From the NCBI GenBank assembly GCA_016432365.1, contig CP066686.1, positions 192,355-256,354 of the forward strand: DNA of 64,000 bases, read 5' to 3'. This DNA comes from Candidatus Woesebacteria bacterium. Lineage in GTDB: Bacteria > Patescibacteriota > Microgenomatia > UBA8517. The position numbers were made by a program, and so were the translations under genes. Below are positions 1 through 64,000 of this stretch, one piece after another (position 1 is the stretch's first letter; each line of letters starts with the position of its first letter). The notes under the pieces were generated by a model, which was not told where the DNA came from, made no database searches, and saw nothing but the letters and a program-made list of their open reading frames with translations.

Positions 1-169
1 TTCTATCATTCTTAAAGTTGTTAAGGACTAAGTACTTCTTGATTTTCCTGTTTATTCTTATTACCGGAATGGTTGATCATTATTGGTTAACTCTTCAGCA
101 AAATCTTCTTTTGTCCTCGTTTTTGGTCGGACTTTCTTTAAAGAGATTAAAAATGTAAAATTCTATTTA

Positions 170-601
170 ATGGTATTAACCGAAATTACAATTCATACAG
201 ATGGGGGGGCTAGGGGAAACCCTGGTCCTGCTGCATGTGCCTTTGTTGCAACAAGCACCGGCAAGCTATTAGGTGAGGGGTCACAATTTTTAGGAACCAC
301 AACGAACAATGTCGCTGAGTACAAAGGAGTTTTACTTGCTTTAGAGTGGTTGTTAAAATTGAAGGATTTTAACTCTGACACTTGTACGATTTCGTTTTAT
401 TTAGACTCTGAATTAATAGTTAAACAGTTGAAGGGTATATATAAAGTAAAAAATGAAACTTTAAAAAAATTTAATTTAGAAATAGTAAATATTATTCAGA
501 ACAACAATTTAAGAGTTTCACTATTCAATGTACCAAGAAGTCAAAATAAAGAAGCTGACTTGTTGGTAAACAAAGAACTTGATGGACAAGCAACCGATTG
601 A
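170..601 (+). CDS. rnhA: Ribonuclease HI
   Basis: ORF 83-601 carries the RNase H motifs IHTDGGARGNPGPAA and TNNVAEYKGVLLAL. 83 is a TTG; ATG at 170 (MVLTEITIHTDGG) is the likely start. Confidence 0.85.
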   Translation: MVLTEITIHTDGGARGNPGPAACAFVATSTGKLLGEGSQFLGTTTNNVAEYKGVLLALEWLLKLKDFNSDTCTISFYLDSELIVKQLKGIYKVKNETLKKFNLEIVNIIQNNNLRVSLFNVPRSQNKEADLLVNKELDGQATD

Positions 602-735
602 TCCATTCGGCGTGTATTTCGGGAGGTCTTTCACGTTCCCACATGCCTCGAAGTTCCACCACAGGAAAAATAAATTTTTAAAAAATTTCCTGTCATTTAA
701 TAAATTTCTAGTTATGCGGTAATACAGTAGACAAC

Positions 736-3378
736 ATGAATTCGCAACCTTATCAAAACACAACGTCGCCTTCACTTATAAGAAATCAAACCGTAACGTT
801 ATTTTCAGAACCAAATTTTTTTGCCGTAAACATATTAGAACAACTTCTTTCAAAAAATTGTTTCGTAAACATTATTACAAAAGAAACTAAGAAGTGGGAA
901 GAAAAAACAAAACATTTAAACCGGGATAATTTTTTAATATCTTCTTATAAAAAAATCCCTGTTAGAAGATCTGACTACACAATTTTTTGTTCCGGATTTT
1001 TATCCATTAAAAATACTTACGATGATTTGTATTTCTTTAATAATAAAGTAAACGTCGCCGGATCCCGTGTAATAGCCGTTTTCCCGTTCGAAAGTTATTA
1101 TCTTGATTCCGAAGTGAAGCCATTGCCAAATGAAAACACTTCGATTATTTATGTAGGAGACTTGCTTGGTCCGAGGATTGACTTGGATAGCGACCTTCTT
1201 ACTTCAAGCCTGATGTTCGAAATTTTAACCAAGAGGAGCTTGTCGTTGGGAGTAGGGGAAACTTTTTACCCGATGTTTGTGTCGGATGCATCTAAAATTA
1301 TTTCCAAATGGATGTTTTCGTTCGGCCCATACGGCAAACAGGTGTTTTTATTGGGTCCCCCGGTTTCTGCCACAAACTACTGGAAGGCAAACAAAGATAT
1401 TGTTGATGAAGTAAAACTGAAGTATGTTAACGACATGCCGATCAGGCCCATACCGAAGGATTTTGAGGTTGTGAGAATTGAAGCAGACCTAAAGTATTGC
1501 TTAACAGAGACATTCAAATGGTTTGTGTACAAAGACGATAAGTCTGTGGCCAAAAAAGATGCCGCTGTTAAACCCTTGATACCCATCAAATTAAAGGTGC
1601 CAAAGAAAGTAAACAAAAGATTAAGAACAATAATAAGATCTTCGTTTCTTGTATTAACAATCTTAGTTTTCCCTTTGTTGATAAACGCTGCAGGTTGGGG
1701 AATGTTTTATTTTTTTTATAGGCAGCATTTTGTCGATCAAAAAAAGGATAGAACAAATTCTGTTTTGATTGCAAAAACACTCTTTGCAATCGGAAAAAAT
1801 TCAAGTTTGGTATTTACAAATATTCCCGTAATTGGAAGAGTTTACAAGGAGTCGGCTTTTGCTTCGACCGTTGGAACAACATCGTCGGAAATGATATTGT
1901 CTGCGAGTAGTGCGGTAAACGACGGGATAGTATTGTTTAACAATATTTTGGGAGATAAACCTTACGATTCGGCCGAAATCGGTAAGAATATAAAAGTTAA
2001 TGTGGATTTTTTGTATAGAGAATTGTCCCTAATGCAATCAGAGACCCAAGACGGAATTAAGTCCGGTTTGTTTTTGCCGAGTTATCTTTCTGAAAAAGTA
2101 AACTTTGAAAAATACAAGAACATGCTTGTTCAGGGAAGTGTATTGGCGGAGAATTTGCCGGACATATTAGGTAAGGGTCAAAAGAAAACATATCTTGTTC
2201 TATTTCAAAACAATATGGAGTTAAGACCAACGGGAGGGTTTATTGGGTCATACGGAGTCCTTTCCTTGGATAGCGGCAGACTTAACGAATTAAATGTGAA
2301 TGATGTTTACTCTGCCGATGGACAGCTAAAGGGACATGTCGAACCACCAGCACCTTTAAAAGAGCACTTAGGACAGGCGAACTGGTGGTTGAGGGACTCT
2401 AATTGGGACCCCGATTTTCCAACGTCGGCCCAAAGAGCTGAATGGTTTTTGAACAAAGAAACGGATCAACAAGTGGATGGTGTAGTGGCATTGGATCTAG
2501 ACATTGTTAAGGACATTCTCAGTTTTACCGGTCCAATATTTCTCCCGGATTATAATTTGACGATTTCTGATAAAAATCTCTATGAAACAACCCAGAGCGA
2601 AGTCCAGGATAATTTTTTTCCCGGTACTCATAAAAAAGCAAGCTTCTTAACAGCACTCTCTAGACAATTGCTCTTTGAGATAGGTAAAACTGAAGGTAAA
2701 AACAAAGGAAGCTTATTGAAAGCTTTTGTTGAAAATCTTGATGAGCGACATATTCAGGCCTACTTTCATAGCTCTAAGTTAGAAGACCCAATATTAATGT
2801 TGGGTTGGGGAGGGGCAGTTGGGGAATTTTCTTGTGGGGAAGATTGTTATCAGGATTCAGTGGGCCTGGTTGAGGCAAACCTAGGATTTAATAAATCCAA
2901 TTACTTTATTTCAAGGAAAGTTGGTTTGTCTGTGAACATGAACAAAGAAAACGTTATCAGGACACTTAATGTAAACTATCACAATAGCGCGAGTCCCGTG
3001 CTGGGGCCTTCCGGACGGTATGGGGTCTATTTGAGGGTTGTCTTACCGCCTGACACGAACAGTGTAACTGTAAGCAAGGTTTCCGGCGACAACGAAGAGC
3101 AGATAAGTCCCGAGATCACGATGGTTAAAAACAGAAAAGAAGCCGGGATATGGCTGACAGTTCTACCCGAACAGGATTTAGATGTAAAATTCATTTGGAA
3201 ATCAGATATCCCGGAAAATACACAATTATCAGGCTATGGTATTTATATAAGGAAACAAGCAGGGGTGTCGGACGACCCATGGAGCATCAATTTAGGGTTC
3301 ACCTTGACCAAACCGGAGAGTTTCAGGTATAATACGATTCTGACCAAGGATTTTTACCAAAAGATCTTCATTAAATAA
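736..3378 (+). CDS. DUF4012 domain membrane protein; N-terminal ~270 aa degenerate Rossmann-like domain, one TM helix (LVLTILVFPLLINAAGWGMFYFF), extracytoplasmic DUF4012 (PTGGFIGSYGVLSLD...VDGVVALDLD)
   Basis: 880-aa ORF; domain recognition by motif memory only. Confidence 0.55.
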   Translation: MNSQPYQNTTSPSLIRNQTVTLFSEPNFFAVNILEQLLSKNCFVNIITKETKKWEEKTKHLNRDNFLISSYKKIPVRRSDYTIFCSGFLSIKNTYDDLYFFNNKVNVAGSRVIAVFPFESYYLDSEVKPLPNENTSIIYVGDLLGPRIDLDSDLLTSSLMFEILTKRSLSLGVGETFYPMFVSDASKIISKWMFSFGPYGKQVFLLGPPVSATNYWKANKDIVDEVKLKYVNDMPIRPIPKDFEVVRIEADLKYCLTETFKWFVYKDDKSVAKKDAAVKPLIPIKLKVPKKVNKRLRTIIRSSFLVLTILVFPLLINAAGWGMFYFFYRQHFVDQKKDRTNSVLIAKTLFAIGKNSSLVFTNIPVIGRVYKESAFASTVGTTSSEMILSASSAVNDGIVLFNNILGDKPYDSAEIGKNIKVNVDFLYRELSLMQSETQDGIKSGLFLPSYLSEKVNFEKYKNMLVQGSVLAENLPDILGKGQKKTYLVLFQNNMELRPTGGFIGSYGVLSLDSGRLNELNVNDVYSADGQLKGHVEPPAPLKEHLGQANWWLRDSNWDPDFPTSAQRAEWFLNKETDQQVDGVVALDLDIVKDILSFTGPIFLPDYNLTISDKNLYETTQSEVQDNFFPGTHKKASFLTALSRQLLFEIGKTEGKNKGSLLKAFVENLDERHIQAYFHSSKLEDPILMLGWGGAVGEFSCGEDCYQDSVGLVEANLGFNKSNYFISRKVGLSVNMNKENVIRTLNVNYHNSASPVLGPSGRYGVYLRVVLPPDTNSVTVSKVSGDNEEQISPEITMVKNRKEAGIWLTVLPEQDLDVKFIWKSDIPENTQLSGYGIYIRKQAGVSDDPWSINLGFTLTKPESFRYNTILTKDFYQKIFIK

Positions 3379-3380
3379 AA

Positions 3381-4061
3381 ATGGATAAGAAAACACTAAA
3401 AGCTGAGGAAAGGAAGCTTGAGGGCCGAAAAGTTAAAACACTTAGGCTAAATGGTTTTGTTCCGAGCAACATCTCGGGTAAAAAGATAAAATCGCTTTCT
3501 GTCCAAGTTAAATTGAGTGACTTCGAAACTATCTACAAAGAAGTTGGTGAAACCGGACTGGTTGAATTAGACGTAAACGGAGACAAGAGGCCTGTTTTGG
3601 TTCACAACGTCCAAAAGAACGCAAAAACTGACGAAGTAGTACATATTGATTTTCTTCAGGTAGATCTTAAGCAAAAAGTTGAGGCAGACGTCCCCGTCGA
3701 ACTTACCGGCGAATCTCCGGCCGAAAAACAGGCTTTGGGAACCGTTGTCCAGTATATTAACGAAATTAAAGTTGAAGCACTCCCGACAGACTTACCAGAG
3801 AAATTTGTTGTTGACACGTCAGAGCTGGCAGAGGTCGACCAATCAATTCTAGTCAAGGACCTTAAGGTTGATAGGACAAAAGTTGATATTAAGACTGGTG
3901 CCGATGACATTGTGGTCAAAGTTGAGCCGCCTCAAAAAGAGGAGGTAGTTGAGACGCCAATAGTTCCTGTTGGTGCAGACGGCGAAGTGGTAGCAGAAGG
4001 TGCACCAGTAGCTGAGGGTGAACAACCCGCTGAAACTTCTAAGGAAGAAACCAAGAGCTAG
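3381..4061 (+). CDS. rplY: 50S ribosomal protein L25 / general stress protein Ctc (long form)
   Basis: 226 aa; N-terminal L25 fold motifs (VHIDFLQV, VPVELTGESPAEKQ) and an acidic C-terminal extension typical of Ctc-type L25. Confidence 0.8.
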   Translation: MDKKTLKAEERKLEGRKVKTLRLNGFVPSNISGKKIKSLSVQVKLSDFETIYKEVGETGLVELDVNGDKRPVLVHNVQKNAKTDEVVHIDFLQVDLKQKVEADVPVELTGESPAEKQALGTVVQYINEIKVEALPTDLPEKFVVDTSELAEVDQSILVKDLKVDRTKVDIKTGADDIVVKVEPPQKEEVVETPIVPVGADGEVVAEGAPVAEGEQPAETSKEETKS

Positions 4062-4071
4062 AATCTAGCCG

Positions 4072-4341
4072 CTAGTAACTAGTGTCTAGTTTGAAGTTTG
4101 GGTCGATCTCCTTTACCTTATCCATTCTTCCTAGTTCTATCCAACCGGGGATATAGTTCGGGTGATTGGATGTAAAATCTGTCCAGAAAGATTGCTCGTC
4201 GCCAGGTGTCGAAACTCCCAACACTTTTGTCTTTAGTCTAAGAAAGACGCTAATATCAAACGCCGAAAGAAAAAGAACAAGTAATAATAAGGAGTAGATA
4301 ATAAACCTGACGAAGTTTTGTTTGACCTTTTTATCAGACAT
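4072..4341 (-). CDS. Small hypothetical membrane protein
   Basis: ORF 4072-4383; ATG at 4341 (MSDKKVKQNF...) followed by one TM helix; no recognisable domain. Confidence 0.35.
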   Translation of the reverse strand: MSDKKVKQNFVRFIIYSLLLLVLFLSAFDISVFLRLKTKVLGVSTPGDEQSFWTDFTSNHPNYIPGWIELGRMDKVKEIDPNFKLDTSY

Positions 4342-4356
4342 GTGATAATCTAAATT

Positions 4357-4770
4357 ATGGATCCGAATCACCCCATGCCGCAAGGGGAAAATTTACAGAA
4401 TTTACCACAAACTTCTCAGCAACCGATTACGCCATCTCCTGAAGCCGTTCCTCCTCAAGCGATGCCCACACCTCCGGATGGTTCTACTGCAGAACTTCCA
4501 CTTTCAGAACCACAGCAAAAAAAGGCTTCTCCTCTTTTAATTATTTCTATGGTTCTACTTGCAGTTTCTCTTGTAGTTGCTGTTGCCTACATGATTGGGT
4601 CAAAATTTTTTGCCGGTTCTCCAAAACGAGTTTCCACCCCAACGCCTGTAGCAACGCCGATACAAACTGTAGTGCCTACAAATTCACCTGAAGCAACTCC
4701 TTCACTTGCGCCGGAGGCCACCTCCAGTGCATCACCTTCCCCTTTGGCTACACCTTCGGCCACGCCGTAG
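4357..4770 (+). CDS. Pro/Thr/Ser-rich membrane-anchored hypothetical protein
   Basis: 137 aa; proline-rich N-terminus, one TM helix (LLIISMVLLAVSLVVAVAYMI), low-complexity PTPVATP tail. Confidence 0.4.
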   Translation: MDPNHPMPQGENLQNLPQTSQQPITPSPEAVPPQAMPTPPDGSTAELPLSEPQQKKASPLLIISMVLLAVSLVVAVAYMIGSKFFAGSPKRVSTPTPVATPIQTVVPTNSPEATPSLAPEATSSASPSPLATPSATP

Positions 4771-6898
4771 TTATTAGGAGGTCTGTTTTCCCCAGCTCCT
4801 TCCATATTTGTTCTGTAACAAAAGGCATGAATGGATGGAGGAGTTTAATAAATATTTCGAGTCCCCAGTTCAAATCCGCTTTACCAACTTTTCCCAGCTT
4901 TGCCTCTTCTATAGCCTGGTCGCAAAACCAGTGCCAAAACTCCTCATATAGTATTTCGGCAGATCGGTTCAAGTCGAACCTGTCCAGATATTCGGTTACA
5001 TCCTTGGTAATTTGAATTATCTTGTTTCTAAATTCGACATTCTTGTCTGCATCATTACTAAATTCTTTGACAAACCTTGCTGCGTTCCAGATTTTGTTTG
5101 AGAAGTTCCTCATACCGCGTACTTTCTCTTCGGAAAGTATTGCCTTACTACCCGCCGGAACACCATACAGTAGCGACATTCTTAAAGCATCTGCCCCATA
5201 TTTGTCTACAAATTCAAGTGGATTGACAACGTTTCCTTTTGACTTGCTCATTTTCACTCCTTTAGAGTCTGCAACCATGCTCCAAAGATAAACATTTTGA
5301 AAAGGAATTTCGTTTTTAAGGTATAGGCTAAACAAAATCATTCGGCTAACCCAAAACTTCAAAATATCAGAAAGCGTAGCCATGACATCCGTTGGAAAAC
5401 GTGTTTTGAATTCAGCATTTTTTAGAGTAACGGTTGGCCACTGACCCGATGAAAACCAGGTATCAAAAGTATCTGTTTCGGGGAGGTATTTCCCTTTTGT
5501 CGGTTTTTTGTCACAGACAACGTAGTTGGAACCGGCAGCTGCACGTACAGACTGTAAACCCTTTTCAATCTCTTCAAAATCAAAATCGTTAACATTCCCA
5601 AATTTTTTTTGTCCGTCTTTATCAATAAATGTAACCTGGATATCTGAATTTTCGTTAACTTCATACCAAACCGGAATTCTTATACACCAGACAATCTGTC
5701 TGCTTATCGGCCAGTCGTGCATAATTTCCAGCCAAGATAGCATGTGTCTCTTAAATTTTTTCGGATAAAAATTAATTTTGTCTTCTTTTACAACCTTAAT
5801 TACCTTTTTCTTAAGTTCGGTAACCTTTATAAACCAATTGGGGGTGGTCATGGGTTCAAGATCTCGACCGCATTTATAACAGGTTAAGACACTGTGATTA
5901 TAATTAGTGTCAATGTGGTCAATTAATCCTTTAGCTTCTAAATCTTTGACAACCTCTACTCTGGCATCTTTAACTTTCATTCCCGCATATTTACCGCCGT
6001 TATTCCGCACACGACCAAAAAGGTCGATTGCTGATATTATTGGGAGGTTGTGCTTTTTGGCAACCGCATAATCATTAGCGTCATGAGCAGGCGTAAGCTT
6101 TACAATGCCTGTTCCAAAGTCAGGATCAACAAAATCATCCCCGATAATTTCCATTTCAACCTCAGTTAAGGGGTTAAGGACTTTGGAACCGATTAGGTGT
6201 TTATTCTTATTATCCTCAGGATTTACCGCTAAATGAGTGTCGACAAAGATTGGTTCGGGTCTAGTCGTGGCAATAACAATATAATCTTTCTTATCTAAAG
6301 TGGGGTATTTTACATAATAAAGTTTGTCTATCCTTTCCAAGTGTTTTACTTCTAATTCCGCAAGAGATGTGCCGTCGTGAACACAGTAGTTGACTATATA
6401 GTTATCACGATAAACAAGTCCGTCAGCCTCCATTTTTATAAAAGTGTCATAGACCTCGGTAATAACGTCGGGGTCCCATGCATTAACGCTTCTACCCCAA
6501 TCTGCGGAAAAACCCAAACGTTTGAATTGGTGAAAAATAAGACTGGAGTTGTCTTTTACAAAATTATAGATGTTGTTATACAAAGTGGCTCTATCGAAAT
6601 CCATTCTACTTTTACCCTCTTTTGCCAGGTTCTTTTCATAAACATACTGAGTTTCAAATCCTGCATGGTCCATTCCCGGAATCCATAAAGCAGAGTAACC
6701 CTGCATACGTTTGTAGCGGATCAATATGTCGTCGACCGTATACATTGCGTGGCCAGCATGAAGCGAGGCGTTCGCATTTGGGGGAGGCATGAGTATTGTG
6801 TAAGGCTCTCCCGTCGCGCTGGGTTTAAAAGCGCCGGAGGTCTCCCATTTTTTGTAAATTTCTGATTCAAACAAATTGTGATCGTAAGCTTTGTCCAT
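4748..6898 (-). CDS. valS: Valine--tRNA ligase (minimal form, no C-terminal coiled coil)
   Basis: 716 aa; class I aaRS motifs PPPNANASLHAGHA (HIGH region) and KMSKSKGN; ValRS-like core WIPGMDHAGFETQ. Confidence 0.85.
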   Translation of the reverse strand: MDKAYDHNLFESEIYKKWETSGAFKPSATGEPYTILMPPPNANASLHAGHAMYTVDDILIRYKRMQGYSALWIPGMDHAGFETQYVYEKNLAKEGKSRMDFDRATLYNNIYNFVKDNSSLIFHQFKRLGFSADWGRSVNAWDPDVITEVYDTFIKMEADGLVYRDNYIVNYCVHDGTSLAELEVKHLERIDKLYYVKYPTLDKKDYIVIATTRPEPIFVDTHLAVNPEDNKNKHLIGSKVLNPLTEVEMEIIGDDFVDPDFGTGIVKLTPAHDANDYAVAKKHNLPIISAIDLFGRVRNNGGKYAGMKVKDARVEVVKDLEAKGLIDHIDTNYNHSVLTCYKCGRDLEPMTTPNWFIKVTELKKKVIKVVKEDKINFYPKKFKRHMLSWLEIMHDWPISRQIVWCIRIPVWYEVNENSDIQVTFIDKDGQKKFGNVNDFDFEEIEKGLQSVRAAAGSNYVVCDKKPTKGKYLPETDTFDTWFSSGQWPTVTLKNAEFKTRFPTDVMATLSDILKFWVSRMILFSLYLKNEIPFQNVYLWSMVADSKGVKMSKSKGNVVNPLEFVDKYGADALRMSLLYGVPAGSKAILSEEKVRGMRNFSNKIWNAARFVKEFSNDADKNVEFRNKIIQITKDVTEYLDRFDLNRSAEILYEEFWHWFCDQAIEEAKLGKVGKADLNWGLEIFIKLLHPFMPFVTEQIWKELGKTDLLITTAWPKV

Positions 6899-6950
6899 TT
6901 AAGTATTGGCTTGCCTCTACATGGCTGAATTATAGTCTAATCAGAGAAAA

Positions 6951-7991
6951 TTAGCCACCAATTTTTAGGTTGGGGATTCGGTCGATAGTTTTAGGATCAA
7001 CAAACTCACCTCTTTGGGCTTTAAAATAAGCTGCGACTCCGACCATTGCCGCATTATCTCCCGTCATATTCTTGGAATAAGGAAAGGACACATTTATGTC
7101 AAACTGCTTGCCTAGATGCCTTAACCTTTTTCTAAGTTCTATATTGGCTGAGACCCCGCCGCCAACGAGCAAATTTACGATTTTTAATTTACAATTTGCA
7201 ATTGAATACGAACAGACACGGAATAGGTGGGTAAAAGATGCGTCTTGAAAAGAGGAAGCAAGGTCGTAGATATTTTGTTTTGAAAGAGCTCCGTTTGTTT
7301 CTCTTATTTCCACAATCTTTCTCATCATTGAAGTCTTCAGTCCAGAATATGAAAAAATTTTTCTTTCTTCCTGACCAATCATTGGGATTGGGAGTTTATA
7401 TTTTAAAGGATCCCCCAACTTTGCAAATTTTTCTAATATGGCCCCTCCGGGGTAACCCAGGCCCAACATTCTTGCGGCTTTGTCGAGCGCTTCCCCCAGT
7501 GCGTCGTCCGCAGTTTGAGCCAGCGTTTCGTATTCTCCGATTTCGTTGATTTTAACAAGAATAGTATTTCCCCCCGACACAACCAACCCAAGCGCCGGAA
7601 ATTTAGAATTAAGAATTGAAAACTGAGAATTTGCGAATGGAGACAACACATGAGCCTCAAGGTGATTTACGGCAATTAATTTTTTGTTATGTTTTATAGC
7701 CAGCTCTTTTGCCTTTTTAATTCCAACTCCGAGTGCAATCGAAAGTCCCGGACCCACCGTTACGGCAATTGCATCGATTTTCTCTAATGGCTGTTGGCTA
7801 TTAACTAATGCTTTGTTTGTAACAAAGTCAATTCGCTCTTCGTGCATGCGTTGGGCAAGCGAGGGCATCACGCCTCCGAATTTCGCATGATCTTTTGCCT
7901 GTGACCAAATAATATTGGACAAAATTTTTGTGTCACTGGTAATAGCACAAGCTGTTTCATCACATGATGTATCGATAGATAGGATTGTCAT
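6951..7991 (-). CDS. tsaD: tRNA N6-adenosine threonylcarbamoyltransferase TsaD (Kae1/YgjD)
   Basis: 346 aa; ILSIDTSCDETACAI N-terminus and the conserved metal-binding ASKAT fold of the Kae1/TsaD family. Confidence 0.9.
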   Translation of the reverse strand: MTILSIDTSCDETACAITSDTKILSNIIWSQAKDHAKFGGVMPSLAQRMHEERIDFVTNKALVNSQQPLEKIDAIAVTVGPGLSIALGVGIKKAKELAIKHNKKLIAVNHLEAHVLSPFANSQFSILNSKFPALGLVVSGGNTILVKINEIGEYETLAQTADDALGEALDKAARMLGLGYPGGAILEKFAKLGDPLKYKLPIPMIGQEERKIFSYSGLKTSMMRKIVEIRETNGALSKQNIYDLASSFQDASFTHLFRVCSYSIANCKLKIVNLLVGGGVSANIELRKRLRHLGKQFDINVSFPYSKNMTGDNAAMVGVAAYFKAQRGEFVDPKTIDRIPNLKIGG

Positions 7992-8494
7992 ATTTTATGA
8001 GAAAACAGCAAGGCAGTTGCGTTTTCTTCAGTTCTGTAATAAACACCAATGTTTTCAGGACGGTAAGGGCGTTTGCTATTGACTGCAAAGGCATTTTTTG
8101 GAAGTTTAATACTTCCTGAACCTCTGTAGTCCTTATAAATAGATATATGGGGTAAGAATTCGATCTGCCTACCGGGAGTAATACCAAAATTTTTTTCAAA
8201 AAGCTCGTGCAACTCTTCTATCTCTTTTGTATTTTCAATTTTTAGAACTAACGTTTTTCCGTGTACTCCAACAATATCGAGTTCCTGGGGTCTTAATATG
8301 GTGGAAACAATTAGATTTCTGTTGGCTAGAATTACGTCTTTAACTTGACGAAGTTTGTCGTCGTCAACCTCCGTAAGCATGTGTATGGTAAAATGCGCAA
8401 ATTTTTTATTTGGGTTTATTGTCTTAATATATTTAAGTAAGGGGCCTTCTTTAATCGGAAAAGCTACATATGATTGTTGGTAAATTTCTTTCAT
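7988..8494 (-). CDS. 2H phosphoesterase superfamily protein (LigT/ThpR-like RNA 2',3'-cyclic phosphodiesterase)
   Basis: 168 aa with two H-x-T/S-x motifs (HFTIH.. and PHISIY); overlaps tsaD by 4 nt, so operonic. Confidence 0.6.
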   Translation of the reverse strand: MKEIYQQSYVAFPIKEGPLLKYIKTINPNKKFAHFTIHMLTEVDDDKLRQVKDVILANRNLIVSTILRPQELDIVGVHGKTLVLKIENTKEIEELHELFEKNFGITPGRQIEFLPHISIYKDYRGSGSIKLPKNAFAVNSKRPYRPENIGVYYRTEENATALLFSHKI

Positions 8495-8497
8495 TTT

Positions 8498-9568
8498 TTA
8501 GATATTGCCCCAACTAATAAGCCGTTGATTCATATTTTTTCCGTATCTAATTTTTACCCAAACAACAATTGCTTGGTCCCTAAATTTTCTAATTACATCT
8601 ACAACTCGATCCGCCCATTCAATGCTCATTACCGTATTTTTGTTTTCAACCATTTTCAAAAACCCAAGCGTTTCCATTTCGGTCGAGTTAGACAGTCTCC
8701 ATGCGTCAAAGTGTTCTAAAACAAATTTTGAATTTGAAACTTTATATTCTTCGACCAAGCTGAAAGTAGGAGAAACTACAAGTTCTGTTACTCCCATCGC
8801 TCGTGCCAGCCCTTTTGTAAATTGTGTTTTCCCGGTTCCCATCTCGCCTTCCAGAGCAAAAATAATAGATCGTTTTCCGCTATAGTTTTCATATTTTTGC
8901 CAAAGCTCCTTACCTACATTTTGGGTGTTTTCCTCACTACTGCTTAAAACTTCATTTTCATCTTTTAGTCTTATATACCCCTGACGAAGTGTAATTGCTT
9001 CATCAAACGTAGTATCAATTACCGTTGACGGTTCGTTATGTGGGAGTTCACCAACGTCGATAATCAAGTCGACAAGCTCCTTTTGCTTTTTGGAAACGTT
9101 ATCTAGGATGTCAGTTATTTTATATGGTCGCTTTTGATAAGAACTGTTGGCGCTAGTTGCCACTATTGGCCTATCAAATTCTTTTATTAATTTCAACAAA
9201 TTAGGATAGGCTGGAATTCTGACCCCTAGTGTTCCGGCCTCGGATTCGATACCTTTTGCAACTTTCCTTTTACCGACAGATATTACCGTGACGGGGCCAG
9301 GGAGAAAGGTGTTATAGAGATTTTTAGCAGTGGTATTTAATTCGACGTATTTTTCTGCCATCTCTTGATTGGCGCACATAATTGCGTACGGTTTGCCAAA
9401 CGGACGCTTTTTGTATGTATTCAATTTTTCGACGGCGATATTATTTGATGAGTCGACGGCCACTCCGTAAACTGTTTCGCAGGGAAATATCACAAGTCCG
9501 CCTTGTTTTAGAACATTGATTATTAATTTGTTATCAAACTTGTTTATGACCTTCATGATGGGGTTCAT
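8498..9568 (-). CDS. Fusion protein: N-terminal L-threonylcarbamoyladenylate synthase (TsaC/YrdC domain) + C-terminal TsaE (YjeE) P-loop ATPase
   Basis: N-terminus has YrdC motifs (VIFPCETVYGVAVD, GTLGVRIP, ATSANSS). C-terminus has the TsaE Walker A GEMGTGKT, SPTFSLVEEY and HFDAWRL motifs. Confidence 0.8.
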   Translation of the reverse strand: MNPIMKVINKFDNKLIINVLKQGGLVIFPCETVYGVAVDSSNNIAVEKLNTYKKRPFGKPYAIMCANQEMAEKYVELNTTAKNLYNTFLPGPVTVISVGKRKVAKGIESEAGTLGVRIPAYPNLLKLIKEFDRPIVATSANSSYQKRPYKITDILDNVSKKQKELVDLIIDVGELPHNEPSTVIDTTFDEAITLRQGYIRLKDENEVLSSSEENTQNVGKELWQKYENYSGKRSIIFALEGEMGTGKTQFTKGLARAMGVTELVVSPTFSLVEEYKVSNSKFVLEHFDAWRLSNSTEMETLGFLKMVENKNTVMSIEWADRVVDVIRKFRDQAIVVWVKIRYGKNMNQRLISWGNI

Positions 9569-10178
9569 CGTCCTTAAAGTGTTTATATTCGTGTTTTATA
9601 GCTCTAAAAATCACAAAGACGGCTATCATCAGAAATATCCAAGCCAGTATTCCGATGCTGCTCACAACATTTTTTAAATCCTCCTTTTGATATCCGGCAA
9701 AGTATCCTATTAAAGTCATCAATGAAACCCAGCTTAAAGAAGCACCTATTGCATACAAATTAAATTTCCAGAAATTATACCTCTCGACTCCCGCAATATA
9801 GCTTACCCAAAATCGTGTTAAGTTTGCCATCATGGAAGTTGTCAAAATTACCGCGCCATTTTTGTGCAAAAGTTGCTTGGCAAATTTGGCACTTCTTTCC
9901 TGATGAAGTTTCTTAACAAGCCACATTCCGGTTTTTTTACCAAGCAGATAAGCGAGTAAAAATGCCAGCCAAGCTCCAAGTGTTCCTATAATAATTACGG
10001 GGATTACCGGCAACTGCTGATCGCCGTTGGAAATGTAGCCGGCTATAATCAAAATTCCCCCGCCTGGTACCGCCCATGCCAGAGGTGTGATTTCAATTAA
10101 AGACCCCAAAAAAATGATTAGGTAGCCGTATTGTTCAAAAAGAACGGTGACTGTGTTTAAAACCAAAACTATATCCAT
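9534..10178 (-). CDS. DedA family (SNARE-associated/VTT domain) membrane protein
   Basis: 214 aa; multiple TM helices; DedA signature around GYISNGD...NLTRFWVSYIAGVERYNFWKF. Confidence 0.8.
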   Translation of the reverse strand: MDIVLVLNTVTVLFEQYGYLIIFLGSLIEITPLAWAVPGGGILIIAGYISNGDQQLPVIPVIIIGTLGAWLAFLLAYLLGKKTGMWLVKKLHQERSAKFAKQLLHKNGAVILTTSMMANLTRFWVSYIAGVERYNFWKFNLYAIGASLSWVSLMTLIGYFAGYQKEDLKNVVSSIGILAWIFLMIAVFVIFRAIKHEYKHFKDDEPHHEGHKQV

Positions 10179-10190
10179 GAGGCTATTATA

Positions 10191-11960
10191 CTAGATTTTT
10201 GTTCCTCGGAGATAAACTGCCGCCCAAGGGCGATAGTTGCTGACAAAAGTCTTTTCGAATATTACTTCGCCGGCACGCTTAACAGAATAGTTAAACGAGA
10301 CCTTGGCCCCGGTGGCGGCAAAATCTATCTGTTTAACGACCCCTAACGGGAGAGTGGGATCATCCTGATAGATCGTTGGAAGTGCGGGCACAATGTTTGA
10401 GACAACGGGTTTGGTAATTGAGGCAACTCTCCCGTCGCTTGTACCATAGATATCGAAGACCAGTGAATAATGTTTGGAGTCGGCTTTTGCCTCAATTAAT
10501 ATGTAGTTTTGTGTATTATTAATAAACTTAAAATCCGGAGATGGTCCATAAACCGTTGCATCGAGTCCGGGAGATGAATTTTGTTCATAGTACCCGACCT
10601 TGTATGCATGTGCGGCCCGTTCAATAATCGGAAGCCCGGCATTCAAAATCGCTCTAAAAAGAGTTGTTGAAACTTGACACACACCACCGCCGTCTCCGAG
10701 AATCGTTTTCCCCCCAGAAATTATATATGCCTGCTGATATCCGGTAAAAGCTGATACGTCCCCTAAAGTATCGTTAAATGAAAAAGTCTCACCTGGAGCC
10801 ACCAATGTTCCGTCAATTCGACTTGTAGCCAAGGCAACGTTGTAAACACGGGAAGGAATCGAGTGATAGTAAGTTGAAATACCGTGTCCGATTAACTCTT
10901 TTATACCAAGATTATTGACATTTTCAGTTGTCACATCGGGGGGTGTACGCTTAACAGGCAAGTCGAATGACGTTTCCGATTGATCGCTGGTAACCAAAAG
11001 ATTAAAAGAAGCAATAATTTTATCTTTTGTTTCTTCAGTGTTAACAGCAATGCCATCGAGAGCAGGTAGGAACTCTGTTACTTTTCCCCCATTAAAATCA
11101 AATTTAGGATTTTGTGGATTTCTATTTATTTTGTCGGAAATGCTTATCGTTTTTGAGTAAATCACTTCATCGTAAAATCCTCCTTTAAGATTTATGAATT
11201 TTAATAAGTCGGCGTCCGTTAAAACAAACTTATTAGATTCAAAATTTATTGTTATTTTTTTACCGACAAACTTTTGCACGAGAGCTTTGACAGTTTCCGC
11301 TTCTTGATCATCTAAAGATATATCTACTTTTTTGATGGGTATAGAAATTTGTTCTTCTGATGAGTACGCCAAACTCCTCCCGATTTCGGCTCTAAGTTTT
11401 TGCTGGTCAATTTCTGTGCCCGCCTTTCCTTTAAACACGTTAACCTTTCCGTTAACAATCTTTACAGATGGGGGAATTGGTTCTATATAATCTTGTCCGG
11501 CAATTACAGACAATATTTTTGTAAGTTTTTCTTCGTTCAGCTTCGTTGTTAGGCCAATAAATGTGGTATTACGTAGCAAATCTACTCTTTTAATCCAATC
11601 AAAAAAAATATTCCCCGTTCGGGCCAGATAATATGCTCTAATGGCCGAGTCGCTGAAGTTGTATGACAAATCAATGTCTTTTGTCTTTATTTCAAAAAAC
11701 TGAGTTCCGTCAGTCAAAACCAATTTTTTTGGAACGACAATTCTGTTAGTTAATAATATACCAGCCTCATCAATTTTTAAGCCACCCAGGTTGGTTTCTC
11801 CAACAAAAGTATTAGGGTATATTTTATCCGTGAATTTGTAATTATAGACTGCAAACATCCCTAATAAGATAGACAATAATATTAGAAGAGGTGTCGTCAA
11901 TCGTAATTTTTGCATATACCAAAAAAGGTCTTTGCCCGCCTGACTTTCATATGGTAACAT
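10191..11960 (-). CDS. VanW family protein (N-terminal TM anchor, C-terminal VanW domain)
   Basis: 589 aa; VanW-like core GETFSFNDTLGDVSAFTGYQQAYIISGGKTILGDGGGVCQVSTTLFRA. Confidence 0.7.
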   Translation of the reverse strand: MLPYESQAGKDLFWYMQKLRLTTPLLILLSILLGMFAVYNYKFTDKIYPNTFVGETNLGGLKIDEAGILLTNRIVVPKKLVLTDGTQFFEIKTKDIDLSYNFSDSAIRAYYLARTGNIFFDWIKRVDLLRNTTFIGLTTKLNEEKLTKILSVIAGQDYIEPIPPSVKIVNGKVNVFKGKAGTEIDQQKLRAEIGRSLAYSSEEQISIPIKKVDISLDDQEAETVKALVQKFVGKKITINFESNKFVLTDADLLKFINLKGGFYDEVIYSKTISISDKINRNPQNPKFDFNGGKVTEFLPALDGIAVNTEETKDKIIASFNLLVTSDQSETSFDLPVKRTPPDVTTENVNNLGIKELIGHGISTYYHSIPSRVYNVALATSRIDGTLVAPGETFSFNDTLGDVSAFTGYQQAYIISGGKTILGDGGGVCQVSTTLFRAILNAGLPIIERAAHAYKVGYYEQNSSPGLDATVYGPSPDFKFINNTQNYILIEAKADSKHYSLVFDIYGTSDGRVASITKPVVSNIVPALPTIYQDDPTLPLGVVKQIDFAATGAKVSFNYSVKRAGEVIFEKTFVSNYRPWAAVYLRGTKI

Positions 11961-11984
11961 TTAGTTGGGTTAATATCCTAACAT

Positions 11985-13370
11985 ATGCCTCCACAAAACA
12001 GTCCACAACCACAACCGCAAGCACAACAACCTGTAAAACCGGCAATACTTCCACCGCTTCCAAAAAGGGAGTTCCCTAAAGTAATTATTTGGATAGGGCT
12101 GGTCGTTGTGGTTCTTATATTGGCCTTTGTTATTTTTAGTCTTTTGACCAAATCTAAAACAAAATCGTCCGCAATTGTATGGTGGGGTTTATGGGAGGAC
12201 GATGCCAATGTTTCTTCTTTGATTTCGGCGTATGAATCTTCTCATCCCAACGTAAAAATTACATATGTAAAACAGTCCCCTCAGGATTATCGGGAGCGGT
12301 TGACCAACGCTCTTGCCAAAGGCACGGGTCCGGACATATTTAGATTCCACAATACGTGGGTTCCTATGTTCAAAAATGATTTAGATGTTCTCCCTCCCTC
12401 TGCGATGAGCCCTGCTGAATATGCAAAAACTTTTTATCCCGTTGCCTCGTCCGACCTCACAAGCGGTACGGGAATAGTGGGAATTCCTCTAGAGTATGAT
12501 GCGTTAACACTCTATATAAATGAGGACATCTTCAATAAGGCCGGAAAAACTCCGCCAGCCACTTGGGACGAGCTTAGAAACCTAGCAAGTCAGTTGACTG
12601 TCAAGGACGACCAAGGAACAATAACTCAATCGGGAGTAGCGATGGGGAGAACTGAAAATGTGGATCATTGGCCGGAAATTTTGGCACTTCTCATGATTCA
12701 GAACGGTGTCGATTTATCAAACCCTACGGGAAAAATTGCCGAAGACGCGCTCAGTTTTTTTACATATTTTGCTTCAACTGACGGAGTTTGGGATGTCACG
12801 CTTCCCCCTTCCACTCAGGCATTTGCTTCAGGAAAGCTCGCTATGTATTTTGGGCCAAGTTGGAGAACCTTCGAGATCTCTCTGGCAAATCCTAATTTAA
12901 AGTTTAAAACGGTCCCGATACCACAGCTACCAAAAGATAATCCGAACCAGCCGGATATTACATATGCAACATATTGGGCTGAGGGTGTATGGTCCAAAAG
13001 CACCAAAAAGGCCGCAGCCTGGGATTTCCTTAAATTTTTAAGTACCCAGGACTCGGCCCAGAAGCTGTTTCAGAATGAATCAAAAGTAAGGTCTTTCGGC
13101 GAACCTTATTCAAGAATCGATATGGCGAACCTTTTGAATACACATCCCATTTTAGGATCAATTATCACTCAAGCCCCTGGAGCTGCTAGCTGGTATTTAG
13201 CCTCGCGCACTTTTGATGGTCCCACAGGAATTAATTCACAAATGGCCAACTATTTTGGCGACGCAGTTAATTCCATGTCCGAAGGTAATACAACCCCAAC
13301 GAAAGCACTAGAAGCTGCGGCTCAAGGGGTAAGTCAGGTATTGGTTCAATATAGACTTATCGCAAAATAG
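11985..13370 (+). CDS. Extracellular solute-binding protein (ABC-type family 1), membrane-anchored by an N-terminal Pro/Gln-rich segment plus TM helix
   Basis: 461 aa; SBP_bac_1-like core (GPDIFRFHNTWVPMF..., GIPLEYDALTLYINEDIFNKAGK); no adjacent permease or ATPase genes. Confidence 0.7.
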   Translation: MPPQNSPQPQPQAQQPVKPAILPPLPKREFPKVIIWIGLVVVVLILAFVIFSLLTKSKTKSSAIVWWGLWEDDANVSSLISAYESSHPNVKITYVKQSPQDYRERLTNALAKGTGPDIFRFHNTWVPMFKNDLDVLPPSAMSPAEYAKTFYPVASSDLTSGTGIVGIPLEYDALTLYINEDIFNKAGKTPPATWDELRNLASQLTVKDDQGTITQSGVAMGRTENVDHWPEILALLMIQNGVDLSNPTGKIAEDALSFFTYFASTDGVWDVTLPPSTQAFASGKLAMYFGPSWRTFEISLANPNLKFKTVPIPQLPKDNPNQPDITYATYWAEGVWSKSTKKAAAWDFLKFLSTQDSAQKLFQNESKVRSFGEPYSRIDMANLLNTHPILGSIITQAPGAASWYLASRTFDGPTGINSQMANYFGDAVNSMSEGNTTPTKALEAAAQGVSQVLVQYRLIAK

Positions 13371-13378
13371 TTAATATT

Positions 13379-14248
13379 ATGCCCAACCTCTATTCGATCA
13401 ACGTAAGTTCGTCTCCTTCGCGAAGTCTCTTACCAGATGAAATAAAAGCCGTTGTTTACCATGATTGTTTTGATTGCCCTCTAAGTTTTTCCGAAATGAT
13501 TAAGTGGAGGTCAACAAATTTAGCCGATATAAAAATTGATATGCATGAAGTTGTTGTTCGTAACGGTTATTGTTTTTTGGGGGGAAGAGAAGGGTTGATA
13601 TATAAAAAATCTTTACGCCAAAGGATTTCTGCCAAGAAAACGGAAATTGCCAAACGTGCGGCTAAGATTTTATCATTGGTTCCGGGAATAAAAATGGTGG
13701 CGGTTACGGGTTCCTTGGCAATGGAGAACTCTGATGATGAAAGCGATATAGATTTAATGATTGTTACAAAGACCGGAAGGCTCTGGACCACCCGTCTTTT
13801 GTCCTACCTTTCACTTTATGCTTTTCGATTTTCGCTTCGTAGCCCAAATGACAAAAATCAAAAGGACAAGCTCTGTTTAAATATGTGGCTCGACGAGCAC
13901 GACCTGGTGTGGCGTGAACGTAATATTTACACTTCCCATGAGATAGCTCAGATACTCCCTCTGGTTAATAAGGACAAAACTTACGAGAAGTTTTTATATA
14001 AAAATAAATGGATTTTGGAGTATTGGCCAAATGCGGTTAGGATAAATGAAGAGGGAAGAGTGAAGAGCGAAAAAGTTTTTAGCTCTTCGTTTTTCGCTTT
14101 TACTTTGCGATTGGTTGAAAAGATCGCATTCTGGCTCCAGTACAGACATATGAGGTCTAAAATTTCCCGTGAGGTAATATCTCCAACCCGAGCCCTCTTT
14201 CACCCTCAAGATTGGGGAAAGGTTGTTATGGGGAGACTTTCTCCCTGA
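13379..14248 (+). CDS. Nucleotidyltransferase-domain protein (Pol beta superfamily)
   Basis: 289 aa; GS...D.D signature GSLAMENSDDESDIDLMIV; remainder unassigned. Confidence 0.5.
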   Translation: MPNLYSINVSSSPSRSLLPDEIKAVVYHDCFDCPLSFSEMIKWRSTNLADIKIDMHEVVVRNGYCFLGGREGLIYKKSLRQRISAKKTEIAKRAAKILSLVPGIKMVAVTGSLAMENSDDESDIDLMIVTKTGRLWTTRLLSYLSLYAFRFSLRSPNDKNQKDKLCLNMWLDEHDLVWRERNIYTSHEIAQILPLVNKDKTYEKFLYKNKWILEYWPNAVRINEEGRVKSEKVFSSSFFAFTLRLVEKIAFWLQYRHMRSKISREVISPTRALFHPQDWGKVVMGRLSP

Positions 14249-14288
14249 TTCAACAACGCCCGCACTTCGTGAGGCAGGCATATGGCAC

Positions 14289-14317
14289 TTGACAGGGTCC
14301 GCTAGTGTTCGTAAAAT
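14289..14317 (+). promoter_or_regulatory. Sigma-70-type promoter of groES-groEL (TTGACA-N17-TAAAAT)
   Basis: TTGACA at 14289-14294, 17-nt spacer, TAAAAT at 14312-14317; about 70 nt upstream of the groES ATG. Confidence 0.5.
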
Positions 14318-14342
14318 AGCACTCAGTTGTTAAGAATGCTAA
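14316..14342 (+). promoter_or_regulatory. CIRCE operator (HrcA binding site) of the groE operon
   Basis: aTAGCACTC-agttgttaa-GAaTGCTAA matches the TTAGCACTC-N9-GAGTGCTAA consensus in 16 of 18 positions; lies immediately after the -10 element. Confidence 0.65.
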
Positions 14343-14389
14343 ATTTATTCTTGACAAACTTGTTTTCATATTTTAAATTTCAAAACGAA

Positions 14390-14698
14390 ATGACAAAACT
14401 TAATTTAAAACCAACGGCGGGATATCTTCTTATTGAGCCTTTGGAAAAAGAGGTCAAAACCGCTTCAGGAATTTACCTACCGGAAAATGCCGGCGAAAAA
14501 CCGCAAAAAGGTAAAGTCATAGCAACCGGCGCGGCCAGTTGTTCGGATTGCAAAGGTGGTAGTTGTTGCATGATAGATTCTCCGGCCAAAACAGGAGATG
14601 TTGTTTTATATAAAAAGTGGGGTGGAAATGAGGTTAAAATCGAAGGTAAAGAGTATTTGTTTGTGAAGTTTGAGGATGTTTTAGCCGTCGAGGCGTAA
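14390..14698 (+). CDS. groES: Co-chaperonin GroES (with a Cys-rich insertion in the roof-loop region)
   Basis: ORF 14327-14698; ATG at 14390 gives [21 protein letters not shown]...[14 protein letters not shown], canonical GroES ends. Internal segment [20 protein letters not shown] is atypical. Confidence 0.9.
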
Positions 14699-14720
14699 AA
14701 CATCCTTCATAGATATCATT

Positions 14721-16352
14721 ATGGCTAAACAATTAAAATTTGGAACAGAAGCAAGAGAGTCACTTAAAAAAGGAATTGATATTGTGGCTAAAGCTGTGGT
14801 AACAACTCTTGGACCAAAAGGTAGGAATATTGCATTGGACAAAAAATGGGGAGCACCTAACATTGTTCACGACGGAGTGTCCGTTGCTAAAGAAATAGAT
14901 CTTCCGGATCCGTTTGAAAACATGGGAGCTCAACTTGTAAAAGAGGCCGCCAGTAAAACCAACGACAACGCCGGTGATGGAACCACAACCTCAACACTTC
15001 TGGCCCAGGTAATGACAGATAAGGGCATGAAGAAAATTGACGCGGGAGCAAACCCCATGATTGTTAAGAAAGGAATAGAAAAAGCAGTTGAAGCGGTTGT
15101 AGCAGAACTTAAAAAGATGGCAAAGCCGATCAAAGGTAAAGAAGAGATTGCTCAGGTTGCCACCATTTCGGCAGGAGATGAAGCAATTGGTGCAAAAATC
15201 GCTGAAGCACTCGATAAAGTCGGCCGCGACGGAGTAGTCACTGTTGAGGAGGGAAAAGGGCTCACAATCGATATTGAATACAAAGAAGGAATGGAATTTG
15301 ACAGGGGTTACGCTTCTGCATATTTCGTCACCAATGCTGACAAAATGGAGGCGGAAATCGAAGACGCTTACATCCTTCTTACAGACAAAAAGATTTCCTC
15401 TATCCAAGATCTTCTTCCTTTCCTGGAAAAATTCGTAAAGGTGAGTAAGAGTTTGGTAATTATTGCAGATGAGATTGACGGTGAGGCTTTGGCTACTCTT
15501 GTTGTTAACAAACTTCGTGGAACCTTCAATGTTTTGGCCATCAAGGCCCCAGGATTTGGGGACAGACGCAAGGAAATGCTGGAAGATATTGCAACCCTAA
15601 CAGGAGGAACTGTTATAAGTGAGGATACCGGTCGAACTTTTGAATCAATTGAAGTAACAGATTTAGGGAGGGCCGACAAAGTTTGGGCGGACAAGGACAA
15701 TGCAAGAATAATTGGAGGAAAAGGAGATAAAACCGCGATTAATAGCAGGGTAGAGTCAATCAAAAAACAGATTAAGGCCACAGATAGCGATTTTGACAAA
15801 GAAAAATTTGAAGAAAGATTGGCTAAACTTTCTGGCGGTGTTGCCCAGATAAACGTAGGAGCGGCTACAGAAATTGAACTTAACGATAAAAAAGAGCGAG
15901 TAAAAGATGCGGTTGGGGCCACCAAAGCTGCCGTAGAAGAGGGAATTGTTCCGGGAGGGGAAACCGCTCTTCTTAGGGCACGTGAGGTTCTAAAGGGTGT
16001 CAAAGTCGAAAAAGGAGATGAACAAATCGGCGTTGACATTATTTCCGAATCGCTTGAAGAACCCATAAAATGGCTTGCTAAAAATGCAGGTGACGATGAA
16101 AAAGCCGTTCTTAAGAAGGTTTTGGATTCGAAAGATAATGATTTTGGTTACAACGCACTAACTGGTGAATTTGGGTCGATGACTAAAATGGGAATAATCG
16201 ACCCTGTTAAGGTTACCAGAAGCGCACTACAAAACGCCGCAAGCGTTGCAATGATGGTTCTCACGACCGAAGGATTAGTAACAGACCTACCGGAACCCAA
16301 GAAAGATGTGCCACAAATGCCACCTGGAGGTATGGGTGGAATGGACTACTAA
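14721..16352 (+). CDS. groL: Chaperonin GroEL (60 kDa)
   Basis: 543 aa; unmistakable GroEL sequence ([14 protein letters not shown]..., [13 protein letters not shown]-terminal GGMGGMDY). Confidence 0.95.
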
Positions 16353-16454
16353 CTTCTAGCTAATAATCAAGAACTAATAATTTATGACATCCTCCTCACA
16401 TTTTGAATGCGAGGTTTCCCTTAAGGGAGGATGACATATCAGCGTTCAATTTAT

Positions 16455-16479
16455 CCTCGCAGCCTGCGAGGTTTTCTTG
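16455..16479 (+). terminator. Rho-independent terminator downstream of groEL
   Basis: Hairpin CCTCGCAgccTGCGAGG followed by TTTTCTTG. Confidence 0.6.
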
Positions 16480-16501
16480 AAAGCTGTTATAATTGCACTC
16501 A

Positions 16502-17098
16502 ATGTGGAAAGATGCTGAAGAATTTCTTCAAAAGGACAAATATATTGAACCTCTGATCAGAGCATGGGGACATTGTACAATTAAACCCATCGAAAAATCA
16601 AAATACTTTGAAGATTTGGTTAACGCAATTTGTTCACAACAACTTTCGGGCAAAGCCGCGGAAACAATTTTTGGCCGTGTAAAAAAAGCTCTAAACAACA
16701 AAATTACTTCAGAAAATTTAACAAAAATAGACACAGAAGAATTAAGAAAGTGTGGCCTTTCTTATGCAAAATGTTCATACGTTAAGGATTTAGCCCTAAA
16801 AGCTAAAAGCAAAAAGCTAAAAGTGAAAAGTTTGGATAGCCTCGCCGATGAAGAGGTGGTTAACGAACTGATCCAAGTAAAGGGAATAGGAAGATGGACC
16901 GCCGAGATGTTTTTAATGTTTAGTTTGGGTAGACAGGATGTTTTTCCGGTTGATGATCTCGGGATAAAAAAGGGGTTCGAGAAGGTAATCGGGAAAAAAT
17001 GGGACAAAATTAGATCTGCCAAATTTGCTCAAAAACACTGGTCCCCATATAGAACAATGGCCTCTTGGTATCTATGGCGATCGCTGGAAAACAGATAA
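16502..17098 (+). CDS. HhH-GPD family DNA glycosylase (DNA-3-methyladenine glycosylase II / AlkA-like)
   Basis: ORF begins at TTG 16493, first ATG 16502. Has an HhH motif (VKGIGRWTAEMFLMF) and a conserved Asp downstream (VFPVDDLGIKKG). Confidence 0.65.
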   Translation: MWKDAEEFLQKDKYIEPLIRAWGHCTIKPIEKSKYFEDLVNAICSQQLSGKAAETIFGRVKKALNNKITSENLTKIDTEELRKCGLSYAKCSYVKDLALKAKSKKLKVKSLDSLADEEVVNELIQVKGIGRWTAEMFLMFSLGRQDVFPVDDLGIKKGFEKVIGKKWDKIRSAKFAQKHWSPYRTMASWYLWRSLENR

Positions 17099-17116
17099 TT
17101 AGTCCCTACCGGATGG

Positions 17117-17809
17117 CTATCTGGGTATTACAGATAGGGGATTAAGTGGGGCACCGTTTTGGCGTACCTCTAAATGTAGATGAGGCCCGGTCGTATGGCC
17201 GGTAATACCTACTTTACCAATCTCCGTAGCAGTGGTGATCGTTTCCCCGGTTTTAACTTCGATTTTGGATAAATGGGCATATCGGGAGGTTAAACCTTTG
17301 CCGTGGTCTACGACTACTGTATTACCATAGCCGTCGGTGGCATACCCGGCTTCGATGACATGACCCGATTTAATTGGTTCTATAGGCTCTCCGACTTCTG
17401 CTCCAAAATCGATACCAGGGTGGAAAAAGCTATATCCCTGGTTAATTTTTACCTGAGAAAGCGGATATTGGGTTCCTATTTGGGTTTCAAGAGTATTTTG
17501 AGGCTCAATGACTACTTGATCGGAAGGAGTAGAACTTTCAAAGGCATTAACATCAGAAGCTTGATTAAAAGGTAAAAAAGAAGTGATAACGGCAATAGCA
17601 GCAAAATTAGTGGCCATAATGCGTCGTGCCTTTTTATGCCCGGTTATGTGCCTAATCACTTTACCAATAAGCGTGCCCTTTCTGTATTTTTTGTTCACAA
17701 AGGCCACAGTAGGCACAACAGGTTCATCCAACAAAGGTTTGCGCCTTTTTATCAAGCGAAAATGCATCGCAAGGCGGTACTTAGGCAGTTCGAGGCTAAA
17801 TTTTTTCAT
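17117..17809 (-). CDS. M23 family metallopeptidase (peptidoglycan DD-endopeptidase-like), signal-anchored
   Basis: LytM motifs HPGIDFGAEVGEPI, HGKGLTSRYAHL and GITGHTTGPHLHLEV. Basic N-terminus then hydrophobic anchor; the true start could be an internal Met (about 17609). Confidence 0.85.
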   Translation of the reverse strand: MKKFSLELPKYRLAMHFRLIKRRKPLLDEPVVPTVAFVNKKYRKGTLIGKVIRHITGHKKARRIMATNFAAIAVITSFLPFNQASDVNAFESSTPSDQVVIEPQNTLETQIGTQYPLSQVKINQGYSFFHPGIDFGAEVGEPIEPIKSGHVIEAGYATDGYGNTVVVDHGKGLTSRYAHLSKIEVKTGETITTATEIGKVGITGHTTGPHLHLEVRQNGAPLNPLSVIPR

Positions 17810-17863
17810 AATACCCCGCTCAGCGGGGCAAAGCCCTCCTTCGCTTCTGAAGCTACAGAAGGG

Positions 17864-17887
17864 TACAAAAAATCCCGCATAAGCGGG
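17864..17887 (-). terminator. Rho-independent terminator (minus strand) after the 17931-18362 gene
   Basis: On the minus strand, hairpin CCCGCttatGCGGG followed by ATTTTTTGT. Confidence 0.6.
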
Positions 17888-17897
17888 ACAAGCCGTG

Positions 17898-17927
17898 ATT
17901 ATACCTCGTGTGAAGACCCAATGTCAA
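17898..17927 (-). promoter_or_regulatory. Consensus sigma-70-like promoter on the minus strand (TTGACA-N18-TATAAT) ahead of the M23 peptidase gene
   Basis: Minus-strand TTGACA at 17927-17922 and TATAAT at 17903-17898, starting 3 nt after the upstream gene's stop codon; could be coincidental. Confidence 0.35.
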
Positions 17928-17930
17928 ATT

Positions 17931-18362
17931 TTAGAAGCTGACATCGTAATCAATAGCAGGAGGAGAAAGTTTCTGTTGACTGACATCAAGTGAATTGATC
18001 TGGCTGTTTAGTTCTTTTAGTTTGATCTCAGTTACTGACAATATGTCCCCGCTGGGTGTGGCGATTGGAGTTGTTACTACAAATGGTGTCGGGGTTTTCT
18101 TTGGAGGAATAAACACAACCGGGGCACTTCTTGTACCAAATAATAGCCCCAGTATGATTATTAAAAAAATCAAACCGAACGCCACGGTCACTGGAATAAA
18201 AACCTTCTTATTTGCATAAAATTTGATGAGTATGTTTTTGACAGGAAGTGGAAAAGAACCCCAAACTCTTAATAAGACCGTCTTTATTTTTCCAATAACT
18301 TCTGTAACACCGCCTTTAGGTTTGGGTTGAGTCACGGTTTGGTTGATTTCAGGGTTGTTCAT
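17931..18362 (-). CDS. Hypothetical membrane-anchored protein
   Basis: 143 aa; one TM helix (VTVAFGLIFLIIILGLLFG), Pro/Thr-rich exterior; no recognisable domain. Confidence 0.4.
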   Translation of the reverse strand: MNNPEINQTVTQPKPKGGVTEVIGKIKTVLLRVWGSFPLPVKNILIKFYANKKVFIPVTVAFGLIFLIIILGLLFGTRSAPVVFIPPKKTPTPFVVTTPIATPSGDILSVTEIKLKELNSQINSLDVSQQKLSPPAIDYDVSF

Positions 18363-19171
18363 TGCTGGTTTTTTATATAATTTAATACTTCTGTCAAAAA
18401 TTTATTAAATTGGGAAAGCTGCGGAACTCCCAACCCCAATATCTCAATACTGGCTTCAAAACTACCTTGAGGTGAGTATGATTGGTTGTAAATCTTTTGG
18501 ATCCGGGTTCTTACATCACTCTCATTTTGTTTAAGCATTGAGTCCGTCGCGTCAATGTCTGTCAACCAATGATTAAATGGATTACGGGTAAGTTTCCCCG
18601 TGGCCACCCCCGCGTCGATAGCTGTTTTTAGAGTTGAGTAGACAGCTTCATGCTCATTTCTTAGTGCGATTTCTTCCCCGAGTCCAATGTCCACCAGGGC
18701 TTCGTCGATAGTAAGAAGGGTATTGGCCTTATACCTTGCACGAGCCTCATCACTTCGGCTGAATAAAGTTTCTAAAGAATCGTTGGAATTGTATTTTTCT
18801 TTATCACTTTTATACCAATCCACCTCGGAGTCGATTTTGACAAAAATGTTATTTTTATCTTCACCACTTAGGCCTTTATCCTCAACTATTTTTTGTTTAA
18901 GCATTTGCATGTAGACTGTCATCATTTGATCCCTGGACCTAAGCATATTAAGGGTTTTTTGTCTGGCATCCTCCTTAAGTGAGAGGGTTTTGTTGGCTAG
19001 ATAAGAGTTTTTAGCATCCTGATAATCAGAGTAGGCCTGGTTGTATAAAGTTAGATTATAAAGATGGTCTTGATATGCTTTATTGAAGTCAAAGGTTTGG
19101 GCGTGAATACTAGTACTAAGTACTAAGTACAAAGAGCCAAGTACAAGCGTTGTTAGGACAGCCTTTTTCAT
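18359..19171 (-). CDS. Hypothetical secreted protein with signal peptide
   Basis: 270 aa; N-terminal MKKAVLTTLVLGSLYLVLSTSIHAQ signal peptide; otherwise unassigned; 4-nt overlap with the downstream gene. Confidence 0.5.
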   Translation of the reverse strand: MKKAVLTTLVLGSLYLVLSTSIHAQTFDFNKAYQDHLYNLTLYNQAYSDYQDAKNSYLANKTLSLKEDARQKTLNMLRSRDQMMTVYMQMLKQKIVEDKGLSGEDKNNIFVKIDSEVDWYKSDKEKYNSNDSLETLFSRSDEARARYKANTLLTIDEALVDIGLGEEIALRNEHEAVYSTLKTAIDAGVATGKLTRNPFNHWLTDIDATDSMLKQNESDVRTRIQKIYNQSYSPQGSFEASIEILGLGVPQLSQFNKFLTEVLNYIKNQQ

Positions 19172-19212
19172 ATTTATTTATTTTAACACGACAAACGCAT
19201 TTGAGAGAACTC

Positions 19213-19229
19213 GAGGCCGGAGCGGGAAT
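19213..19229 (-). repeat. 17-nt direct duplicate of the tRNA-Cys 3' end (acceptor 3' strand plus T-stem)
   Basis: gaggccggagcgggaat is identical at 19213-19229 and 19283-19299 (inside the tRNA); copies 70 nt apart. Confidence 0.7.
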
Positions 19230-19283
19230 TATGCGCAAAAATGCAATTCAATTTGCGCTGTCGATTGCCGATTCGGACTTCTG

Positions 19284-19356
19284 AGGCCGGAGCGGGAATC
19301 GAACCCGCGCGATAGAAGTTTTGCAGACTCCCGTGTTTCCACTTCACCATCCGGCC
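19284..19356 (-). tRNA. tRNA-Cys (anticodon GCA)
   Basis: Minus-strand sequence folds as a cloverleaf: acceptor GGCCGGA/TCCGGCC, anticodon stem GGAGT/ACTTC, loop CTGCAAA (anticodon GCA), T-arm GCGGGTTCGATTCCCGC. No encoded CCA. Confidence 0.75.
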
Positions 19357-19417
19357 GTGTAGTCCTATTGTATCTTAAGCTCGACGTTAACTCAAAACTT
19401 TGCTAAACTCGGGGACA

Positions 19418-20308
19418 ATGAAGACTTTTAAGGTTGTTATAGCCACCCTTGTCGCTATATCTTTTTTGACAGTAGCTATATTTTTTTTGATCGGTTTTTT
19501 AAAACCGAAGCAGGCGGGTATAAAGATAGAGACCTTACCTTCAGCCACGATATATTTAAACGGTGTTATTGTGGGCAAAACGCCATTTGAAGGAGTATAC
19601 AAACCCGGCGAGACACTGATTAAATTGGTCCCAGACGGTGACGGAAAGCTACTTCCGTTTGAGACTAAGGTAAAGCTTCTGCCCGGAATAAAAACGTTAA
19701 TACGGCGTGAGTTTGGAACAACGGAGGATCTCTCCTCGGGTGATATAATTTCGTTTGACAATATTTCGTCTAAAGACACTAGCTTAATAGCAATTTCTAT
19801 TCCCGAAAACGCGCAGATATCTCTTGACGGTGTTCCCAGAGGCTTTACACCATACAAAACCTCCGCAATTTCTCCGGCTGAGCATCAAATTACAATTAAA
19901 GCGCCGGGATATAACGACAGGGTGATGAAACTTAAAACTCTTGTTGGCTACCGCCTGACAATTTTTGTTAAGTTAGCAAAAAGCTCTCAAAATGAAACAT
20001 TGGAAAATCCAAAAAATACCTTAGAGCCTGCTGTTAAAAAGTATGTTGAAATACTTAAAACACCCACAGGATTTCTTAGGGTTAGGACCCAACCCGGAAC
20101 AAAAGGTGAGGAAATAGCGGAAGTAAAACCCGGTCAAAGGTTTTTATATTTAGAAACGGACCCCAATACCGCCTGGAACAAAATTCAATATCAGGAACCT
20201 CGTCCCGGGCTTCCCAACGGGATAACGGGCTGGGTTTCCGGTGAATTTTCAAAAGTGGTTGAAGAATCAGCAAATAACGCAACGGGTAGTGCAAATACTA
20301 CAATTTAA
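19418..20308 (+). CDS. PEGA-domain protein with C-terminal SH3b-like domain, N-terminal TM anchor
   Basis: ORF begins at TTG 19400, ATG 19418. Two PEGA-like repeats (ATIYLNGVIVGKTPFEG, AQISLDGVPRGFTPYKT) and an SH3-like GFLRVRTQPGTKGEEIAEVKPGQRF. Confidence 0.6.
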   Translation: MKTFKVVIATLVAISFLTVAIFFLIGFLKPKQAGIKIETLPSATIYLNGVIVGKTPFEGVYKPGETLIKLVPDGDGKLLPFETKVKLLPGIKTLIRREFGTTEDLSSGDIISFDNISSKDTSLIAISIPENAQISLDGVPRGFTPYKTSAISPAEHQITIKAPGYNDRVMKLKTLVGYRLTIFVKLAKSSQNETLENPKNTLEPAVKKYVEILKTPTGFLRVRTQPGTKGEEIAEVKPGQRFLYLETDPNTAWNKIQYQEPRPGLPNGITGWVSGEFSKVVEESANNATGSANTTI

Positions 20309-21264
20309 ATTCCGGTGGCGGAAACTCCGCTATACAATACCCAATAGACCAGAATCACCCAAAGGCCAACAGCAATAATGAGTGCGCGATCAGACAGAAG
20401 AAGTTTTTCCGGAGTCTCGCTTTTACCCTCAAAAATTAAATATTCATACCTCATTATTCCAAAAATTGTTACGGGAATTGTCAACATTAATAGTTTGTTG
20501 ATAGTTGTGGTTCTGGAAAGCTCAGCAAGAACCAGCCAAAACGGAAGTGTTGCTTTTGGGCTTTCAAAAAAAGTGAAAAGGGCCCAACTCATCCAGGAGG
20601 CATTTCCAAACATGGTTACATACGAATTTAGCAAATCCTTTTTATAATTGCCCAAGCTTTTTCTTGTAAGAATATCGCTTTCCTGGGATAGATTAAGCTC
20701 GGCACGCCTTTTCCCCGAAGCCAGAAAGAGAGCCACAGAGATTACACATAGTAAGAACCAAACCGACAGGTGCGCATCGATTACGAAAGCCCCTGCGTAT
20801 ACACGCATGATAAACCCTGTAGCAATTATCAAAATGTCGAGTATTGCAATATTCTTAAGCCCCAAGCTATAAAATAATTGAAGTACGAGATACCCTAAAA
20901 TAGTAAAAAAGAAAAGTGAGTTCAAAGAAACGCTAACAAGGAGCGCCAAAATCCCAAGAAAAATAGCTTCAAAAAAAGCCAAGATAACGGGCACTGAGCC
21001 GGAGGCGACAGGACGGAATTTTTTGGTAGGATGAAGTCTGTCTCGTTTTGCATCGAGTATGTCATTAAAAACATAAGTGGCAGAAGTGGCAAAGTTAAAA
21101 GCAATAAAGGCAAAAAAAACTTCCCTGAAGGCCACTTTGTCAAAGAACATTCCGGTCAGAAATAGAGCTGCGAAAAGCCCCAGGTTTTTTAGCCAATGAA
21201 GGGGGCGCGCCAGCATGATAGCCGAAAGAACTAGATTGTCTTTTTGGGTCTGTAAGTAAGCCAT
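20305..21264 (-). CDS. UbiA-family prenyl-phosphate transferase (decaprenyl-phosphate phosphoribosyltransferase-like)
   Basis: 319 aa polytopic membrane protein with the NDILDAKRD aspartate-rich motif. Confidence 0.7.
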   Translation of the reverse strand: MAYLQTQKDNLVLSAIMLARPLHWLKNLGLFAALFLTGMFFDKVAFREVFFAFIAFNFATSATYVFNDILDAKRDRLHPTKKFRPVASGSVPVILAFFEAIFLGILALLVSVSLNSLFFFTILGYLVLQLFYSLGLKNIAILDILIIATGFIMRVYAGAFVIDAHLSVWFLLCVISVALFLASGKRRAELNLSQESDILTRKSLGNYKKDLLNSYVTMFGNASWMSWALFTFFESPKATLPFWLVLAELSRTTTINKLLMLTIPVTIFGIMRYEYLIFEGKSETPEKLLLSDRALIIAVGLWVILVYWVLYSGVSATGI

Positions 21265-22301
21265 ATTATTAATCCTCCAATTAGTGTCGCTACACCGATC
21301 ATTGTATATATCTTTTCTCCCGTATTCAAATTAAGAGCAGCAAAACCCAGTATGCCGGTAATTATCCAGTAAAAAACGGCAACTTGAGATTTACTCATTC
21401 CTGCGTCGAGCAGTTTGTGATGCAAATGTCCTCTGTCTCCCCAAACGGGAGACTTACCTGAAGCAATTCTTCTAATGATTGTATAGCCGGTATCAATTAA
21501 GGGGACCCCTAAAACTACCATTAATGCTCCAACTTTAGTTGTAGAAAGTATAGATAAGATTGCAAGAAGGTATCCAGCTAAAGTGCTTCCGCCGTAACCC
21601 GGCATGATTTTTTGAGGGAAAATATGCCAAGGCAGAAACCCTAAGTAAGATCCCGCCGTAATGGCTGCCAAAATTATGACCGGCCACTGGGTTATATCTG
21701 CCGAAAACTTCAAAGAAAGAAAGGCAATAGTTAAGGCACCAATTACAGTTACTCCGCTCATTTGACCGTCGACCCCCTTAGCCCCCATGTTTACAATGTT
21801 CATCAAAAAAGTTATCCAAAAAAGCGCAAAAAGGTCGCTCAAAATCCAGATGCTATGATTTCCAAAAAAAGTAAAATTTATTTGGGGCTGACTCAGGTTG
21901 ATTGTTCCCCCTAGGGGGTTACTAATAAAAGAAATTCCAATTCCGGCTATAATAGGGGACGCAGCGGCCGTAAAACCCAAAAGCAATCTCAGATATGGAT
22001 TAAGATTATATTTGTCGTCAAGAAAACCCATTAAGACCAAAATAGCGGCCCCAATCAGAATTCCGGCAATATGCTTATCTATTGGTAAAAAAAGCAGAGT
22101 GGAGATAATTAGTGCAATAAAAATCGGGATTCCTCCACCCCTGGGGACAGGATATGTATGAATGACTTTAGCGTGTTTGTTGAGTTTTGGGTCATCAATA
22201 ATACCCAACTTGCCGGCAAATTTGATGACAATGGGCGTTGCCAAAAAAGACAGAATGGCAGCCGTTATCCAAGGTACGAAGAAAAGATTGTTGATATTCA
22301 T
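21231..22301 (-). CDS. Glycosyltransferase family 4 polyprenyl-phosphate sugar-1-phosphate transferase (MraY/WecA/TagO-like)
   Basis: 356 aa polytopic; DDxxN motif (MGFLDDKYNL) and MraY/WecA-like core; overlaps the UbiA gene by 34 nt, so operonic. Confidence 0.8.
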   Translation of the reverse strand: MNINNLFFVPWITAAILSFLATPIVIKFAGKLGIIDDPKLNKHAKVIHTYPVPRGGGIPIFIALIISTLLFLPIDKHIAGILIGAAILVLMGFLDDKYNLNPYLRLLLGFTAAASPIIAGIGISFISNPLGGTINLSQPQINFTFFGNHSIWILSDLFALFWITFLMNIVNMGAKGVDGQMSGVTVIGALTIAFLSLKFSADITQWPVIILAAITAGSYLGFLPWHIFPQKIMPGYGGSTLAGYLLAILSILSTTKVGALMVVLGVPLIDTGYTIIRRIASGKSPVWGDRGHLHHKLLDAGMSKSQVAVFYWIITGILGFAALNLNTGEKIYTMIGVATLIGGLIIWLTYRPKKTI

Positions 22302-22307
22302 TACATG

Positions 22308-22670
22308 CTATCCGAAAAAACCTACTAAAAAAACTATTTTTAATATAGTGATTGTTATCAAAAGTGAAAAGAGAAAAGCTCCTGAAATCAAAATTTTTTT
22401 AGAAAAAACATCCTCAGTGATCAAAGCTAATCCTGAGTTGGTCAATGTTATTACAATTGAGACGATTGGAGCAAAGAACAGGTTTAAAACGGGTACCAAC
22501 TGTGATTCACCGAAGGGTCTCCCATAAAAAAGAGGAACGATTGGGGGGAGAATGTTTTTGAAAATAAATATAATGGCAATTGAGGAAAAACCGAGTCCAA
22601 GGGATGCGTAAAAGAAACCTCTGAAAGGAGTTTTGTGCCATGACGAGGCAATTTCCGTATTAGTAGACAT
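22308..22670 (-). CDS. Small hypothetical polytopic membrane protein
   Basis: 120 aa, three or four predicted TM helices; no domain recognised. Confidence 0.35.
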   Translation of the reverse strand: MSTNTEIASSWHKTPFRGFFYASLGLGFSSIAIIFIFKNILPPIVPLFYGRPFGESQLVPVLNLFFAPIVSIVITLTNSGLALITEDVFSKKILISGAFLFSLLITITILKIVFLVGFFG

Positions 22671-22691
22671 TGTATGGAGATTTTAACACAA

Positions 22692-24188
22692 CTAAGGTAG
22701 CAAGGAGTATATGTTTGCCCCATCTATCTGCTGAATGAGAATATATTTGTTGGTGATTAACGGCGCTAGTTCCGGATAGGTGTTCCCGGGAGTAAGAATA
22801 ATAAACTTTGGAGGATTAACCGAAACTTGTTTGGCGACTTCACTGCGGGAAGAAAAATCGCTTACATGATAAGGAACGACATATTTAATTGGAGGAAGCC
22901 TTCCGGCCAGGGCGTAGACCGCAGCCGAATCCGGGTCCCACATGAATACCCGGTCAGTTTTATGGCTCGATTGTGACAAGAACACGGCTATTTTGTAATT
23001 TCTATTTGTCGTAGAAGAAAATCCGGAAAAATATTGATCCTTACTTATTTTGTGAGTTGCGAAATTTATAAAGCGCGCGTAATAACTTGCGGTGGGGTAA
23101 AGGTAGAACTTATAAAATACAGGGACTGCAAACGCTACCATTAGAGGAATCACTACCAGAGATTGTTCAACACTTTTGTCAGTAAAAAACATAGCAAGAA
23201 GGAACGAAATCGGAGCCACGGCTTGTATAAAATAATGGGGATACGGACGTTCCGAAAGAGTTACTGCGAATAAAGCAAAGAGTGTCCATATTACGAATAA
23301 AATGAATTTTTTTGAAAGTTTTTTTCTAAACAACCATACAACAACAGAGCCAATTAAAACGACTAACGCCCTAGTCAAAAGCGGGGCATTTCTGACAATG
23401 AACGGTTTTTGAACATCTCCCGGTCTGAAACTGCTTAGGTATCCGACGTTTTGCAAATATGCCGCCTTTATATATTCTGGTAGGGATCCGGCAAAATAGT
23501 ACCAGATAAAAGTTAAAAGAATGGGTAGGGCAAACCCAAGAATAAGAATAATGGTGTTTTTGATTATATTTTTCCATTCCTTTTTAATGTCACCGGTTAT
23601 TAACCAGTAGGCAACGATTATCGGCGCGTCGAAGGCGGCAGGGATTTTAAAGAGTGTGCCAAGTCCCAAAAAGATTCCGGCAAGAAATACCCTTTTGGCT
23701 GTAAGTCCTCTTTCTAGCAGTATTAAAAAGGCAAGAATGGTAAAACCGATCATAAAAAGTTCGGAGTTAACGGTATTGCCCTCAAGAAGCGGAAGAGTAG
23801 TAAGTGCGGCAAAGATAATTGTAGAAATCTTTTGTGCTCCTTCATTTCTTTCGAAAAATGTTTTTGATAGCTTGTAAAACCAAACAGTGGAAACAATCAT
23901 CCAAAAGGCAAGAGCTACTTTAAACCAGAATAAGTTGTCGGTAACTGCGGCGGTTAAATAGAGAAGTGGGGGCTTATTGTCATGGACGTCTTTATATAGA
24001 GTAAGTCCTTGTCGAACCCCTTGTCCCATTGTCAGATACACCATTTCGTCACCGTAATAGTAAGGTTCAAAAAAGGAGGGAATTCTAAGAACTAAAATTA
24101 AAAACAACAAACCACAAAGCCAGTTTGGAATGTTTGGAAGATGTAGAACGTCGCCGATTTTGTGAAGTTTTTGCCAGGTGGATTTCAT
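22692..24188 (-). CDS. GT-C fold glycosyltransferase family 39/83-like (ArnT/PMT-type) membrane protein
   Basis: 498 aa, many TM helices; first-loop DE motif (YYYGDEMVYLTMG) typical of ArnT/PMT enzymes. Confidence 0.6.
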   Translation of the reverse strand: MKSTWQKLHKIGDVLHLPNIPNWLCGLLFLILVLRIPSFFEPYYYGDEMVYLTMGQGVRQGLTLYKDVHDNKPPLLYLTAAVTDNLFWFKVALAFWMIVSTVWFYKLSKTFFERNEGAQKISTIIFAALTTLPLLEGNTVNSELFMIGFTILAFLILLERGLTAKRVFLAGIFLGLGTLFKIPAAFDAPIIVAYWLITGDIKKEWKNIIKNTIILILGFALPILLTFIWYYFAGSLPEYIKAAYLQNVGYLSSFRPGDVQKPFIVRNAPLLTRALVVLIGSVVVWLFRKKLSKKFILFVIWTLFALFAVTLSERPYPHYFIQAVAPISFLLAMFFTDKSVEQSLVVIPLMVAFAVPVFYKFYLYPTASYYARFINFATHKISKDQYFSGFSSTTNRNYKIAVFLSQSSHKTDRVFMWDPDSAAVYALAGRLPPIKYVVPYHVSDFSSRSEVAKQVSVNPPKFIILTPGNTYPELAPLITNKYILIQQIDGANIYSLLP

Positions 24189-24213
24189 TCTGATTTGAGT
24201 ATACTATATTGAT

Positions 24214-25167
24214 ATGCAAAAAATCATAGTAACGGGTGGGGCGGGGTTCATTGGTTCCCATCTTTGCGATTCTCTTCTTGAGAACAATTACAAAGTAGTA
24301 TGTTTGGATAATCTTTTAACGGGATCTAAAAAAAATATAGAACACCTTCTTGATAACCCCAACTTTGAATTTGTTGATGGAGACGTTATTCAACAGTCAA
24401 CAGTTAACAGTCAACATTTCAGCGGTGTTTCCTATATATTTCACTTGGCTTCCCCCGCATCTCCGGTTGATTACCAAAGTTACCCGGAAGAAACACTTAT
24501 GGTCAATTCTTTGGGAACAATCAACATCTTAGAATTAGCAAAAAAAGAGCGAGCAAAGGTTCTCATTGCTTCTACATCAGAAGTTTACGGCGACCCCTTA
24601 GAACACCCGCAAAAAGAAACGTATTGGGGGAATTCAAACTCGTTTGGCCCACGTTCTTGCTACGACGAGAGTAAACGTTTTGCCGAATCGGCAACTTATG
24701 TTTATCTGCAGAAATATAATTTAGACGCAAGAGTGGTGAGAATTTTTAATACTTACGGACCAAGAATGCAGGTAAATGACGGACGGGTGATAAGCAACTT
24801 TATAAACCAGGCAATTAAAAATGAGCCGATAACTATCTACGGTGATGGCACACAAACACGCTCTTTTTGTTTTGTTAGCGACTTGGTCGAGGGTCTTATT
24901 AAAGCAATGTTTACCGAAGGAACAACCGGTGAAGTTTTTAACCTAGGAAACCCGGAAGAATATTCGATGAACGATCTGGCCAAAAAAATCAAGGAAATGA
25001 CAGATTCCGCATCTGACATAGTAAACAAAGAGCTTCCGCCGGATGACCCTAAGCAAAGAAGGCCGGACATAAGTAAGGCCGAACGGTATTTGAATTGGAA
25101 ACCCACAGTAAAGGTTAACGAAGGGCTTCAAAAAACGATTGACTACTATAAAAACCTGAGTATTTAA
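24214..25167 (+). CDS. UDP-glucuronate decarboxylase (UDP-xylose synthase), NAD-dependent SDR
   Basis: 317 aa; IIVTGGAGFIGSHLCDSLL..VVCLDNLLTGSKKNIEHL...FEFVDGDV, catalytic YDESKR; close to eukaryotic and bacterial UXS. Confidence 0.85.
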   Translation: MQKIIVTGGAGFIGSHLCDSLLENNYKVVCLDNLLTGSKKNIEHLLDNPNFEFVDGDVIQQSTVNSQHFSGVSYIFHLASPASPVDYQSYPEETLMVNSLGTINILELAKKERAKVLIASTSEVYGDPLEHPQKETYWGNSNSFGPRSCYDESKRFAESATYVYLQKYNLDARVVRIFNTYGPRMQVNDGRVISNFINQAIKNEPITIYGDGTQTRSFCFVSDLVEGLIKAMFTEGTTGEVFNLGNPEEYSMNDLAKKIKEMTDSASDIVNKELPPDDPKQRRPDISKAERYLNWKPTVKVNEGLQKTIDYYKNLSI

Positions 25168-25173
25168 CTAAAA

Positions 25174-25851
25174 ATGGATAGAGTTGCGAAAAATATTATC
25201 GATTCCTATAGCCAGGGTCCTGACGCCATTTATGCAGATTGGAAGGAGAGAGAGGCACTACCGCCTTACGAAGCCGTTGATATTTGGAGGGATGTTAGCA
25301 GGCTTTTTTTTAGAGACAAAAATGCCGACCTCATATTTTTGAGTCCGACATCTAATTTACCAACACACGAAGTTGCTATTTTTAAAGACGAAGTTCAAAG
25401 TAGAAAGGGTAGTACGATATTTTTGGTTGGTGATTTAGCCAATTTGAATCCAAAAGATGAGCTAGCACAAGTTGCAAACTTGCAAGACGATAAACAAAAG
25501 TTTATTTATTTCAAATGGGATGCCAGGAATCTTCCTGTAAAAAAAGGAACCGTCGATTCAATTTGGGATAGAAGAGGGTGGATATGGCACAGTGCCAATT
25601 TAGAAGATAATAGAGAAAAAGCAACATTGGATTCACTCATTAATTACAGGAAAATGCTCAAGAAGGGTGGAATAATCATATTAGATGCTGACTATGGAAT
25701 GAAAAGTGGACAAAGAGGTCATTCGACAGATTCTGTAGTTAGGACCAGGATAAGAGAAGATTTTTTTGAAAAGCCAGAAATCAAGAAAATGTTTGACAGT
25801 TATTACATAGGTGAAGACCAGAAACGTGTTTTAGTTTTGATAAAGAAATAG
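25174..25851 (+). CDS. Hypothetical protein, possible class I SAM-methyltransferase-like fold
   Basis: 225 aa; DARNLPVKKGTVDSIW resembles MTase motif II/III, but no clear glycine-rich motif I; low confidence. Confidence 0.3.
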   Translation: MDRVAKNIIDSYSQGPDAIYADWKEREALPPYEAVDIWRDVSRLFFRDKNADLIFLSPTSNLPTHEVAIFKDEVQSRKGSTIFLVGDLANLNPKDELAQVANLQDDKQKFIYFKWDARNLPVKKGTVDSIWDRRGWIWHSANLEDNREKATLDSLINYRKMLKKGGIIILDADYGMKSGQRGHSTDSVVRTRIREDFFEKPEIKKMFDSYYIGEDQKRVLVLIKK

Positions 25852-25864
25852 CCACACTTTTTCA

Positions 25865-25991
25865 GTTACCCTGTATTCTATCCTGCAGTTCATGAATTGC
25901 GAAAGAAGTCTTTCTTGAGCAACCGAATGAACTAAAGGATATAGTACAGAGTAAATAACTTTCATACCTTCTCGGTTACTCTGTACTCTAT
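25865..25991. repeat. Three copies of a ~17-nt motif gttacYctgtaYtctat (two direct, one inverted) between convergent genes
   Basis: 25865-25881 gttaccctgtattctat; 25941-25954 atagtacagagtaa (inverted); 25975-25991 gttactctgtactctat. The inverted copy and third copy form a ~14-bp stem. Confidence 0.5.
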
Positions 25992-27515
25992 GTATTTACC
26001 TAGCATTAGACGTGTGTGAGCATCGATGCCGGGTAGAGCGGAAAAGAAAAACCCAGCAATCGGCATTAATATAAATTCAAATGGTGTAAAAATTTGTCTC
26101 CAAACGGAAACTTCTTTGGGCCTTGCTGGTTTTTGGATGTTGTCGATTACAAGCATAATGACCAGGAAAACCAGAGAAATCGTAAGGATGAAAGAAGAGA
26201 GTTTGGGTACAGTGTAGCCCAGTGCTGTACGTCCAAAGGCAGGATTAAGAAGTGTTGGTAGCGTTAAACCGATTGTAATAATAAACCAGTTAACTGGCCA
26301 CAGAAAATGTGCCCAAATCACTTGGAATAGGCGGGTGGTTTTGTCCCAAAAAGGAACGTCGCGAGCCAACAAATAACTTTTTATAATCCATGGATCATCA
26401 CTTACTCCCCAGGCCCATCTTTGTATTTGCTGATATTGATTTTGCAAAGTTTTCCAAAATGAAGAAGATTGGGCCGCATCAGCCATTAGAGGCAAGTAAA
26501 TCGGTTCTACCTCGATTCCACCACCGCTTTTATAGAATGCTTTGAAGAATATTCCCCAGTCTTCAGGAATTTTATCAGGGTCCCAATAGCCCACAGAATC
26601 GAGGAGTTTAAATGAAAGTGAGTAATTTTGAGCGTTTATGAGTCTGTCGTGTCTTGGAAGAAGAGAGAGGTTCCAAATTGTCATCAAGGTATTTGGGACG
26701 CGTGTAATTGCGGGAATTTCCCATATATTGTTATAGAACATGACAGCAGGTTGCCAAAAAGTTTTGTACCGTTTGGGGTTATCCAAGAATTTGTAAGTTA
26801 AATTTGCAAAATGCTTAGGATGAAACTTGTGGTCTGCATCACAGCTGGTTACTGTTACATAGTTGAGGTCGATTTTGTTTCGGTCGATATAGTTTTTCTT
26901 TATCCAAATAGCCGCAAATCTTTCGTTACTGGCTTTCCCCGCAACCTCTCCCATCTCCAGTTCGTGGGTGGTTACAAATATATGATCGAAATATTTCCCA
27001 AATTTAGCTTTTAACTCTTTGCTTTTAGCGTTTCGCGATTCCCTCGTCTCTTTTCCTTCCATGGCAAAAACCGGGATTATATGTTTAGTCGGGAATTCCT
27101 GATCGGCAAGCGACTTGAGGGTTCTTTCCAAAATGTGAACCGGTTCGTTATATGTAGGAATTATTACGATATGCCGTACTCTTTCCCAGTCGGGGAACCC
27201 GCGAACATCTCCCATCCAGTCGTAAATCTTGGCCGACTGAATTTTGAGGTGTGAGACGATTGAGGAAATTGCAATCTGAAGTGATTGATAAAACCAATAA
27301 ATATTGAAAAAAAGTATAAAGTAGGCAACGACAACAGGAATAACCAGGATTCCCCAGTACGGGAAGAGGATAAGGTTCCAAGAGACCATTCCCGGCAAAA
27401 TTTCCAGCAACCTTAGGATACGTTTCTCATGACGAATGATAAAGTTACGCATATTACCTTTTCTTGCCCCGCAACCTATGCCCTTGCGACGCAAACGCGT
27501 AGCATTTGGGTGCAA
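25962..27515 (-). CDS. Processive family-2 glycosyltransferase (cellulose/chitin/hyaluronan-synthase-like), polytopic
   Basis: GT2 motifs IPTYNEP, SCDADH and QQIQRWAWG (Q-x-x-RW processivity motif); N- and C-terminal TM helices; likely start at internal Met 27452. Confidence 0.8.
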   Translation of the reverse strand: MHPNATRLRRKGIGCGARKGNMRNFIIRHEKRILRLLEILPGMVSWNLILFPYWGILVIPVVVAYFILFFNIYWFYQSLQIAISSIVSHLKIQSAKIYDWMGDVRGFPDWERVRHIVIIPTYNEPVHILERTLKSLADQEFPTKHIIPVFAMEGKETRESRNAKSKELKAKFGKYFDHIFVTTHELEMGEVAGKASNERFAAIWIKKNYIDRNKIDLNYVTVTSCDADHKFHPKHFANLTYKFLDNPKRYKTFWQPAVMFYNNIWEIPAITRVPNTLMTIWNLSLLPRHDRLINAQNYSLSFKLLDSVGYWDPDKIPEDWGIFFKAFYKSGGGIEVEPIYLPLMADAAQSSSFWKTLQNQYQQIQRWAWGVSDDPWIIKSYLLARDVPFWDKTTRLFQVIWAHFLWPVNWFIITIGLTLPTLLNPAFGRTALGYTVPKLSSFILTISLVFLVIMLVIDNIQKPARPKEVSVWRQIFTPFEFILMPIAGFFFSALPGIDAHTRLMLGKYIEYRVTEKV

Positions 27516-27558
27516 GTAAGTATGGTGTGGGGTTGTGTTTGATTATGTAGTTCCTCAT

Positions 27559-29022
27559 TTATGGAAGGCGGGGGAATAGTGGTTTACCGGATTGTATTTT
27601 TGGACCTCGGAACTGATCCTCTATTTTTTGTGCTGTTTCTGGCATGAAAGGTAATAGATGATGGCAAATAACTAATAGTGAGGAGACAGAGATGGTTAGC
27701 ACTTCCTTAAGTCTCTCGCCGGAAAGTTTCCAGGGTTCGTTTTCATTAATATATTTATCGGTTTCAGCAACATTAACCCAAATTATTCTCAGCGCCTCAT
27801 CAAATTTGTATTCGTTCAAAGCTTTTTCTATCTCTTTATTGCCTTTTTCGTTGATTGATGTATCACTAGAGAATTCGAAGCCTGAATTTTCGCAAAGCTT
27901 GGCGCATCTGGCGACCAAATTACCAAGTCCATTTGCCAGGTCGGCATTGTAAGTTTCTTCAAATTTTTCTTTGGTAAAATCACTGTCTTCCGAAGGGCTA
28001 ATTTTTGCTAACAAATAATAGCGGAGCGCATCCGTTCCGTATTTTTCTACATAATCAAACGGGTTAACAACATTCCCTAAAGATTTACTCATCTTTTGTC
28101 CGTTACTTGTAATGAATCCATGAATAAATATTTGTCTTGATGGTGGAAGCCCTGCGGCGATTAACATTGCCTGCCACATTGAAGATTGTTGCCTTAGGTT
28201 GTCCTTACCTGCTACTTGAATGGCATTTGGTGAATCTTTCGTTCCCCAAAATTCTTCAAACTTAGATGGTTTACCCGCCGTAGCTTTAGCGGAGGTGGGC
28301 CACCCCAAGGCAGAAATATAATATGTTAGGGCGTCGAACCAAACGTACATAACTTGTTTAGAATCTTCCGGGACAGGAACTCCCCACGGCATTTTTTCTT
28401 TGATTCTACTTATACTAAAATCAGAAAGACCGGCTTCGACAAAGTTACGTATTTCTTTTTGTCGATGCTCTGGAACTACAAAATCAGGGAATCGATCGAA
28501 ATGTTTTAGCAACTTGCCTTGAAGCCTTGAAAATTTAAAGAAATAATTTTCCTCCTCGATTAGTTCGATATCTTTATTTGGATGGAGCGGGCATTTGCCA
28601 TCAACCAAATCGGAATCGGTTTTTTCCAATTCGCAACCCACACAATATTTGGCCTTATAAATTCCTTTTTCTATAAACCCGGCCGCATCAACCCGCTTCC
28701 ACATCTCTTGAGCAGCCTTTATGTGTTCTGGGTTTGTCGAGCGCCAAAAACTATTGTACGAAAGATTCAAGCCCTTTCTTAAATTATCAAACTTAGCAGC
28801 ATACTCATCGACATATGTTTGGGGTTCTTTTCCTTCTTCAAGCGCCTTTTCGTAAATTTTTTTGCCATGTTCGTCTGTTCCTGTATTAAAAAAGACCTCA
28901 TCTCCCAATTGCGCGTGGTAGCGTGCAAGAACGTCTGCCTGAATTATTTCCAATGCAAATCCAATATGGGGGTCACTGTTCACATAAGGAGCCGTGGTTG
29001 TTATGTAATATTTCCTGGCCAT
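27559..29022 (-). CDS. metG: Methionine--tRNA ligase (minimal, no C-terminal tRNA-binding domain)
   Basis: 487 aa; HIGH-region equivalent TTAPYVNSDPHIGFA and KMSKSLGNVV. Confidence 0.9.
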   Translation of the reverse strand: MARKYYITTTAPYVNSDPHIGFALEIIQADVLARYHAQLGDEVFFNTGTDEHGKKIYEKALEEGKEPQTYVDEYAAKFDNLRKGLNLSYNSFWRSTNPEHIKAAQEMWKRVDAAGFIEKGIYKAKYCVGCELEKTDSDLVDGKCPLHPNKDIELIEEENYFFKFSRLQGKLLKHFDRFPDFVVPEHRQKEIRNFVEAGLSDFSISRIKEKMPWGVPVPEDSKQVMYVWFDALTYYISALGWPTSAKATAGKPSKFEEFWGTKDSPNAIQVAGKDNLRQQSSMWQAMLIAAGLPPSRQIFIHGFITSNGQKMSKSLGNVVNPFDYVEKYGTDALRYYLLAKISPSEDSDFTKEKFEETYNADLANGLGNLVARCAKLCENSGFEFSSDTSINEKGNKEIEKALNEYKFDEALRIIWVNVAETDKYINENEPWKLSGERLKEVLTISVSSLLVICHHLLPFMPETAQKIEDQFRGPKIQSGKPLFPRLP

Positions 29023-29081
29023 ACTCGTATTTTAGTCTATTTAAAACAAAAATACCTCTTGTTGATAAATGTCCAGAGCAG

Positions 29082-29321
29082 TTACGGGGTTTTAGCCTCT
29101 AACTCTTGAAGATTTGCAGCCGACTTCCATTCTAGCGATTTTAATTCGGCTTGCCCTTGTTTACCATGAGCAAAGCCTAAGGTTACTAGGCCGCTCATTA
29201 CACTTTCCCATTTTTGGACATCATCGCCTTCTAAATAGCTTATGGTGCCATCCTCGTGCTCAATGATGACCCTTTTTGTGACAGGTCCTTCGTTTTCTTT
29301 AGTTTGACTTCTTTCTGGCAT
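29082..29321 (-). CDS. Small hypothetical protein
   Basis: ORF 29082-29360; likely start MPERSQTKENEGP at 29321; no domain recognised. Confidence 0.3.
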   Translation of the reverse strand: MPERSQTKENEGPVTKRVIIEHEDGTISYLEGDDVQKWESVMSGLVTLGFAHGKQGQAELKSLEWKSAANLQELEAKTP

Positions 29322-29378
29322 AATATGGCCGATTCTAAATGATTTTAGGAAAAACGTCAATCTTGTTGCACCCCAATT

Positions 29379-29714
29379 TCACTTTTTCTTCGTAAATCTT
29401 TTAATTTTTTCACTCCAGACATTTGCCCATTCTTCTGCCTCGATTTTTTTGAGGGCGAGTTTGATGCCCTCTTTTTTGAGAGATTTTTCGGCTTCCGTTA
29501 TTTCTTTCGAAGTTGCTGATAGGTTTCTTTTTATGTTTTCTTGGTCACGACCCTTTTTTAGCCAGTAAGCGATGGATATTCTTTTTATATATTTTTCAAG
29601 CTCATCCTCATCAAAAAAGTCGGTCAGGAAGCTTTCCACTTCTTTTGGATCCTTCAGGTCGTCGATCATTTGTGCAAATGTTTTGAGGAGTTGACGTTTC
29701 AGGGAGGGGTTCAT
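29379..29714 (-). CDS. TrpR-like YerC/YecD family protein (putative small DNA-binding protein)
   Basis: 111 aa. Block DDLKDPKEVESFLTDFFDEDELEKYIKRISIAYWLKKGRDQENIKRNLSATSKEITEAEKSL matches the YerC/YecD (Trp_repressor family) pattern; 4-nt overlap with the upstream gene. Confidence 0.6.
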   Translation of the reverse strand: MNPSLKRQLLKTFAQMIDDLKDPKEVESFLTDFFDEDELEKYIKRISIAYWLKKGRDQENIKRNLSATSKEITEAEKSLKKEGIKLALKKIEAEEWANVWSEKIKRFTKKK

Positions 29715-30064
29715 CTCGGTATTGCGTTTTTAACGGCAGACATTAAGTTGTTTCTGGCAACCTGAGACTGTCTGGCATACACGGTTGGAACATCTGCCTC
29801 CTCGATTCCCGCGTTTATCCTATCATTCAAATAAACAACTAATTTGGGAGGAAAATTTTCAGGAGTGGCGTGTTTCATGATTACCTGTAACATATAACTC
29901 TCTCGAGGCTCAAGATCCAAGCCTTGCATTTTTATACCCCGATTAAAAAGTTCTTGAGCAAAATTGACGTCTCTGTCTTCAGGTATTTCTATTTCCATTT
30001 CCAGGGCAATCTGAGCAAGCACAGAATAGTTTGCTTCCGGGAAGGCTGTTTCTCTTTCTTTCAT
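29711..30064 (-). CDS. Hypothetical protein
   Basis: 117 aa, soluble, no recognisable motif; translationally coupled (ATGA overlap) to the YerC-like gene. Confidence 0.4.
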   Translation of the reverse strand: MKERETAFPEANYSVLAQIALEMEIEIPEDRDVNFAQELFNRGIKMQGLDLEPRESYMLQVIMKHATPENFPPKLVVYLNDRINAGIEEADVPTVYARQSQVARNNLMSAVKNAIPR

Positions 30065-30097
30065 TCCGGCCTTATGATATCAGCTTGTTTTAGAATG

Positions 30098-30451
30098 TCA
30101 AAATTTGAATGAATAGTACATTTCGATACAAATCACGATTGCAGTTATTAAAATCAAATTTAATACATTCCCAACTCCTAAATAGAGAAGGGTGAGGAAT
30201 AAAGTTGATGCAATAGTTGTAACCATTCCGCGCCTACTGTCGGCAAACAAAAGCGAAAAAGTAAAAAGAAGAGTAAAGAAAGCTACAATAAAAAAAAGAG
30301 GTGTTGCGCCAAAAGTTCCCGGATCAACGAAATAAACGATTCCGGCAGTCCCAAGCCACAACAAAATTGTGACCAATAGTGTGGGGAAGAAGTTCTTGCG
30401 CTTTAGTTTTTGCTCCGTATGCCTGATATACTTATGTCGTGGAACTCGCAT
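30098..30451 (-). CDS. Hypothetical polytopic membrane protein
   Basis: 117 aa; basic N-terminus then three TM helices. Confidence 0.4.
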   Translation of the reverse strand: MRVPRHKYIRHTEQKLKRKNFFPTLLVTILLWLGTAGIVYFVDPGTFGATPLFFIVAFFTLLFTFSLLFADSRRGMVTTIASTLFLTLLYLGVGNVLNLILITAIVICIEMYYSFKF

Positions 30452-31371
30452 TACTCATTATAGTATTAATGGCGCTTGTTGTACTTATATATCTAACCGT
30501 AAACAAGAGACCTTCAAATGAAATAGTTGAGTGGCTTAAGTCAACCAATGTCCGAATGGAAGGACAGAGTAAATCTTTTAACGAAAGGCTGGATGGTGCC
30601 ACCCACACGATGAGCCAATTGCAAAGAAGTTTGGGCGAGATGAGCGAGATTGGAAAAGGAATTCGTACTTTGCAGGATTTTTTGCAGTCTCCAAAACTTC
30701 GCGGTGGCTTGGGAGAGGAGGTTTTAAAAGAAATGATAGGCCAGACTTTTCCTAAAAATGCTTTCCATCTCCAATATGCCTTCAAAAGTGGCGTAAAGGT
30801 GGATGCGGTACTAAAAACCGATGCGGGCCTACTGTGTATCGACTCAAAATTCCCAATGGAAAATTTTAACTTGATGAATAAAGGGGAAACTGAAGCTGAG
30901 AGAAATTTTGCCAAGAAACAATTTATTACCGATGTAAAGAAACATATAGAAGATATAAGTCGTAAATACATCTTGCCGGATGAGGGGACAATGGATTTTG
31001 CCTTAATGTATATTCCGTCCGAAGCGGTTTATTATGAGGCGGTGAATATTCCAGAACTTTCCACCTTTGCCAGAAGAATGCGGGTTTATCCGGTTTCTCC
31101 GAACACCCTATATGCACATCTTCAAGTCCTTCTCCTTTCGTTTGAGGGAAAAGATTTGGAAGCAAAATCCAAAGAAGTGTTTAGGATACTTCGGGCCATT
31201 CAAACGGATTATGGAAAGGTTGAAGAAAATCTTTCTACCCTCCAAAAACATTTGAACAACGCCTACAATATGATGGGGAATGTATTTTCCTCGTTTAACA
31301 TATTGGGACAAAAGATTAGTTCTACTCAGCGACTGGGGGGTAGTCAAAAATCGGATAAAGAATTAAAATAA
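30439..31371 (+). CDS. rmuC: DNA recombination protein RmuC
   Basis: 310 aa; N-terminal TM plus coiled coil, RmuC core (KLRGGLGEEVLKEMIGQ..., MYIPSEAVYYEAVN). Confidence 0.75.
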   Translation: MELALLIIVLMALVVLIYLTVNKRPSNEIVEWLKSTNVRMEGQSKSFNERLDGATHTMSQLQRSLGEMSEIGKGIRTLQDFLQSPKLRGGLGEEVLKEMIGQTFPKNAFHLQYAFKSGVKVDAVLKTDAGLLCIDSKFPMENFNLMNKGETEAERNFAKKQFITDVKKHIEDISRKYILPDEGTMDFALMYIPSEAVYYEAVNIPELSTFARRMRVYPVSPNTLYAHLQVLLLSFEGKDLEAKSKEVFRILRAIQTDYGKVEENLSTLQKHLNNAYNMMGNVFSSFNILGQKISSTQRLGGSQKSDKELK

Positions 31372-31376
31372 CAGTT

Positions 31377-32612
31377 ATGGATATAGGAAACTATTTAGAC
31401 GAGATTAAAAAAGAGGAGGCAAGAAATAAAGAATTTCTTCATTTGACGGCAAACGAAAACCAGCTATCCAAGACAGCGAGGATGTTTCTTGGGTCGAAGC
31501 TAAGCGAACGTTATTTTTTTGGTCCAGGAAATGGAAGTGGTATAGTTGAGGCGGGGTCTTTCGTGGGATTAGGCTTAAAAAGTGTTAATGATATTATTGT
31601 TGCGGCAAAAGAAGCTGCGAAAGACATGCTTCATGCGGCCGATGTTAATTTAAATGTACTTTCCGGGGTTCACGCCATGATGTCATCAATCCTTTCGACA
31701 ACAAATCCTGGTGACGTGGTTATGACTGTTCCCCATGAATACGGAGGGCATTTTGCTACCGAGGGAATTCTCGAAAGAACGGGTAGGAAGCATGTATTTG
31801 CAGATTTTAATATGAGCACGCTTAGTTTTGATGTAGAAAAAATAGCTAATAAATTTGAAGAAAGTAACGCAAAAGCACTTTACCTCGACGTCTCTTATTA
31901 CCTTAACCCTCATAATTTAAGAGAAATTAGAAGAGCGATAGGGGAAGACCCGATTATTATTTATGATGCCAGCCACACAATGGGTTTAATAATGGGGCAG
32001 CGGTTCCAATCGCCATTAGAAGAAGGAGCAAACGTAATTAGTGCAAATACCCACAAGACTCTTCCAGGTCCGCATAAAGGAATGGTGGCATTTAGAGATA
32101 AAGAACTTGCGGACAAAGCAAACGCAATAATTGATGGGTCACTTTATTCTACTCCCCATACAACGCACCTAATTGCCCTCTCGACGACGATATTGGAAAT
32201 GAAGGAGTTCGGCCAAGCTTTCGCGGAACAAATTATTTCCAACTCAAATGCAATAGGACAGGCTTTTGAAAGTTTGGGCTATGATGTGAGAAAAGCAAAC
32301 ACAGGTCGATACTCAGAAAACCATCAGGCACATGTTTTTATAGACAATAAAGGTGATCACTTAGATCTGTACAAGAACTTGATTAATAACAATATCATTA
32401 CCAATTTTGAGGGAGAAGAATTGAGTGGTGGCAGGTGGTTTATTAGAGTGGGAACGCAGGAAATAACCCGACGTGGAATGAAGGAAACTGAAATGGCTCA
32501 AATTGCTAACCTTGTGGACAGGGCGATGAAAGGATTAAATGTAAAAGATGAAGTTTTAGCAATAAATAAAAATTTTCCAAATATTTTTTTCTCTTTCGAT
32601 AAAGATGAATAA
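31377..32612 (+). CDS. Divergent serine hydroxymethyltransferase-family PLP enzyme
   Basis: Collinear with SHMT: LTANEN vs LIASEN, VPHEYGGHFATEG vs LAHGGHLTHG, and NTHKTLPGPHKG vs TTHKTLRGPRGG (PLP lysine). Confidence 0.7.
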   Translation: MDIGNYLDEIKKEEARNKEFLHLTANENQLSKTARMFLGSKLSERYFFGPGNGSGIVEAGSFVGLGLKSVNDIIVAAKEAAKDMLHAADVNLNVLSGVHAMMSSILSTTNPGDVVMTVPHEYGGHFATEGILERTGRKHVFADFNMSTLSFDVEKIANKFEESNAKALYLDVSYYLNPHNLREIRRAIGEDPIIIYDASHTMGLIMGQRFQSPLEEGANVISANTHKTLPGPHKGMVAFRDKELADKANAIIDGSLYSTPHTTHLIALSTTILEMKEFGQAFAEQIISNSNAIGQAFESLGYDVRKANTGRYSENHQAHVFIDNKGDHLDLYKNLINNNIITNFEGEELSGGRWFIRVGTQEITRRGMKETEMAQIANLVDRAMKGLNVKDEVLAINKNFPNIFFSFDKDE

Positions 32613-33192
32613 AGTAAAAGTATTGGTAGAAGGATATGCATATCCAAACGGTGACGGTACCTATGCTGCCAGCCCAACATGCACACTGATTGAATCTAAT
32701 GGAAAAAAGTTTTTGGTAGATCCAGGAACAAACCCAGAAAAACTTCTAAAAGCTCTAGAGAAAGAAAATATTGGTGAACATGATTTATCTTTTATTTACA
32801 TAAGTCACTATCATCCTGACCATTGGTTAAACTCACGACTCTTTCCAAACCTGGATATTTACGATGGCGGGATTCGTTGGAGAAACGATTTAGAAATCTT
32901 TCACCAAGGAAAATTACCGGAAGTTGATGTAGAAATATTAAAAACTCCTGGCCATGCTATAGAAGACACATCTCTTTTGATCAGAACTGAAGATGGTGTA
33001 GTTTGCATTTGTCCTGACGTATTTTGGTGGGAAGACGGGAAACAAAAATCGGATAATAGGGATGATTTGTTAAATTTAGAAGACCCGTTTGCTAATGACA
33101 AAGAAGCACTGCTTGTTTCAAGGAAATTGGTTTTGTCAAAAGCAAATTTAATAATTCCCGGACATGGGAAAATGTTTAAAGTTGCCACTTAA
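32605..33192 (+). CDS. MBL-fold metallo-hydrolase
   Basis: 195 aa; HxHxDH motif in YISHYHPDHWLN and a downstream His (TPGHAIEDT, IIPGHGKMF). Confidence 0.75.
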   Translation: MNKVKVLVEGYAYPNGDGTYAASPTCTLIESNGKKFLVDPGTNPEKLLKALEKENIGEHDLSFIYISHYHPDHWLNSRLFPNLDIYDGGIRWRNDLEIFHQGKLPEVDVEILKTPGHAIEDTSLLIRTEDGVVCICPDVFWWEDGKQKSDNRDDLLNLEDPFANDKEALLVSRKLVLSKANLIIPGHGKMFKVAT

Positions 33193-33228
33193 ATACCGTG
33201 CAGTGTTTAAGTGGATGATAAAGGTAAA

Positions 33229-33744
33229 ATGAAAGTAATTTTATACACGGCGACTACTATTAATGGCATGCTTGCAACCAAAGACAACAAAACTCCGTGG
33301 TCGGAAGCCGAATTTAAAAGTTTTTTTGAAAACGTCAGAAAAGCCGGAAATGTGATTGTGGGAAGTAAAACCTTTCCGCTATTTTTAGACACGGACTTTG
33401 AGGATATGGGGGATCCGGTAGTTGTAATCCTGACTAGAGAGAAGAGGGTTGATACAGACAAAGTAAAATATGTCGACTCTCCGCAAAAAGCCTTATCTCT
33501 TTTATCTAATTTGGGGTTTGTGACAGCTCTGATAACCGGGGGTGGTTTGACTAATGGTGCTTTCTTAAAAGAAAATTTAGTCGATGAAATTTATTTAGAT
33601 ATAGAGCCTATGATTTTTCAAGAAGGTATACCGCTTTTTAATCCAGCGCCAAATGAAATAGATTTAAAATTTTTAGATCAAAAGATGCTCAACGAGAATA
33701 CTATTCAACTTCATTATAGCGTGACAAATAAACCAACGATCTAG
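33229..33744 (+). CDS. Dihydrofolate-reductase-family protein (RibD C-terminal / DHFR-like reductase domain)
   Basis: ORF begins at GTG 33211, ATG at 33229. MKVILYTATTINGMLATKDNKTPW...GNVIVGSKTF...ITGGGLTNGAFLKENLVDEIYLDIEPMIFQEGIPLF is typical of the RibD_C/DHFR-like family. Confidence 0.7.
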   Translation: MKVILYTATTINGMLATKDNKTPWSEAEFKSFFENVRKAGNVIVGSKTFPLFLDTDFEDMGDPVVVILTREKRVDTDKVKYVDSPQKALSLLSNLGFVTALITGGGLTNGAFLKENLVDEIYLDIEPMIFQEGIPLFNPAPNEIDLKFLDQKMLNENTIQLHYSVTNKPTI

Positions 33745-33834
33745 TTGACTTCATGGTTACCAATATATTAAATTAATATAGCGTTACAAAATAGTAACAA
33801 GTTAGTAACAAAGTAGATTGGGGGTGAAATATAT

Positions 33835-34359
33835 ATGGCATTAAGTTCTATAGTTAACGAATTAAAAGACATGATGGTCGCCACACTTAAGGGTGCATCC
33901 GATGTTTTATCTGCCCTTCGCGATGGTGTAAAAACCCAAATAGTTGGAAGCGCTAAAGACGTTTCCGATGTTGTCGCTGCCGGAGTTCTTTCGGCGAAAG
34001 ATGTAGGTATTGCACTTCTCGACGCTGTACACGATACCGTGTCAACTGCGGTTGCAGCTGTTTCAGAAACCGGGGGAGATGTGATTTCAGCTTCCGGTAA
34101 AGCAGTTTCCGGAGCAGTCGTGGCCGCATCTGAAGTAGGAGAAGATGTTGGCAAAGTTGCAGTTTCTGCAGTTGAAGGAGCGATTGAAGCCGTAGGCAAG
34201 GTTGGAAAAGATACAGGTGAAGCTACCAAAGAAGCGGTCACATCTGCGGTGAGAGCTGCAGACGGTATCGGTTCAGAAGCCGGCAAATCTGTAAGAGATG
34301 CATTAAGAGCAACCGCGTCTCTTCCAAAAGACTTAATAGAATCAGCAATCAAAGGCTGA
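33835..34359 (+). CDS. Ala/Val/Ser/Gly-rich low-complexity repeat protein (amphipathic, no aromatics or cysteines)
   Basis: 174 aa; imperfect ~11-residue repeats (SAKDVSDVVAAGVL / SAKDVGIALLDAV / SGKAVSGAVVAAS...). GGGGTGAAA SD-like sequence 8 nt upstream; own terminator; locally GC-rich DNA. Confidence 0.5.
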   Translation: MALSSIVNELKDMMVATLKGASDVLSALRDGVKTQIVGSAKDVSDVVAAGVLSAKDVGIALLDAVHDTVSTAVAAVSETGGDVISASGKAVSGAVVAASEVGEDVGKVAVSAVEGAIEAVGKVGKDTGEATKEAVTSAVRAADGIGSEAGKSVRDALRATASLPKDLIESAIKG

Positions 34360-34373
34360 AACATTTAGATGGA

Positions 34374-34409
34374 CCCTCGCCGGCAAACGATCGTCGGCGG
34401 GGGCTTTTG
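34374..34409 (+). terminator. Rho-independent terminator after the Ala-rich protein gene
   Basis: CCCtCGCCG-gcaaacgatcgt-CGGCGGGG followed by CTTTTGT. Confidence 0.55.
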
Positions 34410-34426
34410 TGGTAGGCAAAAAAAAT

Positions 34427-34473
34427 AACCAGCATTTCATTTTTTTTGCTTTCAAAAATGAAAGAGGCTGGTT
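34427..34473 (-). terminator. Long hairpin terminator for the convergent CBS-domain gene
   Basis: aaccagcatttcattttt...aaaaatgaaagaggctggtt inverted repeat; on the minus strand it is followed by a T-run. Confidence 0.5.
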
Positions 34474-34480
34474 AGAGTTC

Positions 34481-34936
34481 CTACCCTCGGTAGACGGAAC
34501 CCGTGATGTAATCTTGAAGGTTCTGTGCAACCAATTCTTGATAGCGCACAAGAGCGATCAGGACATCTCGCATGGAGACAATACCGACGACCTCACCCTT
34601 GTCAATTACAGGTACGTGACGAAATCCTTTTTCTTTCATCAGTTCCATACAATCGATCAGTTGAGTGCTCGGAGTTATTGTTTCCGGGTTTGCAGTCATC
34701 ACCGCCGATACTTTGATAACACCGGAGTTTACCGACGGGTATTTTGCAACCTTACGGGTGATATCGCGCTCGGTTATGATTCCGAGCAATACCTTCCCTT
34801 CCATCACCAGAAGTGCACCGATGTTTTTTTCTTCCATTAGTGCTACAGCTTCTGAGACCCGAGTTTCCGGACCTACTCTGTAAACGACAGACGGATCCTT
34901 GTGGGTTGCGTTAATCAACGCTGAAACTTGTGTCAT
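34481..34936 (-). CDS. CBS-domain pair protein
   Basis: 151 aa; two CBS motifs (GALLVMEGKVLLGIITERDITRK and HVPVIDKGEVVGIVSMRDVL). Confidence 0.8.
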   Translation of the reverse strand: MTQVSALINATHKDPSVVYRVGPETRVSEAVALMEEKNIGALLVMEGKVLLGIITERDITRKVAKYPSVNSGVIKVSAVMTANPETITPSTQLIDCMELMKEKGFRHVPVIDKGEVVGIVSMRDVLIALVRYQELVAQNLQDYITGSVYRG

Positions 34937-35011
34937 TTTGTTCTCCTTTTTTTTTGCTGATAAAGTGCTTGAGACTCGGATTATATATCACTTTTCTGCT
35001 AAAATGCGACT

Positions 35012-37924
35012 GTGTCCAAAGATATTCCTGATTTGAAGTTAAACAAGGAACAGCAAGAGGCTATAAAGTTCGGTGACGGACCACTTCTTATTATTGCCGG
35101 GGCAGGAACCGGGAAAACCACTGTAATTACAGAGCGTGTAAAACATTTAATAATGACAGGTAAAGCCAAACCTGAGGAAGTATTGGCGCTAACTTTTACG
35201 GAAAAAGGCGCGCGTGAAATGGAGGAAAGAATTGATATCGCTCTTCCTTATGGTTATACACAAATGTGGGTTATGACATTCCATTCTTTCTGTGATCAAA
35301 TTCTTCGTGACAACGCAATTCATATTGGACTATCTCCATCATATAAATTGATGACAGAAGCGCAGGCAATTGATTTGGTCCGTAAAAATCTATTCGAATT
35401 AGATCTCGACTATTTTAGACCACTTGGAAATCCGAATAAGTTTATTGATGGGCTACTTCAACATTTTTCGAGATTACAAGACGAATGTGTGACACCTGGG
35501 GAATATATTGATTGGGTAAAAAGGCAAAAGTCAAAAGTCAAAAGTCAAAATGACAATTTTAAAGTAAAAAGTATAAAAGATTTAGAACAACAGAAGATAC
35601 AAGAATTGGCCAGCGCTTATAAAAAATATTGCGAACTAAAAATAAAAGAGAATGTGATGGATTTCGGCGACCTCATCACAAATACTATAAAACTTTTTAG
35701 AGAGCGAACAAATATTCTTAAAATTTATCAGGATAAATTTAAATACGTTTTGATTGATGAATTCCAAGATACGAACTTCGCACAAAACCAGTTGGCGATT
35801 CTTCTTGCAGGGAAAAATGCAAATATTACTGCTGTTGGAGATGACGATCAGTCGATTTATCGTTTTCGTGGAGCGGCGGTAAGTAACATCATTCAATTTA
35901 GAAAAACTTTTCCAAAAACAAAGATTGTAGTGTTAACAAAAAATTACCGTTCGAGTCAGGAAATATTAGATAGGGCATACGATTTAATCCAGCACAATAA
36001 TCCTGATAGGTTGGAAGTGGTGGAGGGTGTCAATAAGAAATTAGTAGCTAGTAATAAGCAGCTAGTAGTTAGAAAAAACAATATAGAGTTTTTTCATACA
36101 GGAAATGTGGGTGATGAAGCAGTTAGAGTGGTTGAAGAAATATCAAAATTAACAAATCCTAACTACAAACTACGTGCTACTGGCTACAACTTTTCAGATA
36201 TCGCCATATTGGTTCGAGCTAACAATCATGCCGATCCATTTATTCGGGAACTGGAAAGGCGGGGGATACCGAACCAATTTTTGGGTCCTTCGAATTTATT
36301 TGAAAAAGAAGAAGTAATGGACCTTATATCTTATCTTAAAGTTTTATATAACCCGGAAGATTCAGAATCTTTTTACAGATTATTATCATCCGACATTTTT
36401 GATATGTCTCCATTGGAATTAATTAAAATATCATCCGCTGCCAAAAAGAGAAGCCTTTCGATTTTTGAAATTGCCACAGAATCAGAGAGTGAACAAATCA
36501 AAAAACTGTTATCAATTATCGATAAACATCTCAAAGTAATTAAGAAACAAACAGCTGGGGAGATTATTTACAATTACATTCAAGAAGTCGGTCTTCTTTC
36601 CAAGTTGATAGAAAACTCGGAGGACATTAAAGCAAAAAATATAGCCAAGTTTTTTGAAAAAATTAAATCGTACGAGGACGAAAACAAAAACGCAGGAGTT
36701 ACGGCCGTCGTAGACTATATAGATTTACTGATTGAAGTGGGGGAGAGCCCCAATGTTACGGACGGTGATTGGCAGGAAAACAATGCAGTAAATATTCTGA
36801 CAGTTCATTCTTCGAAAGGCCTTGAATTTCCGGTCGTGTTTTTGGTTAATTTGGTGGGGGAGAGATTTCCAGGACGCGAACGTCATGAACAAATTCCAAT
36901 TCCACAGGAATTGATAAAAGAAGTTTTACCACAAGGGGATTTTCATTTGCAGGAAGAAAGGCGACTTTTTTACGTCGGCATGACGAGAGCGAAAGAAAAA
37001 CTTTTTTTTAGTGCTGCGGATTTCTACGGTGAGGCAAAAAGGAAAAAGAAAATAAGCCCGTTCGTTGTTGAGGCGCTTGGCGACTCACGGAATCTCCAAT
37101 CTCCAATCTCCAATCTCCAATCAATTTCCAATTATCAAATTATTAAATCGGAAAAGTCGGAACAAAAAAAGGACAAGATAAAAATTGATTACTTGTCAGT
37201 TTCTCAGATTGAAACATTTCAAACATGTCCGTTACACTATAAATTGAAATATATTTATAAACTTCCTACAAAACCTTCGGCGTCAAGTAGTTTTGGTGTA
37301 TCGATACATGAGACTCTTAAAAAATTTTACATGAACCCGCCTTCGCACAAGGCTTCGGCGAGGCTTTCGGAACAACTACTATTATATTTGTATAAGGAGT
37401 CGTTCCTGCAGGAAGGGTATTTAAATAAAAAACATAAAAAAGAGTTTTACAAGAAGGGAGAGTCATATCTTCAAGGCTTTTTAAAAAATGGGTATAACCC
37501 AAAAACAAAAACTGTTTTATTAGAAGAAAAATTTATTTTACCGATCGATTCGACTTTAAAAATCGGTGGCACAGTAGACAGGGTTGATAAATTACCGAAC
37601 GGAAGACTTGAAATCATCGATTACAAAACAGGGGCAAGCATTCCGACGCAAAAAGAAGTGGATAAAGATCTGCAGCTTTCTTTTTACGCGCTGGCAATGA
37701 GTTCTATCCGCAAAATTAATCCGGAAGAAATTAAACTTTCACTTTATTATTTGGATACTCAGGAAAAAATTTCTACAACCAGGACAGTGAAAGATCTGGA
37801 AAAAGTAAAAGAAGAAATTTTAGAAATTCGAGACGAAATCGAAAGTTCGGACTTCAAATGCAACAACAACTTTTTTTGTCAGGGAAAATGTGAGTTCTCA
37901 ATGTTTTGTAAATCAGACGAGTAG
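35012..37924 (+). CDS. UvrD/Rep-family helicase fused to a C-terminal PD-(D/E)XK (RecB/AddB-type) nuclease domain with a Cys4 cluster
   Basis: 970 aa. SF1 helicase motifs (AGAGTGKT, LIDEFQDTN, VGDDDQSIYRFRGA, TVHSSKGLEFPVVF, FYVGMTRAKEKL). C-terminus has IIDYKTG...QLSFYA nuclease motifs and C-x5-C-x3-C-x5-C. Confidence 0.8.
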   Translation: MSKDIPDLKLNKEQQEAIKFGDGPLLIIAGAGTGKTTVITERVKHLIMTGKAKPEEVLALTFTEKGAREMEERIDIALPYGYTQMWVMTFHSFCDQILRDNAIHIGLSPSYKLMTEAQAIDLVRKNLFELDLDYFRPLGNPNKFIDGLLQHFSRLQDECVTPGEYIDWVKRQKSKVKSQNDNFKVKSIKDLEQQKIQELASAYKKYCELKIKENVMDFGDLITNTIKLFRERTNILKIYQDKFKYVLIDEFQDTNFAQNQLAILLAGKNANITAVGDDDQSIYRFRGAAVSNIIQFRKTFPKTKIVVLTKNYRSSQEILDRAYDLIQHNNPDRLEVVEGVNKKLVASNKQLVVRKNNIEFFHTGNVGDEAVRVVEEISKLTNPNYKLRATGYNFSDIAILVRANNHADPFIRELERRGIPNQFLGPSNLFEKEEVMDLISYLKVLYNPEDSESFYRLLSSDIFDMSPLELIKISSAAKKRSLSIFEIATESESEQIKKLLSIIDKHLKVIKKQTAGEIIYNYIQEVGLLSKLIENSEDIKAKNIAKFFEKIKSYEDENKNAGVTAVVDYIDLLIEVGESPNVTDGDWQENNAVNILTVHSSKGLEFPVVFLVNLVGERFPGRERHEQIPIPQELIKEVLPQGDFHLQEERRLFYVGMTRAKEKLFFSAADFYGEAKRKKKISPFVVEALGDSRNLQSPISNLQSISNYQIIKSEKSEQKKDKIKIDYLSVSQIETFQTCPLHYKLKYIYKLPTKPSASSSFGVSIHETLKKFYMNPPSHKASARLSEQLLLYLYKESFLQEGYLNKKHKKEFYKKGESYLQGFLKNGYNPKTKTVLLEEKFILPIDSTLKIGGTVDRVDKLPNGRLEIIDYKTGASIPTQKEVDKDLQLSFYALAMSSIRKINPEEIKLSLYYLDTQEKISTTRTVKDLEKVKEEILEIRDEIESSDFKCNNNFFCQGKCEFSMFCKSDE
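35525..35552 (+). repeat. Heptanucleotide tandem repeat (CAAAAGT)x3 plus one degenerate unit inside the helicase-nuclease CDS
   Basis: Read directly: caaaagt caaaagt caaaagt caaaatg; encodes QKSKVKSQN. Confidence 0.8.
37094..37121 (+). repeat. Heptanucleotide tandem repeat (CTCCAAT)x4 inside the helicase-nuclease CDS, between helicase and nuclease domains
   Basis: Read directly: ctccaat x4, followed by degenerate caatttccaat; encodes NLQSPISNLQSIS. Confidence 0.8.
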
Positions 37925-38266
37925 TTATTTGAAAGCAACCATGCTGATTTCTACTTCAGCACCGAGAGGAAGTTCTTTGACGCAGACAACTTCACGGGCG
38001 GGGTAGGGCTCTGATAAATATGTGGCGTAAACCTCATTTACTTTTCCATAACTTGCCATGTCTATTACATAAATTGTTGTTTTGACAACATTGGTGAAAG
38101 ATGTTCCAGCTTCTTTCAAAATCCCATCTAAATTTCTCATCACTTGGTGAACTTTCTCTTCCACAGTCCCTTCGAGAAGTTTTCCTTCTGGGGTTAAGTA
38201 AACCTGACCGGAGGTATAAATCAACCCGTTTGCCTCTCTGAATTTAGAAATTGGTACTCCGGCCAT
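37925..38266 (-). CDS. ridA: RidA/YjgF family reactive-intermediate deaminase
   Basis: 113 aa; YjgF-family C-terminal signature P.REVVCVKELPLGAEVEI. Confidence 0.8.
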   Translation of the reverse strand: MAGVPISKFREANGLIYTSGQVYLTPEGKLLEGTVEEKVHQVMRNLDGILKEAGTSFTNVVKTTIYVIDMASYGKVNEVYATYLSEPYPAREVVCVKELPLGAEVEISMVAFK

Positions 38267-38300
38267 ACGATTATTTTACTACCCCTGTATTTAAAAGCAA

Positions 38301-39245
38301 TTATTTTGAGGCTAAGAATGGAAATCTAAACTTGGTATAACATCCAGGGTAGGGTACATCGTGGCCTCCAAAAGAGCGTTTAAAATGGGTAAAACCCAAC
38401 CAACTTTTGTTAGGAAAGCGTTCATCGTAAACACCTTCAAAGTCGAAAACTTTACAACCCATCTTTTTAGCCCATAGTATACCTTGATAGAGGAGGGAGT
38501 ACTGGGAGAGGGAAGTGCGGCCTTCTTTATTTGTAAATCCATACCAATAATATGTGATATAGTTTGATACATCGTGTGAAGATATCGTGAAAAGCGCTCC
38601 ACCTATAATTCTGCTAGAAATATTGTGCGACGCAAGGAAAAGGGAGTGGTTTTGTGGAAAACTTTTTTTTATATTTAAAAGTTGTTCGGCGCTTGGTACA
38701 TATCTATCAAAATTAACAGAATTTTTCCATGCTTCGCGCCATTTTTCAATTTCTGCGGGGGTTGAATAAGACGAAATATAAAACCCCCCTACTCCCTTGC
38801 CGGCCATAGCTTTAGCGACGGCTGGCCCCGTTGGCTCGCCGCCCACGAAGTGATGCACTCTGCTAACAGCTAAGGCGGCTTTTCGGACCGCATACTTACA
38901 ATCTTTTGTAAAATTTGCGTAAATTTTTTCTTTTGACTGGGTTAAGTCGATTTGTAGCGTTTTAGACGGTAAATACGGGCTTTTTGATAGTTTGTAGCCT
39001 TGTATTACTAATAATTTAGCCTGAATTTCATCTTGAGGCTCTACAATTATCTGAAAGACTTTGTATCTATGTAGTAATACACTGATACAACCAAAATCGA
39101 CTTTTTCAGGTCTCTGGAGTTTCAAAATCGACCCAACCAACGGAAGTTTGCGAATAAAATAGTTTGTATTGTTAATTCGTTCAACAACCCAACCCTCAGA
39201 TGACAGATAGTTAGCGTAATTCTTTGTTTGTCGGATATCTGTCAT
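38301..39245 (-). CDS. FemAB-family peptidoglycan branch aminoacyl/peptidyl transferase (GNAT fold)
   Basis: 314 aa; FemAB signatures (ISSYSTPAEIEKW, FDFEGV...WLGFTHFKRSFGG). Confidence 0.7.
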   Translation of the reverse strand: MTDIRQTKNYANYLSSEGWVVERINNTNYFIRKLPLVGSILKLQRPEKVDFGCISVLLHRYKVFQIIVEPQDEIQAKLLVIQGYKLSKSPYLPSKTLQIDLTQSKEKIYANFTKDCKYAVRKAALAVSRVHHFVGGEPTGPAVAKAMAGKGVGGFYISSYSTPAEIEKWREAWKNSVNFDRYVPSAEQLLNIKKSFPQNHSLFLASHNISSRIIGGALFTISSHDVSNYITYYWYGFTNKEGRTSLSQYSLLYQGILWAKKMGCKVFDFEGVYDERFPNKSWLGFTHFKRSFGGHDVPYPGCYTKFRFPFLASK

Positions 39246-39358
39246 AAATTCGAAATTACAAATAACAAATTCGAAACAATATCTAAATTTCTAAGTTTTA
39301 AATATTCAGACATTAATATTTTGAATTTGTTTCGGATTTCTGATTTCGTACTTCGAAT

Positions 39359-40333
39359 TTAAAACCGGTGTTTCGATAGTCCGAAACTAGCTGCTAACTT
39401 AAGTGCTGGCCATCTTATCGATTCACCAATTTTATATATGTAGTACATTGGTTTGTTTATAATCAAATCCCATGTGCCCACAAATTCAATTACGCTAGGA
39501 TTGTAGCCTTCTTTAAATTTTGTAAACCCTTTGCCCTCCTCCCTCCCCCAAAGGTCAAATGTTCTCAAACCTTTTTTCTTCCCAAATCTAATTGCTTCCC
39601 ACATCATTAAGTTGTTGGCCATAACATTTTTGTGCTCTTCGGTAGAAGCGCCGTAGGGATAATATAGAAAGTCCTTCCAAACAAATAAAATCCAGGTGGT
39701 TATGATTTCTCCTTTGTAGCGGGCGGTGAGTAAGTGTGCGATTCCAGCCTTTTTTAAAATCTCCCACATTAATTTGTGATATCTGCGGGTATGGGCGTAG
39801 AATCCTTGACGACTGACGGTTTCTTCAGTTAATTCCAGGTACCTTTCAAATGCCTTATCGGAATTGTCTTCTTTAATGGTTACGCCGTTTTTTGTGGCGA
39901 CTCTAATGTTGTATCGGGTTTTGCTTGAAAAACTTTTCATTAGTTCTTCTTCGGACGGTGTGAGGTCAATCCAAAAAGTGGTGGGAGTGAAAACGGTTTT
40001 ACCGGGAACAGCACCATTTTTTGTTAAAAGATCTGTGGCCTTGAGTTTGTCTGCGCAAGCCATACCATCTTTTTTAATTGCGTAATTTGGCTCAAGTTTT
40101 ATAAAGATTAATCTATTTTCTTTACCGATTTTTATAAGATTCTTAATCATTCCCGGCGTTGGCATGGTCCCTTTTTCAAAAATGCCAACACGGTAGCTTG
40201 TAGCTGGTAGCTTGTGGGTGGTTATAATTCCATAAGGGGTTTCCAGAACTTCGTTCCCCCACTTGCGTCTAAACTCTGCCCACGCTGAAGTTTGTAGGGG
40301 GTGTGTAGCTATTTTGTCTAGATTGTTAATCAT
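39359..40333 (-). CDS. FemAB-family peptidoglycan branch aminoacyl/peptidyl transferase (second paralog)
   Basis: 324 aa; FemAB signatures (HPLQTSAWAEF, FDLWGREEGKGFTKFKEGY). Confidence 0.7.
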   Translation of the reverse strand: MINNLDKIATHPLQTSAWAEFRRKWGNEVLETPYGIITTHKLPATSYRVGIFEKGTMPTPGMIKNLIKIGKENRLIFIKLEPNYAIKKDGMACADKLKATDLLTKNGAVPGKTVFTPTTFWIDLTPSEEELMKSFSSKTRYNIRVATKNGVTIKEDNSDKAFERYLELTEETVSRQGFYAHTRRYHKLMWEILKKAGIAHLLTARYKGEIITTWILFVWKDFLYYPYGASTEEHKNVMANNLMMWEAIRFGKKKGLRTFDLWGREEGKGFTKFKEGYNPSVIEFVGTWDLIINKPMYYIYKIGESIRWPALKLAASFGLSKHRF

Positions 40334-42251
40334 CGTGTGGTAAATATTTTTCGATTATGTCGTCGAAAGTTCCCTTGATATCCTCTACAGAGTCCAATTT
40401 TAGATCATCCGGCTTTGAAAAACTATTCATACCGATGTTTTCAAGCAAATTTTCCGGTATGTCCATAATAAATCTGGAAGGAGGGTTACTTAGTCTTTCT
40501 CCAAAATAAAGCCGGGAGTTTGCATAAGTTAAATATAGAATTTCTTTGGCGCGCGTTATGCCAACGTAAGCCAGACGCCTCTCCTCTTCCAATTGATTGA
40601 CATCCATTAAGCTTCGGGAATGGGGAAATAAACCTTCTTCCATGCCGACAATAAAAACAATTGGGAATTCCAATCCTTTAGCCGCATGTAGGGTCATCAG
40701 GGTCACGGAATCTTTTGCGACTGAGACGGAGTTGACCGGTTTTTGAGTTGATTCTACAAGCGCAACATTTTCCAAAAAATCATTAATTGCCGGAAACTCG
40801 GTAGCTACACTTCTCAATTCTTTAATGTTTTCCAACCTGGCCAAATTTTCCTCCGACTCTTTTTGGAACAAAGAAAGATAATCGGTTTTTTGTATAACAA
40901 CATCCAGAATTTCTAAGGTAGTCATACCGTCCAGCCAGTTTTCCGGAAGCCCTGATCTAAATTCCTCGAGTTTTTCAAAACGCCTAACGCCTATTTTTTC
41001 GATTCTCTTTTTAGATACAGAGTCTTTTGGATTAACTGTATACTTCAAATAGCTAATAATATCTTTTACTTCTTTACGGTCATAAAACCTGGTCCCCCCT
41101 ACTAATGAATATGGGACCCCCGTGTGAAGAAGGGCCTCTTCAAGTACACGGGACTGGGCATTTGTTCTGTATAAGATTGCAATGTCGCCGTATTTTCTTC
41201 CGATTGTTAATAAATCGCCAATCTCTTCGGCCAAAAAGTCTGCCTCTGCGAATCCATTATTGGCGGCGTAAAGTTTTATTTTTGAACCAGAATGCTTATC
41301 TGTCCAAAGTTTTAAAATAGGATGGTTTGTATTTTTTGAAATAACCAAATTGGCGGCGTCAAGGATATTTTGAGTTGATCTGTAATTTTGCTCCAAATTA
41401 ATTATCTTGATGTCCGGGTAATCGCGGGTGAGCAGGGTAATATTTCGATAATCTGCCCCACGCCATGAATAGATCGATTGAGAAGCGTCCCCCACAGCTG
41501 TAATATTTCGATTTTTTCCGACCAATAGTTTTGTTAGGGCATATTGAATTTTATTTGTATCTTGCCATTCGTCGACAAAGATGTGTGTTAGGGTTGTCTG
41601 CCATTTTGTTAGAATTTCGGGAGATTCCTTAAAAAGCTGGACCGTTTTAATCATCAGGTCGTCAAAATCCAGCGCCCCAATCTCCTTAAGCATTTTTTCG
41701 TATTGCTCATAGACTTTAGCAACTACTTCTTGCCACTCGCCTCTAACAAAATTTTTGTATTCGGCTGGGGTCAACATCTGATTTTTGGCTTCTCCGATTC
41801 CATTTAAGATCGAGGCCGGAGCAAATTGATCGGTTGAAATATTCAGACCTTCCAAAATTTGCTTAACGGCATCCTTTTGGTCTTGGTCGTCGTAAATAAT
41901 GAAATTTGTCGGAATTCCAATATATTTTCCGTCAATTCTAAGAACTTTGGCACAAAAACTATGAAATGTTCCGGAGAAAACTGTTGACTGCTTGCCGTTG
42001 ACTGACGGCTGACCGAGTAGGTCGTTAATTCTTTGCCGCATCTCAGTTGCTGCTTTATTGGTGAATGTTAAAAGAAGTGCATTTTCAGGTTTAATTAAGC
42101 CTTGGGCAATAAAATAAGCAACACGGTGAGTTAAGACTTTTGTTTTCCCGCTCCCTGCTCCGGCCAAAACCAGAAGGGGTCCTGCGGTATAAGTTACAGC
42201 AGCGAGCTGATCTTTGTTTAAATCGTTTGTTAGCTTGCCTACGTCATTCAT
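40326..42251 (-). CDS. uvrD: ATP-dependent DNA helicase UvrD/PcrA (compact, 641 aa)
   Basis: SF1 motifs LAGAGSGKT, FVDEWQDTN, VGDASQSIYSWRGA, TLHAAKGLEFPIVF, AYVGITRAKE. Confidence 0.85.
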   Translation of the reverse strand: MNDVGKLTNDLNKDQLAAVTYTAGPLLVLAGAGSGKTKVLTHRVAYFIAQGLIKPENALLLTFTNKAATEMRQRINDLLGQPSVNGKQSTVFSGTFHSFCAKVLRIDGKYIGIPTNFIIYDDQDQKDAVKQILEGLNISTDQFAPASILNGIGEAKNQMLTPAEYKNFVRGEWQEVVAKVYEQYEKMLKEIGALDFDDLMIKTVQLFKESPEILTKWQTTLTHIFVDEWQDTNKIQYALTKLLVGKNRNITAVGDASQSIYSWRGADYRNITLLTRDYPDIKIINLEQNYRSTQNILDAANLVISKNTNHPILKLWTDKHSGSKIKLYAANNGFAEADFLAEEIGDLLTIGRKYGDIAILYRTNAQSRVLEEALLHTGVPYSLVGGTRFYDRKEVKDIISYLKYTVNPKDSVSKKRIEKIGVRRFEKLEEFRSGLPENWLDGMTTLEILDVVIQKTDYLSLFQKESEENLARLENIKELRSVATEFPAINDFLENVALVESTQKPVNSVSVAKDSVTLMTLHAAKGLEFPIVFIVGMEEGLFPHSRSLMDVNQLEEERRLAYVGITRAKEILYLTYANSRLYFGERLSNPPSRFIMDIPENLLENIGMNSFSKPDDLKLDSVEDIKGTFDDIIEKYLPHDD

Positions 42252-42269
42252 TACAAATACAATAGTAGC

Positions 42270-43238
42270 ATGAGTATTAAAAAAATTACCCTCTTGATAT
42301 TAGGCATCGCAGTTGTATTTTTTTTGATTTTCCTATATGTTTTTAGATCGCAAGTTCATATAGCTTCGAAATTTTTGTTTCCTGATATAGCTCAAGTGAG
42401 GTCTGATAGCAACCGCACCAACTTTTTGATTTTGGGTATTGGAGGAAAGGACCATACAGGAGGAGACCTAACCGACACAATAATGCTTGTTTCGGTAAAT
42501 CTAAAAGGTCAGGGAGTGGATGTAGTTTCAATTCCCAGGGATTTGTGGATTCCTGAAATCCGCGCCAAAATTAATAGCGCCTATCATTACGGAGGCACGG
42601 ACTTGGCAAAGTCTTCGGTAGAGAAGGTTACGGGAATAAAGATCCAATATTCAGCGATAGTGGACTTTTCAGCCTTTAAAGATATTGTAGATGCCCTTGG
42701 CGGAATTCAAGTGGATGTAGAAACAGGCTTCTCTGATAAATTGTATCCAATTGCTGGGCGGGAAAACGATACATGTAGCGGGGACAGAACTCTTGCCTGT
42801 CGTTATGAGACGGTAACTTTTGTACCCGGTCTTCAATTGATGAATGGCGACACAGCTTTAAAATTTGTCCGTTCGCGACACGCCGAAGGACCAGAGGGGA
42901 CAGATCAGGCGCGTGAGGCCCGACAACAAAAAGTTATAGATGCCATCAAGAATAAATTACTTACGCCTCAAATTTATCTTTCGTTGAATATGGACAAGGC
43001 AATATTTAATGTACTAAGAAATTCTGTCGAAACGGATGTTGATGATAAGACAGCAGCAATTATTGCCAGAAAAGTTTTTGATTCCAGAAATTCAATAAAT
43101 AAATATTTAATTCCGGACGGTTTTTTGATCAACCCCCCAATTACAAGTAGTTATGATAAACAATACGTCTTAATACCAAAAGAGGGTAATGGGAAATGGG
43201 AGGAGATTCAAAAATGGATCAGTAGACTTCTTAAGTAA
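42270..43238 (+). CDS. LCP family (LytR-CpsA-Psr) cell-wall glycopolymer ligase
   Basis: N-terminal TM; RTNFLILGIGGKDH, DTIMLVSV and SIPRDLW motifs. Confidence 0.8.
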   Translation: MSIKKITLLILGIAVVFFLIFLYVFRSQVHIASKFLFPDIAQVRSDSNRTNFLILGIGGKDHTGGDLTDTIMLVSVNLKGQGVDVVSIPRDLWIPEIRAKINSAYHYGGTDLAKSSVEKVTGIKIQYSAIVDFSAFKDIVDALGGIQVDVETGFSDKLYPIAGRENDTCSGDRTLACRYETVTFVPGLQLMNGDTALKFVRSRHAEGPEGTDQAREARQQKVIDAIKNKLLTPQIYLSLNMDKAIFNVLRNSVETDVDDKTAAIIARKVFDSRNSINKYLIPDGFLINPPITSSYDKQYVLIPKEGNGKWEEIQKWISRLLK

Positions 43239-43240
43239 AA

Positions 43241-44899
43241 ATGCGAGATCTATTAAAAAAAATACGCAAAGAACCCGTTTGGATACTTGTGGCGGTACTG
43301 GGTTGCATTATCTACTTTCTTTTTGATAGTCACATAATCAAACCCGACATAAACGGAAATTTAACAACAGGGGAAAGCACCTATGGAGATTTGCCGTTTC
43401 ATTTGGCGACTGTTTCCCGAATGGCCTACACTGGGACCCTTCCTCCGGAAAACCCATTATTTTCAGGAATTCCCTTGGTTTATCCATTTTTTATAAACTT
43501 TTTATCGGCTGTAATTGTGATTTGGGGATTTAGTCTCAGATCTTCAATAATTTTCCCGGGTATGATTTTTTCTATTCTCATGATCATATCTCTTTACTTT
43601 TTTTACAAAAAGTTGACCGGACGCAAGTCGGTCGCCTTTTTGGGAACACTTTTATTTTTCCTCAATGGTGGCCTTGGCTTCTATTATTTTTTGAAAGACG
43701 TTGCATTAAAGGGAAAACTTGAAAATTTTATAACCAACCCTGGCGCCTATCCGGATTACAGTCATTTATTCGGACAAAATATACAATGGTGTAATTTTTT
43801 ATCCCGGATATTGATTCCCGAACGGAGCGTCCTTTTGGGAATTCCGATGGGAATTTCTATTTTGTATATACTTTTTTTGAAGGAGAAAGAGGACAAAAAA
43901 AATTTAGATTGGTGGTTTATTTTAGCAGCAGTGTTAACAGGTCTTTTGCCGCTTTCCCATACTCATACGTTTATAGTTTTTAGTCTCTTGATTCCGTTTT
44001 TGGCTTTTTTTGAGTTGCGCATAAGTAATTGGAAAGAATGGTTAAAAAGATGGTCAATTTTTGGGGCGATAACTCTGGTGGTTGCAGTTCCGCAATTAAG
44101 GTTAATTTTTTTCCATTTAAATACCAGCTCGACCTTCTTTAAATATCACATCGGTTGGATGAGCAATCCGGGAATATTGGAATTTACAATGTTTTGGTGG
44201 AAAAATACGGGTGTATTAATTCCCCTATTAATTTCATCTCTATTTTTTATCAAAACCTACAAATTATTGACCAGACTGGTTTGGTTTTCGTTTTTTGTTT
44301 TTACAATCATAAATTTATTTATTTTCCAACCATTTGATTGGGACAACGTTAAGTTTCTTTTTTGGTTTGCAATCATCGCTTACGGGGCAATTGCTTTTCT
44401 TTTGGTAAAATTATGGCAGAGCAAAATCTTTTTTGGAAAAATACTCGCGGCAATTCTCGTTGCTTCACTAACTCTGTCTTCACTACTGTCTATATATCGT
44501 GAGATGAATGTAAGCTATCAGTTGTTTTCTAAGGAAGAGGTTGATTTAGGATCGTGGGTTAGGGAAAATACACCGTTTGATTCGTTATTTTTGACGGAGT
44601 TCACTCACAGGAGCTTTGCAAGCAACTTAGGCGGGAGAAAAATATTAATGGGCTATCAAGGTAGTCTTTGGGTTCACGGAATAAAATATGGGGACAGGGA
44701 AAGGGATATTAAAAATATATATTTAGGTGCCAGCGACGCGATGAACCTTTTGTATAAATATGATGTCGACTATGTTGTAATAGGTCCGGGAGAAAGGAAT
44801 GTGCTAAAAGCAAGCGAAGATTTTTTTATAGAAAATTTCTGTCTTGTTAAAGCTACTACAAATTACAGGATTTATTCTGTAAAATGCGGCATCGAATAA
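43241..44899 (+). CDS. Large polytopic membrane protein, probable GT-C-fold glycosyltransferase with C-terminal extracytoplasmic domain
   Basis: 552 aa, more than 10 TM helices, conserved-looking loop GESTYGDLPFHLAT; family not identifiable by eye. Confidence 0.4.
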   Translation: MRDLLKKIRKEPVWILVAVLGCIIYFLFDSHIIKPDINGNLTTGESTYGDLPFHLATVSRMAYTGTLPPENPLFSGIPLVYPFFINFLSAVIVIWGFSLRSSIIFPGMIFSILMIISLYFFYKKLTGRKSVAFLGTLLFFLNGGLGFYYFLKDVALKGKLENFITNPGAYPDYSHLFGQNIQWCNFLSRILIPERSVLLGIPMGISILYILFLKEKEDKKNLDWWFILAAVLTGLLPLSHTHTFIVFSLLIPFLAFFELRISNWKEWLKRWSIFGAITLVVAVPQLRLIFFHLNTSSTFFKYHIGWMSNPGILEFTMFWWKNTGVLIPLLISSLFFIKTYKLLTRLVWFSFFVFTIINLFIFQPFDWDNVKFLFWFAIIAYGAIAFLLVKLWQSKIFFGKILAAILVASLTLSSLLSIYREMNVSYQLFSKEEVDLGSWVRENTPFDSLFLTEFTHRSFASNLGGRKILMGYQGSLWVHGIKYGDRERDIKNIYLGASDAMNLLYKYDVDYVVIGPGERNVLKASEDFFIENFCLVKATTNYRIYSVKCGIE

Positions 44900-47334
44900 T
44901 AATGTTCACATTTATTAAAAGAATGTTAAGCAGTAGGATTTTTTTATTACTTTTTTTTGGTTTATTTTTTAGGGTCGTGCTCTCTTTTTTTGGGACATTG
45001 AATCTGGATCAGGGAACATTTGTTGCCTGGAGCATTAACCTTGCCCGGGATGGTTTTAGAAATTTCTATAACGGATGGAGTGATTATCTACCCGGATACC
45101 TTTATGTTCTTTGGCTCTTGGCGAAGATCAATCTGTTTGGGATATTTCCGACGTCAATTCTTTACAAACTACCGGCGATAATTTCCGACTTGTTGACTGG
45201 GCTTATTATTTATAAGATATTGCGTAAATCCAAGGGCGAAAAATGGGGACTTGTTGGAAGTGCTATTTATATTTTTAATCCTGCTGTTTTTGCAAACTCT
45301 GCTTTGTGGGGTCAGGTTGATTCTTTGACATCATTGTTCTCGGTGTTGTCTGTTTATCTATTGCCATTTAGTCTTCACCTTTCTGCTGTAGGTCTAGCGA
45401 TTGGAACCCTCGTAAAACCGCAAACAGCCTTTATTTTTCCTGTAATTCTGTTTTTACTAATCAAAAATAAGAAAAAGTTTTCAGATTTCCTGGTTTATGG
45501 TATCACGGGTTTAATTGTTTTTGTTGCCGGATTCATTCCTTTTTGGAACCACGGTAATTTGATATCTTTTATTTTTGAGAGATTGGGTTTATCTCTAAAT
45601 CAATACCCATATACTTCAGTAAACGCCTTTAATTTTTGGGGACTTATCGGGCTATGGAAACCTGACAATGTCGTCTTCCAAGTTTGTGGATATGTTTTAT
45701 TTATAGCTGCGACAGTGTTTTTATCCTTTAAATTGTGGAAACAAAAGAACCCTGAATATTATTTAACATCTTTTATATTTGCTGTAAGTTTTGTTTTTTT
45801 TACCCGGATGCACGAGAGACATCTTCTTCCATTATTTGCACCCCTTGCCATCGTAGCGATAGAGAATCCGGTTCTTATGATTCCTTATCTTAGTTTTTCT
45901 TTAACTTATGTTGCAAATCTTTACTATGCGTATGTTTGGATTTCATCTAACTTCAAAGAGGTGTTTTCTGATTTTTTTATCAAAATTCTTGAGCTTATTA
46001 ATATCGGATCAGTCTTTTTTATGTTTACCGTTATTGCTAAAAAAATAAATAAAACATGGTTGTGGTTTAAATATCCGTTTAATCGAGTATTTGGAAACAA
46101 AAAACAATCGATTGTAAAATACAAGTTACCTCAGAATAGTCTTTCTAAAAATAAAGCAAAATATATTTTAATTGGAATTTTGGCATTCGCATTTGTTACC
46201 AGAATATATAATTTAAATTCTCCTAAAACCGAATATTTTGATGAGGTTTACCACGCTTTTACCGCGAAGGTAATGATACACGCAGATGCCAACAAGGCTT
46301 GGGAATGGTGGAACACCCCGCCGGAAGGATTTGCTTACGAATGGACGCACCCACCTTTGGCAAAGTTGGGCATGGTAATGGGGATGAAAATATTTGGGGA
46401 AGATTCTTTTGGATGGAGAGTCCCCGGAGCAATTCTTGGTGTTGGATCGGTACTACTGGTTTATCTTTTAGCAAAATTTTTATTTAAAGATGAATTAACC
46501 GGGCTTTTGTCGGCTGCCGTCTTTTCTCTCGACGGACTGGTACTTGTAATGAGCAGGATAGGAATGAACGACAGTTATTTGCTGTTTTTTGTATTGCTGT
46601 CGATATATTTCTTTTTGCAGAAAAAAGATTTTCGGTCTGCAGTCTCATTTGGTTTGGCAATTTCTTCCAAGTGGTCGGCAATTTGGGCAATTCCAATTTT
46701 GGGGATTATCTGGCTAAAGAGGAAGAATAAATTTAGACTTTCAACTTTTGCGTTTTTTTTAGTTATTCCGTTTATCATATATCTTTCATCTTACATCCAG
46801 ATGTTCCTAACCGGTCATGGTCTTGATATCTGGTGGGGAATGCAGGAGCAGATGTGGTGGTATCACACGGGGCTAAAGGCAACTCATGCATATTCCTCTT
46901 CTTGGTGGAGTTGGCCTTTTTTGATTCGTCCTATTTATCTTTACACCTCCAATGAGGTGGCTGGTTGGGTTGCAAGAATCTATGCGATGGGCAATCCATT
47001 GGTTTTTTGGTTCGGTATGACCTCAGTTGTCATGGGATTCGTTTATGCGTTCATGGAAAAAAATAAAAAGATTGGATTTGTCGTATTTAGTTATCTGATA
47101 TTTTTTGTTCCTTGGGCACTCTCCCCGAGAATAATGTTTTTATATCATTACCTTCCTTCAATTCCTTTCTTAGCGATAGCAATTGGGTATATTCTACGCC
47201 GTAACCCCAAGTTGATTTTCCCGTTCTTAGTTTTTAGCTTTTCGCTTTTCCTTTACTTTTATCCTCATTGGATCGGTCTTCAAATCCCGTTATGGTTAGA
47301 CAGGGGCTACTATTGGGTAGCCTCATGGCGTTGA
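44884..47334 (+). CDS. Double GT-C membrane glycosyltransferase: N-terminal mannosyltransferase-like (DUF2029/PIG-M-like) module + C-terminal GT39 PMT/ArnT-like module (DEVYHA motif)
   Basis: 816 aa with about 20 TM helices. Second half begins with a TM then FDEVYHAFTAKVM (the DE motif of PMT-type enzymes). Alternative ATG at 44902. Confidence 0.55.
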   Translation: MRHRIIMFTFIKRMLSSRIFLLLFFGLFFRVVLSFFGTLNLDQGTFVAWSINLARDGFRNFYNGWSDYLPGYLYVLWLLAKINLFGIFPTSILYKLPAIISDLLTGLIIYKILRKSKGEKWGLVGSAIYIFNPAVFANSALWGQVDSLTSLFSVLSVYLLPFSLHLSAVGLAIGTLVKPQTAFIFPVILFLLIKNKKKFSDFLVYGITGLIVFVAGFIPFWNHGNLISFIFERLGLSLNQYPYTSVNAFNFWGLIGLWKPDNVVFQVCGYVLFIAATVFLSFKLWKQKNPEYYLTSFIFAVSFVFFTRMHERHLLPLFAPLAIVAIENPVLMIPYLSFSLTYVANLYYAYVWISSNFKEVFSDFFIKILELINIGSVFFMFTVIAKKINKTWLWFKYPFNRVFGNKKQSIVKYKLPQNSLSKNKAKYILIGILAFAFVTRIYNLNSPKTEYFDEVYHAFTAKVMIHADANKAWEWWNTPPEGFAYEWTHPPLAKLGMVMGMKIFGEDSFGWRVPGAILGVGSVLLVYLLAKFLFKDELTGLLSAAVFSLDGLVLVMSRIGMNDSYLLFFVLLSIYFFLQKKDFRSAVSFGLAISSKWSAIWAIPILGIIWLKRKNKFRLSTFAFFLVIPFIIYLSSYIQMFLTGHGLDIWWGMQEQMWWYHTGLKATHAYSSSWWSWPFLIRPIYLYTSNEVAGWVARIYAMGNPLVFWFGMTSVVMGFVYAFMEKNKKIGFVVFSYLIFFVPWALSPRIMFLYHYLPSIPFLAIAIGYILRRNPKLIFPFLVFSFSLFLYFYPHWIGLQIPLWLDRGYYWVASWR

Positions 47335-47380
47335 GACAGACGTTTGACGACAGAAGTATGAAGTCTGATAATGAATTTAG

Positions 47381-47770
47381 ATGGAAGAAATAGGAAGACC
47401 GATTATAAAGAGTTTCAAAGATTTAGAGATTTACACGGAAAGTTTTCAACTTCAGATAGAGATTGAAGAATTACTAAAAACATTTCCAGAACTAGAGAGG
47501 TATCTATTGGTTGATCAAATGAGAAGGTGTTGCCGGTCAATTCCCGCAATAATATCAGAAGGATGGGCGCTGCGTGATTCGGTGAAGGAGTTTAAGAATT
47601 TTTTACGAAGAGCTTACGGAAGTAATTGTGAAATGATAAACCACCTTATGCTTGCGAAGTATAAGAGTTATATAAAAATGGATGGTTATGCAGACGAACT
47701 TATAAAAAGATATGAAATATTGGGAATGAAAATCACTAAACTTCGAAACAATTGGCAGAAATTTAAATAG
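47381..47770 (+). CDS. Four-helix-bundle protein of the 23S-rRNA intervening-sequence family (TIGR02436-like)
   Basis: 129 aa; IKSFKDLEIYTESFQLQIEIEELLKTFPELERYLLVDQMRRCCRSIPAIISEGWAL...FKNFLRRAYGSNCEMINHLMLAKY fits the family pattern SF.DL.V......L...IY.LT..FP..E.Y.L..Q.RRA..SI..NIAEG. Confidence 0.65.
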   Translation: MEEIGRPIIKSFKDLEIYTESFQLQIEIEELLKTFPELERYLLVDQMRRCCRSIPAIISEGWALRDSVKEFKNFLRRAYGSNCEMINHLMLAKYKSYIKMDGYADELIKRYEILGMKITKLRNNWQKFK

Positions 47771-47843
47771 ATTCAACCTTCCATTTTCGTATTTCAGTCT
47801 TCGTTTCTGTCTTCAAAACTCGAACATCTGTCTTCGTATTTTT

Positions 47844-48188
47844 TTATGCCGGTCCTAGGACAAAATTTCCTTTCCCCAGAAAATATATAAGCAGTCCCAA
47901 GAACAAAATTATTATGAGGAAATAACCGACAGACCAGCCCCCCTCGTGTGGGAAAAAAAGATCAAAAGGATACGATGTAAAAATAGAAGTTTTAAGCTTC
48001 TTAAGGGAAGACATGGTTAAATAAAAAGCGGCATACACAATTATTGCCGTAGTGAGAACAACAATTATAAAAACATAATTGTTTTTAAAAAAATCTAATA
48101 ATGTGTTAAGAAGTGTGATCAAAGCGCCAGTAAGAGTGACCCCAAGATGACCAGTATTCCAAGTCCGGCTCCTGCCATTGTCGGCCAA
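47844..48188 (-). CDS. Hypothetical membrane protein (overlaps the 3' end of the next gene in another frame)
   Basis: 114 aa, three hydrophobic helices; 70-nt overlap with 48119-49051, so one of the two ends may be wrong. Confidence 0.3.
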   Translation of the reverse strand: MADNGRSRTWNTGHLGVTLTGALITLLNTLLDFFKNNYVFIIVVLTTAIIVYAAFYLTMSSLKKLKTSIFTSYPFDLFFPHEGGWSVGYFLIIILFLGLLIYFLGKGNFVLGPA

Positions 48189-49051
48189 TCCGTTCCTGAT
48201 TGTGGAAGAGTCGGAGGTGTTGCGGTTGGTGCGGGCGTGCCGTTACAAACACAGTCGCTTTCGGCTGTACAAGAGGGATTTCTACAAAAACCGTTGTAGC
48301 AGACAAGATCGCTTCCGCAATTAAAGTTGCTTCCACATGTTCCGCCGCATGAGTTTGGTGGAGCGGTTGGCGTAGCTGTAGGTGAGGCACTAGGACTTTC
48401 CGTTTGTGTGCCGGCCACAGTTACAGCAATAGAACAGTTAGAGGTTGAGTCACCTGCACCCTGGACGGTGGCTGTATTTGATATAGTTCCTGTCGCCGTG
48501 TCGTTTACGGACACTCTAAAGGCGGCCTGAGTATTTGTTCCCGCCAGAGTACATGTGACTTTTCTGGTCGAAGCCGCGTAGCCACACTCACTATCGCTAT
48601 CAACAAATGTAACTTCAGTTGGCAGGGTGTCCGTTATTGTAATGGCCTTCGTGGTATTGGGTGGCCCCGGTTTTACAACAAACACAATTTTATCGCCGAC
48701 ATTCACACTGGCGTTATTTGCAAGCAAGTTTGCATTAGAGATGTCGTAACTACCAGCGGTATTCGAAGCCACATCCTTGTACACTCTTTTGCTTGTACAA
48801 ACAATCACTCCGGGTGTTGCGGTGGGGGTTGCTGTTGGTGTCGCAGTTGGGGTGGGAGTAGCTGTTTGTGTGGTAAAAGTAAAAGAAAGATTGCAGGAAT
48901 TTTCGGACGCTTTTGGATTACTTGAAGGAACGTTCGGAGCCACTGACGTTTGACGCAACTGGTAAAGCCTGATAGCGGTAAAAATGGCAACACCTGCCAA
49001 GATTAGGGTAATAATTATTATTAAGCCGGTTGCAAATTTAGATTTTTTCAT
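48119..49051 (-). CDS. Surface protein: N-terminal signal anchor, (TATP)n linker, DUF11-type conserved repeat domain, Cys-rich module, C-terminal LPXTG-like motif (LPQSG) + hydrophobic tail
   Basis: 310 aa; ITITDTLPTEVTFV...TATVQGAGD resembles DUF11/TIGR01451; 10+ cysteines in the last 70 aa; tail LPQSGTDWPTMAGAGLGILVILGSLLLAL lacks a basic C-terminus. Confidence 0.5.
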   Translation of the reverse strand: MKKSKFATGLIIIITLILAGVAIFTAIRLYQLRQTSVAPNVPSSNPKASENSCNLSFTFTTQTATPTPTATPTATPTATPGVIVCTSKRVYKDVASNTAGSYDISNANLLANNASVNVGDKIVFVVKPGPPNTTKAITITDTLPTEVTFVDSDSECGYAASTRKVTCTLAGTNTQAAFRVSVNDTATGTISNTATVQGAGDSTSNCSIAVTVAGTQTESPSASPTATPTAPPNSCGGTCGSNFNCGSDLVCYNGFCRNPSCTAESDCVCNGTPAPTATPPTLPQSGTDWPTMAGAGLGILVILGSLLLAL

Positions 49052-49066
49052 AATTCAGGTGTTGCG

Positions 49067-49936
49067 TTATCTCCAAATCCTTACTATCTTTAACTCCGCT
49101 GAAACAACAAATGTCGTAACTCCTTCGGGAATGGTATAAAGATCACAAAACTCGTTTGGTACTCCACCAGGCCTTGTTGCAGATGTTTCTGGTCTTAATA
49201 CGCCATTAATTGTGAATCTGGCCATACTAAAAGGAAGATTACTGTTTGTGAATCCAGTAGCGCAAAAATTAACTTGGTTGCCACCCCTAAGTTTTGTAAG
49301 ATCGACATCATTCAATAATACCCAGTCTGTTGAATATGCTTTAATGTTTCGGCACTCGGCAATAAGCTTGAAATCAGTTTTACCTTCACAGTCATGAACC
49401 CATTCATAACTACAGCCACTATTTTTACAATAATCCAACAACTGACAGCGAGTACAGTTATCGTCTGGATCTGGGGGGTCACAGTTCAGATTATCCGCTT
49501 TAGAATTTGGATTTTGATTCTGTCCAGTTAGTAGCACTCCTGTGCCAATTCCGCCGACCAAAAGAAGTAGTCCTAAAATTGTGGCAATAATTTTACCCCC
49601 GCCGAATTTCTTTTTAGGAGAGGATGTTGTCATTGGGGAGAGGCTGCCATCCGGCACCTCCTGTGGTGCGGCGGAGCCAGCCTGTGTGGTATCCGGTGCC
49701 ACACTGGTGGTGGTTGTTGTAGTCGTCGTGGTTATTGGTGGTTCCGGTGGAACGCCAACCGGATCCGCCGGGGTGACGGGTGGAACGTTCTGAATATCCT
49801 GAACATCCTGAAAATCAGGAGGAAGCGGTGGAAGGTCGGCTTGGGGAAAAATAACAGGAGTTGCCCCAGAATCCGTTGGTTGGTTCTGGTTATTCTGATT
49901 TGGATCGTTTTGATTGGGCATGTTTTTGAAAAACAA
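49067..49936 (-). CDS. Pro/Thr-rich membrane-anchored protein with extracellular Cys-rich domain
   Basis: 289 aa; poly-Thr run (TTTTTTTTT), TM helix IIATILGLLLLVGGIGTGVLL, then a 10-Cys domain (CDPPDPDDNCTRCQLLDYCKNSGC...). Confidence 0.45.
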   Translation of the reverse strand: MFFKNMPNQNDPNQNNQNQPTDSGATPVIFPQADLPPLPPDFQDVQDIQNVPPVTPADPVGVPPEPPITTTTTTTTTSVAPDTTQAGSAAPQEVPDGSLSPMTTSSPKKKFGGGKIIATILGLLLLVGGIGTGVLLTGQNQNPNSKADNLNCDPPDPDDNCTRCQLLDYCKNSGCSYEWVHDCEGKTDFKLIAECRNIKAYSTDWVLLNDVDLTKLRGGNQVNFCATGFTNSNLPFSMARFTINGVLRPETSATRPGGVPNEFCDLYTIPEGVTTFVVSAELKIVRIWR

Positions 49937-49989
49937 ATGACGATGTCAAACGACATCTATACTCAGAATAGAGAAAAGACTAGTTATAG

Positions 49990-50736
49990 TCAAGGAGATC
50001 GGCTAAATGTGTCGGAAATCGTGATTTTTCCTGTGCTTCCGTCAATTAATATATTTGTTCCGTCAGATATTTTTAATTTAGGCGAGACTATTGCAGGAAT
50101 ATTAAATTCGCGGGCTAAAATCGCTCCGTGGGAGGTTACTCCACCGTTTAACAATATAATACCAATACATTTTGAAAATTGTCTGGTATATTTAGTTCCG
50201 GCTGTCGGAAAAATCCCGATGCAATTTTTTGGAATTGTCTGCCTTTCGGAAGTAATATTTAGCGCTTTTCCTTTAACAACACCATCTGATACTCCGAATG
50301 TTTTGACCGTTTTTATAACCTGATCATTTTGCGCATCTTTTTTATTAGACCCGGTTATCATTTTTTTTACAGCTAGCCTGTATTTTCTAAGTTCTATCAG
50401 AGTATTAATGAGGTTGTTATTAGTCTTGGTGCCACGGTCTACCTTTTTATTAATGGAAATTATTTCCTGATTCGATTTGCCATAGGCCAAATACTTGGCA
50501 TAGAACTCGTTTAAATAACCAATCGCGATCGCCCGTGGATAGACCGTATTTATCAAATATTCTTGGTCTTTCGATGCTTTAATCTCAGAGACAAGTTTGT
50601 GAGCAAACTTAACATTTTTTTGAGGATTAACAACCCATTTAACAAAAAGATAGGTAGTTTTGATGATGTTTGTGGTTCCGAGCAGCTTCATTGCTAAGTC
50701 GTAGCTTGTTTTGTTTTCTATCAAAATGGATTTCAT
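49990..50736 (-). CDS. Standalone PEP-utilizing-enzyme mobile (phosphohistidine swivel) domain protein
   Basis: 248 aa; C-terminal GGVTSHGAILAREFNIPAIV...TGKITI matches the swivel domain of PEP synthase/PPDK/enzyme I, catalytic His in TSHGA. Confidence 0.6.
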   Translation of the reverse strand: MKSILIENKTSYDLAMKLLGTTNIIKTTYLFVKWVVNPQKNVKFAHKLVSEIKASKDQEYLINTVYPRAIAIGYLNEFYAKYLAYGKSNQEIISINKKVDRGTKTNNNLINTLIELRKYRLAVKKMITGSNKKDAQNDQVIKTVKTFGVSDGVVKGKALNITSERQTIPKNCIGIFPTAGTKYTRQFSKCIGIILLNGGVTSHGAILAREFNIPAIVSPKLKISDGTNILIDGSTGKITISDTFSRSP

Positions 50737-50756
50737 TGGCGAGTATAATTAATTAT

Positions 50757-51050
50757 ATGATATTCGCAGCATCGCTTTTATTATTTTTGGTAATTTTTAC
50801 ACTTTCTGTAACAGATGCCAAAGCCATAGTTGTTCTTATCCCCGTAGTTCTAATTCCGATCGTAAATGTAGTTGTTTGGGTTATTGGAGCGATTGCAACA
50901 CCAGTTGTGGGACTCACAGCTTTGTACTTCAAAATTAAGAAGAAATCGCCGGTGATTGGTATATTACTCGGAGTGGTTCTGCTTTTACTACTAGGGTTAA
51001 TAATTACAATTGTATTTAAGATAATTAACCCCGAAAGGCCAATCTATTGA
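50757..51050 (+). CDS. Small hypothetical membrane protein
   Basis: ORF 50670-51050 overlaps the previous gene; ATG at 50757 gives about 97 aa with three TM helices. Confidence 0.35.
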   Translation: MIFAASLLLFLVIFTLSVTDAKAIVVLIPVVLIPIVNVVVWVIGAIATPVVGLTALYFKIKKKSPVIGILLGVVLLLLLGLIITIVFKIINPERPIY

Positions 51051-52021
51051 TACAACTGTTCGTAGATTCCGAATCCGTTTATTCGTTTTCCATTTTCTGT
51101 AACAACTTCACCTTCGACCTGTCCGGTAGTCCAAGCATAGGGGGAAAAGGACACATTCTTATCGATCTCGTTTAAAAAGCTTACATTGATATTTTTGTTG
51201 ATATTGGCAGGGATTTTGATCTTATATCCGGTGGTTAAGACTTTTTGAATATCAAAAGCAAAAGATTTTTGGATTCGGCCATAATTATCTTTATAGATCG
51301 CAATGGAGTGTGATTTATATTCACCTTTATAGTTGTTATCAACGGATGTCTTGTCTACATGATAAAAATTTCCGTCTGTGTCCCAAAAAGCAACCCAATC
51401 GCTGTTTATTCCTACCGGGTTGTTTACAACGATAGAACTAATAGAAGTGGCATAAGCATAGGTTCTGCTATAAAGGACATGGCTATCATATGACTTTCCG
51501 TTTAAGATTATCTGACCGGAAGTTTCAGATCTGAACTGAGTATATTCGGGGAGGCTTCTAATCCCCAGTTCATTATTAAATTCCGGTACATTAAATTCGA
51601 CCTTGTTACTGCCAATTTGCACTTCTCCTGAGACACTTTGTTTTAAAACGCGGGTTGGATCAACGACAACGTTCCATTTTGGTATTATCGGACTGCTTAC
51701 AATGTCAGAATCAACAGAGATAGTATTTGAGATGTCGCTTTGCCATGTTTTACCGTCGAAAAAAAATGCCTTCTGTCGTTGTGAGTATGACGAACTCGTT
51801 TTAAAAGTCCTGGATGCATAAGCAATTAAAGTATAGTGGGGTGCGTCTTTTGAAATAAGAATTATTTCATCACTAAAATAAGGCTTTAAATTTGACTGGC
51901 TTGTTTCTGTTTCTACATCAGATTTTATGAATAAATCTTTCAAAAAATATCCTGAATAAAACGAGGCAAGAACACTTAACACGAAGATGGCGACAACGAA
52001 AACATACTGTTTAGTAGTCAT
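51044..52021 (-). CDS. Hypothetical secreted/membrane-anchored protein
   Basis: 325 aa; N-terminal signal anchor; otherwise unassigned, Ser/Asn/Tyr-rich. Confidence 0.45.
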   Translation of the reverse strand: MTTKQYVFVVAIFVLSVLASFYSGYFLKDLFIKSDVETETSQSNLKPYFSDEIILISKDAPHYTLIAYASRTFKTSSSYSQRQKAFFFDGKTWQSDISNTISVDSDIVSSPIIPKWNVVVDPTRVLKQSVSGEVQIGSNKVEFNVPEFNNELGIRSLPEYTQFRSETSGQIILNGKSYDSHVLYSRTYAYATSISSIVVNNPVGINSDWVAFWDTDGNFYHVDKTSVDNNYKGEYKSHSIAIYKDNYGRIQKSFAFDIQKVLTTGYKIKIPANINKNINVSFLNEIDKNVSFSPYAWTTGQVEGEVVTENGKRINGFGIYEQLYQ

Positions 52022-52024
52022 AGC

Positions 52025-53320
52025 TTAATTTTCAGATGCCTTCCAGATAAAAGTGCCAAAACTCAAAATTGCTATGCCTATCGCAAACAATATAAGAGTG
52101 GGAACCGTTTCACCTGTAACCGGAATGGGTTTAGGGGAAGCTGTAGGTGATGCGCTAGCGGTTGCCCCGGGGGTCGGGGATGGGAATATTCCTGAATTAG
52201 ATGCGGTGAAAGCCGGGTTCTCGCTAGCCTGAACAATAAAGTTTCTGGTAAGAGTTCTGGTTATTCCGTTTGAATCAATCCAGGAAATGGTAATTGAATG
52301 AGCACCAGCTGCTAAATCGACCGGAGCACTAAAGGTCCAAGTGCCGTCTTTGGCGATAAACATATCTTGTGTAACGGGATCGGATTGAATTGTGATGGTA
52401 ATTTTTTCCCCTCCCGGGCCTCGGCCAAAAAATTCCGGCCGGGAACTGGTTACAATTTCTCCTTCACTCAAGCTTTCCAGTATTACACTGGTTGGAGTCG
52501 GAGATCCCGTTGCAACAGGAATAGAAAATTTCGACTCCTTTACTGTATTCTCAGGGAGACTCAAATTGGCATTTGGAATCTGACCGCTTTGGGATGGAGG
52601 AAGACCTCTTAAATCGTAGACTTGTCCCAAAACCATTGGTGGGACCGGGTTGGCGGACTGTGGAAAAATTTGAGCGGAGCTTACCCCATCTGCTCCTGCT
52701 TGAATTGAGATTGAAAGTAAAGTTTGAGCCTTGTCTATTTGCGCATAGCTCGTTAAGTCTTGAGTTCTTACAGATCCCAATTGAAAAACAAAGTTTCCCG
52801 TATCAGACGTGAGAGTGGAAAGAAGGTATCCGCCAACTTCTATATAGGCGAGCACTCCTTTTTCAGGGACTCCCGAGGCATTTATGACGGAACCGGAAAC
52901 AAGTAGATTATTTTGGCTGATTCCCAGGTCCGGGCCTGTAGAAAATTCCCACGGGATTCCACCGTTATCAAACATTGTTCCATCCGAATTTATTTTGTAG
53001 AAATATTTTGTACCGGCTTTAAGTCCGGTAAGAGTTATGGCGTGAATCGAAAGTTTTGCATTATTTTCCCCATCGGTTTTGTTTAATGATGATTTGGATT
53101 CCCCCCAAGAAATAAAACTCAAAGTTTCTTTATCGGTGACCCATGAGATTGTGGCGGAGGTGTCGCTGATATTACTTATGCGGATGTCTTTTGGAGCAAT
53201 GGAGCTGTCTGCTCCAATCCTAAAAACTTGATTCATGCCCAAAAAGAAAACTCCGGCAAAAATTCCTACAAGAAGTATAACTATTCCTAGGATTGTTGGT
53301 ATTTTATTTTTTTTGATCAT
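52025..53320 (-). CDS. Surface protein with fibronectin type III-like domain, N- and C-terminal TM anchors
   Basis: 431 aa; FN3-like RISNISDTSATISWVTDKETLSFISWGES...TGLKAGTKYFYKI; C-terminal TM plus a short tail. Confidence 0.5.
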   Translation of the reverse strand: MIKKNKIPTILGIVILLVGIFAGVFFLGMNQVFRIGADSSIAPKDIRISNISDTSATISWVTDKETLSFISWGESKSSLNKTDGENNAKLSIHAITLTGLKAGTKYFYKINSDGTMFDNGGIPWEFSTGPDLGISQNNLLVSGSVINASGVPEKGVLAYIEVGGYLLSTLTSDTGNFVFQLGSVRTQDLTSYAQIDKAQTLLSISIQAGADGVSSAQIFPQSANPVPPMVLGQVYDLRGLPPSQSGQIPNANLSLPENTVKESKFSIPVATGSPTPTSVILESLSEGEIVTSSRPEFFGRGPGGEKITITIQSDPVTQDMFIAKDGTWTFSAPVDLAAGAHSITISWIDSNGITRTLTRNFIVQASENPAFTASNSGIFPSPTPGATASASPTASPKPIPVTGETVPTLILFAIGIAILSFGTFIWKASEN

Positions 53321-53329
53321 TTTTGAAAA

Positions 53330-53680
53330 TTAAGGCGATGGCGACGCAGACGGCGACGAGATTGGCTCTTGTGAGAGGTTCGGAGTGGGAGTGGGATTGG
53401 ATGTGGATGTGCCGGTCGGTTGGGAAGGCGTAGTCGCGGAAAGTTTGGCGGTAACCACGTTATCCGGGATTTGAGAATCGTCAAGAAAAATACGGGATTC
53501 TATTTGTTTTAGAGTATCGATATCTAATGTTGGTGTAAGGGGTTCAGACACTTCTTTTGGAACCACGGCGGGAGGCTTCGACGTCAATGCCCCGTAAATA
53601 GTTAGAGATATCCACATAATAACTGTAATTAATGTAAGTATAAGTATTATTACAACATTTGGTATCTTTTGAACTTTCAT
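53330..53680 (-). CDS. Small membrane-anchored Pro/Thr-rich protein (PilP-position gene)
   Basis: 116 aa; one TM helix, then a low-complexity P/T/S tail. Confidence 0.35.
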   Translation of the reverse strand: MKVQKIPNVVIILILTLITVIMWISLTIYGALTSKPPAVVPKEVSEPLTPTLDIDTLKQIESRIFLDDSQIPDNVVTAKLSATTPSQPTGTSTSNPTPTPNLSQEPISSPSASPSP

Positions 53681-53681
53681 A

Positions 53682-54278
53682 TTAATTTTTTAGAAACGGA
53701 ACCCTGCCGGCAATTATTGCAACTATAACTTGTCCGGAATCGGTTTGGGAAGCATTAATTCCCAAACTGTCAATCTTAATTGTTACCCTCAGATTCTCAA
53801 GATCTTTTATGAAAGACTCTATATTTGGATAAGCCCCTTTAATACTTAAAGAGATTTGCATCTCGCCAGGATTGCCCGGGATTGGTTTGTAATCGGAACT
53901 CTTCTTTGCGGACGGGTTGGCTCCGACCAGCACTGTCTGGCCGATGGAAAATCCTAAAATAGAGACAGCGTCTTTTACGGCAAGTCCCTGGATTTGTTTT
54001 GAGATGATGTCTACATTGGCTTGAGATGATATTGCAATGTCGACATCCCTCGTGGCGGCCTCGTTTTGCGTTAGAACGTTCTCGGCAGTTTGCAGGTTTT
54101 TTATTTTAAGGTTCAAACCGGCGAGGGTGGTCTTTTTTTCCTGGATTTGTTGAACCAAACTTATAATTGTTAGTACTGTGGGCTTGAGAGCAAATGAAAG
54201 AAAAATTGTAATGGTTGTAAGAGAAAGTATGATTTCGAGAAACGCGCGAAGTTCGGCCCTTTTTTTATAAAGAGCCAT
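53682..54278 (-). CDS. pilO: Type IV pilus assembly protein PilO-like
   Basis: ORF reaches 54335; likely start MALYKKRAELRAF at 54278. N-terminal TM, coiled coil, PilO-like C-terminal domain; immediately downstream of pilN. Confidence 0.5.
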   Translation of the reverse strand: MALYKKRAELRAFLEIILSLTTITIFLSFALKPTVLTIISLVQQIQEKKTTLAGLNLKIKNLQTAENVLTQNEAATRDVDIAISSQANVDIISKQIQGLAVKDAVSILGFSIGQTVLVGANPSAKKSSDYKPIPGNPGEMQISLSIKGAYPNIESFIKDLENLRVTIKIDSLGINASQTDSGQVIVAIIAGRVPFLKN

Positions 54279-54341
54279 AATATTTAAAAAATATTCTCTA
54301 TATCGTAAGTATGATCCTCTCCAACCAAGTGCCATGTTTTT

Positions 54342-54875
54342 TTAGAATAAAATTTTTATTATGAAAATCGTCGATCCGGGTCTGTCTTCAGATGAATTGA
54401 TTGAGCTGAGTTCCACTTTTTTGAAAGAGGGAATGTTTCCCAGATTGCTTGCAAACTGAGCAATTGCAAGTTCGGAGGACGCAATTCCTTTTACTGCCAT
54501 GCTATTTTCTTGAACGGATACAGAAGAAAGGGTCACATCGGTTGGGGTCACCGACGCCACAGTTCCCGCTCTATCGCTGGGTTTTACTACTGAGGAAAGT
54601 GCTTTGAAAATACTTAGTTTGGCTTGGATTCCTCTGAAACGTTTTTCCAATTCTTCCTGGGCGGATATTTGGGCGCTACGAATCTTCACTGAGTCGGTTA
54701 AATCTGAATTTTGTGCATCCAGCCAAAAGCGCGAAAGAAATGCGGCCATAACTACCATCTCTGTTATTATGACAATTATTCTAAAAGTGCCGGTTGCCCA
54801 CCTTAATACACGACCAATAGTGGAAGCTTCAAATTCTTCTTGAGGTAATAAATTGATTGATTTATTTTTGGGCAT
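54342..54875 (-). CDS. pilN: Type IV pilus assembly protein PilN-like
   Basis: 177 aa; hallmark N-terminus KSINLLPQE, single TM, periplasmic domain. Confidence 0.6.
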   Translation of the reverse strand: MPKNKSINLLPQEEFEASTIGRVLRWATGTFRIIVIITEMVVMAAFLSRFWLDAQNSDLTDSVKIRSAQISAQEELEKRFRGIQAKLSIFKALSSVVKPSDRAGTVASVTPTDVTLSSVSVQENSMAVKGIASSELAIAQFASNLGNIPSFKKVELSSINSSEDRPGSTIFIIKILF

Positions 54876-54909
54876 GACAACAAGATCTACTTGTATTCAA
54901 TATAGCATA

Positions 54910-54997
54910 TAAGCAAACCTTGGCCAACTAATATTTCAGTGGTAAGCATAGCTTGCATTTCGATGACTCAAAGTAAGCAAAGCTTGGCCAACTAATA
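54910..54997. repeat. Direct repeats taagcaaaScttggccaactaata (24 nt, 23/24 identical), each with the palindrome TTGGCCAA, plus a degenerate middle copy at 32-nt periodicity
   Basis: Copies at 54910-54933 and 54974-54997; related taagcatagcttgc at 54942; located between rpsT and pilN. Confidence 0.6.
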
Positions 54998-55049
54998 AAA
55001 GTTGGTGAAAAGAAGCGAAAGAAGATGTTAAATTTTTAAAACAAAAAAA

Positions 55050-55343
55050 TTATGACTTCTTTTTTGGAGTTTTTGAAGATTTTGGCTTAATTTCTTTCTT
55101 TTCCGTTTTCTTGACCAAAAGTTTTGCCATTTGTGATTTTATTCTTGCGGCCTTATTTTTGTGGATGACCTTTTTCTTGGCGGCTCTATCTGCAAGTGAA
55201 ATAGCCACTGTGATTTTTCCGGTAGTTTTGTCTTTTTTGGCAATTCTGATAGCCGCCTCAAGCTTGCTGATAATAAGCTTGTTTACTGATTCTTTGACTT
55301 TGCTGCCCCTAAGGGCTCTTTTGGCTGTTTTTGTTACTGGCAT
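55050..55343 (-). CDS. rpsT: 30S ribosomal protein S20
   Basis: ORF 55050-55358; ATG 55343 gives MPVTKTAKRALRGSK...VIHKNKAARIKSQMAKL, typical S20. Confidence 0.85.
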   Translation of the reverse strand: MPVTKTAKRALRGSKVKESVNKLIISKLEAAIRIAKKDKTTGKITVAISLADRAAKKKVIHKNKAARIKSQMAKLLVKKTEKKEIKPKSSKTPKKKS

Positions 55344-55414
55344 ATATATTGAAATCAAACCCCTGATTTCACGATTGTTAGTATACGATAAAGAGGCTAG
55401 AATATCAACCAGAT

Positions 55415-57115
55415 ATGAATGATTTGATCGCCAGGGGCAAAAAACTTCTGAATTCTCAGCAAAATACAGTTCTTTCAGCGGCTAGCCTTATCATGATAAT
55501 GATTGTTGCCAGCAGGATCCTGGGTTTAGTCAGACAAAGAGTGTTAGCCAATTATTTTGCTCCAAGCGAACTTTCGCTCTTCTTTGCCGCTTTTAGGCTT
55601 CCGGATGCAATTTTTGAGGTTTTGGTTTTTGGAACATTTTCTTCTGCTTTTATTCCGGTTTTTACAAAAGCTTTAAGAAAAGGTAAAAAAAGAGCCTGGG
55701 AAATCGCCGGACGGGTGGTCACGATAGGTCTTTTGGCGTTTGGGTTTGCCGCAATATTGCTAGCTATTTGGGCGCCACAAATTTACTCTGTCATAGCTCC
55801 GGGTTATAAAGATGGGGAAACTGCTCAAATTGCAAATCTTGCCAGAATTCTTTTTGCGGCCCAAGGATTTTTTGTTGTAAGTTATGTTTTAACAGGAGTT
55901 TTGGAAAGTCTGAGAAGATTTTTAGTACCTGCACTTGCTCCTCTTTTTTACAATGTCGGCATAATTTTGGGGACGGTATTTCTTACGCGTCATTTGGGGC
56001 TAATGGCTCCGGCGGTAGGGGTTGTAATCGGAGCCTTTGCCCACTTTATGGTCCAGTTCCCACTATCCCGAAAACTCGGTTTCCGGTTTGTCTGGGATTT
56101 TAAACCTGACAGTGGAGTTAAAAAGGTTGGAACATTGGCCCTTCCCCGTGTAATAGATCTAACTTTTGACCAGATGGGTAAAACTACCGAGCTTTTTCTT
56201 TCGTCCATTATTTCCCAAGCTTCTTATACATATTACATATTTGCTAATACCTTGCAGCTCCTGCCGGTGACTCTTTTTGGAACATCGCTTGCAAAGGCTG
56301 TTTTGCCACTTTTGTCTCGCGCTGACGGTGATAAAAAAGAATATAGAAGAATTCTTCTGACTGCAATCTTTCAGGCGATATTTTTTACCTTACCGCTTTC
56401 TGCGGCTCTCATAGTTCTGAGAATTCCAATCGTCCGTCTCGTCTATGGAACAAAAATATTTGATTGGGAAGCCACTGTTCAGACAGGAATGGTCTTGTCG
56501 GTTTATGCAATAGGAGTCGTTTCGCAAACATTAATGTCAATTCTGGCACGTGCCTTTTTTGCTCTCCACGACACTCGTACTCCGGTTAAGATTTCTTTTA
56601 TCGGTCTCACTCTATTGATTAGCGGTGACTTTCTTTTGGTGAAAGGCCTTGGACTTCCTGTCTGGGCGCTTGCCGCATCTTTTTCATTTAGTACTATAGT
56701 TGAGGCAATAATTTTATCCATTCTTCTTCACAAGAAAGTGGGTGAACTGATTGGGCTAAAATTTTTTTGGCATATTGCTAAGATTTTCGTAGCTACGATA
56801 ATCTCAGGATTTTCGATGTTTTTCCTAATCAAATTTTTTGACAGGTGGTATTGGTTGAAACAGGCGACCTCGATCCCGTTTGAGAAATTTGTTCTGGATA
56901 CCCGTTACGCAGGAAACTTATTGATTTTAACAGTTGTCACTTTTTTAATCGGTATGGCAATCTATATCCTTGTCTCACTTATCCTGAGAGTGGCCGAAGC
57001 AAGCTACTTCATAACTATTGTAAAGAGATTGGTAACTAAAAAAACACTTCCGCGCATTTCCGACAAAGAGCAGGAGCCTGTGAGTCCCACAACTACCGAT
57101 ACTCAGGAACAATAA
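55415..57115 (+). CDS. murJ: Lipid II flippase MurJ (MviN)
   Basis: 566 aa, 14 TM helices; conserved N-terminus SAASLIMIMIVASRILGLVRQRVLANYFAPSELSLFFAAFRLPD. Confidence 0.9.
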   Translation: MNDLIARGKKLLNSQQNTVLSAASLIMIMIVASRILGLVRQRVLANYFAPSELSLFFAAFRLPDAIFEVLVFGTFSSAFIPVFTKALRKGKKRAWEIAGRVVTIGLLAFGFAAILLAIWAPQIYSVIAPGYKDGETAQIANLARILFAAQGFFVVSYVLTGVLESLRRFLVPALAPLFYNVGIILGTVFLTRHLGLMAPAVGVVIGAFAHFMVQFPLSRKLGFRFVWDFKPDSGVKKVGTLALPRVIDLTFDQMGKTTELFLSSIISQASYTYYIFANTLQLLPVTLFGTSLAKAVLPLLSRADGDKKEYRRILLTAIFQAIFFTLPLSAALIVLRIPIVRLVYGTKIFDWEATVQTGMVLSVYAIGVVSQTLMSILARAFFALHDTRTPVKISFIGLTLLISGDFLLVKGLGLPVWALAASFSFSTIVEAIILSILLHKKVGELIGLKFFWHIAKIFVATIISGFSMFFLIKFFDRWYWLKQATSIPFEKFVLDTRYAGNLLILTVVTFLIGMAIYILVSLILRVAEASYFITIVKRLVTKKTLPRISDKEQEPVSPTTTDTQEQ

Positions 57116-57171
57116 CCCCTTGACCCCACTTCGCCAAGGCTTCGCGGGGTCGGCGGGCCGTCAAACGGCTC

Positions 57172-57200
57172 TTGACATCCGTTAGCACTCGAGGTAAGAT
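57172..57200 (+). promoter_or_regulatory. Sigma-70-type promoter of the hrcA-grpE-dnaK-dnaJ operon (TTGACA-N17-TAAGAT)
   Basis: TTGACA 57172-57177, TAAGAT 57195-57200. Confidence 0.5.
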
Positions 57201-57208
57201 ACTGCTAA
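57182..57208 (+). promoter_or_regulatory. CIRCE-like operator overlapping the hrcA promoter
   Basis: TTAGCACTC-gaggtaaga-tAcTGCTAA; left half 9/9, right half 7/9 versus consensus. Confidence 0.55.
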
Positions 57209-57290
57209 AGTAGAGTAAAAGAGTGAAAGAGTCTAAGAGTTTAAGTTTCAAACTCCGGCTCTCCAGCTCTCCTGCTCTTCAACTCTAAAA

Positions 57291-58022
57291 ATGGATTCAC
57301 TTACTTCCCGTCAAACTCAAATATTAAAGACGATTATCGATGAATATATCGAAACCGCCGAACCTGTGGGAAGCGATGCTTTGGACAAAAAATACAATCT
57401 TGGCGTTTCTCCGGCAACGATCAGAAACGAAATGGTTGCACTTACGAAGTCTGGATATCTCCGCCAACCCCACACCTCTGCAGGAAGAATTCCTTCTCCG
57501 CTTGCGATGAAATTTTACATCAATCAACTTATGGAAGAAAAACAAATGAGCTTGGTCGACGAAGTTAAAGCTAAAGAGGAAGTTTGGGATTCCCGTGATG
57601 ATATTGATGAACTCATGGACGAGGCAACTCATGCATTAGCCTCCCGAACACGTTCCTTGGCTGTGGCAGCGCTTAAAGACAAGAAGGATCGATTTTGGCA
57701 GGCCGGTCATTCTTATGTTTTTAATAATCCTGAGTTTGCCGAAATGGCGGCTTGTCAGAATCTATTTTCAATTTTTGACGAGTTTGATAAACTGGACAGA
57801 CTTTTCTTTGGATTTCAGTCTACCTCGCCCTTGGAAGTTTTATTTGGTGAAGAATTGGGAATGCCGGAGCTTGCTACCTCGGGTATAATTTCGACACATT
57901 TCAATATAAAAGGAAAGCCCGGAGCGCTCGGTGTAATTGGCCCCGCCAGAGCAGACTATGCATCGGTTATTCCGATTTTAAGATATTTTGGTAATTTAAT
58001 TGAGGATGTAGCGAACCAATGA
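57291..58022 (+). CDS. hrcA: Heat-inducible transcription repressor HrcA (short form)
   Basis: 243 aa; N-terminal wHTH RQTQILKTIIDEYIETAEPVGSDAL...SPATIRNEM typical of HrcA. Confidence 0.85.
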   Translation: MDSLTSRQTQILKTIIDEYIETAEPVGSDALDKKYNLGVSPATIRNEMVALTKSGYLRQPHTSAGRIPSPLAMKFYINQLMEEKQMSLVDEVKAKEEVWDSRDDIDELMDEATHALASRTRSLAVAALKDKKDRFWQAGHSYVFNNPEFAEMAACQNLFSIFDEFDKLDRLFFGFQSTSPLEVLFGEELGMPELATSGIISTHFNIKGKPGALGVIGPARADYASVIPILRYFGNLIEDVANQ

Positions 58023-58501
58023 TGAAAATCAAAAAGACTGCATCATCTGATGCGCAAAAATCAAAAGTCAAAAGTGAAGACAAAATACACGAAGAAATTG
58101 AGGTTATGAAAGGGATGTTGGCAAGGACTTTGGCGGATTATGATAATTTAAAAAGAAGAACCGAAGAAGAGAAAATTTCATGGACGAAGTTTTCGTCTCT
58201 CAGTATAATTTCAAGGTTGTTGCCAATATTAGATATGTTGGAGAAAGGTCAGGAACATCTTAAAGATTCGGGTCTTGCAATTGCAATTTTAGAATTCAAA
58301 AAAGTTTTTATTGAAGAAGGACTAGAGGAAGTGAATCCCAAAATCGGAAGCGAGTTTGATGAAAACACACAAGAAGTTGTTGAAGTTGTTGACGGAAAAG
58401 TGGATAATATGATCTCAGAAGTGGTCGTAACCGGTTGGAAGTTTAAAGACGGTAATGTTGTAAGACATGCTAAGGTGAAAGTAACGAAAGTTAATAATTA
58501 A
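58019..58501 (+). CDS. grpE: Nucleotide exchange factor GrpE
   Basis: 160 aa; LARTLADYDNLKRRTEEE and C-terminal beta-domain; 4-nt overlap with hrcA. Confidence 0.85.
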   Translation: MMKIKKTASSDAQKSKVKSEDKIHEEIEVMKGMLARTLADYDNLKRRTEEEKISWTKFSSLSIISRLLPILDMLEKGQEHLKDSGLAIAILEFKKVFIEEGLEEVNPKIGSEFDENTQEVVEVVDGKVDNMISEVVVTGWKFKDGNVVRHAKVKVTKVNN

Positions 58502-58579
58502 TATATATAAAATTCTGTCAGGAGTTTAAGCGATTCGAAGAATCTCCAAGGATGAATTTTATATAACATTATAAATATT

Positions 58580-60502
58580 ATGGGAAAAATTATAGGAATA
58601 GATCTTGGTACTACAAATAGTTGTTTAGCCGTTATGGAAGGCGGTCGCCCCGTCGTGATTTCTGCAAGTGACACTGGGCGAAACACTACACCGTCTGTTG
58701 TTGAACCGACTAAAAATTTAGTTGGAGATGTTGCCAAGAGACAGATGATTCTCAATGCTAAAAATACCGTATATTCGGCTAAAAGGCTGATGGGTAGGAG
58801 GTTCGAGGACAAAGAAGTTAAGCGCACCATAGAAATGGTTCCTTATAAAGTAGTTTCTGGTAAGGGTGGAATGGCAGATATTGAAGTAGATGGCAAGAAC
58901 TATACTCCTCAAGAAATCGCCGCAAGAGTTCTAATGAAACTCAAAAAGGATGCCGAAAAGTATTTGGGCGAGGATGTGACCCAGGCAGTCATTACTGTCC
59001 CAGCCTACTTTGACGATTCTCAAAGGCAGGCCACAAAACAAGCCGGAGAAATTGCCGGACTTAAAGTAGAAAGAATTATCAATGAGCCAACCGCGGCGGC
59101 TTTGGCCTACGGACTTGATAAAAAGAATGCTCACAAAATTGCCGTTTACGACTTGGGTGGAGGAACTTTTGATATTTCGGTATTAGAACTTGGAGATGGA
59201 GTTTTTGAAGTCAAAGCTACAAACGGAGATACCCATTTAGGTGGAGACGATTTTGATGCTGTAATAGTTGACTACATTGTCTCTGAATTCAAAAAAGAAA
59301 ATTCGGTCGACCTTAAGGCCGATTCCCAGGCCCTACAGAGAGTTCGTGATGCCGCCGAAAAAGCCAAGATAGAACTTTCCGCTGCCAACGAAGTAGAAAT
59401 TAACCAGCCTTATATAACCCAGAATAACGGCGCGCCGCTTCACCTTACAATGAAATTAACCCGCGCAAAACTTGAGAGTTTGGTTGACGATCTAATTCAA
59501 AAGACAATCAAACCTGTTGAGGCTTGTTTGAAAGATGCCAAACTTGATGCGCACGATATTGATGAGGTAATTATGGTCGGAGGAATGACCAGAATGCCCA
59601 AAGTGGTTGAGGTTGTTAAGAACTTTTTTGGAAAGGACCCGAATCAGTCAGTTAACCCCGACGAGGTCGTGGCAATCGGAGCTGCAATTCAAGGTGGAGT
59701 TTTGGGAGGCGAAGTAAAAGACATTCTTTTGCTGGACGTTACACCCTTAACTCTTGCTATCGAAACAATGGGGAATATTGCCACCCCCATGATTCCAAGG
59801 AATACCACTGTTCCAACCAGTAAAACTGAAACATTTTCTACAGCCAGCGACAATCAAACACAAGTCCAGATAGTTGTCACTCAAGGAGAACGCCCAATGA
59901 GCGCAGACAACAAGACCCTGGGTACTTTTGTTTTGGATGGAATTCCGCCCGCCCCGCGTGGAGTGCCTCAAGTTGAAGTCACCTTTGATATGGATGCCAG
60001 CGGAATTTTGACCGTCACGGCAAAAGACAAGGCGACCAACAAGACTCAAAACATTAAAATTACTGGCGCTGTTGGTTTGTCTGACGATGAAGTTAAAAGA
60101 ATGCAGGAAGAGGCGGAAAAGCATAAAGAGGAAGATGAAAAGAAAGCGGACGTTATTAAAACCAAAAATAGTGCTGATGCAATGGTGGCAACAGCAGAAA
60201 AATCACTTAAAGATGCCGGGGACAAGGTTCCTGCGGACGTAAAAGAAAAGGTTGAAGAGAAAATTAAGAAAGTAAAAGAAGTTGCAGGGAAAGAAGATGC
60301 CTCAAAAGAGGATATCGAAAGCGCAACAAAAGAGCTGTCAGAAGAATTATCTAAGATTGGGGAAGCAATGTACGCAGATAAAAATCAAAATCCAAATGTC
60401 AAAAGTCAAAATGGGGAAGAAAAGAGCGATGAATCCAAAACAGAGGAAAAATCTGACAAAAAAGATGACGCCAAAGTTGAAGAGGGCGAAGTGGTAGAAT
60501 AG
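58580..60502 (+). CDS. dnaK: Molecular chaperone DnaK (Hsp70)
   Basis: 640 aa; [27 protein letters not shown] and other Hsp70 signatures. Confidence 0.95.
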
Positions 60503-60506
60503 CTTC

Positions 60507-61391
60507 ATGTCCACCAGCACCGATTACTACGATATATTAGGAGTCTCAAAAGGTGCTTCTGCTGACGAAATTAAAAAAGCATATCGCAAGCAGGCTTTGG
60601 AGTGGCATCCGGATAGACACAAAGATGACAAAGAAGCGGCAGAAAAAAGATTCAAAGAAATAAATGAGGCTTATCAGGTGCTTAGCGACCCAAAAAAGAA
60701 ATCAATGTTTGACCAGTATGGCAGTGCGGGTGGTCCAGCTGGGAACCCATTCGCCGGAGGAGGATCCCCGTTCGCACAAGGCTTCGGGGGACAAGGGTCT
60801 CCTTTTACCTATACTTACACTTCGGGTGGTGAAAATCCGTTTGGAAATGTTGATTTTGGCGATCCGTTTGATATTTTTGAATCATTTTTCGGTGGGGGCG
60901 GGTCACCGTTCGGCGCCCGCCAAGGTCGCAGTATCCCAAGGTATTCGATAAATCTTGACTTTATGGAGGCTGTACAGGGAGTTTCAAAAGAGGTTGACGT
61001 TGGGGGAAAGAAAAGAAAGATCAAGATACCTGCCGGTATATATGAAGGAGCGAGAATCAATTTCGGTGACTTTACGCTTTCGGTTAATATAAAGCCCGAT
61101 AAGGTTTTTGAGCGTCAGGATGATGATATCTATGTAACCGTAGGAATCCCATTCTCCCTCGCCGTACTCGGCGGTGAGATAAAAGTTCCAACTATTGAGG
61201 GTGAAATTAAAATCAAAATCCGCCAAGGGACTCAAAGTGGAGTAATGATGAGGCTTAGAGAGCAGGGTGTTCCACATTTGCACGGGCGCGGAAAAGGCGA
61301 TGAATATATCCGTATAAACGTCATTATCCCTGAAAAATTAAACAGAAATCAAAAAAGTTTGATTGAGGAGATGAAGGAAGAGGGATTGTAG
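60507..61391 (+). CDS. dnaJ: DnaJ-family co-chaperone lacking the Cys-rich zinc-finger domain (type II / CbpA-like)
   Basis: 294 aa; J-domain with HPD (WHPDRH), Gly/Phe-rich linker, two C-terminal beta-domains; no CxxCxGxG repeats. Confidence 0.8.
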
Positions 61392-61392
61392 C

Positions 61393-62214
61393 TTATCCCA
61401 GGAAAATGCCTTCCCTCGGTACAAAAATAAGTCTTGATGCAAAACTACTTCCACCATAAGGTTCCATAAAATCGTCTTCGTAATTTATAGCTATATAGTT
61501 TTTATCGACATTCAGATTAAAAGGAAGTGCGACGATGCTTTTCTCGCCGAAAAACCTTGCATATTCAAAGGCTATATCAACGTTGTTGTCAACATCCACT
61601 CCCATTGCCCCAACATATTCGTTAAAATTAATATCTGGATCTCTCCATCCGGCAGATTTAAGTTGTCGCTCAAGCAGGATTTTTATTTGCTGCCATTTAC
61701 CCGGAAGCACAACGTAATCTTCTGCATCAATGTTGCGGTAGTTTCTTTCGGCAAAGTTTGACAGTTTTCCGTTAGGATCGTAAAGTTCGGTGACAAGGAG
61801 GTCTGATGCAACCAATCTTGTTGCTAGTCGATGGGTATCGGTCAGCGACATCCCTAAAATCTCCCTTTCGGGAAAGCCGTGAAGTTTTAATACTTTTTGG
61901 GCCATAAAATGTAACTTTGGTTTTTTGGTTTTTTCGTCACCAAAATTTGGTCCGAGAATAGTATTTATTCTTGATGAGGAATTTTTATGAAGTTCTGCTC
62001 TTCGCTGTTCAATAAATTGAACTGTCTCCCCATGCACAATTCCATTAAGTAGTTTTTCAGGTTGTATTACCGCTCTTTTTTTGGCTGATGTTTGTCTTTC
62101 CATGCCGGCATTATAATATAGGATATAAGTATTGTCAAACCTTATACTGTTAGTTGACATATAAGAATATCTGAATATAAACTTAAGACGTGCCACAGGA
62201 AAACACACCATCAC
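61393..62214 (-). CDS. Hypothetical protein
   Basis: 273 aa; no recognisable motif; start may be the internal Met MERQTSAKK (about 62103). Confidence 0.35.
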   Translation of the reverse strand: MMVCFPVARLKFIFRYSYMSTNSIRFDNTYILYYNAGMERQTSAKKRAVIQPEKLLNGIVHGETVQFIEQRRAELHKNSSSRINTILGPNFGDEKTKKPKLHFMAQKVLKLHGFPEREILGMSLTDTHRLATRLVASDLLVTELYDPNGKLSNFAERNYRNIDAEDYVVLPGKWQQIKILLERQLKSAGWRDPDINFNEYVGAMGVDVDNNVDIAFEYARFFGEKSIVALPFNLNVDKNYIAINYEDDFMEPYGGSSFASRLIFVPREGIFLG

Positions 62215-62705
62215 CAGCTGTCAGTCAGCTACAACCCCAGATTGATCCTCAGGCTGCTTCCACTGCTGGAACGGTAGTTTACGCAGGTTTTTGGGCCCGA
62301 TTTGGGGCTTCATTATTGGACGGGCTTATTATCGGTGTGGTCTCTTTTGTAATCAATCTTGTAATGGGGATTGTTACCGCGGTTGCGGGGGGTGGTTCAG
62401 CTTCTTCTGTCGTCGCAGTAGTTTCCATGGTGGTGTCATTAATATTTTTTGTACTCGAACTTGTCTACTTTATCTATTTTATAGGGGCAAAAGGGCAGAC
62501 TTTGGGTAAGATGGCACTTAAAATTAAGGTTGTAAAGGTGGGGACTACTGAGGCGCCAGGATATCTTAAGGCTTTTTTGAGGGAGGTTGTAGGAAAATTC
62601 ATATCATCTTTTGTATTCCTGCTCGGATTCTTGTGGATGCTTTGGGATAAAAATAAGCAGACGTGGCACGATAAAATCGCTGGTACTGTAGTTGTTAAAG
62701 TCTAA
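62190..62705 (+). CDS. RDD family membrane protein
   Basis: GTG start; YAGFWARFGASLLDGLII, GQTLGKMALKIKVV and WHDKIAGTVVV are the RDD-family hallmarks. Confidence 0.75.
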   Translation: MPQENTPSPAVSQLQPQIDPQAASTAGTVVYAGFWARFGASLLDGLIIGVVSFVINLVMGIVTAVAGGGSASSVVAVVSMVVSLIFFVLELVYFIYFIGAKGQTLGKMALKIKVVKVGTTEAPGYLKAFLREVVGKFISSFVFLLGFLWMLWDKNKQTWHDKIAGTVVVKV

Positions 62706-63738
62706 CTTCATGCAAAACATTGATTACGGAAAGATAATCAAGCGCTCCTGGGAGCTGACCTGGAAAAATAAATGGCTGTGGGTAATGGGACTGGTGCTGG
62801 CGGCTTTTGGCGGCGGCAGTTCCGGTGGCAGTGGTGGGGGCGGTGGTTCAAGTAGTTCCAATGTAAATATTCCCGATGCTTCTCCTAGTCCAAATCCAAC
62901 AAATATCCAAAACATACGGGAACAGACGTCATATGTTTTGGGGGAGGCCACAAATATTTTTAAAAATTGGGTTACTGGGATTCCAGTCGGAACGTGGATT
63001 CTCCTGGGGCTTCTGATTTTAATAGTTGCGGTTTTTACAACTGCCGTACTCTGGGTGCTGACGTCTTGGGCTAAAGGAGCGCTGATTGCGGGACTGAATA
63101 TGGCCGATATGGACGAGGCGGTTGATTTGAAAAAAGTTTCACCAAAAGGAATCGCCAAAATCAAAGATTTAATTATTTTCAATTTGATTTCGTTTGGTAT
63201 AACTACTGTTTTAATTTTAGGTTTAATTTTCATTATAGGAATTGGTTTTCTAATCAAGCTATTAATACCCGTGCTCGGAATTATCTGGCTAATTCTTTTT
63301 GGGATAGTTGGAGTATTGGGTTTTATTGTCGCCATGGTTCTTTTTGTTATGCTTTCTATTTATGCAGAACGATTGATAGTTCTTAAAGATTACTCTCCAT
63401 GGAAGGCCTGGAAAAAAGGCCTATCATTAAGTAAAGGTAACTTTATCCCCACTTTTGTAATGGGTATTATCAATTCGGCGATAGGTTGTGCCTCGGGTTG
63501 TGTGGGGCTTTTAATCTTAGGTCTGGCGCTTGGAATCCCCGGTTATTTTTTGATTGCGCCTTCATTTGATAACGGGTTTCATTTTCCCGGGGCCGGTCAG
63601 ATAATTGGAATCGCGATTTTGTTTTTGGTATTTGTTTCTATTAATTCATTGATTAAAGCGGTGTTTATAGTATTTAATTACGGAAATTGGAACTTGTTGT
63701 TTAAAGAAATTTTTAAGGAGGAGACAAAAGATGAATAA
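62692..63738 (+). CDS. Hypothetical polytopic membrane protein with Gly/Ser-rich linker
   Basis: 348 aa; GGGSSGGSGGGGGSSSS linker, then about 6 TM helices. Confidence 0.45.
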   Translation: MLKSNFMQNIDYGKIIKRSWELTWKNKWLWVMGLVLAAFGGGSSGGSGGGGGSSSSNVNIPDASPSPNPTNIQNIREQTSYVLGEATNIFKNWVTGIPVGTWILLGLLILIVAVFTTAVLWVLTSWAKGALIAGLNMADMDEAVDLKKVSPKGIAKIKDLIIFNLISFGITTVLILGLIFIIGIGFLIKLLIPVLGIIWLILFGIVGVLGFIVAMVLFVMLSIYAERLIVLKDYSPWKAWKKGLSLSKGNFIPTFVMGIINSAIGCASGCVGLLILGLALGIPGYFLIAPSFDNGFHFPGAGQIIGIAILFLVFVSINSLIKAVFIVFNYGNWNLLFKEIFKEETKDE

Positions 63739-64000
63739 TATTGCAAGCCCTTGGCAAAGACTATTGGCACGAATAATCGATGTCACATTTTCGTGGCTTT
63801 TCCCGATCTTCTTAATCAATCTTTTTTCGACTTCAACTGATACTGCCAGCATGCTTAACAATCTGTCTTTGTATTTGGTGTTACAGGTCCTGGTCTATCC
63901 TATCGTTTATATATTTTTCACCTCATTTCTTATATCTAGATTTGGTGGAACAGTGGGTAAACTGGTAATTGGAATAAAGGTTGTTCTTGCGGACGGTCAT
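63731..64000 (+). CDS. RDD family membrane protein (5' partial, runs off the window)
   Basis: WQRLLARIIDVTF... and GGTVGKLVIGIKVV RDD motifs; no stop before 64000. Confidence 0.6.
   Translation, partial: MNNIASPWQRLLARIIDVTFSWLFPIFLINLFSTSTDTASMLNNLSLYLVLQVLVYPIVYIFFTSFLISRFGGTVGKLVIGIKVVLADGH

Follow-up and report, generated by a model that had tools for sequence, protein, structure and literature searches.

The 64-kb stretch of Candidatus Woesebacteria DNA analysed here (the window) encodes, in close succession, the type IV pilus proteins PilN and PilO, several anchored surface proteins and a standalone PEP-utilizing swivel domain protein, raising the question of whether these genes constitute one system. 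The first-pass annotation had suggested that they do, with the whole block forming a single surface or pilus-associated apparatus and the swivel protein serving as its phospho-relay module. All of the genes and features that it listed were recovered on the minus strand at the positions it had assigned (Table 1). We favour a different reading, to which we attach a probability of roughly 0.6, whereby two distinct units are combined in the region: a class-conserved envelope operon and a patchy, three-gene accessory insert.

Table 1. Coordinates and principal characteristics of the features in the region.
Feature	Coordinates	Strand	Remarks
rpsT (ribosomal protein S20)	55050..55358	-	Pfam Ribosomal_S20p, E 8e-10
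Two 24-nt direct repeats	54910..54997		Inside ~96-nt insertion in the rpsT-pilN spacer
pilN	54342..54875	-	Bitopic type IV pilus alignment protein; N-terminal cytoplasmic INLLP motif
pilO	53682..54335	-	Orthologue matches to Pfam PilO; profile match to 3JC8
Small bitopic membrane protein	53330..53680	-	Core operon member; present in 77/83 loci
FN3/CarboxypepD_reg-like/Big_13 Ig-like surface protein	52025..53320	-	Detected in 67/83 loci
p325 (HYV90_01450)	51044..52021	-	Insert gene 1; N-terminal TM helix and all-beta ectodomain
97-aa membrane protein	50757..51050	+	Insert gene 2; always between p325 and swivel gene
Short swivel protein (HYV90_01440)	49990..50736	-	Insert gene 3; 248 aa; PEP-utilizers domain
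surfA (poly-Thr/Cys protein)	49067..49936	-	Core operon member; present in 68/83 loci
surfB (DUF11 protein here)	48119..49051	-	Core operon member; Pfam DUF11, E 1.1e-6
Small membrane protein following surfB (about 92 aa)	47844..48122	-	Called as a 92-aa gene in L001

Conservation of the envelope operon

The envelope operon is common to the Woesebacteria sampled. Across 80 genome loci from about 80 species, the genes occur in the order rpsT–pilN–pilO–small membrane protein–(FN3/Ig)–surfA–surfB, with intergenic gaps typically of 0–10 nt. The median gaps are 1 nt (pilN-pilO), -4 nt (pilO-small, the small membrane protein gene overlapping pilO), -4 nt (small-FN3), 9 nt (FN3-surfA) and 4 nt (surfA-surfB). 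Both the proposed linkage of the pilus genes to anchored surface proteins and the gene order itself, which the first-pass annotation had marked for checking in relatives, are upheld by this retention. Some deep branches lack the FN3/Ig gene or carry a truncated version, and the loci lacking surfA are mostly short contigs. The small gene downstream of surfB gave phmmer matches at the same position in about 19 other loci and is conserved within the wider clade of the window.

Part of this conservation reflects general collinearity, since the housekeeping flanks hrcA, murJ and PMT are likewise syntenic. Were local collinearity the sole reason for the conserved order, pilN-pilO and the surface genes would be functionally unrelated neighbours, and the equal synteny of hrcA, murJ, rpsT and PMT is in keeping with such an explanation. 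However, the operon genes lie on one strand and at each junction overlap or nearly abut in 58-77 loci, and their order holds down to about 38% PilN identity even though the site tolerates insertions. We therefore regard collinearity alone as an improbable account of the locus.

Upstream of pilN, rpsT lies directly adjacent in nearly all related loci (81 loci); its true start in the window is likely to be the MPVTK codon near 55343. The repeats reported between the two genes are real, consisting of two 24-nt direct repeats, and the three aligned relatives (L010, L011 and L013) lack the ~96-nt spacer insertion that contains them. The second repeat overlaps a promoter-like site (TTGGCC, 17 nt, TATATT, preceded by TG).

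PilN and PilO lack an adjacent PilM

The pilN product, which possesses a periplasmic domain, was matched by Pfam PilN (PF05137; E 2.4e-11, 44 bits against a cut-off of 22.8), and its profile matches Myxococcus xanthus PilN in 3JC8 (E 3e-4). PilO of the window falls under the Pfam cut-offs (PilO, PF04350, 16.7 bits against 22; T2SSM_b, 21.4 against 21.7). Pfam PilO was nevertheless matched by 19 of 23 orthologues (best E 5.7e-10), and the PilO profile matches M. xanthus PilO in 3JC8 with an E of 1e-7. Together, PilN and PilO would constitute the pair of membrane proteins responsible for alignment in a type IV pilus machine.

The resemblance to the PilM-PilN-PilO(-PilP) proteins of type IVa pili (M. 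xanthus 3JC8, P. aeruginosa, T. thermophilus) encompasses the family domains, the bitopic topology, the translationally coupled pilN-pilO order and the N-terminal INLLP motif of PilN. The Woesebacteria operon differs in having rpsT and murJ upstream in place of an adjacent pilM, in lacking PilP and PilQ, and in its downstream genes, the products of which are a small bitopic protein, an FN3/Ig protein of LPXTG type and two anchored, Cys-rich proteins without known pilus homologues.

The reported absence of a neighbouring pilM extends beyond the window: rpsT and divergent murJ occupy the upstream side in 81 loci. Nor does pilM lie just outside the block in the standard order, as rpsT precedes pilN and pilM never adjoins it in related loci. 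Within the 64-kb window, Pfam analysis of 30 ORFs together with motif scans revealed no pilM, pilus ATPase, pilC, pilin or sortase, in agreement with the first-pass annotation regarding pilM, ATPase and pilin. The prepilin-motif scan was empty, and the sortase-motif scan returned a single TLxTC-type match, located inside an ORF of a glycosyltransferase family and not a sortase.

In characterised systems, the INLLP motif of PilN binds PilM. The window PilN carries this motif as SINLLPQEEF, and INL[LI]P was found in 81 of 83 orthologues, a somewhat circular count given that the search pattern partly used the same motif. Since the motif is retained, PilM, the ATPases and the pilins would be expected at a separate main pilus locus, and PilM is probably encoded elsewhere in the genome. 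A complete Microgenomates genome possesses a single pilus locus with PilA, minor pilins and PilD, B, T, C and M, for which PilN and PilO are not listed; the same genome also has a sortase (PMC7143001).

Alternatively, PilN and PilO may have been repurposed as a scaffold on which the surface proteins encoded with them are displayed or secreted, without any pilus being involved. The consistent lack of an adjacent pilM and the nature of the operon partners, which are surface proteins and not pilus parts, are compatible with this idea. There is also precedent for a co-opted PilMNO, as PilM/N/O homologues are reported to serve in the Campylobacterota flagellar cage (PMC10823254). Conversely, the INLLP motif has been kept, pilus genes are widely carried by CPR bacteria (in which both these and an MdbA-like oxidoreductase are enriched; PMC6744442), and the Microgenomates pilus locus with PilM and without PilN or PilO fits a system that is split yet single. 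On balance, repurposing is rather unlikely, and we retain the assignment of PilN and PilO to a pilus machine.

Anchored proteins encoded by the operon

The small bitopic protein downstream of PilO, which has no Pfam match, comprises a TM helix and a VPxE..P.xPxLD motif, both conserved, after which many species have a tail rich in Pro and Thr. The product of the next gene was matched by fn3, Pur_ac_phosph_N and Big_13 (Pfam/NCBIfam) and begins with a hydrophobic segment. Its C-terminus bears an LPXTG-type signal (IPVTG-ETVPT-TM-K), an addition to the first-pass description of this protein. Like the substrates described by the LPXTG model TIGR01167, the FN3/Ig tails combine a [LVIT]Px[T/S/A]G motif, a hydrophobic segment and K/R: xPx[T/S/A]G is present in 59 of 63 and K/R at the end in 58. 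Against the model cut-off of 15.9 bits, the window tail scored 14.2 and that of the L002 orthologue 19.9. Attachment of the FN3/Ig protein to the wall would be the work of sortase, an enzyme that is near-ubiquitous in Microgenomates (PMC6744442).

In surfA, a Pro-rich N-terminal region predicted to be cytoplasmic is followed by a conserved TM helix (KKKFGGGK...), a variable Cys-containing region and a conserved C-terminal domain, with no consistent Pfam match. The poly-Thr character ascribed to the protein was borne out by a T9 run in the N-terminal region, while its ectodomain contains nine cysteines and not the ten originally counted.

The surfB protein has a conserved N-terminal anchor or signal, a variable middle, an 8-Cys module and an LPQSG-TDWPT motif with a hydrophobic end. 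DUF11 (PF01345) scored 29.4 bits in the window copy (cut-off 24.6); among 23 orthologues, DUF11 was matched in one and CARDB in two. The window tail (...TLPQSGTDWPTMAGAGLGILVILGSLLLAL) contains no basic residues, and it had been proposed that such an LPXTG-like tail might be an alternative sorting signal. Consistent with this proposal, the tail belongs to a conserved variant, LPx[S/A/V]G-xxWPT followed by a hydrophobic end, in which K, R or H occurs after the motif in none of the 61 tails bearing it. An LPxxG motif and a succeeding hydrophobic segment are shared with LPXTG substrates. In contrast to these, Thr never occupies position 4 (0/61; S 29, A 26, V 6), WPT is conserved past the Gly and the basic end is missing. 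Proline lies four residues past the Gly in 59 of 61 surfB tails and in 48 of 59 FN3/Ig tails. TIGR01167 scored surfB tails at 12.9 and 11.7 bits, under its cut-off, with only model positions 1-28 of 34 aligned. From these features, surfB is predicted to carry a variant sorting-type signal that dispenses with the charged tail.

An accessory insert between the FN3/Ig gene and surfA

Comparison of the loci identifies p325, the 97-aa membrane protein gene and the swivel gene as an apparent insert between the FN3/Ig gene and surfA. The insert is limited to the window, L002-L010, L047, L049 and L092-L099; L011, with 76-77% PilN identity, lacks it, as do about 65 other loci. Identities of the insert genes do not track those of the flanking genes. 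The 97-aa gene on the opposite strand, which supplements the first-pass description, shows protein-level conservation wherever the insert occurs, long-form copies away from pilN included.

The existence of a 325-aa protein was confirmed, although its description as secreted was not: the predicted product is held in the membrane by its N-terminal helix. An AlphaFold2 model of p325 (pLDDT 85.6) was searched against the PDB using Foldseek, giving the AttH-like 2ICH (E 7e-10, TM 0.53), followed by kievitone hydratase and fungal Diels-Alderases, with 7A0Q at E 4.5e-8. The modelled ectodomain thus resembles the AttH/CrtC-like double β-barrel, in fold only (TM about 0.53), a likeness (Foldseek E 7e-10 to 1e-5) that extends over AttH, the carotenoid 1,2-hydratase CrtC, kievitone hydratase and fungal Diels-Alderases. 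Unlike this group, p325 has no sequence-level family match: Pfam CrtC/Lipocalin_9 was unmatched in 14 members at E up to 1, and the window copy has no Pfam match. It differs further in its predicted anchoring by an N-terminal TM helix on the exterior of a CPR cell and in its constant pairing with the 97-aa membrane protein and the swivel protein. p325 may be an AttH/CrtC-like, membrane-anchored ligand-binding protein.

The standalone nature of the swivel protein, with its His in GGVTSHGAIL, was confirmed, since PEP-utilizers (PF00391) alone was matched (E 5.4e-14, 52 bits against a cut-off of 23.1). A helical bundle (residues 7-128) and a linker precede the phosphohistidine swivel domain (147-240). 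Its 26 homologues, of 195-248 aa and 46-78% identity, are full-length with an invariant TSHG His.

These observations bear directly on the notion of a single apparatus. All of the genes except that of the 97-aa protein share a strand and lie close together, and the arrangement recurs in several independent assemblies, in keeping with a single apparatus. However, the operon occurs without the swivel, p325 and 97-aa genes in most Woesebacteria, the opposite-strand gene separates the swivel gene from the upstream operon genes, and the identities of the trio are out of step with those of its flanks. Moreover, the trio is found away from pilN alongside an ATP-grasp gene. We consider one apparatus very improbable. 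As the insert is patchy and the trio occurs elsewhere with its ATP-grasp subunit, there is no link by which the swivel protein would act as a phospho-relay for the pilus genes, and the insert would not be part of the pilus system.

The insert as a probable reduced split-kinase module

Away from pilN, the same trio occurs with a long swivel protein and an overlapping downstream PPDK_N gene. By sequence comparison, the insert reads as a reduced copy of this four-gene module, which is found in other metagenomic contigs and is probably widespread in Microgenomates. Within the module, a 420-455 aa protein with substrate and swivel domains and an ATP-grasp protein of ~275 aa would form a split kinase akin to rifampin phosphotransferase and PEP synthase. 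In one fusion protein (P0077), the swivel domain is joined to PPDK_N. The family of separate ATP-grasp proteins numbers 2371 members, Daviesbacteria and Levybacteria being among those named, and swivel proteins that stand alone or are split occur commonly in Microgenomates.

The short swivel protein shares its C-terminal phosphohistidine domain, placed after helices, with rifampin phosphotransferase (RPH-Lm, 5FBT/5HV1), PRK06241 and PigC, and aligns to the C-terminal ends of such PEP-synthase-like enzymes (NCBIfam). RPH-Lm provides its best fold matches (E 2e-7, TM only about 0.36). The Microgenomates version differs from these enzymes in that the substrate and swivel domains form one protein and the ATP-grasp domain another, and the 248-aa window protein is further reduced, with no ATP-grasp gene nearby. 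Of PEP synthase, PPDK and PTS enzyme I, neither the ATP-grasp (PPDK_N) nor the PEP-binding TIM-barrel domain is present in the swivel protein, and all NCBIfam scores were far under cut-off.

Two blocks of the long form are matched by the short form, which keeps only two blocks of the helical domain and has lost about 107 residues at the N-terminus and about 110 internally. A large part of the substrate domain is missing, rendering activity of the short form uncertain. These losses, along with an ATP-grasp gene that is no longer adjacent (neither the window nor any of the pilN loci yielded PPDK_N), might indicate a decaying, non-functional remnant of a long kinase subunit. Against this, all of the homologues are full-length with TSHG invariant, the helical motifs are conserved and the structure model is confident. 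Since the ATP-grasp gene is not adjacent, the swivel His, if active, must be charged in trans; this is plausible because in Levybacteria several swivel proteins depend on a single ATP-grasp gene. Decay to a non-functional remnant is thus unlikely. The first-pass annotation had also raised the prospect of a pseudogene fragment split by assembly, which is contradicted by the full-length homologues with their invariant His; as a member of a reduced copy of the split-kinase module, the protein is not a pseudogene.

Implications for the Woesebacteria cell envelope

The swivel, 325-aa and opposite-strand genes are best viewed as a separate accessory insert, missing from most Woesebacteria, within an operon that couples PilN and PilO to anchored proteins. 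Neither sequence nor fold evidence links the small protein, surfA or surfB to a known pilus component. PilM, the ATPases and the pilins would reside at the separate main pilus locus. In a cell without an outer membrane, the co-operonic anchored proteins are most likely to be either outer components of the pilus machine that are specific to the lineage or adhesins presented alongside it.

Conservation of the pilN operon across sampled Woesebacteria

The window derives from the MAG of a Candidatus Woesebacteria (Microgenomates, CPR). All of the ORFs listed in the first-pass annotation were found on the minus strand, and the swivel-domain and 325-residue proteins (the latter termed p325) are identical to the NCBI proteins HYV90_01440 and HYV90_01450, respectively, both encoded on a 1.08-Mb contig. 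The poly-Thr protein, surfA, contains the threonine run described earlier (T9), with nine rather than ten cysteine residues.

Features of the pilN region and its flanks in the window
Feature	Position	Strand	Evidence or remark
S20 (rpsT)	55050-55358	-	family scan
Direct repeats, rpsT-pilN spacer	54910-54997
PilN	54342-54875	-	family scan, E 2.4e-11
PilO/GspM-like protein	53682-54335	-	slightly below Pfam cut-offs
Small bitopic membrane protein	53330-53680	-
FN3/Pur_ac_phosph_N/Big_13 protein (FN3/Ig)	52025-53320	-	family scan
p325	51044-52021	-
97-aa protein	50757-51050	+
PEP-utilizers swivel domain protein	49990-50736	-	E 5.4e-14
Poly-Thr/Cys protein (surfA)	49067-49936	-
DUF11 protein (surfB)	48119-49051	-	E 1.1e-6
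Membrane protein, ~92 aa	47844-48122	-	longest ORF call
23S rRNA intervening sequence protein	47381-47770	+	four-helix bundle
PMT-family glycosyltransferases (large)	43241-47334
LytR_cpsA_psr protein	42270-43238

Related loci, about 90 in number and each belonging to a Woesebacteria or Patescibacteria MAG, were collected by exact-protein look-ups and a PilN-alignment scan (one genome per GTDB species), and each was annotated with HMMs built for every gene family of the region. The order hrcA< murJ< / rpsT> pilN> pilO> small> (FN3/Ig)> surfA> surfB> / <PMT was retained down to about 38% PilN identity; conservation of gene order, raised as a question by the first-pass annotation, holds in essentially all of these loci. 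Median gaps were 1 nt for pilN-pilO, -4 for both pilO-small and small-FN3/Ig, 9 for FN3/Ig-surfA and 4 for surfA-surfB. The tight junctions and shared order therefore place surfA and surfB in the core of the pilN operon. Some deep branches lack the FN3/Ig protein or have a truncated one, making this member less universal. Judged by sequence, membership of PilO is clear at the family level: 19 of 23 orthologues match Pfam PilO, and the PilO and PilN profiles match the M. xanthus PilO and PilN proteins of the 3JC8 pilus-machine model.

Many MAG records bearing the Woesebacteria-type operon and its flanks (among them L011, L016, L017 and L019) are labelled 'uncultured Gammaproteobacteria bacterium' or 'Alphaproteobacteria bacterium', which looks like a wrong taxonomic assignment. 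Directly after surfB, and in the longest ORF call overlapping its 3' end, lies a gene for a membrane protein of about 92 residues; about 19 other loci, all in the wider clade of the window, keep it, whereas the other hits lack it. The '23S rRNA intervening sequence protein' gene, between the operon end and the PMT gene, occupies that spot in few relatives (L046, L053, L059). The PMT-family and LytR_cpsA_psr genes adjoin the operon and, together with VanW, M23 peptidase, PEGA/SH3 and DUF4012 proteins elsewhere in the window, make a neighbourhood rich in cell-envelope functions. GC content is 0.43-0.45 at 48001-50000 and 52001-54000, compared with about 0.39 elsewhere; the surface-protein linkers rich in Pro, Thr and Ala fall in these intervals.

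The rpsT-pilN spacer contains two 24-nt direct repeats, TTAGTTGGCCAAG[C/G]TTTGCTTA, 64 nt apart. The sequence has no further copy in the window, and a promoter-like site overlaps the second repeat. Both lie within an insertion of ~96 nt that is missing from three aligned relatives (L010, L011 and L013), ruling out a clade-wide role for the repeats.

Sorting tails and divergence of the surface proteins

Tails of the FN3/Ig family carry [LVIT]Px[T/S/A]G followed by xLTPT, a hydrophobic segment and K/R, the motif occurring in 59 of 63 tails and the basic end in 58. The surfB tail reads LPx[S/A/V]G-[T/V/I]x[W]PT, then a hydrophobic segment ending in ...LLLAL. This motif is present in 61/62 tails; none carries Thr at position 4, and no K, R or H follows the motif. 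A proline four residues after the glycine is common to both families. When compared with the LPXTG model (cut-off 15.9 bits), the tail of one FN3/Ig orthologue passes at 19.9 bits, the FN3/Ig tail of the window scores 14.2 and the surfB scores fall below the cut-off. Comparison with NCBIfam models of other sorting signals (PEP-CTERM-like and others) returned weak LPXTG-type matches only. A tail search through the other ORFs of all loci found no carriers beyond the surfB and FN3/Ig families and two paralogues resembling surfA. The LPQSG tail without a basic residue is as first described, and what was then suggested as a possible alternative sorting signal is a conserved feature of the surfB family, not peculiar to a single gene.

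The orthologue sets of surfA and surfB matched no consistent Pfam family, and the surfA profile retrieved nothing meaningful from the PDB. A role for either protein as a pilin was ruled out, both being without a class III signal and Glu at position +5. The middle region of surfB is variable, with DUF11 in the window genome only and CARDB in two others, and identity drops across surfA between close relatives. At one relative (L004, 10657-12910), the neighbouring surfA and surfB share a domain of ~90 residues that is very similar by eye (VANPVVGQSVT...QCQICTD), which suggests that domain exchange may have occurred in at least this genome. Together, the variable surfB middle, the dip in surfA identity and the putative exchange fit the pattern of fast-evolving exposed proteins.

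Probable location of pilM and of the remaining pilus machinery

Upstream of pilN, 81 loci possess rpsT and a divergent murJ, and pilM is never there. The cytoplasmic N-terminus of PilN retains INL[LI]P in 81 of 83 orthologues; in established work on PilM-PilN complexes this is the peptide that binds PilM. The first-pass annotation had reported no pilM, ATPase or pilin in the window, in agreement with our motif scans and with Pfam scans that took in 30 of about 65 window ORFs and found no further pilus gene. Specifically, no prepilin motif (G[FM]T[LI]xE type) was matched in all six frames; the one match to a sortase motif (TLxTC type) falls within an ORF whose Pfam family is glycosyltransferase family 2 rather than sortase; and Pfam scans of 20 further window ORFs revealed no PilM, T2SSE, T2SSF, sortase or PPDK_N.

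A complete Microgenomates genome has one pilus locus containing PilA, minor pilins, PilD, PilB, PilT, PilC and PilM, in which PilN and PilO are not listed, and the same genome has a sortase (PMC7143001). Sortase is near-ubiquitous in Microgenomates, and CPR bacteria are enriched in pilus genes and an MdbA-like disulfide oxidoreductase (PMC6744442). The most economical reading is that of a split system, in which pilM would reside in the main pilus locus and pilN-pilO in the present operon.

A patchily distributed insert encodes a reduced, putative split-kinase subunit

The genes for p325, a conserved 97-residue membrane protein on the opposite strand and the swivel protein form an insert between the FN3/Ig gene and surfA. 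The site is occupied in only a minority of loci; L011, whose PilN is 76-77% identical to that of the window, lacks the insert, as do about 65 others. Relative to L010, the flanking genes of the window show 81-91% identity and the insert genes 62-68%; relative to L004, p325 and the swivel protein show 58% and 56%, versus 47% for PilN and 37% for FN3/Ig. The insert identities are thus incongruent with those of its flanks, which suggests that the insert has been lost repeatedly or exchanged among lineages. The same site in L046 (12676-14744) holds a different insertion, comprising an extra surfA-like gene and a 351-aa opposite-strand gene resembling a transcription regulator; insertions seem to be tolerated at this position.

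Scanning metagenomes with the p325 alignment recovered 25 loci, and the trio was present in most contigs long enough to show neighbours, either as a short form inside the pilN operon or as a long form away from pilN. Where long-form contigs reach far enough, a PPDK_N gene usually follows; neither the window nor the other pilN loci yielded such an ATP-grasp gene. The first-pass annotation had tentatively assigned the whole block to a single apparatus. The joining of pilN-pilO to anchored proteins is upheld, but the swivel protein must be set apart as an unrelated accessory module, since the trio is missing from most pilN loci and is found elsewhere with PPDK_N.

The p325 model comprises a TM helix and an all-beta domain (pLDDT 85.6), with best PDB fold matches to the AttH-like 2ICH (E 7e-10), kievitone hydratase and fungal Diels-Alderases; no Pfam model matches its orthologue set. 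The swivel protein is modeled as a helical bundle, linker and swivel domain (pLDDT 83.7), its best fold match being rifampin phosphotransferase (E 2e-7), and the swivel histidine does not vary among 26 sequences. When 1.8 billion representative proteins were searched with a profile, only about five proved to be full-length members of the short family; its nearest neighbours, proteins of 410-457 aa, make up a large family in which the swivel domain is C-terminal. One of the latter, P0064 (445 aa), lies far from any pilN; its gene is preceded by homologues of p325 and, on the opposite strand, of the 97-aa protein, and is followed by an overlapping 270-aa PPDK_N ATP-grasp gene. A 697-aa fusion of swivel and PPDK_N domains also exists, and the separate ATP-grasp family numbers 2371 members, the named ones including Daviesbacteria and Levybacteria. 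The short form aligns with the long form in two blocks and has lost about 107 residues at its N-terminus and about 110 from its interior. On these alignments the window swivel protein is evidently a conserved but reduced derivative of the long form. An assembly-split PEP synthase, the alternative that the first-pass annotation had named, was ruled out, the same short architecture recurring in many independent assemblies.

In a Levybacteria contig (JACOXT010000003.1; L119, 3209-7834), three tandem swivel-domain proteins of 439, 465 and 355 aa precede a single 277-aa PPDK_N ATP-grasp gene, an arrangement that suggests one ATP-grasp subunit shared among several substrate-specific subunits. On a Daviesbacteria-type contig (L118, 5608-7825), a 352-aa protein with no Pfam match, a 110-aa swivel-only protein and a 274-aa PPDK_N protein occur in a row, as if an enzyme of this kind had been split three ways. 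Given these cases and the long-form loci, it is normal in this group for swivel proteins to stand alone or to be split.

Discussion

Nothing in the region is categorically new. The operon of pilN-pilO and anchored proteins is a variant of a known system, whose function and functional links we infer, and is of greater interest than the insert. CPR bacteria are thought to need type IV pili and surface proteins for host attachment and DNA uptake. The place filled by PilP and PilQ in bacteria with an outer membrane could in Woesebacteria be taken by a lineage-specific, wall-spanning or adhesive outer module, comprising the small bitopic protein, surfA, surfB and usually the LPXTG-anchored FN3/Ig protein, on the PilN/PilO platform of a type IV pilus. 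The surfB tail, LPx[S/A/V]G-xxWPT with a hydrophobic end and no charged anchor, would then be a distinct sorting signal handled otherwise than a classical LPXTG. We regard this reading as tentative, with a probability of roughly one in four.

The split rifampin-phosphotransferase-like kinases of Microgenomates constitute an uncharacterised enzyme system paired with an AttH-like ectoprotein, sometimes with several substrate-plus-swivel subunits per ATP-grasp subunit, of which the window holds a reduced copy. In lacking a basic end, the conserved surfB tail offers a testable variant of sortase signalling. Finally, the operon ties PilN/PilO to wall-anchored, fast-evolving Cys-rich surface proteins and, being conserved across the sampled Woesebacteria, provides candidates for the missing outer part of the pilus in a single-membrane envelope, or for host-recognition adhesins.
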